Shown piece after piece: positions 1-15,110 of a DNA stretch of 15,110 nt. The stretch's first letter is position 1. Every line of letters begins with the position of its first letter. The notes under the pieces are model-generated. The model saw nothing but the letters and a program-made list of their open reading frames with translations. It was not told the origin of the DNA and searched no databases. Source of the DNA: Promethearchaeota archaeon (GTDB lineage: Archaea; Asgardarchaeota; Lokiarchaeia; Sigyniarchaeales; SOKP01); assembly GCA_016839585.1 (NCBI GenBank), contig JAEOTZ010000087.1, forward strand, positions 1 through 15,110, given 5' to 3'. The position numbers were made by a program, and so were the translations under genes.

Positions 1-37
1 AAGGTAACAATAAATTAACTTCTACAATAGGAATAAA

Positions 38-2974
38 ATGATTAAAGATCTCTCTGAGACCAAATCCGATTTGACTTGTGAAGAATGTGGTGAACCCATA
101 AAACAAAATCAAATAGACAATAAACCTATATATTGTGAATTTTGCGGTGCTCTAAATAGCTCTGTAGATTCGCAACATCCAGAAAAATCACAACTAGAAC
201 AGGAAAGAATAAGGTTTTCTTATACTACTCAAGAATTAAGCCAAGAAATTAGAAATCTTATCTATCAGAAGATTTATGAATTGATGAAAGCGAATTTTTC
301 AATCATGAGCCGTTTAAAGCACCTAGAGGATCTTAAACAATCGCAAATATTAAAACTGGTTAAAAAATTACGAAGAGCATTATTATTTCTTTCCCTTCCT
401 TCCAACAGTACTGAGTTGCTGACTAAGACCTCAAAGAAAAAAATTGAAAATTATTTTGAGGACTTCCAAGCAAGCTTAAAAAAGAAGAAAAAAAATCAAT
501 CCAGTTATCTGCCTTATTTGATAAAAAATATCAAATTCATTTATAGATTAATCAAGGGAGATTTTGAATTCTCAACTCTTGCTAAATATAATCAGAAAGC
601 AGTGAAAAAATTAAAAACAAAATACGGATTTAAAATCAATCCTAAAAATATAAACTCATTCTCTTACTCTTTATCAATACTCCTGTGTAGAAAAATATAT
701 AAAATTATCACAGCTCAGGGGCATGTCTTAGATTTAAAACACAGTAAAAATGAATTAACTAAACAATATATATTAAACACTGCTAAAGATATAACAGCCT
801 TAATTTTAAATAATAATTTCAAGCAAAATTTCTCTAAAGCATATAGAGAACTAAAAAAGGACCTCGAAATCGATTGGGTTTACCGTGAAAGCTTTATTGA
901 ACATGTTTGCTCATTAATTAAACTTATCTATAAATTAGCATATAATAACGGCTATTCCTCTAGACTTAGAGGATTTCAAAAATTAGTTGCTGAAAGTTTA
1001 AAAGAAAGTAGGTTCTTTGAAGATAATACTACTTTTTCACCCTATTTTAAGGTCAATTTAGCTTTGATTCTAAGTAGAATTATTCACTATGCTCTTGAAT
1101 CATCCCAAAATTTAACTCCGCTACAATCTGACCCCAGAAAATTGAATAAAACCGATAATTTAAGAGTCGCAACTGAGATTTTAGATGAACTTCTTGCTGA
1201 TAAAAAAATTAAATCAGAATTTTTAAAGCAGTTTTATAACTTCTCTTTAGAAAAATTTCAAGAAGAATATGAAAATTTACAAGCAAAATTAAAATCTGAT
1301 ATGATCTATAAAGAAAACTTTCTATCGTTTATAAAAAAGCTTACAAATACGGTTTACAAAATCACTCACACCAGAAGTAAAAAATCGAGTCACTCAAAAA
1401 TAGAACTGGGAATTATTAAAGATCTCGCCAATTATAACTTTAATTGGGAGTCTTTCAAAAAAGAAAAATCTTGCTTCTACTCAGAGGAAAAAAATAAAAG
1501 TTATGATATATTTACCACTGAGATTCCAGAAAATAGTCTATTATGGCGTGTTCGAGCTTATATAATAGGTTTGCTTCTTGCCGACGGTAATATCCATAAA
1601 AATAAATTTTCAATTAGCCAACATAAAAAAGACTATGACCTTCTTTTAATTGCTCAAATGGCTCTTGGCGGAAAAATTAAACATGTTGGAGATAAAATCT
1701 TTAGATTATATCAAACTAATAAAAATTTAGTGGAACAATTAACAAGATATGGTATGGTTGAAAGACACTCGAAAAAGGAAGTAGCAAAATTTCTTCAAAT
1801 TCCAGATTATATCATAAAAAAAATAAATTTTATAACATTAATTAGAGATTTTGTAAGGGGTTTTTATGATGGTGATGGATGGTTTATTAGTACATCATCA
1901 AATGTCATGATGTTTGGTATAAATGGATCTCAGAATTTTTTAGAGTCAATAAAGGAGAAAATATTATTAGAAATTCCTAATCTATCAATCAATATTTATC
2001 CTTCTTTTAGAAGAGTATATATTGAAGGAACTAAAAAATACTTTGTGTTTTCTAAAAATAGGATATATATTCCGGGTTTTGGTGAACATTTGTTAGAATC
2101 AGAAGATTTAGAAAAAGGTAAAATAGTTAGAGAACAACATCCTTGGTTAAAAAGAATGCATATCGCTGGAAAATACAATTGTATTAAGTTTTTCAATTGG
2201 CTCTATTCAAATAATGACTTTTTCGATACTATCAAGATTGATGGGATTCATTTATGTGGAAAGCGAAAATTTCAGAAAGCATTAAACTCTTTAGGAGATT
2301 ATAACAAAAGAAAAGAAATTTTAGCACCTATTTGGAAAGATAGCCTTCGAAACATCGTGCAAATCCTTGAAAATCGCTTTTATACTTCAAAAGAACTAAT
2401 GGTTTTAACAAATAATTGCTTAATGAACATGTTAAAAGATTTGAAATTATTAAAATTATATCAGAAAAATAAAATAAATAATGTAAGTGATTTTAATAGA
2501 GAATTAAAGAAGATTGAACTTTTAGAAGGCTCCTTGATTAGTTATCAAACAAGATTGGGTAGAAGCAATGTAAATTACTATTTTAGCACCGCTTACACAT
2601 TATCAAAAATACCTGATAATTATCATAGAAAAATAGATTTAATTACGAGAAAAGGGAATCCAAAAAAAATTCTGAAGAATCTTATAATACATCTTTTCAT
2701 CTCTAATAATAAGGGTTATGAATTTAAAGAATTAATAGAAATTTTAAATGATTATAATATATTTAATCCAACTACATTAAGGCCAAATAGGATTATATTA
2801 GATATCGCAGAATTAAAGAATTTTGATATAATAATTGAAGATGATAAAGATATTGAATTATATGAACATCGTTTCGTTCTTAACATTTCTCTTTTACCCA
2901 AATACTATAAAATGGAATTAAATAAACTAAAAAAGGAATTAGAAAAGTTATTTAAATATAAAAAAAATCTTTAA
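38..2974 (+). CDS. Multidomain double-motif LAGLIDADG endonuclease-like protein (N-terminal Zn ribbon, three ~120-130 aa helical repeats, LAGLIDADG core, putative C-terminal winged helices)
   Basis: 978-aa ORF with AGGA just upstream. CEEC...CEFC at aa 14-36. LAGLIDADG motifs AYIIGLLLADG (aa 507-517, nt 1556-1588) and DFVRGFYDGDG (aa 604-614, nt 1847-1879). The domain ends in a typical CIKFFNWLY...RKF segment. Confidence 0.85.
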   Translation: MIKDLSETKSDLTCEECGEPIKQNQIDNKPIYCEFCGALNSSVDSQHPEKSQLEQERIRFSYTTQELSQEIRNLIYQKIYELMKANFSIMSRLKHLEDLKQSQILKLVKKLRRALLFLSLPSNSTELLTKTSKKKIENYFEDFQASLKKKKKNQSSYLPYLIKNIKFIYRLIKGDFEFSTLAKYNQKAVKKLKTKYGFKINPKNINSFSYSLSILLCRKIYKIITAQGHVLDLKHSKNELTKQYILNTAKDITALILNNNFKQNFSKAYRELKKDLEIDWVYRESFIEHVCSLIKLIYKLAYNNGYSSRLRGFQKLVAESLKESRFFEDNTTFSPYFKVNLALILSRIIHYALESSQNLTPLQSDPRKLNKTDNLRVATEILDELLADKKIKSEFLKQFYNFSLEKFQEEYENLQAKLKSDMIYKENFLSFIKKLTNTVYKITHTRSKKSSHSKIELGIIKDLANYNFNWESFKKEKSCFYSEEKNKSYDIFTTEIPENSLLWRVRAYIIGLLLADGNIHKNKFSISQHKKDYDLLLIAQMALGGKIKHVGDKIFRLYQTNKNLVEQLTRYGMVERHSKKEVAKFLQIPDYIIKKINFITLIRDFVRGFYDGDGWFISTSSNVMMFGINGSQNFLESIKEKILLEIPNLSINIYPSFRRVYIEGTKKYFVFSKNRIYIPGFGEHLLESEDLEKGKIVREQHPWLKRMHIAGKYNCIKFFNWLYSNNDFFDTIKIDGIHLCGKRKFQKALNSLGDYNKRKEILAPIWKDSLRNIVQILENRFYTSKELMVLTNNCLMNMLKDLKLLKLYQKNKINNVSDFNRELKKIELLEGSLISYQTRLGRSNVNYYFSTAYTLSKIPDNYHRKIDLITRKGNPKKILKNLIIHLFISNNKGYEFKELIEILNDYNIFNPTTLRPNRIILDIAELKNFDIIIEDDKDIELYEHRFVLNISLLPKYYKMELNKLKKELEKLFKYKKNL

Positions 2975-2982
2975 AAAAAAAA
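2973..2982 (-). terminator. Oligo-T (T10) archaeal-type terminator of acs
   Basis: A10 run on the + strand, read as T10 on the minus strand, beginning 5 nt after the acs stop codon at the convergent junction. Confidence 0.5.
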
Positions 2983-2987
2983 TAATA

Positions 2988-4970
2988 TTAACCAACTTCT
3001 ACATCCATCTTTTTCCGTTCTTCAAGCAAGGCATCTACTACGGAAGGATCGGCTAATGTGGTTACATTCCCTATTTCTGTTCCAGCTGCAATTGCTTTTA
3101 GGATTCTTCTCATAATTTTGCCACTTCGCGTCTTAGGTAACGCATCCGCAAATTGAATTACATCTGGCTGAAATACGGGACCTATCTCTTTTCTAACATG
3201 CATCCGAATCTCTTTGGATAGTTTGGCTGATTTTTCTACCCCCTGCATTAATGTAATGTAAGCCCAGATGGCCTGCCCTTTAATTTTATGCGGAAATGGA
3301 GCGACAGCGGCTTCTGCGACCTTTGGATGACTTACAAGAGCAGATTCTACTTCCATAGTTCCTATTCGATGCCCACTTACTTTAATGACATCATCTAATC
3401 GCCCAAGAATCCAATAATAACCATCTTCATCTCGTCGTGCTCCATCACCAGTATAATAGTATCCAGGATATTTTTCAAAATATGTTGATTTAAATCTCTC
3501 TGTATCACCCCAGACATCCCTTAACATTCCCGGCCAAGGTTGAGCTATAGCAAAATAGCCTCCCTCATCTGGTTCAGTAACTTCATCACCCTCGAGGTCG
3601 AATATAATTGGCTTAATACCTAAAAATGGCATGCAGCAGGAACCCGGTTTAGTTGGCGTTGCTGTAGCAATTGGTGTCATTATAAAGCCCCCTGTCTCTG
3701 TTTGCCAGTAAGTATCAACAATTGGGGCTTTACTTTTGCCGATTATATTAAAGTACCATAACCAAGCTTCTGGATTTATTGGTTCTCCAACAGTTCCTAA
3801 AACTTTTAAAGAACTTAGGTCATGTTTTTTAACTGGTTCATCTCCATATCTCATCAAGGCACGAATTGCTGTAGGGGCAGTATAGAAATGAGTTACTTTA
3901 TTACGTTCTACAATATCCCAGAATCTATCCACATCAGGATAAGTCGGAACTCCCTCAAACATTAATGTAGTTGCACCATTAGCTAAAGGTCCATATACTA
4001 TATAGGAGTGACCGGTAATCCAACCAATATCTGCAGTACAGTACCAAACATCACCATCATGGTAATTAAATACGATTTTATGTGTAAACGACGTAAATAA
4101 TATATAACCTGCAGTTGTATGTTTAACACCTTTCGGTTTTCCAGTTGTTCCACTTGTATATAAAATAAATAAAGTATCCTCAGAATCCATTACTTCAGGT
4201 TCGCATTCATCGCTCATCCCTTCAATAAAATCGTGATACCAAATATCCTTATCAGTATGCGGGACTTCTCTTCCAGATCGTTTTACTACGATAACATGCT
4301 CCATTGTTGGAACATCATCAATAATTTGAATCACATCAGCTATTTTTGGATAGAATTTCCCTGCTCTTAAGGTTTCATCGCTGGTGAATAAGAGTCGTGA
4401 GTCAGAATCATCGATTCGGTCCTTTACAGCTTCTTTTGAGAAACCACCAAAAACTATAGAATGAATAACTCCAAGGCGAGCACAAGCAAGCATTATTATT
4501 GCTAATTCAGGAACCATAGGTAACCAAATTGTTACACGATCTCCCTTTTTCAAACCAAGTTTTTTCATACCATTGGCAACTTTATTGACTTCTTTTAATA
4601 ATTCTGTGTAAGTATAAGTTTTAACATTTCCTGGCTCGTCAGCTTCCCAAATAAGAGCCACTGTATCGCCTTTTCCAACTTTTATATGCCGGTCTAAACA
4701 GTTGTAAGCAACATTTAGTTTACCTCCGACAAACCATTTACCAGGAAACAAATCTGTTTTTTCCCATACTTTTTCATAAGGCTCGAACCAGTCAAGAGAT
4801 TTCGCTTGGTCATCCCAAAAACCTTCCATATCTTCAATTGATTGTTTGTAAAGTTTCTCATATTCTTCTAAAGACATGCCAGATTTAACAAATTCCTTGT
4901 TTAACTTAATAGGATCAAAAATGCGTGTTTCAGTAAGAATACTTTCCATCTTTTTGTCTTCTTCAGACAT
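2988..4970 (-). CDS. acs: Acetate--CoA ligase (AMP-forming acetyl-CoA synthetase)
   Basis: 660 aa with ANL motifs YTSGTTGKPKG, WYCTADIGWITGHSY, DTYWQTETGG, GRLDDVIKVSGHRIG and PKTRSGKIMRR (acetylatable Lys618, nt 3117-3119). SD-like GAAGTGA upstream. Confidence 0.97.
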   Translation of the reverse strand: MSEEDKKMESILTETRIFDPIKLNKEFVKSGMSLEEYEKLYKQSIEDMEGFWDDQAKSLDWFEPYEKVWEKTDLFPGKWFVGGKLNVAYNCLDRHIKVGKGDTVALIWEADEPGNVKTYTYTELLKEVNKVANGMKKLGLKKGDRVTIWLPMVPELAIIMLACARLGVIHSIVFGGFSKEAVKDRIDDSDSRLLFTSDETLRAGKFYPKIADVIQIIDDVPTMEHVIVVKRSGREVPHTDKDIWYHDFIEGMSDECEPEVMDSEDTLFILYTSGTTGKPKGVKHTTAGYILFTSFTHKIVFNYHDGDVWYCTADIGWITGHSYIVYGPLANGATTLMFEGVPTYPDVDRFWDIVERNKVTHFYTAPTAIRALMRYGDEPVKKHDLSSLKVLGTVGEPINPEAWLWYFNIIGKSKAPIVDTYWQTETGGFIMTPIATATPTKPGSCCMPFLGIKPIIFDLEGDEVTEPDEGGYFAIAQPWPGMLRDVWGDTERFKSTYFEKYPGYYYTGDGARRDEDGYYWILGRLDDVIKVSGHRIGTMEVESALVSHPKVAEAAVAPFPHKIKGQAIWAYITLMQGVEKSAKLSKEIRMHVRKEIGPVFQPDVIQFADALPKTRSGKIMRRILKAIAAGTEIGNVTTLADPSVVDALLEERKKMDVEVG

Positions 4971-5246
4971 ATCATTTCACTTCTTTGAATTTTATTATAT
5001 TTGAATTATTTTATGTTATAATTTTTGTTAATACATTAAAAATTTTAAAGATTCATTTTCAGTCTCATCATATTTAAAATTTGTATTTTAATAAGACGAG
5101 TATAAGTCAAAAAATAGATATATTAAATCATTTTTAAACATTTTATTTATAATTTCAAAAAAATTATATGGATAAAAGAGTATATAATAAAACTATTCAA
5201 TATAATTTTAATAAAATAAAATCTATTTTTAGCGTGAGTATCAAAA
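4971..5246. promoter_or_regulatory. Divergent promoter region between acs and the CoA-transferase-like/GNAT gene
   Basis: 276-bp very AT-rich intergenic region. TATA-like TTTAAATA on the minus strand (5071-5078) and TATATAAT on the plus strand (5181-5188), each preceded by an A-rich BRE-like run. Exact sites are uncertain. Confidence 0.45.
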
Positions 5247-7157
5247 ATGAAAAATTTAGATTTTCGAGACCATGATTGGAGAAAGAAATGGACAGATAAA
5301 GAGATCACAGCAGAAGAAGCAATTAGAAAAATTATCCCAGGCAATAGAGTATTCATAGATTCTGGGTGTGCAGAACCACAATTATTAACTATGGAATTAA
5401 TTAAGCATTCAGAAAAGTTGATCGATACTGAAATTCTCCATTTTTTAACAATAGGTCCTGAAAAATATTTCAAAGATAAAGCTGAAGATCTTTTCCGACA
5501 TAATGTGTTTTTTATTGGAGAAACTCTTCGTGATGAAATAAATAAAGGACAAGCAGATTATACACCGATTTATGCCAGTGAAATTCCATCATTATTTGAG
5601 ACAGGGAGAAAACATATTGATGTAGCTCTTATCCAAATTACGCCACCAGATCCTTATGGATTTTGTTCTTTTGGAATTAATGTTGATATAGCAAAACCAA
5701 TAGCTCAATCATCTAATATCACAATTGCAGAAATTAATCCCCAGATGCCAAGAACATTAGGTAATAGCTTTATTCATATGAAAGAAATTGATTATTATGT
5801 TTATAATGATACACCATTACATGAGTTTCATTTTGATGAACCGGATGAAATTGCGAAAAGAATAGGACAGAATTTAGCAAATTTAATTGAGAACAAATCA
5901 ACGATACATGTTGGTTTTGGTGATTTACCAAATGCCGCTTTGAAGTTTTTAGGGGAAAAAAAGGATTTAGGCATGCATTCTCATTATATCACAGATAATA
6001 TAATCCCTCTTATTGAAGGAGGAGTTTTAACCTGTAGGAAAAAGAATTATCATCCAGAAAAAATTATAGCAAGTTATGCTTTAGGAACTAAGAAATTATA
6101 TAATTTTGTAAATAATAATCCATACATCGAGTTTTATCCCTCTGATTATGTTTGTAATCCTAGATTTATTGGAATGAATAAAAAACTAGTTTCAATAAAT
6201 TCTGCTCGCCAAATCGATCTAACTGGGCAAGTAAATGCTTCTACAGAAGGATATCGATTTTATTCTGGACTTGGTGAAACCATTGATTTTATGAGAGGAG
6301 CCGCTTTTTCTAAAGGAGGCAAACCGATTATAATTATTCCATCAACATCTCGAGACGGTAAAAAGTCAAGAATAGTCTCTCATTTAGATGAAGGGGCAGG
6401 GATTATGTTATCTCGGGGGGATGTCCATTATGTAGTTACTGAATGGGGTGTTGCGTATCTCCATGGTAAATCAATTAGAGAACGGATAGTTGAATTGATT
6501 TGTATTGCACACCCAAAATTCCGTCAATCATTATTAGACGAGGCTAAGAAACTAAATTATGTATATTCTGACCAGGTACTTCCATGTGATGATAATGGGA
6601 ATATTTGTCTATATCCCTCTCAATATGTAACTATTTATGAAACACACGATAAACAAAAGATAAGAATACGCCCTGTTAAAACTACGGATGAGCCATTATT
6701 AAGAGATTTATATTACTCATTGAGTGAGAGGGATAGATATTTAAGATTTTTTGAACTAAAAAAAGAATTTACTCATTCTAAAACACAATTTGAAGTAAAT
6801 ATTGATTATAACAATGTTTTTTCCATTGGAGCATTTATAGGTGAAATTGGAAATGAAAAGATGATAGGAAATGCTACCTATTATTTAAATCCTAAATTAA
6901 ATATGGGAGAGTATAGTTTCCTTGTGAGAGATGATTATAGAGGCAAAGGAATTGGTGGATTTCTTTATCAACATATAATTATTATCGCAAAAGAAAGAGG
7001 ATTAAAAGGACTTTATGGAAATATTCATATTCAAAATAAAAGTGCTGTCAGAATAATTAGAACGGGTGGATATACTAGAATAACTCCTCCGGGAAATCTT
7101 GATGGAAAAGAACTGTTCTATGAAGTCTTTTTTGATAAAGAAGATTCAACTAATTGA
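5247..7157 (+). CDS. Acetyl-CoA hydrolase/4-hydroxybutyrate CoA-transferase-like domain fused to a C-terminal Pat-like GNAT acetyltransferase
   Basis: The N-terminal ~440 aa carry family motifs (AEINPQMPRTLG, INSARQIDLTGQV, DVHYVVTEWGVAYLHGKSIRER, IAHPKFR). From aa ~456 there is a GNAT domain (IRPVKTTD, SLSERDRYLRFF, GEYSFLVRDDYRGKGIG). Confidence 0.92.
   Translation: MKNLDFRDHDWRKKWTDKEITAEEAIRKIIPGNRVFIDSGCAEPQLLTMELIKHSEKLIDTEILHFLTIGPEKYFKDKAEDLFRHNVFFIGETLRDEINKGQADYTPIYASEIPSLFETGRKHIDVALIQITPPDPYGFCSFGINVDIAKPIAQSSNITIAEINPQMPRTLGNSFIHMKEIDYYVYNDTPLHEFHFDEPDEIAKRIGQNLANLIENKSTIHVGFGDLPNAALKFLGEKKDLGMHSHYITDNIIPLIEGGVLTCRKKNYHPEKIIASYALGTKKLYNFVNNNPYIEFYPSDYVCNPRFIGMNKKLVSINSARQIDLTGQVNASTEGYRFYSGLGETIDFMRGAAFSKGGKPIIIIPSTSRDGKKSRIVSHLDEGAGIMLSRGDVHYVVTEWGVAYLHGKSIRERIVELICIAHPKFRQSLLDEAKKLNYVYSDQVLPCDDNGNICLYPSQYVTIYETHDKQKIRIRPVKTTDEPLLRDLYYSLSERDRYLRFFELKKEFTHSKTQFEVNIDYNNVFSIGAFIGEIGNEKMIGNATYYLNPKLNMGEYSFLVRDDYRGKGIGGFLYQHIIIIAKERGLKGLYGNIHIQNKSAVRIIRTGGYTRITPPGNLDGKELFYEVFFDKEDSTN
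7108..7157 (+). repeat. Direct repeat copy 1 (3' end of the CoA-transferase-like/GNAT gene)
   Basis: 7108-7147 matches 8311-8350 at 36/40 nt, with a perfect 24-nt core TATGAAGTCTTTTTTGATAAAGAA at 7119-7142. Confidence 0.9.
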
Positions 7158-7305
7158 TTAATCAGCTAAAATAACTCAAGAAAACTTCTAAAAGGCTTTT
7201 TTATGAAGGAGTAAATAGATTGAACCTTATCTAAATTGCCAAAATTTAAATCTTAATTAAAATACATTTATTTACTTTTTTAATATAGTTTTTAAATAAA
7301 AATTA

Positions 7306-7314
7306 GAAGGTGAT
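7306..7314 (+). promoter_or_regulatory. Shine-Dalgarno site GAAGGTGAT for the MBL hydrolase gene
   Basis: GGTGA at 7309-7313 lies 5 nt before an in-frame ATA at 7319. Confidence 0.7.
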
Positions 7315-7318
7315 CTAA

Positions 7319-8221
7319 ATAGTTATTATAAATTATGAAGGAAAATTTGATGACAATTATTATCTTATAGATGGAATGACAATGGGATTACCCAAATTTC
7401 TTTCAATTTACATTGTTGAAAACAATGGTATGCGACTAATGATTGATGTTGGGGAAGCATTAAAAGCTCGAACAATCATAAAAAAACTCAAAGATTTCGG
7501 TCTTTATCCTATTCATAAAATCGTCTTGACTCATTCTCATTGGGATCATGCTCAAGGGCTCTCAAAATTGGTTAACCTAATGAAAGACTTGGATGTAGAA
7601 ATTTTAGCTTCAGAAAACGCGGTTGAAAATTTAAAACATCCAGAAAAAACGATTGAAGGATACGAGGGAATTAAGTCATATCCTTTTGAAGAAGAGGTTA
7701 CACCATTGAGAGAAGGTGATTTCATAGATTTAAATGGATTAGAATTAGAGATCAAGAATTTTTTTGGGCATACGATGGATTCTATTGGAATTTTTGACAA
7801 AACAAATAGAAATATATTCGTAGGAGACGCATTCATTATGAGATTAGACCAAGATGCTTTTTTTATACCTCTCATGCCCCCTGATTTCCATGAACAAGAA
7901 CTCCTCAAGACTTTTGTTAAATTACGAGAAATGAGAAATGAATTGAACTCCATCTCTTTAGCTCATTTTGGAGTATGGAAAGATAATCACTTTGAACAAA
8001 TTTTAAATGAAATGGAAGATCTCTACTTTAATACGAAAACCTCACTAATAGAATGGTATAATGAAAATCCATCAATTGAGGTTATAAATGGTAAGTACTG
8101 TAGAAAATTTTTGTCCGCCTCTAAATTTTGGAACGAGAAAGTATTTACATTTCTTATAGATTATATGATAAACGGTTTAAAGTTGAGTGGGTTTATTGAA
8201 GGAGAAAAAACAGTATATTAA
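7319..8221 (+). CDS. Metallo-beta-lactamase-fold hydrolase (first ATG at 7376; probable true start at ATA 7319)
   Basis: Motifs THSHWDHAQG (HxHxDH), GHT, GDA and AHFG. The frame is open back to ATA 7319, directly after an in-frame TAA and a strong SD. Confidence 0.88.
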   Translation: MVIINYEGKFDDNYYLIDGMTMGLPKFLSIYIVENNGMRLMIDVGEALKARTIIKKLKDFGLYPIHKIVLTHSHWDHAQGLSKLVNLMKDLDVEILASENAVENLKHPEKTIEGYEGIKSYPFEEEVTPLREGDFIDLNGLELEIKNFFGHTMDSIGIFDKTNRNIFVGDAFIMRLDQDAFFIPLMPPDFHEQELLKTFVKLREMRNELNSISLAHFGVWKDNHFEQILNEMEDLYFNTKTSLIEWYNENPSIEVINGKYCRKFLSASKFWNEKVFTFLIDYMINGLKLSGFIEGEKTVY

Positions 8222-8310
8222 TTAACCATATTCACTTCATTTCTAAAAAGCAATCTTTCTTACTCGAGAATTCAATTATTACAAGTAAAAAAAGCACATT
8301 TGTTATCACC

Positions 8311-8360
8311 AAGAATTATTTTATGAAGTCTTTTTTGATAAAGAAAATTCCATGGAATAA
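8311..8360 (+). repeat. Direct repeat copy 2: orphan remnant of the GNAT gene 3' end
   Basis: Encodes ELFYEVFFDKENSME* versus ELFYEVFFDKEDSTN* in the intact gene. The stop codon is at the same offset (1203 bp). Confidence 0.88.
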
Positions 8361-8409
8361 ATAAACAATATTTTTATCTTTCTTCTTTAATTATCAAATT
8401 TGTTGATTT

Positions 8410-9222
8410 ATGAGATTTAAATTTACAGATTTTCATGTTCACACAAGAGGTTGGAGTGTAGATGTTGCAGAAGATGGTCCTACTTTTGAAGACTATATAA
8501 AAGCTGCTGAAGAGCACCAAATTAATGTCTGTTTTCTTGATCATTATGAACTTTATTACATTGAAAATGATAAAGCCAATCCTTTTTATGGTGGTAAAAT
8601 TGATGATTATCTTGAAGAGATTGATAAATTTAAAGAAACATATGATTTTATACTCAGCGGTTTAGAAGTTGAATATTATGAGGATAAAGAGATTCAACTA
8701 CTTGAATTAATGGATGATTATCGGAAAGAATTTGATTTTATTGGAGGATCTATTCATGAATGGATCATTGGTTATCCAATTACAACAAAAGAGGGTTTAA
8801 CAAGCTTATTAGAAAAAAAGCCAATAAAACAAATTATTGATGAATATTTTAAAGTTAGTGAGAAATTGATTAATTCGAATATTTTTAAGAATATCTGTCA
8901 TATTGATACTATTTTTCGTTATATTAATAATAATGATTTAAAACCTACAGATGATTGTGACGTTTCTGATAATCGAATAATAAATTTAGGTCGTTTATGT
9001 ATAAAAAATAGAATCAAAATAGAATTGAACTTATCTGGATTGAAGTTTCCAATAAATAGGACATTTCCTTCCTTGCATGTTGCGAGCCAATTAAAAAATG
9101 AGGGAGGAGAATTTTTTGTAGGTTCTGATTCACATTCAATTGAATATTTCGAAAAACAAATTCCTGAAGTAAAAAAAGCATATAATTTTTTAAATACAAT
9201 TAAAAAAAATAAATTAATATAA
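8410..9222 (+). CDS. PHP-domain phosphoesterase, histidinol-phosphate phosphatase (HisJ/HisK)-like
   Basis: PHP metal-binding motifs DFHVHT, LDH, GLEVEY, GSIH, HID, IELN and VGSDSH. The substrate cannot be determined from sequence. Confidence 0.88.
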   Translation: MRFKFTDFHVHTRGWSVDVAEDGPTFEDYIKAAEEHQINVCFLDHYELYYIENDKANPFYGGKIDDYLEEIDKFKETYDFILSGLEVEYYEDKEIQLLELMDDYRKEFDFIGGSIHEWIIGYPITTKEGLTSLLEKKPIKQIIDEYFKVSEKLINSNIFKNICHIDTIFRYINNNDLKPTDDCDVSDNRIINLGRLCIKNRIKIELNLSGLKFPINRTFPSLHVASQLKNEGGEFFVGSDSHSIEYFEKQIPEVKKAYNFLNTIKKNKLI

Positions 9223-9224
9223 GC

Positions 9225-9941
9225 ATGGAATCAAGCGAATTTATATCAAGAGTGGATAAATGGGATCAAAAAATCATTCTGAAATATAATGGAATAGGAG
9301 GAAAGGTATTTACATATGTATTAAAGCCAATTTCATTTTTAGGGAGAGAGACATTATGGATTTCTTTAATAGCATTTTATTTATTAATATGGTATGACCC
9401 ATTTTTACTTGCACATTTCTCTGCTATATTCTTGAACGGATTTATTTTAATAATTTCAATTAAGCAAATGGTTAAAAGATCAAGACCTTTTGAAAGATTT
9501 AATGAAAATGAATTAAAAGTATTGGAACGTAAGCCCATTTCCAAGAGTTTTCCTTCTTGGCATTCATATAATGTTGTTTCTTATGGCTTGTTATTTGGTT
9601 TTTTACTAAATTCATTTTTGTTGATAATTCTTATGTTATGTATTGCTGTTGTAGTATCTTTTTCAAGAATTCAAATAGGAGTTCATTATCCTACTGACGT
9701 AATTTTTGGTTATATTCTGGGAATTATTGGCTTTATTTCTGCTATTTTTATAGTCTCTCCATTATTAAATATGCTCATAACATATTTAGAACAGTTTATT
9801 AAACAAGAAATTCAATACCAACAAATTAATACAATGCTATTTAGAAACTTCTGGTATCTATTTTTATGTGTCGTTATTTTTTTAGGGATATTTTTATTAG
9901 CTATATCACGAGTGATTAAAGAATATCTTAAAAAAAAGTAA
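9225..9941 (+). CDS. PAP2-family membrane phosphatase
   Basis: C1 KQMVKRSRP, C2 FPSWH and C3 SRIQIGVHYPTD, plus several hydrophobic segments. Starts 2 nt after the PHP stop, so probably co-transcribed. Confidence 0.9.
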   Translation: MESSEFISRVDKWDQKIILKYNGIGGKVFTYVLKPISFLGRETLWISLIAFYLLIWYDPFLLAHFSAIFLNGFILIISIKQMVKRSRPFERFNENELKVLERKPISKSFPSWHSYNVVSYGLLFGFLLNSFLLIILMLCIAVVVSFSRIQIGVHYPTDVIFGYILGIIGFISAIFIVSPLLNMLITYLEQFIKQEIQYQQINTMLFRNFWYLFLCVVIFLGIFLLAISRVIKEYLKKK

Positions 9942-9950
9942 TACGTGATT

Positions 9951-11222
9951 CTAAAGGTCTAAGCGTTTTTTCTTCGCAAACAAGTCTTTTAATTCATCTA
10001 GAACCCGTAATCTTGTATTTTCCCTTGCTCCTACTTTAGCTTGATCTGGGTTAGCAATTCCTATTGGTACGCCACTTTGAGCCATTTGAAATGCTCCTGA
10101 TTCTATAGCTCGAAGGCGGCTATCGATATCATTTAATTGTTTAGCCAAACTTTCAGAGAGCCGTATAATGACATTCATCGTTTCTTCTAATGTCTTACCA
10201 AGACCATCTACCTTTCTAAGTGTGGGATCAGCTAAAGAATGAGTATCACTCATTATTTTTTTTATATATTTAGCAAATTGAGGTTCATGGGAAATCATTG
10301 AATAGATAGAAGTTAAATAAATCTCTACATCAAAAGTAAAATCTTTCTTTTGATATAGTTGATTTAATTTCTCCTTTAAGAGCTCAATATTCAATAAAAT
10401 TTCAGGATCTTTCTTCAAATCAGGATCAAATTTGTGTATAAAAACTATAATATATGGATTCTCTTCTAAGGCTATTATTAAATCAATAACTTTATCATAA
10501 TAGTCTAGTGCTTCATCAAATCTATCTGGATCTTGGACATCAATAACATAAATTAAAAGATCTAATTGTAAAAAGTATTGTTCTGGATTTTCTAAATATC
10601 TTGATCTGTATTCCTTTTGACCTCCTAAATCCCAGATATAGAGGGAAAGCTTGTCACTACCCACATTCATTCGATAAACTCCTTTTGTTGGCTGTGTCTT
10701 GATCAAATCACTTACACCTAAACGTCCTCCTAGTTTGGATAAGGAGGCTGTTTTGCCAGCATTATCTAGTCCTGCTACTACAATTTTTTGTGCTTGAGTT
10801 CCAAAGTCTTTTGTATCAGCTTCAAGATTTGTAATTATGGAACTTATTGTAATTGCTTTTTTCAAATTTCTTTCAAGTGTAGGATATTTTTCTTTAAGCT
10901 CCTCGATTTTTATTGATAAATTTTCTTTCATTTCAGATACTGTTGATGGATCCTCTGCATCTTCAAGGAATTTAATTATACTTTCAAACGGGTTTTCTTT
11001 GTTTAATTTTGAAATTTCACCAATCTTAGAAATTTCTAACAATTCTTTTACAATATTTGATTCTTCTTTATTTAAGAATTTAAATGAATGAATTGGTAAT
11101 TTTAAAATATCATCTAAAGTTTTTAGTTTGTTAATCTTAGAATCTTTAGGATCTAAGAATTTAGAAAATACATTTATCACACTAGAAAAATCTGTTTCCG
11201 TTTTAGCCATTTTAGTAATCAA
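9951..11222 (-). CDS. Arf/Rag-like small GTPase with N-terminal helical extension and C-terminal coiled coil (start may be ATG at 11210 rather than TTG at 11222)
   Basis: G1 GLDNAGKT (10749-10772), G2 PTKG, G3 WDLGGQ (10617-10634), G4 HKFD (10425-10436), G5 TSI. Confidence 0.92.
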   Translation of the reverse strand: MITKMAKTETDFSSVINVFSKFLDPKDSKINKLKTLDDILKLPIHSFKFLNKEESNIVKELLEISKIGEISKLNKENPFESIIKFLEDAEDPSTVSEMKENLSIKIEELKEKYPTLERNLKKAITISSIITNLEADTKDFGTQAQKIVVAGLDNAGKTASLSKLGGRLGVSDLIKTQPTKGVYRMNVGSDKLSLYIWDLGGQKEYRSRYLENPEQYFLQLDLLIYVIDVQDPDRFDEALDYYDKVIDLIIALEENPYIIVFIHKFDPDLKKDPEILLNIELLKEKLNQLYQKKDFTFDVEIYLTSIYSMISHEPQFAKYIKKIMSDTHSLADPTLRKVDGLGKTLEETMNVIIRLSESLAKQLNDIDSRLRAIESGAFQMAQSGVPIGIANPDQAKVGARENTRLRVLDELKDLFAKKKRLDL

Positions 11223-11420
11223 ACTTTCTTTTTAATTATATAATGTTTAAATAATTTTTATTATTATTTATTAAACTTTTAAGATACTAGTTAAAAAGAT
11301 AAAGATTTAAATTTTCACACCCGTTTTTAATCTAGATCAAAATTTAAATATTTAGTATTTTTTAAATATAATACGAAGCAAGAAAAATTCCAATATAATC
11401 ATTTAATTCTTTAAATTATT
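11223..11420. promoter_or_regulatory. Divergent promoter region between the GTPase and tfb
   Basis: 198-bp AT-rich intergenic region with several TTTAAATA/TTTAAA TATA-like boxes (e.g. 11343-11350). Which are functional cannot be determined. Confidence 0.4.
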
Positions 11421-12344
11421 ATGCCATCACATTTTGAAGATGATGAATTTTTTGGGGATATAGGAGAGGAAGAACCCTCTTGTTGTGATAGTCCAAAACT
11501 GAGTCAGGAGGATGGATTCTATGTTTGCTTAAATTGTGGATTTGTATATTCGAGAATACTTGATGATAGCCCTCGCAGAGCTTTTACTCAAGAAGAGATC
11601 CAAAAAAGAAAAAGTAATGAAAGGGTTTACAGCCCAATTGGCCCAAGAACAATTATAAGAGGAAGTAGAGACGCTAGAGGAACATTATTAAGTCCAAAAT
11701 ATAAATCTAAATTTAATAGACTAGCTAAAATTCATAGATCGTTGACTACAAGTTATGAGAGAAATTTATGGATTGCGTTACCAAACCTACAACGCTTACA
11801 AAAAAGACTTGGAATTCCTGATACTGTTGCGGAGGATGCCCTTAGAATCTATACTCAAACTGTAAAAAAGAAATTAACAATGGGGAGAAGTATTGATACT
11901 TTACTTTCAGCTTCAATTTTCGCCGCCTTAAGAGTGCATGGTATTCCAAGAACAGTTGAAGAAATAACAAAGGTCGCACAGATACCAAAAAAGAAAGTTA
12001 TTAAAAGTTATAGACTAATACTCATGGAAGTACTTCCTAAATTAAATTTAAAAGTACAACATTTCTCGCCAATCCGTTATGTTGATAAATTTAATGATGA
12101 ATTAAAACTTTCTATGCAATGTAGAAATATAGCTGTTAAAATAATTGAAAAAGCTAAAGAAAGCGGATTTAACTCAGCAGGAAAAGACCCTAAAGGAATT
12201 GCTGCAGCAGCAATATATATTGGTTCAAAAATCTGCAATGAAAATCGAACTCAGAAGGAAATAAGCAAGTTAGCACGTGTTACTGAAGTTACTTTAAGAA
12301 TGAGAGTAAAAGATTTGCAAAAATATGCTAGCATTGTTGAATAA
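11421..12344 (+). CDS. tfb: Transcription initiation factor IIB (TFB), divergent paralog
   Basis: Zn ribbon CC...VCLNCG, two cyclin folds (GRSIDTLLSASIF, GIPRTVEEI; GKDPKGIAAAAIYI) and C-terminal HTH RTQKEI...VTEVTLR. Confidence 0.95.
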   Translation: MPSHFEDDEFFGDIGEEEPSCCDSPKLSQEDGFYVCLNCGFVYSRILDDSPRRAFTQEEIQKRKSNERVYSPIGPRTIIRGSRDARGTLLSPKYKSKFNRLAKIHRSLTTSYERNLWIALPNLQRLQKRLGIPDTVAEDALRIYTQTVKKKLTMGRSIDTLLSASIFAALRVHGIPRTVEEITKVAQIPKKKVIKSYRLILMEVLPKLNLKVQHFSPIRYVDKFNDELKLSMQCRNIAVKIIEKAKESGFNSAGKDPKGIAAAAIYIGSKICNENRTQKEISKLARVTEVTLRMRVKDLQKYASIVE

Positions 12345-12345
12345 T

Positions 12346-15110
12346 TTAAGATTCAGTTTTAAGTGAGATTAATTCTTTCTCTTCTTCAAATAATGGTAAA
12401 ATCTTTAGCATCTCATAAATTTTTGGCAAAAATTTATCCATTTTATATAATTTAACATCAATTAAAAACAAGATTAACAAGATATAAAAAGTATCTTCAA
12501 CTAACTTTCTATTTATTCCTAAACTATTTAAGAAATTATTCACGTTATCTCTAATGAGTTGTATAGATTCTCCTGCTTTTAATAAAGATAAACCATGGAG
12601 AAGTATTAATAGCGAACTAGTGTTATAATCTTGTCTTTTAGAAATTGTAATAGCTAAATCAAAATATTTTTTACCCGCTTTTTTGAATTCTTTTATTTCT
12701 AATAAGCCTAATACGTCAAGATAATATCGTTTTCTCATAGCTTTTCGTTTAATATAAAAATCAATTTTTTCTCTTCGGATATCTACTGTTTTAGATTTTA
12801 TTTTGGCAAATCTTTGATCTATTTCTATTTTAAATTTTTCTTCTACTTGCTTAACAGATTTTTCATGAATAACTTCTTTTTTGTAATCCTTACTTAAATA
12901 ATCATAAAGAATTTCCAATTCCTCTTCGAATAGTGGTAAATTCTCTATATAGGAGATTGCTTCTTTAAGTTTAGGTTCATCTTTAAGTTTCTCTAATTCT
13001 ATTATGTATTCTATTAATTTTATTGGAAAGCTTTCAGAAATAAGTCTCCATAAATTAGATAACTCTTTTTTAGTTTCATTTAATAGTTTAATAATTTCTT
13101 GAGTTTTATTTTGTTTCATCAGTATTAGACTAGCTAGAACTAAAGATACTCCAGCTAAATTATACTTTTTACGTTTATTAAATATGAAAATGTTATTTCT
13201 ATAAATTTCTAGAGCTTTATCGAATTCTTGATTCTTTATAAAATTTAAACCTTCTTCAAAATGTACCCTTTTTAGTCCTTTCCTCTCCTTAAATTCTTTT
13301 TCTCTATCTAATAAGGCTTCTTGTGCTTTACTTTTAATAATTGGTAATCTTTCCTTTAATATTTCTGCCTTCTTTTTTTCTTCTGCTTTTTTAGATTCAA
13401 AACCACTTTTTTCAGCCTCAAGTTTAGCAATTCTTTTATGGATTTCCTCTTTATATATCTTATCTTCAATTTTATCATTATATATATTAGCTTGATGCAG
13501 ATCATCTAAATCAATATATATTTCAGCAATCTTTTTATATACGTCATCCAAATTAATTTTTAATCGCTCTTCCTTTTCTAAATAAGCCGATGCAATATTC
13601 CGTATTTTTTTATCTAATTCTATTGCTTGATTAATCCCGGATAGGTTTTCTTCACGCTCCACAACGTTCAAAGCTTCTTTTTTAATAATTTTTATAAAAA
13701 GAAGGCTTATTTGTTTTGATTCATCATAAAGCATTTGATTTCTGAAAATTCTATTTGAATTCTCAAAAATACTTTCATTTCTTTTATAAGTCTCTTGTTT
13801 CTTAATTTCTTTCAATTTTAGGAGATATAAGGGATAAACTCCTGTTAAATACTTTTTTTTCATATCTTCTGTAAGATGTTCATATAAGACAAAAAAATCT
13901 TTAAAAATTTTTGCACGTAATAATACATCTAGAGATTTTGTTAAGATTTGATCACCAATATCTTCTTTGCCAATCATTTTAAGATAAGTAGCTTGATTTT
14001 TAAGAATATTTGCTGCATTTAAATGTTCATTTAGCTCAATTAATTTATTAACTTCTTTGAATTTCTGAGAATTCATGTCCACAATAATATTTAATTCAGC
14101 TTCTATAAATTCACCTAGTAAATCTACTCCTTTTTTAATATTTTCCTCTATTTCCTTTTTCTTTGATACTTTATACTGATCTTCTGCTATTGAACTTAAT
14201 TTTGTTATCTTTTTCTTTAACTTTAAAGAACTTAATTTACTAATTAAAATTGTAGAAATACCAAAATTATATTCTTTAAGAAATAAGGTTATCAATTTTT
14301 CCAATATTGAATCTAGATTTTTCTTTTCTACGTTATATGATTCCCACATATTTTCAATTTCATCATAAGTATGTTTTGCAGCATAAATCTCATTTTGATT
14401 AACCTGTTCTTTTAAGAGTCTTATTAATATATCGCTTAATTTTTCTGTTAATTTTTCTATTTCTTCATATAATCCCTCGCGTTGGTATTTATCTATAGCT
14501 CGATATAACTGTTCTGTTGCCGATTCAAAATCATTTATACTTACTAGGAAATCTCCTTCATCTCTAACTTTTTCTGAGATCTCCTTCAGTATAGTCAACA
14601 TTTCTTTATGGGACAAACTTTCAAGAATTCTAAATGCATTTTCAACCCTACAAGCGGAAATCCAAGAATTAATAGATAATCTAAAAGCCTCATGAATTAT
14701 TTTACCATCTTGTAATTCAATGCTGGACCATTGTGCCGCTTTTTCATATATTTTCGCTGCTTCTTCATATTTTCCCTTATTAAATAACCGATTACCATCA
14801 GTAATCATTGCTTCAGCATATAGCTTTTTATAATTTATTGATTTCCTTCTGTCAACTTTTTCTAAGATTTTACTCGCTTCTAAATATAAGTTGAGTTTTG
14901 AATAAAGATAAGCTGCTTGCTCACTAAGGATAAAATAATCTTCTTTATTATAAATATCGGCAATAAGAGCTGCTTTTTTTACAGCTTGAGCAGCATAATA
15001 ATAATTTTTGTTATCATAGTAAATATTTGCCATTTGGATAAATATTGGAAATCTCATCCATGCATTTTCAATATTTAATGGAGAATCACCATTAATCATA
15101 GCTAAACATA
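12346..15110 (-). CDS. Large alpha-solenoid (TPR/SNAP-like) protein with a duplicated C-terminal module; probably 5'-partial
   Basis: At least 917 aa of predicted helical sequence with TPR-like segments (GNRLFNKGKYEEAAKIYEKAA; GLNFIKNQEFDKALEIY). The frame stays open upstream of ATG 15099 (codons C-L-A) to the window edge. Confidence 0.8.
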   Translation of the reverse strand, partial: CLAMINGDSPLNIENAWMRFPIFIQMANIYYDNKNYYYAAQAVKKAALIADIYNKEDYFILSEQAAYLYSKLNLYLEASKILEKVDRRKSINYKKLYAEAMITDGNRLFNKGKYEEAAKIYEKAAQWSSIELQDGKIIHEAFRLSINSWISACRVENAFRILESLSHKEMLTILKEISEKVRDEGDFLVSINDFESATEQLYRAIDKYQREGLYEEIEKLTEKLSDILIRLLKEQVNQNEIYAAKHTYDEIENMWESYNVEKKNLDSILEKLITLFLKEYNFGISTILISKLSSLKLKKKITKLSSIAEDQYKVSKKKEIEENIKKGVDLLGEFIEAELNIIVDMNSQKFKEVNKLIELNEHLNAANILKNQATYLKMIGKEDIGDQILTKSLDVLLRAKIFKDFFVLYEHLTEDMKKKYLTGVYPLYLLKLKEIKKQETYKRNESIFENSNRIFRNQMLYDESKQISLLFIKIIKKEALNVVEREENLSGINQAIELDKKIRNIASAYLEKEERLKINLDDVYKKIAEIYIDLDDLHQANIYNDKIEDKIYKEEIHKRIAKLEAEKSGFESKKAEEKKKAEILKERLPIIKSKAQEALLDREKEFKERKGLKRVHFEEGLNFIKNQEFDKALEIYRNNIFIFNKRKKYNLAGVSLVLASLILMKQNKTQEIIKLLNETKKELSNLWRLISESFPIKLIEYIIELEKLKDEPKLKEAISYIENLPLFEEELEILYDYLSKDYKKEVIHEKSVKQVEEKFKIEIDQRFAKIKSKTVDIRREKIDFYIKRKAMRKRYYLDVLGLLEIKEFKKAGKKYFDLAITISKRQDYNTSSLLILLHGLSLLKAGESIQLIRDNVNNFLNSLGINRKLVEDTFYILLILFLIDVKLYKMDKFLPKIYEMLKILPLFEEEKELISLKTES

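Follow-up and report, generated by a model that had tools for sequence, protein, structure and literature searches.

The locus described here raises the question of how a LAGLIDADG endonuclease comes to lie inside a large scaffold of zinc-ribbon, helical-repeat and winged-helix parts, with no evident intein or intron around it. The window analyzed, 15,110 nucleotides in length, is the entire 15.1-kb contig C78 of a 3.45-Mb Asgard genome (G000). The gene (P0001; positions 38-2974 on the plus strand, like all of its parts given below) is one uninterrupted open frame of 978 aa, with full-length homologs in P0005-P0008 and P0011, and encodes, from the N-terminus, a zinc ribbon, three helical repeats, a two-motif LAGLIDADG nuclease and two winged helices. 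On one side, 167 nt separate its start from a divergent gene; on the other, 13 nt lie between its end and the stop codon of the convergent acs gene for acetyl-CoA synthetase (positions 2988-4970 on the minus strand; Pfam AMP-binding, ACAS_N and AMP-binding_C). A Gtr1/RagA-Arf-like GTPase and a TFB are also encoded in the window.

The nuclease core spans residues 500-761 (positions 1535-2320). Its two motif helices, modelled at residues 502-516 and 602-613, carry LLADG ending at residue 517 and DGDG ending at residue 614, so that the spacing of about 97 aa read from the sequence alone is correct. Both catalytic-position residues, D516 (codon at positions 1583-1585) and D613 (1874-1876), are invariant in an alignment of six homologs, full-length or partial (A1), and the ADG and DGDG consensus is retained in a wider alignment of 29 sequences (A3). 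The active-site residues of the enzyme are intact, and it is probably able to cleave DNA. In Pfam, LAGLIDADG_3 matches residues 505-543 only, a partial match, with 24.8 bits against a cut-off of 22.5, and the NCBIfam scan of the protein gave no match. For structure prediction with AF2, the halves 1-492 and 486-978 were folded apart, each with the alignment of its relatives. The first 260 residues of the second model (residues 486-978, pLDDT 93) are predicted to form a canonical LAGLIDADG core, with two alpha-beta-beta-alpha-beta-beta-alpha domains packed via the motif helices, to which Foldseek assigned a probability of 1.00 for I-Tsp061I and I-OnuI; another PDB match, 4yhx, carries the title of a ribosomal protein 3/homing endonuclease-like fusion. 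The core is followed by two winged helices, at residues of about 766-853 (positions 2333-2596) and about 864-973 (2627-2956), the second of which is also met in metagenomes as stand-alone ORFs or fragments of 127-175 aa.

The scaffold noticed in the sequence is thus present in the predicted structures and in profile comparisons, and the proposal that no HINT domain, host gene or RNA gene surrounds the nuclease also stands. The N-terminal flank is made of helical repeats and the C-terminal flank of winged helices; neither the models nor the structural matches contain a Hint fold or an extein around the nuclease, and the matches to intein chains are limited to their endonuclease domains (1dq3, residues 134-336; 7qsu, residues 143-329). 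Rfam and tRNA scans of the window yielded no RNA gene, and the frame does not lie within an intron of an rRNA, tRNA or protein gene.

The N-terminal half, hereafter the N-module, begins with a four-Cys zinc ribbon (positions 65-157) of the CxxC...CxxC type, whose cysteines C14, C17, C33 and C36 are all invariant in A1. The ribbon is modelled with modest confidence (pLDDT about 68); it gives a weak match to Zn_Ribbon_TF (E 0.048), and its profile weakly resembles RNA polymerase subunit P and zinc fingers. Three repeats of about 120 aa follow, at residues of about 58-180 (positions 209-577; pI 10.0, AF2 helices at residues 64-173), 195-312 (620-973; pI 9.8, seen in the AF2 model) and 322-480 (1001-1477), the last being the sole repeat retained in the short forms C33, C63 and P0010. 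They are homologous to one another (hhalign E 2.8e-18 for the first and second, 1.6e-16 for the first and third and 2.4e-23 for the second and third) and basic, with a pI of 9.3-10 against a proteome median of 7.1. In the model of residues 1-492 (pLDDT 81), they appear as three helical bundles behind the weakly modelled ribbon. A TFB-like arrangement of a zinc ribbon and cyclin repeats was considered and is unsupported, the hhalign comparison of A2 with the TFB of the window reaching a probability of 2%; in a comparison with a 415-aa zinc-ribbon protein that precedes another Prenyltrans paralog, A2 reached 11%, over the ribbon only. No family for the N-module was found in Pfam, NCBIfam, PADLOC or PHROG, in line with the expectation that no described family covers the full architecture, nor was there a clear fold match in the PDB or BFVD, or a description in the literature consulted, including PMC10691335 and PMC11529989. 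The ratio of nonsynonymous to synonymous change in the N-module (omega 0.25-0.29 against the close relatives L018 and L019, and 0.25-0.43 over all pairs) points to purifying selection. Being basic, repetitive, headed by a ribbon, under purifying selection and always placed N-terminally to site-specific or transposon nucleases, the N-module may be a nucleic-acid-binding or tethering module, an adaptor that would help homing-type nucleases.

What the sequence-only reading missed is that this scaffold is a separable module, common to GIY-YIG, HNH and TnpB nucleases and to two paralogs in the same genome. The segment at positions 5-1504, comprising about 30 nt of 5' leader and the N-module, shows 87% DNA identity (blastn) to the paralogs C75 (907 aa) and C5 (991 aa), and ends abruptly at about codon 488; the proteins are about 80% identical over residues 1-488 and then diverge at once. 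The C-terminal part of C75 consists of an HTH and a different LAGLIDADG, and that of C5 of a GIY-YIG-type domain, called via its BLAST link to P0027, which itself passes the Pfam GIY-YIG model narrowly (23.0 against 22.6 bits); by eye, C5 shows a YIIY...YIGYT motif. In C33 and C63, the ribbon and one repeat are followed by another LAGLIDADG or by a Zn-rich domain without known type, and a PDB sequence search with the C-termini of C5 and C63 gave no match.

The same modularity was found among the 345 relatives recovered by an exhaustive search of 1.8 billion representative proteins, to which a second search, with the N-module profile against longer proteins, added no further named relatives. 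Two proteins consist of the C-terminal half without the rest, P0015 (515 aa) and P0013 (493 aa), the latter with a start that coincides exactly with the DIFT linker, and the N-module is found with other C-termini in proteins of 650-1356 aa. Among 31 C-termini behind the N-module, Pfam recognized LAGLIDADG_3, TnpB (P0023 and P0042, with OrfB_IS605 and Cas12f-like TNB matches), HNH_3 (P0051) and GIY-YIG (P0027), while many had no match; BLAST clustering separated at least 13 cassette classes. From the point of view of distribution, the three-repeat form was found, among 151 genomes of the phylum, only in the window's own family, with three copies in the window's genome and others in G117, G135 and G138, and the short form (ribbon and one repeat) in a few additional members of this family. 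The N-module had no match in G129, G147 and G040, the three other genomes from the genus that were searched, and this absence, together with the occurrence in a single family, indicates that the module is lineage-restricted and patchy.

The genomic context is likewise informative. The local order is a 209-aa ORF, the divergent gene of a 1018-aa membrane-anchored Prenyltrans-like protein, the P0001 gene, acs, and an acetyl-CoA hydrolase/GNAT gene; contig C50 overlaps the first 95 nt of the window exactly, and the synteny of relatives confirms it as the upstream neighbor. The arrangement of the nuclease gene beside acs is repeated at L017 (in G117, which belongs to a different genus), L018, L019, L020, L022, L032, L033 and L035, of which L018, L019, L020 and L022 belong to close relatives. 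Altogether, the cassette is convergent with acs in about ten assemblies, some of them without the N-module: the stand-alone P0013 (L032) lies 60 nt from an acs that is 86% identical, the stand-alone P0015 (L033) adjoins a distant acs-like gene (40% identical), respectively; the short-N protein P0010, too, lies 28 nt from acs. The association with acs therefore tracks the nuclease cassette rather than the N-module. In the same-genus genomes G129, G147 and G040, acs is followed by other, ordinary genes, encoding AsnC-type regulators, ThuA or a TPR protein. The C75 paralog is convergent with another conserved cluster, rps6e-rpl24e-rpoN, as expected of free-standing homing genes parked beside conserved genes.

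A comparison with close relatives shows that the cassette has been exchanged. Against L018, DNA identity is 90% up to nucleotide 1572 and 88.6% from 2917 through acs, while between them, at positions 1573-2916, blastn detected no similarity save a 70% patch at 2138-2342. Accordingly, between the window's genome and L018 and L019, dS is 0.19-0.37 for the flanking genes and 0.24-0.37 for the N-module, but 1.1-1.9 for the C-terminal half, which is 43-47% identical in amino acids (the acs pair of G000 and L018 was ignored, as its dN was inconsistent, probably because the relative's acs has an indel or a frameshift). Since the raised synonymous divergence is limited to the cassette, it reflects replacement by an anciently diverged allele and not fast evolution in place. 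The closest cassette, at 62% identity, is that of P0010, whose short N-terminus is unrelated.

Further traces of exchange are displaced ends of acs. At C50:14973-15487, located some 18 kb upstream from the live junction between the nuclease gene and acs, a relic preserves the final 75 codons of a P0006-type allele, with 94.6% amino acid and 92% DNA identity to L020, and after an intergenic stretch it continues with roughly 270 nt from the 3' end of an acs. Another acs relic, a short one, was found at C50:10363-10434, and acs 3' relics also occur elsewhere, two in L032 and one in L034. These relics suggest that insertion or recombination has taken place repeatedly at the 3' end of acs, with the incoming DNA bringing its own gene end. 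The C-terminal residues of acs, considered as a possible target-site polymorphism, hardly differ between genomes that have the cassette and those that lack it, and are uninformative in this respect.

Taken together, the gene probably encodes a free-standing homing-type LAGLIDADG endonuclease that resides at the 3' end of acs and is here preceded, in the same protein, by a carrier module specific to the lineage. Among the three functions that had been proposed from the sequence, a homing element at this position is the one that fits best; a domesticated regulator is disfavored, and a defense nuclease has no direct support, PADLOC giving no match. The two winged helices would be the nuclease's own DNA-binding tail, and the enzyme would make a site-specific double-strand break in or beside acs where an allele or a genome lacks the cassette, after which recombinational repair would copy the cassette in. 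With such a target in acs, breaks and repair copying would explain why one locus has diverged alleles and why acs 3' ends have been displaced. The N-module would act as a common carrier, fused in frame ahead of varied nucleases in this Asgard lineage. Classical homing does not duplicate its target, and for this reason the acs relics could instead stem from integrase-type or one-sided recombination in a variable island. The syntenic presence of the gene in several relatives and the purifying selection on the N-module would also agree with a cellular gene that is passed on vertically and has disappeared from some lineages.

The existence of this island brings a role in defense into consideration. 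The synteny of same-genus genomes with the window's genome resumes only about 21 kb into C50, which places the gene at the edge of a variable region, and this island of roughly 20 kb contains an SLFN_AlbA_2 gene and a weak Abi_C match; in relatives, Mrr, an MmeI-like methyltransferase and toxin-antitoxin genes are found near the gene. The N-module might then sense or bind foreign nucleic acid, and the swappable nucleases might be effectors diversifying in an arms race within a defense island, an idea with which the variation of C-terminal effectors behind a conserved N-terminus, the several copies per genome, the patchy occurrence and the allele-for-allele replacement of the specificity-determining part would all agree. 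We nevertheless regard it as unlikely. The PADLOC library, dated 2023, has no match for the protein or for the C75, C5 and C63 paralogs; its only models to match are a generic homing-endonuclease one, for C33, and those of Cas12, for the TnpB fusion. The gene has neither a methylase nor an immunity partner next to it, LAGLIDADG, GIY-YIG, HNH_3 and TnpB are classical homing or transposon nucleases, and the cassette holds its position at acs even without the N-module.

A second explanation starts from the neighbor on the other side. A divergent Prenyltrans-like gene, encoding a membrane protein of about 1000 aa, recurs next to the N-module in the window's genome (C50 and C75), in L018, L019 and L022 and at the distant TnpB fusion P0023, and a 5.4-kb duplication shared by C50/C78 and C75 with 88% identity covers the 209-aa ORF, the Prenyltrans-like gene and the N-module, ending exactly at the junction with the nuclease. 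This linkage could mean that the whole unit is a carrier element, given new targets by the nucleases plugged into it, or else that nucleases have invaded the gene of a host regulator. In the latter case, the N-module gene would be a resident host gene, for instance a DNA-binding regulator of the divergent surface-protein gene, whose 3' end homing nucleases would have repeatedly invaded in frame. All cassettes join the N-module at the same acidic linker near codon 488, the N-module diverges like its flanks and is under purifying selection, and ORFs with the N-module only do exist (P0033, 496 aa; P0025, 530 aa), although their contigs are very short and they could be degenerate copies. However, it is the cassette that the association with acs follows, and the N-module was not found in the same-genus genomes despite Prenyltrans-like paralogs there, so that a resident host gene appears improbable.

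A domesticated, non-selfish DNA-binding protein, such as a WhiA-like transcription factor or an HO-like nuclease under host control that would use the LAGLIDADG and winged-helix surface for recognition, is very improbable. WhiA is a LAGLIDADG protein without its catalytic acidic residues, whereas here both catalytic Asp residues are invariant; moreover, Pfam's WhiA models do not match the protein, whose tail consists of two winged helices and not of a sigma-like HTH, and there is no Hint remnant as in HO. Unlike both, the gene is patchy and multi-copy and its DNA-recognizing part has been swapped between close relatives, while its scaffold is also found with GIY-YIG, HNH and TnpB nucleases and is unmatched in the same-genus genomes. 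Finally, a polymorphic toxin can be dismissed, with acs following after 13 nt in place of a downstream immunity gene, no signal peptide visible by eye and nuclease types that are atypical for toxins.

The homing-type nuclease is in itself of a known kind, and free-standing LAGLIDADG genes are already known. Among the closest known systems are the archaeal single-chain LAGLIDADG enzymes I-Tsp061I and I-DmoI and the intein endonucleases PI-PfuI and Tli VMA, from which the present protein differs in lying outside any intron or intein, in its two C-terminal winged helices and 490-aa N-terminal module, and in the elongated extra beta-hairpins predicted in its domain II. In fungal mitochondria, in-frame rps3-LAGLIDADG and atp6-GIY-YIG fusions represent homing nucleases that invade the 3' ends of host genes, and in the case of the Allomyces atp6-GIY-YIG fusion a displaced 3' end is found. 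The likeness consists in a nuclease placed in frame at the 3' end of another coding region, with displaced 3'-end relics near the insertion; in contrast to the fungal fusions, the relics here derive from the neighbor acs and not from the fusion partner, and the partner is multi-copy and patchy. The Seg, Mob and I-TevI-like modular GIY-YIG and HNH enzymes of T-even phages (cf. PMC2790892 and PMC2988022) are also encoded by intergenic free-standing genes beside conserved genes, in which one type of accessory module (the shared NUMOD modules, which bind DNA) occurs across catalytic families and flanking DNA is exchanged between relatives. Unlike in the phages, the host here is cellular, an Asgard archaeon, and the shared module is N-terminal, much larger and without a Pfam match, and also partners LAGLIDADG and TnpB. 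What is new is the whole architecture, the shared N-module and its pairing with four nuclease families, all absent from the family libraries searched and from the literature consulted.

It is conceivable, although rather doubtful, that these genes represent a new modular class of mobile elements in Asgard archaea, in which a carrier unit takes plug-in nucleases (LAGLIDADG, GIY-YIG, HNH or RNA-guided TnpB), the nuclease sets the conserved host gene beside which the element is parked (acs, rpoN and others) and the N-module serves as a general adaptor. If true, the carrier unit would be the N-module, which is often accompanied by the 209-aa ORF and by the divergent gene for the Prenyltrans-like surface protein, and the N-module would tether any such nuclease to DNA or to the host repair or replication machinery. 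From a practical perspective, the fusions of the N-module with TnpB may be of interest to engineers of compact RNA-guided nucleases, and the LAGLIDADG and winged-helix cassettes constitute a pool of diverged, probably long-site nucleases. The locus also offers a clean natural case of the replacement of a specificity cassette at one chromosomal position between close relatives, and the 3' end of acs appears to be a hot spot of recombination at which displaced gene ends build up. Furthermore, a module of about 490 aa that is common to four mechanistically unrelated nuclease families, including the RNA-guided TnpB, points to an as yet undescribed common requirement of homing-type nucleases in these archaea.

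The module formed by a Zn ribbon and three basic helical repeats (N-module), which precedes the LAGLIDADG nuclease in the gene under study, is also found with other partners. In the fusion proteins P0023 (L027:4113-8183) and P0042, it lies in frame ahead of a full TnpB composed of OrfB_IS605 and a Cas12f-like TNB. Furthermore, two ORFs of 496 and 530 aa consist of the N-module only (L025:166-1656 and L026:873-2465, respectively); they terminate at stop codons, both on short metagenomic contigs, and in L025 a further ORF begins in a different frame 5 nt past the first. Split forms, empty sites and decayed copies are all possible readings of these ORFs.

The same genome (G000) carries a duplicated segment of 5.4 kb, with 88% identity between the copy spanning the window and C50, the contig upstream of it (C50:225-3949, locus L011), and that on C75 (C75:5847-9563, locus L012). 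It contains an ORF for a 209-aa coiled-coil-like protein, a Prenyltrans-like gene and the N-module, and its exact end is the nuclease junction. The Prenyltrans-like protein (1015-1018 aa) has a signal/TM segment at its N-terminus and a TM anchor at its C-terminus, and a Prenyltrans-like gene in divergent orientation also adjoins the distant fusion P0023. C75 also holds a paralog of the gene under study, composed of the N-module, an HTH and a second type of LAGLIDADG; at C75:1626-2879 (L012), a conserved rps6e-rpl24e-rpoN cluster lies, in convergent orientation, 75 nt from the end of this paralog, the rpoN-like ORF being just 43 aa long as called.

Elsewhere in the window, two genes keep their synteny across every relative examined: one (9951-11222, minus strand) encodes 423 aa that include a small GTPase domain of the Gtr1/RagA-Arf-like type, the other (11421-12344, plus strand) a canonical TFB with two TFIIB repeats. 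Both are typical Asgard features.

As regards acs, the gene of the close relative GCA_048938025.1 (L018:8979-10991) is absent from the public gene table. Its alignment with the window acs occupies 670-671 columns for 660-661 query residues and gives an inconsistent dN, which suggests an indel or frameshift in this gene of the relative. On contig C53 of G000 (C53:3362-7431, L010), the gene of a 597-aa Zn-finger/LAGLIDADG protein adjoins an AMP-binding gene that resembles acs at 29% identity and is broken into ORFs of 341 and 323 aa.

Displaced acs 3' ends were found at several loci. A relic on C50 (14973-15487, same coordinates in L011) joins the last 75 codons of an allele of the type of the full-length homolog P0006, different from the window's own allele, to intergenic sequence and roughly 270 nt from an acs 3' end; its identity is 92% to locus L020, from a close relative, and 76% to positions 2892-3256 of the window. 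Another relic resembling acs, a short one, occupies C50:10363-10434. Further 3'-end fragments (L032:906-1106, L032:1952-2071 and L034:3615-3803) sit upstream of P0013 and P0012, relatives that are free-standing or have a short N-terminus, those of L032 interspersed among VapB/PIN, MazE, trypsin-like and Schlafen/AlbA_2 genes. The acs 3' end seems to be a hot spot at which insertions recur.

Follow-up and report, generated by a model that had tools for sequence, protein, structure and literature searches.

The acetyl-CoA synthetase gene (acs) of a Promethearchaeota archaeon and the gene that diverges from it, which encodes a CoA-transferase-fold domain joined to a Pat-type GNAT acetyltransferase, probably make up a switch that controls acetate activation by acetylation, with the fusion protein turning Acs off through one lysine; we give this reading a probability of roughly 60%. 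Both genes lie in the window, by which we mean the whole 15,110-nt stretch of Asgard archaeal DNA analysed here (GCA_016839585.1 JAEOTZ010000087.1:1-15110). In the proposed mechanism, the GNAT at the C-terminus of the fusion would transfer an acetyl group from acetyl-CoA to Lys618, which lies in the C-terminal domain of Acs; this would block the adenylation half-reaction, as it does in bacteria, and a sirtuin or HDAC-type deacetylase encoded in the genome would remove the group again. The N-terminal domain would stand in for the ACD-like regulatory domain of Pat/PatZ; in clade A, the orthologues of this fusion, it would have lost CoA-transfer chemistry and would tune the GNAT through probable CoA or acyl-CoA binding or by holding an oligomer together.

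The acs gene and its predicted target lysine

The acs gene (2988-4970, minus strand) encodes an AMP-forming acetyl-CoA synthetase of 660 aa, assigned with NCBIfam/TIGR02188 and Pfam. The protein is a full-length match to curated equivalog models, scoring 979 bits against NCBIfam acetate--CoA ligase NF001208 and 947 bits against TIGR02188, where the cut-offs are 657 and 725, and contains the Pfam domains ACAS_N, AMP-binding and AMP-binding_C. Its core motifs are YTSGTTGKPKG (271-281), WQTETGG (422-428) and PKTRSGK (612-618), the last holding the A10 lysine in PxxxxGK; since this motif spans residues 612-618, the numbering of K618 (codon 3117-3119, minus strand) is correct, and the sequence-only reading was right that the acetylation site is kept. 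Pat-type enzymes acetylate the lysine of PKTRSGK-type motifs in characterised Acs proteins. Across 15 aligned fusion-linked Acs proteins, 57-90% identical to the query, the target lysine is kept in 15/15 and the stretch L611-K625 is invariant, the exception being A626. A tblastn search of the genome found a single full-length acs copy and 13 further, more distant AMP-binding ligases.

The fusion gene (5247-7157, plus strand; 636 aa) stands head-to-head with acs across a 276-bp divergent spacer (4971-5246), as had been proposed. The only part of this spacer that can be aligned among 11 clade-A spacers is one conserved block at about 5126-5175, with the core TTTAAACATTTTATTTATAATTTCAAAAA. Four SIR2 and five Hist_deacetyl proteins are encoded in the genome, and a Pfam scan found no deacetylase gene within the 15,110-nt window.

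A Pat-type GNAT on a CoA-transferase-fold domain

The architecture of the fusion was established with Pfam, PDB hits, an AF2 model (pLDDT 89.6, pTM 0.84) and Foldseek. The Pfam domains are AcetylCoA_hydro (12-188), AcetylCoA_hyd_C (280-433) and Acetyltransf_1 (508-604), with N-domain scores of 105 bits for PF02550 and 200 bits for PF13336. The regulatory domain of type I/II Pats (CoA_binding, Succ_CoA_lig, ATP-grasp_5), present in the true type I proteins P0248 and P0269, is absent from the fusion, which carries AcetylCoA_hydro and AcetylCoA_hyd_C instead. A CoA-transferase-type regulatory domain does not appear in the acetyltransferase classifications and reviews consulted. What seems new is this regulatory domain on a Pat-type GNAT; Pat-type control of Acs by lysine acetylation is known. 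The CoA-transferase-GNAT architecture is not confined to Asgard archaea, being found in bacteria as well. One metagenomic protein (P0214) combines the same two domains with a histone-deacetylase domain in one chain (268 bits), which ties the family to reversible acetylation.

The Pat-type linker and GNAT occupy residues 455-612 (6609-7082, plus strand) by profile matches to Pat structures. All the hallmarks quoted in the sequence-only reading are in place: IRP (474-476), LSERDRYLRFF (492-502), GEYSFLV (554-560), which includes Glu555 (codon 6909-6911, plus strand), at the catalytic position and aligned with the AEF glutamate of PatZ, and the acetyl-CoA loop RGKGIG (565-570), which fits (Q/R)xxGxG/A. 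Eight residues are invariant across 60 fusions (R475, D481, Y490, R500, D520, E555, G568 and N597). A GNAT profile built from 15 diverse fusions was run against PDB sequences and matched PatZ (6e-35), the SlPatA GNAT (1.5e-33), SsoPat (2e-18) and the type III MsPat and MtPat (4orf and 4ava; 3e-18 to 1e-16). The top nine PDB sequences were all protein lysine acetyltransferases, followed by a gap to the next GNAT at 7e-9. The same profile matched the classical ACD-GNAT Pats P0248, P0269 and P0207 at 1e-41 to 1e-45, and the NCBIfam mycobacterial Pat model matched the fusion at 7e-11, under its equivalog cut-off. In Foldseek, the GNAT domain superposed on 4u5y with a TM of 0.89 and an rmsd of 2.4 Å. 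The domain is thus of the Pat type by sequence and by fold, and its activity as a protein acetyltransferase is predicted.

We also modelled the whole fusion with Acs residues 515-660, alongside three controls. The model scored 0.61, compared to 0.00 for the best of the 3 controls; 0.61 is a mark reached by 58/80 solved complexes and 2/110 mismatched pairs, counts that are only rough because the alignments were custom-made. At least 92% of contacts agreed between runs, and the partner pLDDT was at least 82. In the modelled interface, Acs 614-619 would pack against GNAT residues 498-507, 544-557 and 590-596, with K618 in the GNAT cleft contacting F502, S557 and I592. The N-domain makes no contacts to Acs in the model, which gives no hint how that domain would act. 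Since a similar complex, 4u5y, has already been solved, the score may reflect the predictor's prior knowledge of that structure, so that the model shows likeness to 4u5y and not that the fusion and Acs bind.

The N-terminal domain has a replaced active site

Residues 12-433 (5280-6545, plus strand) have the fold of the 4-hydroxybutyrate CoA-transferases (AbfT 3gk7, 2oas and 9vag) and RipA, with TM values of 0.93-0.95 (Foldseek, 0.93 to 3gk7 and 0.95 to 2oas) and an E-value of 3e-116 to 9vag. Unlike those enzymes, it shares its chain with a GNAT and has its catalytic Glu, Asn and Gly replaced; AarC and ScpC served as mechanistic references. First, the position of the Glu nucleophile is His246 (codon 5982-5984, plus strand) in an alignment with PDB enzymes, P0122 and ScpC, where HSH of the fusion corresponds to HTE of the PDB enzymes and to HSE of the paralogue P0122; the His is kept in 115/120 orthologues. 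Second, Cys303 (codon 6153-6155, plus strand), found in 120/120 orthologues, stands where YVN(D/N)P has its conserved Asn. The residue is Asn in 88% of the fusions that keep the Glu and in E. coli ScpC, and this Asn has an internal oxyanion role (PMC4876117); by motif and spacing, this position is probably equivalent to AarC Asn347. Third, Glu344 (codon 6276-6278, plus strand) aligns with the second Gly of GGQ in the external oxyanion hole, a Gly of GxGG(Q) that is strictly conserved across the CoA-transferase superfamily (PMC4876117). The fusion reads GLGET there, versus the canonical GGQ of P0122, families f9, f18 and f24, and ScpC; position 344 is Asp in 61 and Glu in 59 of the 120 orthologues, and Thr345 is present in 119/120. 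Lastly, His221, at the place of the pocket Gln, is found in 120/120. The domain therefore shares the fold and family similarity of class I CoA-transferases and lacks their Glu nucleophile, oxyanion Gly and oxyanion Asn.

The sequence-only reading had called this domain catalytically dead. All three catalytic elements are indeed replaced, but because Cys303, His246, His221 and Asp/Glu344 are themselves conserved, the clade-A site looks, from the alignment, remodelled rather than merely dead. Nor does a dead domain account for the tie to acs: a second, acs-unlinked fusion paralogue in the same genome retains the catalytic Glu and GGQ, as do those fusions of families f9 and f18 that are linked to acs, so the pseudo-enzyme state is not what links fusion and acs. 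Among acs-linked Asgard families, loss of the catalytic residues appears to be a trait of clade A only. When fusions were clustered at 50% identity, the Glu/Asn/Gly triad was complete in just 15 of about 50 clusters, and only two clusters lacked Glu or Asp at the GNAT Glu position, suggesting that the transferase chemistry is dispensable and the GNAT is not. The proposed role of the N-domain as an acyl-CoA/CoA sensor is only an analogy with Pat/PatZ.

A rebuilt centre of Cys303, His246, His221 and Asp/Glu344 could instead give the clade-A N-domain a new enzymatic activity or a new site for a ligand or metal, which we regard as quite unlikely. It might be a Cys-His-acid triad that acts as an acetyl acceptor for acetyl-CoA or as its hydrolase, or else a thiol or metal site through which the GNAT would register redox state or CoA status. 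All three catalytic positions are refilled by nearly invariant residues, and identity across 120 clusters is at least 73% over the whole length of the domain. In AarC the three original catalytic residues touch one another (PMC4876117), so the replacements in the fusion should be neighbours. Against such a centre, Asp and Glu exchange freely at position 344, contrary to precise catalytic geometry, and unrelated routes of triad loss in other lineages fit a simple relaxation of constraint. We know of no precedent for a new site in a CoA-transferase fold. That such a rebuilt centre couples CoA-thioester or redox status to Acs acetylation is doubtful; if true, it would be a neo-functionalised enzyme fold that regulates a lysine acetyltransferase, and this in the archaea most closely related to eukaryotes.

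The transferase site also bears on whether the fusion is a bifunctional metabolic enzyme, its transferase making or binding an acyl-CoA with which the GNAT N-acylates a small molecule, independently of any protein acetylation. GNATs in general acylate many small molecules, and many family members have an apparently intact transferase site. In clade A, however, neither the nucleophile nor either of the oxyanion elements is left, and the GNAT falls, together with its Pat-specific linker, in the Pat subgroup. The family also has an HDAC fusion, and the cleft in the complex model is occupied by the lysine loop of Acs; we consider this account very improbable.

Linkage of the fusion and acs across Asgard families

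In clade A, acs lies within 6 kb of the fusion on the opposite strand, in divergent orientation, in 39/57 genomes with a fusion orthologue, an arrangement that is more than chance; in most of the other clade-A genomes, contig ends fall at that place. In one clade-A genome (G246), an actin-family gene stands upstream of the fusion in place of acs. A second Asgard family (f9) is also divergent, with a GPR1/FUN34/YaaH acetate-permease or MFS gene between fusion and acs, co-directional with acs, in 12/13 fetched loci and 18/24 paired listings. In a third (f18), fusion and acs are convergent and 71-130 bp apart in 2 genomes. Three Asgard families thus show linkage to acs, each with its own gene arrangement. 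At the level of gene content, all sampled Asgard families that have full-length fusions (f1, f2, f9, f18, f20 and f24) also have acs, and one genus of f1 (g2) has neither (fusion 0/4, acs 0/4). Families f5, f14, f16, f23 and f27 have acs and no fusion, so the fusion is not a universal regulator of acs.

The conserved linkage with ligase genes that the earlier reading proposed to survey is thus seen, for acs, in three families. Adjacency to acs was absent from paralogue B (0/11 loci), from families f24 and f20, and from four distant members, at least two of which lie in bacterial gene contexts. In clade A, the downstream PAP2, GTPase and TFIIB genes are conserved too, and the acs linkage there is largely inherited synteny.

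This distribution raises another account, in which the fusion acetylates proteins more generally, its targets being different ones or many (other acyl-CoA ligases or chromatin proteins, for example), and lies beside acs through inherited gene order, with no specific regulatory tie. The fusions away from acs (paralogue B, families f24 and f20, the bacterial members) fit it, as do the reach of clade-A synteny to unrelated downstream genes, the 13 further ligases in the genome and the place of SsoPat among the GNAT's solved relatives; Sulfolobus Pat acts on a chromatin protein. It is less easily squared with three arrangements in three families, with the fusion in f9 being partnered by a transporter-acs pair in which an acetate-permease family gene occurs, and with genes having been inserted between the pair in some genomes, yet never separating it by more than about 6 kb. 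We judge it unlikely.

We favour the acetylation switch on Acs because the GNAT is of the Pat type, the target site is invariant and acs linkage occurs in three arrangements, and further because fusion-bearing Asgard families also have acs, the family includes an HDAC fusion, and the genome carries SIR2 and Hist_deacetyl genes. It is weakened by the largely inherited linkage in clade A and by the several fusion groups not beside acs. Pat enzymes usually have several substrates, which also counts against it.

Comparison with known acetyltransferase systems

The closest counterpart is Pat/PatZ (YfiQ) of S. enterica and E. coli, with its CobB sirtuin (PDB 9it0, 9isq). The two share a GNAT subgroup, linker included, a large N-terminal domain that descends from an enzyme handling acetyl-CoA and has lost its catalytic residue, and the same presumed Acs target lysine, and deacetylase genes are found in the genome of the fusion. 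They differ in the regulatory domain, which has the class I CoA-transferase fold in the fusion and is an NDP-forming acetyl-CoA synthetase (ACD) in Pat/PatZ, in length (636 versus about 880 residues), in the archaeal host and in the pairing of the fusion gene with acs; pat is not known to be linked to acs in enterobacteria. Regulation of PatZ by acetyl-CoA binding and tetramerisation is experimental (PMC12184503), whereas for the fusion such regulation would be an analogy.

Streptomyces lividans PatA (type II; PDB 4nxy, 4u5y) has a GNAT akin to that of the fusion (1.5e-33, TM 0.89), and in 4u5y the SlPat GNAT was solved bound to an Acs C-terminal domain, a PatA-type complex that the predicted fusion interface would resemble. 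PatA differs in having its GNAT N-terminal, followed by an ACD-like domain, without a CoA-transferase fold. The type III Pats, namely Mycobacterium MsPat/MtPat (cAMP domain), Micromonospora ACT-GNAT and Myxococcus NADP-binding GNAT, resemble the fusion in having the regulatory domain at the N-terminus and the Pat-type GNAT after it, and their targets include Acs, but their sensors are small ligand-binding modules with known ligands, unrelated to CoA-transferases. In Bacillus subtilis, acsA is divergent from its acetyltransferase gene in acuABC (PMC11255334, PMC13121692), as here. AcuA, in contrast to the fusion, is a single-domain GNAT of another subgroup, with the regulator AcuB and the deacetylase AcuC as separate proteins of the same operon.

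An acs gene facing a probable Pat-type acetyltransferase

The acs gene (2988–4970, minus strand) encodes a 660-aa AMP-forming acetyl-CoA synthetase, which matched the NCBIfam models NF001208 (979 bits, cut-off 657) and TIGR02188 (947 bits, cut-off 725) and carries the motif PKTRSGK at residues 612–618. Across a 276-bp spacer lies, on the plus strand, a 636-aa fusion (5247–7157) with Pfam matches to AcetylCoA_hydro (12–188), AcetylCoA_hyd_C (280–433) and Acetyltransf_1 (508–604). The sequence-only reading had described acs as head-to-head with a CoA-transferase-like/GNAT fusion; the open reading frames and the Pfam and NCBIfam matches confirmed this arrangement, and all motifs quoted there for Acs and the GNAT domain were found at the residues it named. 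The window has a G+C content of ~28% and also encodes Asgard hallmark proteins (a Gtr1/RagA-Arf-type GTPase, TFIIB and a LAGLIDADG protein), and the named closest homologues of the fusion are proteins of Promethearchaeota, Hodarchaeota, Thorarchaeota, Hermodarchaeota or Lokiarchaeota metagenome-assembled genomes.

A profile of the GNAT domain, built from the C-terminal 205 residues of 15 diverse fusions, was searched against all PDB sequences. It matched E. coli PatZ (6e-35), the GNAT of S. lividans PatA (1.5e-33), Sulfolobus Pat (2e-18) and mycobacterial Pats (3e-18 to 1e-16), with the first non-Pat GNAT appearing at 7e-9. The PatZ alignment starts in the linker preceding the GNAT core and places Glu555 opposite the Glu of PatZ AEF; across 60 fusions, R475, D481, Y490, R500, D520, E555, G568 and N597 never vary. 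An AF2 model of the fusion (pLDDT 89.6, pTM 0.84) matched 4u5y, the SlPat GNAT solved with an Acs C-terminal domain, at a TM of 0.89. In a library of 1.84 billion representatives, the same profile also retrieved three classical Pats in which the GNAT is joined to an NDP-forming acetyl-CoA synthetase-like (ACD) domain (P0248, P0269 and P0207), suggesting that a single GNAT subgroup has been combined with different kinds of regulatory domain. The GNAT domain of the fusion is very probably a Pat-type lysine acetyltransferase.

The complex predicted for the whole fusion with Acs residues 515–660 scored 0.61, compared to 0.00 for the best of three controls. Of 80 solved complexes, 58 attained this score, as did 2 of 110 mismatched pairs; these counts are rough since own alignments were used. 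The runs shared at least 92% of contacts, with a partner pLDDT of at least 82. In the model, Acs residues 611 and 614–619 contact GNAT residues 498–507, 544–557 and 590–596, the best-defined pairs being F502 with K618 and E555 with residues 614–616, and the interface is free of N-domain residues. This pass may reflect memory of the similar solved complex 4u5y; the model shows likeness and not binding of this pair.

A remodelled transferase site in one clade of the family

By sequence, the N-domain is closely related to 4-hydroxybutyrate CoA-transferases (3e-116 to 9vag), and its fold matches 2oas (TM 0.95) and 3gk7 (TM 0.93). In class I CoA-transferases the nucleophile is a Glu; the external oxyanion hole is provided by the backbone NH of the GxGG Gly, described as strictly conserved, and the internal one by the carboxamide of an Asn, which also buttresses the Glu (PMC4876117). 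Alignment with canonical paralogues and E. coli ScpC, an AarC-family enzyme, showed that the catalytic Glu, Gly and Asn positions read His246, Glu344 and Cys303, respectively, the equivalence to AarC numbering being drawn from motifs and the 41-residue Asn–Gly spacing. All three catalytic features that mark its CoA-transferase family are therefore missing from the N-domain. The replacements recur in 120 orthologue clusters (73–94% identity), with His246 in 115, Thr345 in 119, and Cys303 and His221 in all 120; position 344 is always acidic (61 Asp, 59 Glu). Judging from these residues, the transferase site of clade A, which comprises the window's protein (P0002) and its orthologues, is incompatible with CoA transfer, yet under selection.

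The proposal that the CoA-transferase-like domain is catalytically dead agrees with the residues of clade A, where the site looks remodelled, but does not extend to the whole family. A second full-length fusion of the same genome (P0122, or paralogue B; contig C11:19879–21798; L071:8879–10798) is 52% identical and keeps HSE, YCND and GGQ. Fusions from the Asgard families f9, f18 and f24 likewise retain Glu and GGQ, while those from f20 have Cys. In a tree from a quick search, with some long branches, clade A and the intact clade B were adjacent within f1 and f2, and the other families fell across the midpoint root. The apparently dead transferase site is, on this evidence, a trait of the clade and not of the family. 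The genome also holds a stand-alone 4-hydroxybutyrate-CoA-transferase-like gene (C41:19519–20815; L072:5519–6815) with a canonical HTE motif and a frameshift near residue 317.

The 150 best matches in a 50%-identity library supplied 56 long proteins for a wider alignment, which also took in P0002 and P0122; about 50 of the aligned proteins were fusions. The complete Glu/Asn/Gly triad was found in 15, Glu alone was kept in 30, Asp stood in its place in 10 and other residues in about 12, though alignment error is possible in the most distant rows. The GNAT Glu position, by contrast, was Glu or Asp in all except two. The frequent loss of the triad beside the retention of this acidic residue suggests that the family needs GNAT chemistry and can often dispense with transferase chemistry.

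Linkage with acs

Conserved synteny with acs, which the sequence-only reading had raised as something to survey, was assessed by searching 301 Asgard genomes and fetching loci from among them; counts are given without a statistic since relatives are not independent. Clade A was present in 57 genomes, and in 39 of them acs lay no more than 6 kb away on one contig with the fusion, in every case on the opposite strand and diverging, usually 180–450 bp off. In most of the remaining clade-A genomes a contig end lies beside the fusion, and in three of four fusion-bearing genomes checked for lack of an apparent acs, the contig ended there or truncated acs. Genome G246 is a real exception and the sole clear break of the clade-A linkage: an actin-family gene (L079:1157–2326) lies upstream of the fusion in place of acs, within the 2.4 kb available. 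Because downstream genes are also conserved, the clade-A linkage is largely inherited synteny. In genus g4, unrelated genes are inserted between fusion and acs (encoding DUF4386, ferredoxin-like, Rce1-like and 1248-aa proteins) and were rejected as part of the system.

The linkage recurred outside clade A. The f9 fusions (~44% identity, intact site) had a diverging acs 1–3.6 kb away in 12 of 13 fetched loci, and an MFS transporter or GPR1/FUN34/YaaH acetate-permease family gene sits in between, co-directional with acs, so that the fusion faces a transporter–acs unit. Some f9 genomes carry tandem pairs of fusion genes beside this unit (L058, L060, L062 and L063), both with intact transferase motifs. 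In two f18 genomes, fusion and acs are convergent, with 71–130 bp between them. The linkage did not hold for other members: acs was beside paralogue B in none of 11 loci, was not adjacent to the fusions of f24 and f20, and was not found beside four distant members (four loci), at least two of which lie in bacterial gene contexts. All families with full-length fusions have acs and genus g2 has neither; acs also occurs without the fusion in several Asgard families.

The P0122 gene is preceded in its genome by genes for a CdhD-like Fe-S protein, unconserved elsewhere, and a methyltransferase. No conserved partner gene was found for paralogue B, only a local f1 gene order (HhH-GPD glycosylase, radical-SAM/B12 protein and others), so its neighbourhood suggests no target for P0122.

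A candidate regulator of acetate activation

In bacteria, the control that lysine acetylation exerts on Acs is textbook metabolic regulation. To our knowledge, little is known of the enzymes that carry it out in archaea, and in the Asgard group especially. In the mechanism we propose, the GNAT domain would acetylate K618 of Acs using acetyl-CoA, the pathway's own product, so that acetate activation would be blocked when acetyl-CoA is plentiful; a sirtuin or HDAC-type enzyme would restore Acs activity. We put the probability that Acs is a physiological target of the fusion at roughly two in three. Both proteins look soluble and are of ordinary size, making the hypothesis directly testable.

The CoA-transferase-fold domain occupies the place of the inactive ACD domain of Pat/PatZ. 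In PatZ, acetyl-CoA binds to this ACD domain, which drives cooperative changes and contributes to the shape of the Acs pocket (PMC12184503). By analogy, the N-domain might bind CoA species or organise the oligomer; that it senses a CoA thioester is a tentative extension of this analogy. The reviews consulted and a 2025 PatZ study divide bacterial GNAT lysine acetyltransferases into types I–V with ACD-like, cAMP-binding, ACT or NADP-binding regulatory domains, and a CoA-transferase fold is not among them. Our literature search found no description of a CoA-transferase–GNAT fusion, and databases label the protein only "GNAT family N-acetyltransferase" or "acyl-CoA hydrolase/GNAT". The fusion would work like a Pat, with which it shares a GNAT subgroup, but it lacks the ACD domain that defines types I and II. 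Its sequence places it as a member of the Pat subgroup set apart by a putative regulatory domain of CoA-transferase fold, which would give Pat acetyltransferases a further regulatory-domain class. Intact, degenerate and conserved remodelled transferase sites all occur within the family, a natural series whose comparison might reveal how enzymes turn into sensors.

Distribution and genomic surroundings

Full-length fusion matches were found in 6 of 30 Asgard families sampled, and in >90% of genomes in the three best-sampled of the six. Bacteria also carry the family, and about 50 of the best 150 among 737 cluster representatives below 1e-30 are such fusions. A 1013-aa metagenomic protein (P0214; L076:8001–11042) combines the CoA-transferase-like and Pat-type GNAT domains with a histone-deacetylase domain (268 bits), a Rosetta-stone link between the family and reversible acetylation. 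The window's own genome has genes for four SIR2 and five Hist_deacetyl proteins, so erasers are available. In the bacterial member P0135 (L075:8001–10883), a 4Fe-4S domain has been added at the N-terminus and Gln stands in place of the nucleophile; P0285, from the same cluster, carries the name Myxococcales bacterium.

Several other features of the locus and the genome were observed. First, a spacer block (5126–5175, core TTTAAACATTTTATTTATAATTTCAAAAA) is kept across clade-A loci while the remaining spacer is unalignable; both genes may share this block as a promoter or operator. Second, the G+C content of the acs gene (window 3001–5000) is 35–41%, compared to 25–30% in neighbouring genes. Third, the N-terminal 485–488 residues of the LAGLIDADG protein adjoining acs (38–2974) recur at ~79% identity on contigs C75 and C5 of the same genome. 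Lastly, a lone 90-aa fragment on contig C50 (14970–15239; L073) is 92% identical to Acs residues 571–660, including the K618 motif, and might be left over from a duplication, or from a homing endonuclease acting at the 3' end of acs.

Follow-up and report, generated by a model that had tools for sequence, protein, structure and literature searches.

Acetyl-CoA synthetase (Acs), which is reversibly acetylated, is the textbook example of how bacteria control metabolism through protein acetylation, and the enzymes that write acetylation in archaea are poorly known. The regulatory domains of the type I and type II Pat enzymes are catalytically inactive homologues of acyl-CoA synthetases, which bind acetyl-CoA and regulate the GNAT domain (PMC8556138; PMC12184503), and GNAT-Acs pairs have already been studied structurally (PMC11255334, PMC12184503). 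For the CoA-transferase AarC, the catalytic centre has been described in detail: Glu294 is the nucleophile; the external oxyanion hole is formed by the amide of Gly388, said to be strictly conserved throughout class I; and the internal one is provided by Asn347, which also orients Glu294. The carboxylate of Glu294 is in contact with both Asn347 and the Gly388 amide, and the tip of the bound CoA analogue is about 4 Å away from Gln267, Glu294, and Gly388 (PMC4876117).

The window analysed here, the whole stretch of 15,110 nucleotides from a Promethearchaeota archaeon, carries a gene (P0001; positions 5247 to 7157, forward strand) that joins a CoA-transferase-like domain to a Pat-type GNAT in a protein of 636 amino acids, as seen from the ORF list, the translation, Pfam, and the AF2 model (pLDDT of 91.3 and pTM of 0.89). 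Pfam places AcetylCoA_hydro (PF02550; E value of 5e-30) at amino acids 12 to 188, AcetylCoA_hyd_C (PF13336; 2e-59) at 280 to 433, and Acetyltransf_1 (PF00583; 4.9e-9) at 508 to 604. The first two make up a catalytically remodelled domain of the 4-hydroxybutyrate CoA-transferase fold (amino acids 10 to 433; positions 5274 to 6545, forward strand), which matches the solved 4-hydroxybutyrate CoA-transferases 9vag, 3eh7, and 2oas in phmmer with E values of 3e-116 to 4e-99, is also matched to 3gk7 by phmmer, and superimposes on 3gk7, 2oas, and 3eh7 in Foldseek with target TM scores of 0.92 to 0.95 and a root mean square deviation of 1.5 to 2.4 Å. By Pfam and Foldseek, this N-terminal domain has the two-domain α/β fold of class I CoA-transferases. 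None of the NCBIfam equivalog cutoffs for CoA-transferases is reached by P0001, the best score being 249.6 bits against the 674.8 demanded by TIGR03948. Our main reading, to which we assign a probability of roughly 60%, is that P0001 acts on Acs as a Pat-like lysine acetyltransferase and that its N-terminal domain, no longer a transferase, serves as a regulatory module sensing acyl-CoA or CoA.

The sequence-only reading had reported three altered catalytic motifs, and all of them, DLGMHSHY (with His246), SGLGETIDF (with Glu344), and IHVGFG (with His221), are present in the translation of 5247 to 7157 and pair in phmmer with DLGvHtEm, SGfGGQlDF, and LQmGIG of 9vag, 3eh7, and 2oas. Since the motifs align without gaps, the catalytic Glu has been replaced and not displaced by a shift of the alignment, and its reported loss is borne out by the position of His246 in the Glu column of these three enzymes and of AarC Glu294. 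An alignment artefact hiding a Glu at the catalytic column was considered and ruled out, as phmmer and three MAFFT alignments concur in placing no other Glu there. All of the replaced residues are encoded on the forward strand. His246 (CAT, 5982 to 5984) ends the segment His244-Ser245-His246 (5976 to 5984), of which His244 is conserved family-wide; His221 (CAT, 5907 to 5909) stands in place of the Gln of LQxGIG; and Glu344-Thr345 (6276 to 6281, with Glu344 as GAA at 6276 to 6278) take the place of the second Gly and the Gln of GxGGQxDF, which correspond to the external oxyanion-hole pair Gly388-Ser389 of AarC. A fourth change had been overlooked, namely, that of the Asn of DYVN(D)P, the internal oxyanion-hole residue, to Cys303 (TGT, 6153 to 6155). 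AarC numbering was transferred through E. coli ScpC as a bridge, giving Q221H as AarC Q267, E246H as E294, N303C as N347, and G344E as G388. P0001 retains 54 of the 60 positions whose conservation among Glu-bearing stand-alone enzymes is 85% or higher, and the six that are altered (D216N, G217K, Q221H, E246H, N303C, and G344E) all lie within catalytic motifs. The equivalent of Cys303 is Asn in 94% of the active stand-alone enzymes, and all 65 stand-alone representatives have Gly at position 344. With its nucleophile and the two oxyanion-hole elements exchanged for other residues, the N-terminal domain is, as judged from its sequence, incapable of the class I CoA-transferase mechanism.

The altered residues are not sequencing noise, since they are fixed across 159 distinct orthologues from one Asgard family, in which His221 is found in 100%, His246 in 96.9%, Cys303 in 99.4%, an acid (Asp or Glu) at 344 in 100%, and Thr345 in 97.5%. 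Counted over 166 orthologues, position 246 is His in 161, Tyr in 4, and Leu in 1; position 303 is Cys in 165 and Ser in the remaining one; position 344 is Glu in 96 and Asp in 70; and Thr345 is present in 162. The replaced residues, at 97 to 100%, are above the average of the clade, where only 42.5% of the positions of the N-terminal domain reach 97% conservation. P0122, the nearest outgroup, carries Phe at 246 and Ser at 303. When both are compared over the same pairs of genomes, the median identity is 87.5% and dN is 0.071 for the remodelled domain, against 84.5% and 0.104 for a paralogue whose site is intact; dN/dS of the remodelled domain is about 0.04 to 0.07, a rough ratio given that dS is largely saturated. 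Purifying selection on the altered domain is thus at least as strong as that on the intact paralogue, and the domain is therefore not decaying. The N-terminal domain had been read as a pseudoenzyme acting as a ligand sensor, and the first half of this claim stands: the fold is kept, the catalytic residues and the transferase mechanism are gone, and the open reading frame is intact under strong purifying selection. The second half stays conditional, as we infer the binding of a ligand from the fold-conserved residues that are retained. By analogy, a pseudo-transferase serving as a regulatory or sensor module fits what is seen in PatZ.

The same genome encodes two relatives with canonical sites, a 52%-identical fusion on contig C11 in which QMGIG, HSE, the Asn, and GGQ are unaltered and a stand-alone enzyme on contig C41. 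Fusions with an intact site, including the C11 paralogue, form one supported clade with the clade of P0001 (98% SH-aLRT), and the transferase site is fully intact in 44 of 76 fusion representatives. Since many related fusions have an intact site, one of them next to acs (L092), the ancestral role of the N-terminal domain may have been catalytic rather than regulatory. On a 103-row tree of fusions, the Glu246 state has changed at least 15 times, and a Glu at this position is dispensable in the CoA-transferase-GNAT architecture. Independent pairs on the tree, counted for the loss of Glu246 together with the loss of GG and of Asn303, came to 6.3 versus 1.7 and 4.9 versus 0.9, respectively, an association in the expected direction that is not significant (median P of about 0.2). 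Cys303 is seen in 14 of the 76 fusion representatives and His221 in 13 of them, but none of the 65 stand-alone enzymes has either; on the tree, the state changes at least 11 times for Cys303 and at least 9 times for His221. The recurrence of N303C and Q221H in other fusions suggests selection for these very side chains. With a stand-alone enzyme, an intact-site fusion, and a remodelled fusion side by side, this one genome amounts to a natural experiment in pseudoenzyme evolution, and the three proteins could be used as built-in biochemical controls.

The replacements by His, His, Cys, and an acid are not inert, a hint that the pocket has acquired a chemical role instead of being passive. This raises the possibility, in our view unlikely, that the altered residues make up a new reactive centre that either reacts covalently with acyl-CoA or coordinates the free CoA thiol, with the GNAT still acetylating Acs. 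In the first form, Cys303, His246, and Asp/Glu344 would make up a triad, close to His221 and His244, that takes over the acyl group of acyl-CoA as an S-acyl-cysteine and so works as a thioesterase, in acyl relay, or in covalent sensing; in the second, His221, His244, His246, Cys303, and the carboxylate would hold a metal on the CoA thiol and read the CoA/acetyl-CoA ratio. All four replacements introduce classic nucleophile, base, or metal-ligand residues, His244 and His246 sit on a single strand segment in the AF2 model, and both the degree of conservation of these residues and the independent recurrence of Cys303 and His221 among fusions speak for such a site. The equivalent residues in AarC converge on one point (PMC4876117 and our residue mapping), and because of this, His246 would be expected between Cys303 and the acid at 344, but this geometry is deduced by analogy with AarC. 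The Tyr and Leu that replace His246 in four orthologue clusters and one, respectively, the single Ser at 303, and the Phe246 and Ser303 of the nearest outgroup all weigh against a site that depends on these side chains, and the exchange of Glu and Asp at 344 suits a partner of His or a metal ligand but would equally suit mere polar filler. Neither a cysteine triad nor a metal site is known to us from proteins of this fold. If real, the site would give the acetyltransferase a chemical readout of the CoA/acetyl-CoA pool, and the recurrent Asn-to-Cys and Gln-to-His changes would mark a widespread and undescribed sensing chemistry in the CoA-transferase fold.

The C-terminal GNAT domain (amino acids 465 to 612 by phmmer and Pfam; 6639 to 7082, forward strand) has the Pat enzymes as its closest relatives of solved structure. 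Its top six phmmer matches are PatZ (two entries, 9it0 and 9isq; 1e-12), the GNAT of Streptomyces lividans PatA (two entries, including 4nxy; 2e-12), Sulfolobus Pat (3f8k; 8e-8), and Mycobacterium tuberculosis Pat (4orf). The phosphinothricin-acetyltransferase-like 1vhs ranks among the M. tuberculosis Pat entries in this search. Apart from the GNAT fold, the Pat-type features comprise Glu555 (6909 to 6911, forward strand), which aligns with the catalytic base Glu809 of PatZ (AEF in 9it0), and the acetyl-CoA P-loop RGKGIG (amino acids 565 to 570; 6939 to 6956, forward strand), which follows the motif R/Q-x-x-G-x-G/A (PMC8556138). The hallmark of types I and II, a regulatory domain derived from an NDP-forming acyl-CoA synthetase, is not present in P0001, and since its N-terminal domain has a CoA-transferase fold, P0001 is neither a type I nor a type II Pat. 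The NCBIfam Pat equivalog NF058543, a model of the mycobacterial enzyme, scores P0001 at 41.6 bits against a cutoff of 460.

The probable substrate is encoded next door. The gene acs (2988 to 4970, reverse strand; 660 amino acids) encodes an AMP-forming acetyl-CoA synthetase (TIGR02188, 946.6 bits against a cutoff of 724.95), is the sole true acs of the genome, and is divergent from P0001, with which it has in common an intergenic region of 276 bp (4971 to 5246). Among 45 assessable orthologous genomes (69 to 95% identity), 43 have acs at most 3 kb from the gene, although much of this synteny evidence comes from close relatives that have the whole neighbourhood in common. The head-to-head layout is also that of most orthologous loci, and the proximity survives changes of order or orientation (L048 and L050) and DNA inserted between the genes (L055, L056, and L095 to L097); two orthologous loci, L094 and L098, are without a nearby acs. 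The acs next to the gene reads as disrupted in a few genomes (L002, L051, L053, and L055). Some fusions from other Asgard families also lie beside acs or an AMP-ligase gene (L092, L088, and L065). We considered adjacency to acs as a trait of all fusions and rejected it, as it is mostly absent at the in-genome paralogue and at L008 to L011 and L064 to L070; it holds only for the clade of P0001 and some other Asgard families.

The linked AMP-forming ligase with a PX4GK lysine that goes with Pat-type enzymes is found here in the adjacent acs, from both adjacency and the complex model. Lys618 of Acs (codon at 3117 to 3119) lies within PKTRSGKIMRR, so that the site PKTRSGK618 is kept, and it is invariant in 11 orthologues (alignment A2, from which the references L055 and L053 are left out for their in-frame stops). 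The model of P0001 with Acs scored 0.70 against 0.00 for the best of three controls. Of 80 solved complexes, 58 attain that mark, as do 2 of 110 mismatched pairs, counts that apply only roughly to the P0001-Acs model, which used its own alignments and included CoA, and the passing score may also reflect likeness to known GNAT-Acs structures. Contacts agreed by at least 94% between runs, and the partner pLDDT was at least 86. In the model, residues 611 to 622 of Acs occupy the GNAT cleft, Lys618 contacts residues 501, 502, and 592, and Glu555 contacts Acs residues 614 to 616. All confident contacts with Acs come from the GNAT part (residues 494 to 622), and none come from the N-terminal domain.

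The last observation also bears on whether the N-terminal domain is only a scaffold, providing dimerization or tetramerization or part of the surface on which the GNAT docks its substrate, without any small-molecule ligand. 4-Hydroxybutyrate CoA-transferases are oligomeric, with RipA forming tight dimers and dimers of dimers (PMC3180442), the regulatory domain of PatZ is described in PMC12184503 as also shaping the Acs pocket, and the pTM of the P0001 model implies fixed packing between the domains. We nevertheless consider this improbable, as it leaves unexplained why a conserved polar set sits exactly at the catalytic centre while the other pocket motifs are kept, and the complex model shows no confident contact of the N-terminal domain with Acs. 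The further proposal of the sequence-only reading, that the catalytic Glu has migrated to position 344, where it would form the glutamyl-CoA intermediate of a still functional class I CoA-transferase, can appeal to the acidic nature of position 344 throughout the clade and to the contact of this loop's backbone with the nucleophile in AarC (PMC4876117), which would put a carboxylate near the thioester, but it is very unlikely because 70 of 166 orthologues (about 43%) carry an Asp, an interchange unexpected for a nucleophile that needs to reach the thioester, and residue 344 takes the place of the external oxyanion-hole Gly itself, neither the buttressing Asn of the internal oxyanion hole nor the conserved Gln is left, and the genome retains two proteins with intact canonical sites.

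For the Pat-like acetyltransferase with a sensing domain that we favour, the proposed mechanism is that the C-terminal GNAT would transfer the acetyl group of acetyl-CoA to the catalytic Lys618 of the Acs encoded next door and thereby switch Acs off, and other AMP-forming acyl-CoA ligases could be further targets. Acetylation would be reversed by a sirtuin, the genome having four SIR2 genes. The N-terminal 430 residues, having the class I (4-hydroxybutyrate-type) fold and having presumably lost CoA transfer, would bind CoA or acyl-CoA in the former active site and in this way control the GNAT. Acs is the probable substrate in view of the linkage and the modelled complex, and the allosteric control is suggested by the precedent of the described Pat enzymes.

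In comparison with known systems, the type I and II Pat enzymes (Salmonella enterica Pat, E. coli PatZ/YfiQ, and S. lividans PatA) are closest in their GNAT, which is of the same subtype (E values of about 1e-12), with the catalytic Glu and the R/Q-x-x-G-x-G loop in common. They likewise carry a large fused domain from an acyl-CoA-metabolizing enzyme that has lost its catalytic residue, and they are linked to an AMP-forming Acs with a PX4GK lysine. Their regulatory domain is an NDP-forming acyl-CoA synthetase rather than a class I CoA-transferase fold, they have about 886 amino acids against 636, and P0001 is from an archaeal (Asgard) host and has a dead site that is refilled with His, His, Cys, and an acid, which theirs is not. 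AbfT/Cat2 and RipA (3gk7, 2oas, 3eh7, 9vag, and 3qli) have the same two-domain fold at 31 to 40% identity, but P0001 is without their nucleophile Glu, Gln, Asn, and oxyanion-hole Gly and adds the C-terminal GNAT. The uncharacterised intact-site fusions, including the C11 paralogue, share the architecture of P0001 but keep the Gln, Glu, Asn, and GGQ, and those in its own genome and family do not adjoin acs, while some others do. In type III Pat (M. tuberculosis Pat with its cAMP domain, ACT-GNAT, and NADP-GNAT), an N-terminal ligand sensor also controls a Pat-type GNAT that acts on Acs-family enzymes, with a sensor fold and presumed ligand that differ from those of P0001. The architecture is absent from types I to V as set out in PMC8556138 and PMC12184503, and a full-text literature search returned no description of a CoA-transferase-GNAT fusion. 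A preprint on Asgard histone acetyltransferases covers the small GNATs LoHAT1/2 and not P0001. The remodelled fusion is a case in which a catalytic centre has been exchanged residue by residue for His, His, Cys, and an acid under sustained strong selection, and its family would add a sixth regulatory module, the CoA-transferase fold, to the five-type scheme of prokaryotic GNATs.

The gene at 5247-7157 (+) encodes P0001, a 636-aa protein to which Pfam assigns AcetylCoA_hydro (aa 12-188), AcetylCoA_hyd_C (aa 280-433) and GNAT (aa ~508-604). The host is an Asgard archaeon, with TFIIB and an Arf/Rag-type small GTPase encoded among the neighbours in the window, and the closest homologues in a database search carry the names Promethearchaeota, Loki-, Thor-, Hod- and Hermodarchaeota. 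The top solved relatives of aa 10-440 by phmmer are 4-hydroxybutyrate CoA-transferases (9vag, 3eh7, 2oas, 3d3u and 3gk7; E 1e-116 to 1e-97), with RipA also among the best, and the AlphaFold2 model (pLDDT 91.3, pTM 0.89; 76-sequence alignment) superposes on 3gk7, 2oas and 3eh7 with TM 0.92-0.95 and rmsd 1.5-2.4 A.

The sequence-only reading had described a CoA-transferase lacking its catalytic Glu and with an altered GxGG loop. Gap-free phmmer alignments to the solved enzymes agree, setting DLGMHSHY opposite DLGvHtEm, SGLGETIDF opposite SGfGGQlDF and IHVGFG opposite LQmGIG, and translation places His246 at CAT 5982-5984 and Glu344 at GAA 6276-6278. The several coordinated changes that it proposed amount to replacement of the whole catalytic centre. 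Among 50 Glu-bearing stand-alone representatives, 60 positions reach at least 85% conservation; P0001 retains 54 of them and departs at six (D216N, G217K, Q221H, E246H, N303C and G344E). Numbering in the class I CoA-transferase AarC, bridged through E. coli ScpC (phmmer of ScpC against AarC, 4eud, then MAFFT of ScpC, P0001 and canonical enzymes), pairs H221 with Gln267, F224 with Val270, H246 with Glu294, C303 with Asn347, E344 with Gly388, T345 with Ser389 and F348 with Phe392. In AarC, Glu294 is the nucleophile, its carboxylate is contacted by the Gly388 amide, which forms the external oxyanion hole, the Asn347 carboxamide is the internal oxyanion hole and also orients Glu294, and Gln267 CG, Glu294 CG, Gly388 CA and Phe392 lie ~4 A from the end of the bound CoA analogue (PMC4876117). 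P0001 has thus lost the nucleophile, the neighbouring Gln and both oxyanion holes, and, judging from these alignments, its N-domain cannot run the ping-pong mechanism of class I enzymes.

The rebuilt site is conserved. Across 166 orthologues (159 distinct, at least 67% identical), His221 and His244 are present in all 166, residue 246 is His in 161, Tyr in 4 and Leu in 1, residue 303 is Cys in 165 and Ser in 1, residue 344 is Glu in 96 and Asp in 70, and Thr345 is found in 162; just 42.5% of domain positions in the His-type clade reach 97% conservation. Across 400 genomes searched from the same phylum, His-type orthologues were confined to the host's own family f1, while intact-site fusions of ~50% identity occurred in f1-f4 and more distant fusions in f16, f28, f31 and f32. 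The host genome itself has a paralogous fusion of 52% identity on contig C11 with an intact site (QMGIG, DLGIHSEVF, N, GIGGQVDF), together with a stand-alone canonical enzyme. The latter, a 4-hydroxybutyrate-CoA-transferase-like gene (C41:19524-20799, L006), reads in the assembly as two overlapping frames of 338 and 111 aa, through either a frameshift or an error of assembly.

In a tree of 103 rows, an outgroup sequence, P0122 (H221, F246, S303, D344), joins the His-type clade at 100% SH-aLRT, and this group is nested in a 98% clade with intact-site Asgard paralogues, a placement showing that the His-type arose by duplication of an intact-site fusion. In a comparison of both paralogues across one set of seven genomes, the remodelled domain had a median identity of 87.5%, dN of 0.071 and dN/dS of ~0.04-0.07, ratios that are rough as dS is mostly saturated; the intact paralogue's domain had 84.5% and dN of 0.104, and GNAT identity was 78.7% in both. 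Rough as the dN/dS is, the remodelled domain is clearly not decaying.

The catalytic Glu is dispensable more widely. Among the best 150 of 12,464 matches in the representative search, ~76 are fusions (~600-660 aa, 32-53% identity) from Asgard archaea and from bacteria such as Desulfobacterales. The Glu is kept in 44 of the 76 fusion representatives and absent from 32, and the tree requires at least 15 Glu/non-Glu changes by parsimony, so that this residue has repeatedly been dispensable in the fusion architecture. The GNAT acidic residue is kept, as Glu in 58 and as Asp in 15 of the 76. Some fusions (P0125 and P0127, 960-967 aa; P0158, P0174 and P0209, 955-1013 aa) carry a ~330-aa extra N-terminal or C-terminal region. 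Separately, a stand-alone subfamily of ~425 aa (13 of 65 representatives, including P0211, P0235, P0243, P0250, P0255, P0267 and P0271) carries Gly (HSG) where the catalytic Glu would align and His in place of Asn303, retains GG and Gln, and may be another non-canonical branch of the enzyme family.

It is conceivable, though we think it improbable, that the remodelled site is a reactive centre, either a Cys303-His246-acid344 triad or a metal site with His221 and His244. A simple dead site accounts poorly for the replacements (His, His, Cys, Asp/Glu), each of which could serve as nucleophile, base or metal ligand; if the geometry follows that of AarC, His246 would be flanked by Cys303 and the acid at 344, as in a Cys-His-acid triad. 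Cys303 occurs in 14/76 fusion representatives and His221 in 13/76, against 0/65 stand-alone enzymes for each (as also for Asp246, 14/76 against 0/65), with at least 11 and 9 state changes on the tree, respectively; this recurrence suggests selection for these side chains. However, an essential catalytic role is hard to reconcile with Tyr or Leu at 246 in five orthologue clusters and with Phe246 and Ser303 in P0122. The proposal that the catalytic Glu had migrated to position 344 is unlikely, since 344 is Asp in 42% of orthologues, the residue replaced there is the oxyanion-hole Gly itself, and Asn and Gln are also lost.

We favour instead a regulatory role for the N-domain, and the GNAT half points to the regulated activity. 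Against solved proteins, aa 440-636 matched Pat enzymes: E. coli PatZ (9it0/9isq, E 1e-12), the S. lividans PatA GNAT (4nxy, 2e-12), Sulfolobus Pat (3f8k, 8e-8) and M. tuberculosis Pat (4orf/4oll, 3e-5). In the alignment Glu555 falls opposite PatZ Glu809, and RGKGIG (565-570) is consistent with the acetyl-CoA loop motif (PMC8556138). At the 3' end of the gene, its last 57 nt (7108-7164) are repeated 1203 bp downstream (8311-8367, 79% identity), flanking a metallo-beta-lactamase-fold gene (7376-8221); at loci L001 and L002 a PHP-domain gene directly follows the fusion gene. From the bracketing repeats and this direct junction, the metallo-beta-lactamase-fold gene seems to be a cassette whose insertion duplicated the 3' end of the fusion gene.

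Divergent from the fusion gene, the gene at 2988-4970 (-) encodes a genuine acetate-CoA ligase (TIGR02188, 946.6 bits; cut-off 724.95). It is the sole true acs of the genome, and its PKTRSGK618IMRR motif is invariant across 11 orthologues. Of 45 genomes with a readable flank, 43 have an acs no more than 3 kb from the His-type gene; L094 and L098 are the exceptions. The linkage holds even at loci of only 69-75% identity, despite altered order or orientation (L048, L050) and despite 1-2.7 kb inserted between the genes (L055, L056, L095-L097). No acs stands beside the intact-site paralogue of this genome, nor beside most other fusions examined. Other Asgard families supply independent cases: an intact-site fusion convergent with an acs of 79% identity (L092), two tandem fusions 2.6 kb from an acs of 55% identity (L088) and a fusion divergent from an AMP-ligase (L065). 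Both tandem fusions (G319:C1:1798745-1802531) have Glu at the Gln221 column (LELGIG).

The acs beside an intact His-type fusion reads as broken at L002/L003 (about 3650-5690), L051 (1755-3886), L053 and L055: in two genomes it is split at residue 314, and in two others in-frame stops interrupt it. The cause could be an error of assembly, genuine pseudogenisation or the insertion of an element. A separate copy of the last 90 acs codons (C50:14967-15239 of the host genome, 91% identical) and a similar fragment at L002 (632-901), past a LAGLIDADG gene, suggest that the 3' end of acs has been duplicated repeatedly, perhaps in connection with the homing-endonuclease gene at 38-2974.

Complex prediction with P0001, two CoA and Acs 520-660 scored 0.70 (best of three controls, 0.00), passing a mark reached by 58/80 solved complexes and 2/110 mismatched pairs, a calibration that is only rough here because our own alignments were used and ligand was included. 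Structural work on GNAT-Acs pairs already exists (PMC11255334; PMC12184503), so the pass may also reflect likeness. The runs share at least 94% of contacts, with partner pLDDT of at least 86; the modelled interface involves the GNAT only (494-511, 544-557, 590-596, 618-622) against Acs 611-622, and K618 contacts residues 501, 502 and 592. The model lends support to a putative binding of P0001 to Acs.

We infer that P0001 would be a Pat-like lysine acetyltransferase inactivating Acs at K618, with the pseudo-CoA-transferase probably kept as an allosteric regulatory module that binds CoA or acyl-CoA; the four SIR2 genes of the genome could supply an eraser. In databases the fusions go by no more specific name than 'GNAT family N-acetyltransferase' or 'acyl-CoA hydrolase/GNAT', a full-text literature search found no study of CoA-transferase-GNAT fusions, and neither the 2021 nor the 2025 classification of GNATs into five types lists a CoA-transferase regulatory domain. 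Type I/II Pat enzymes are the precedent for such a regulatory module, and the system would thus join the known Pat-type acetylation switch to a new, remodelled sensor.
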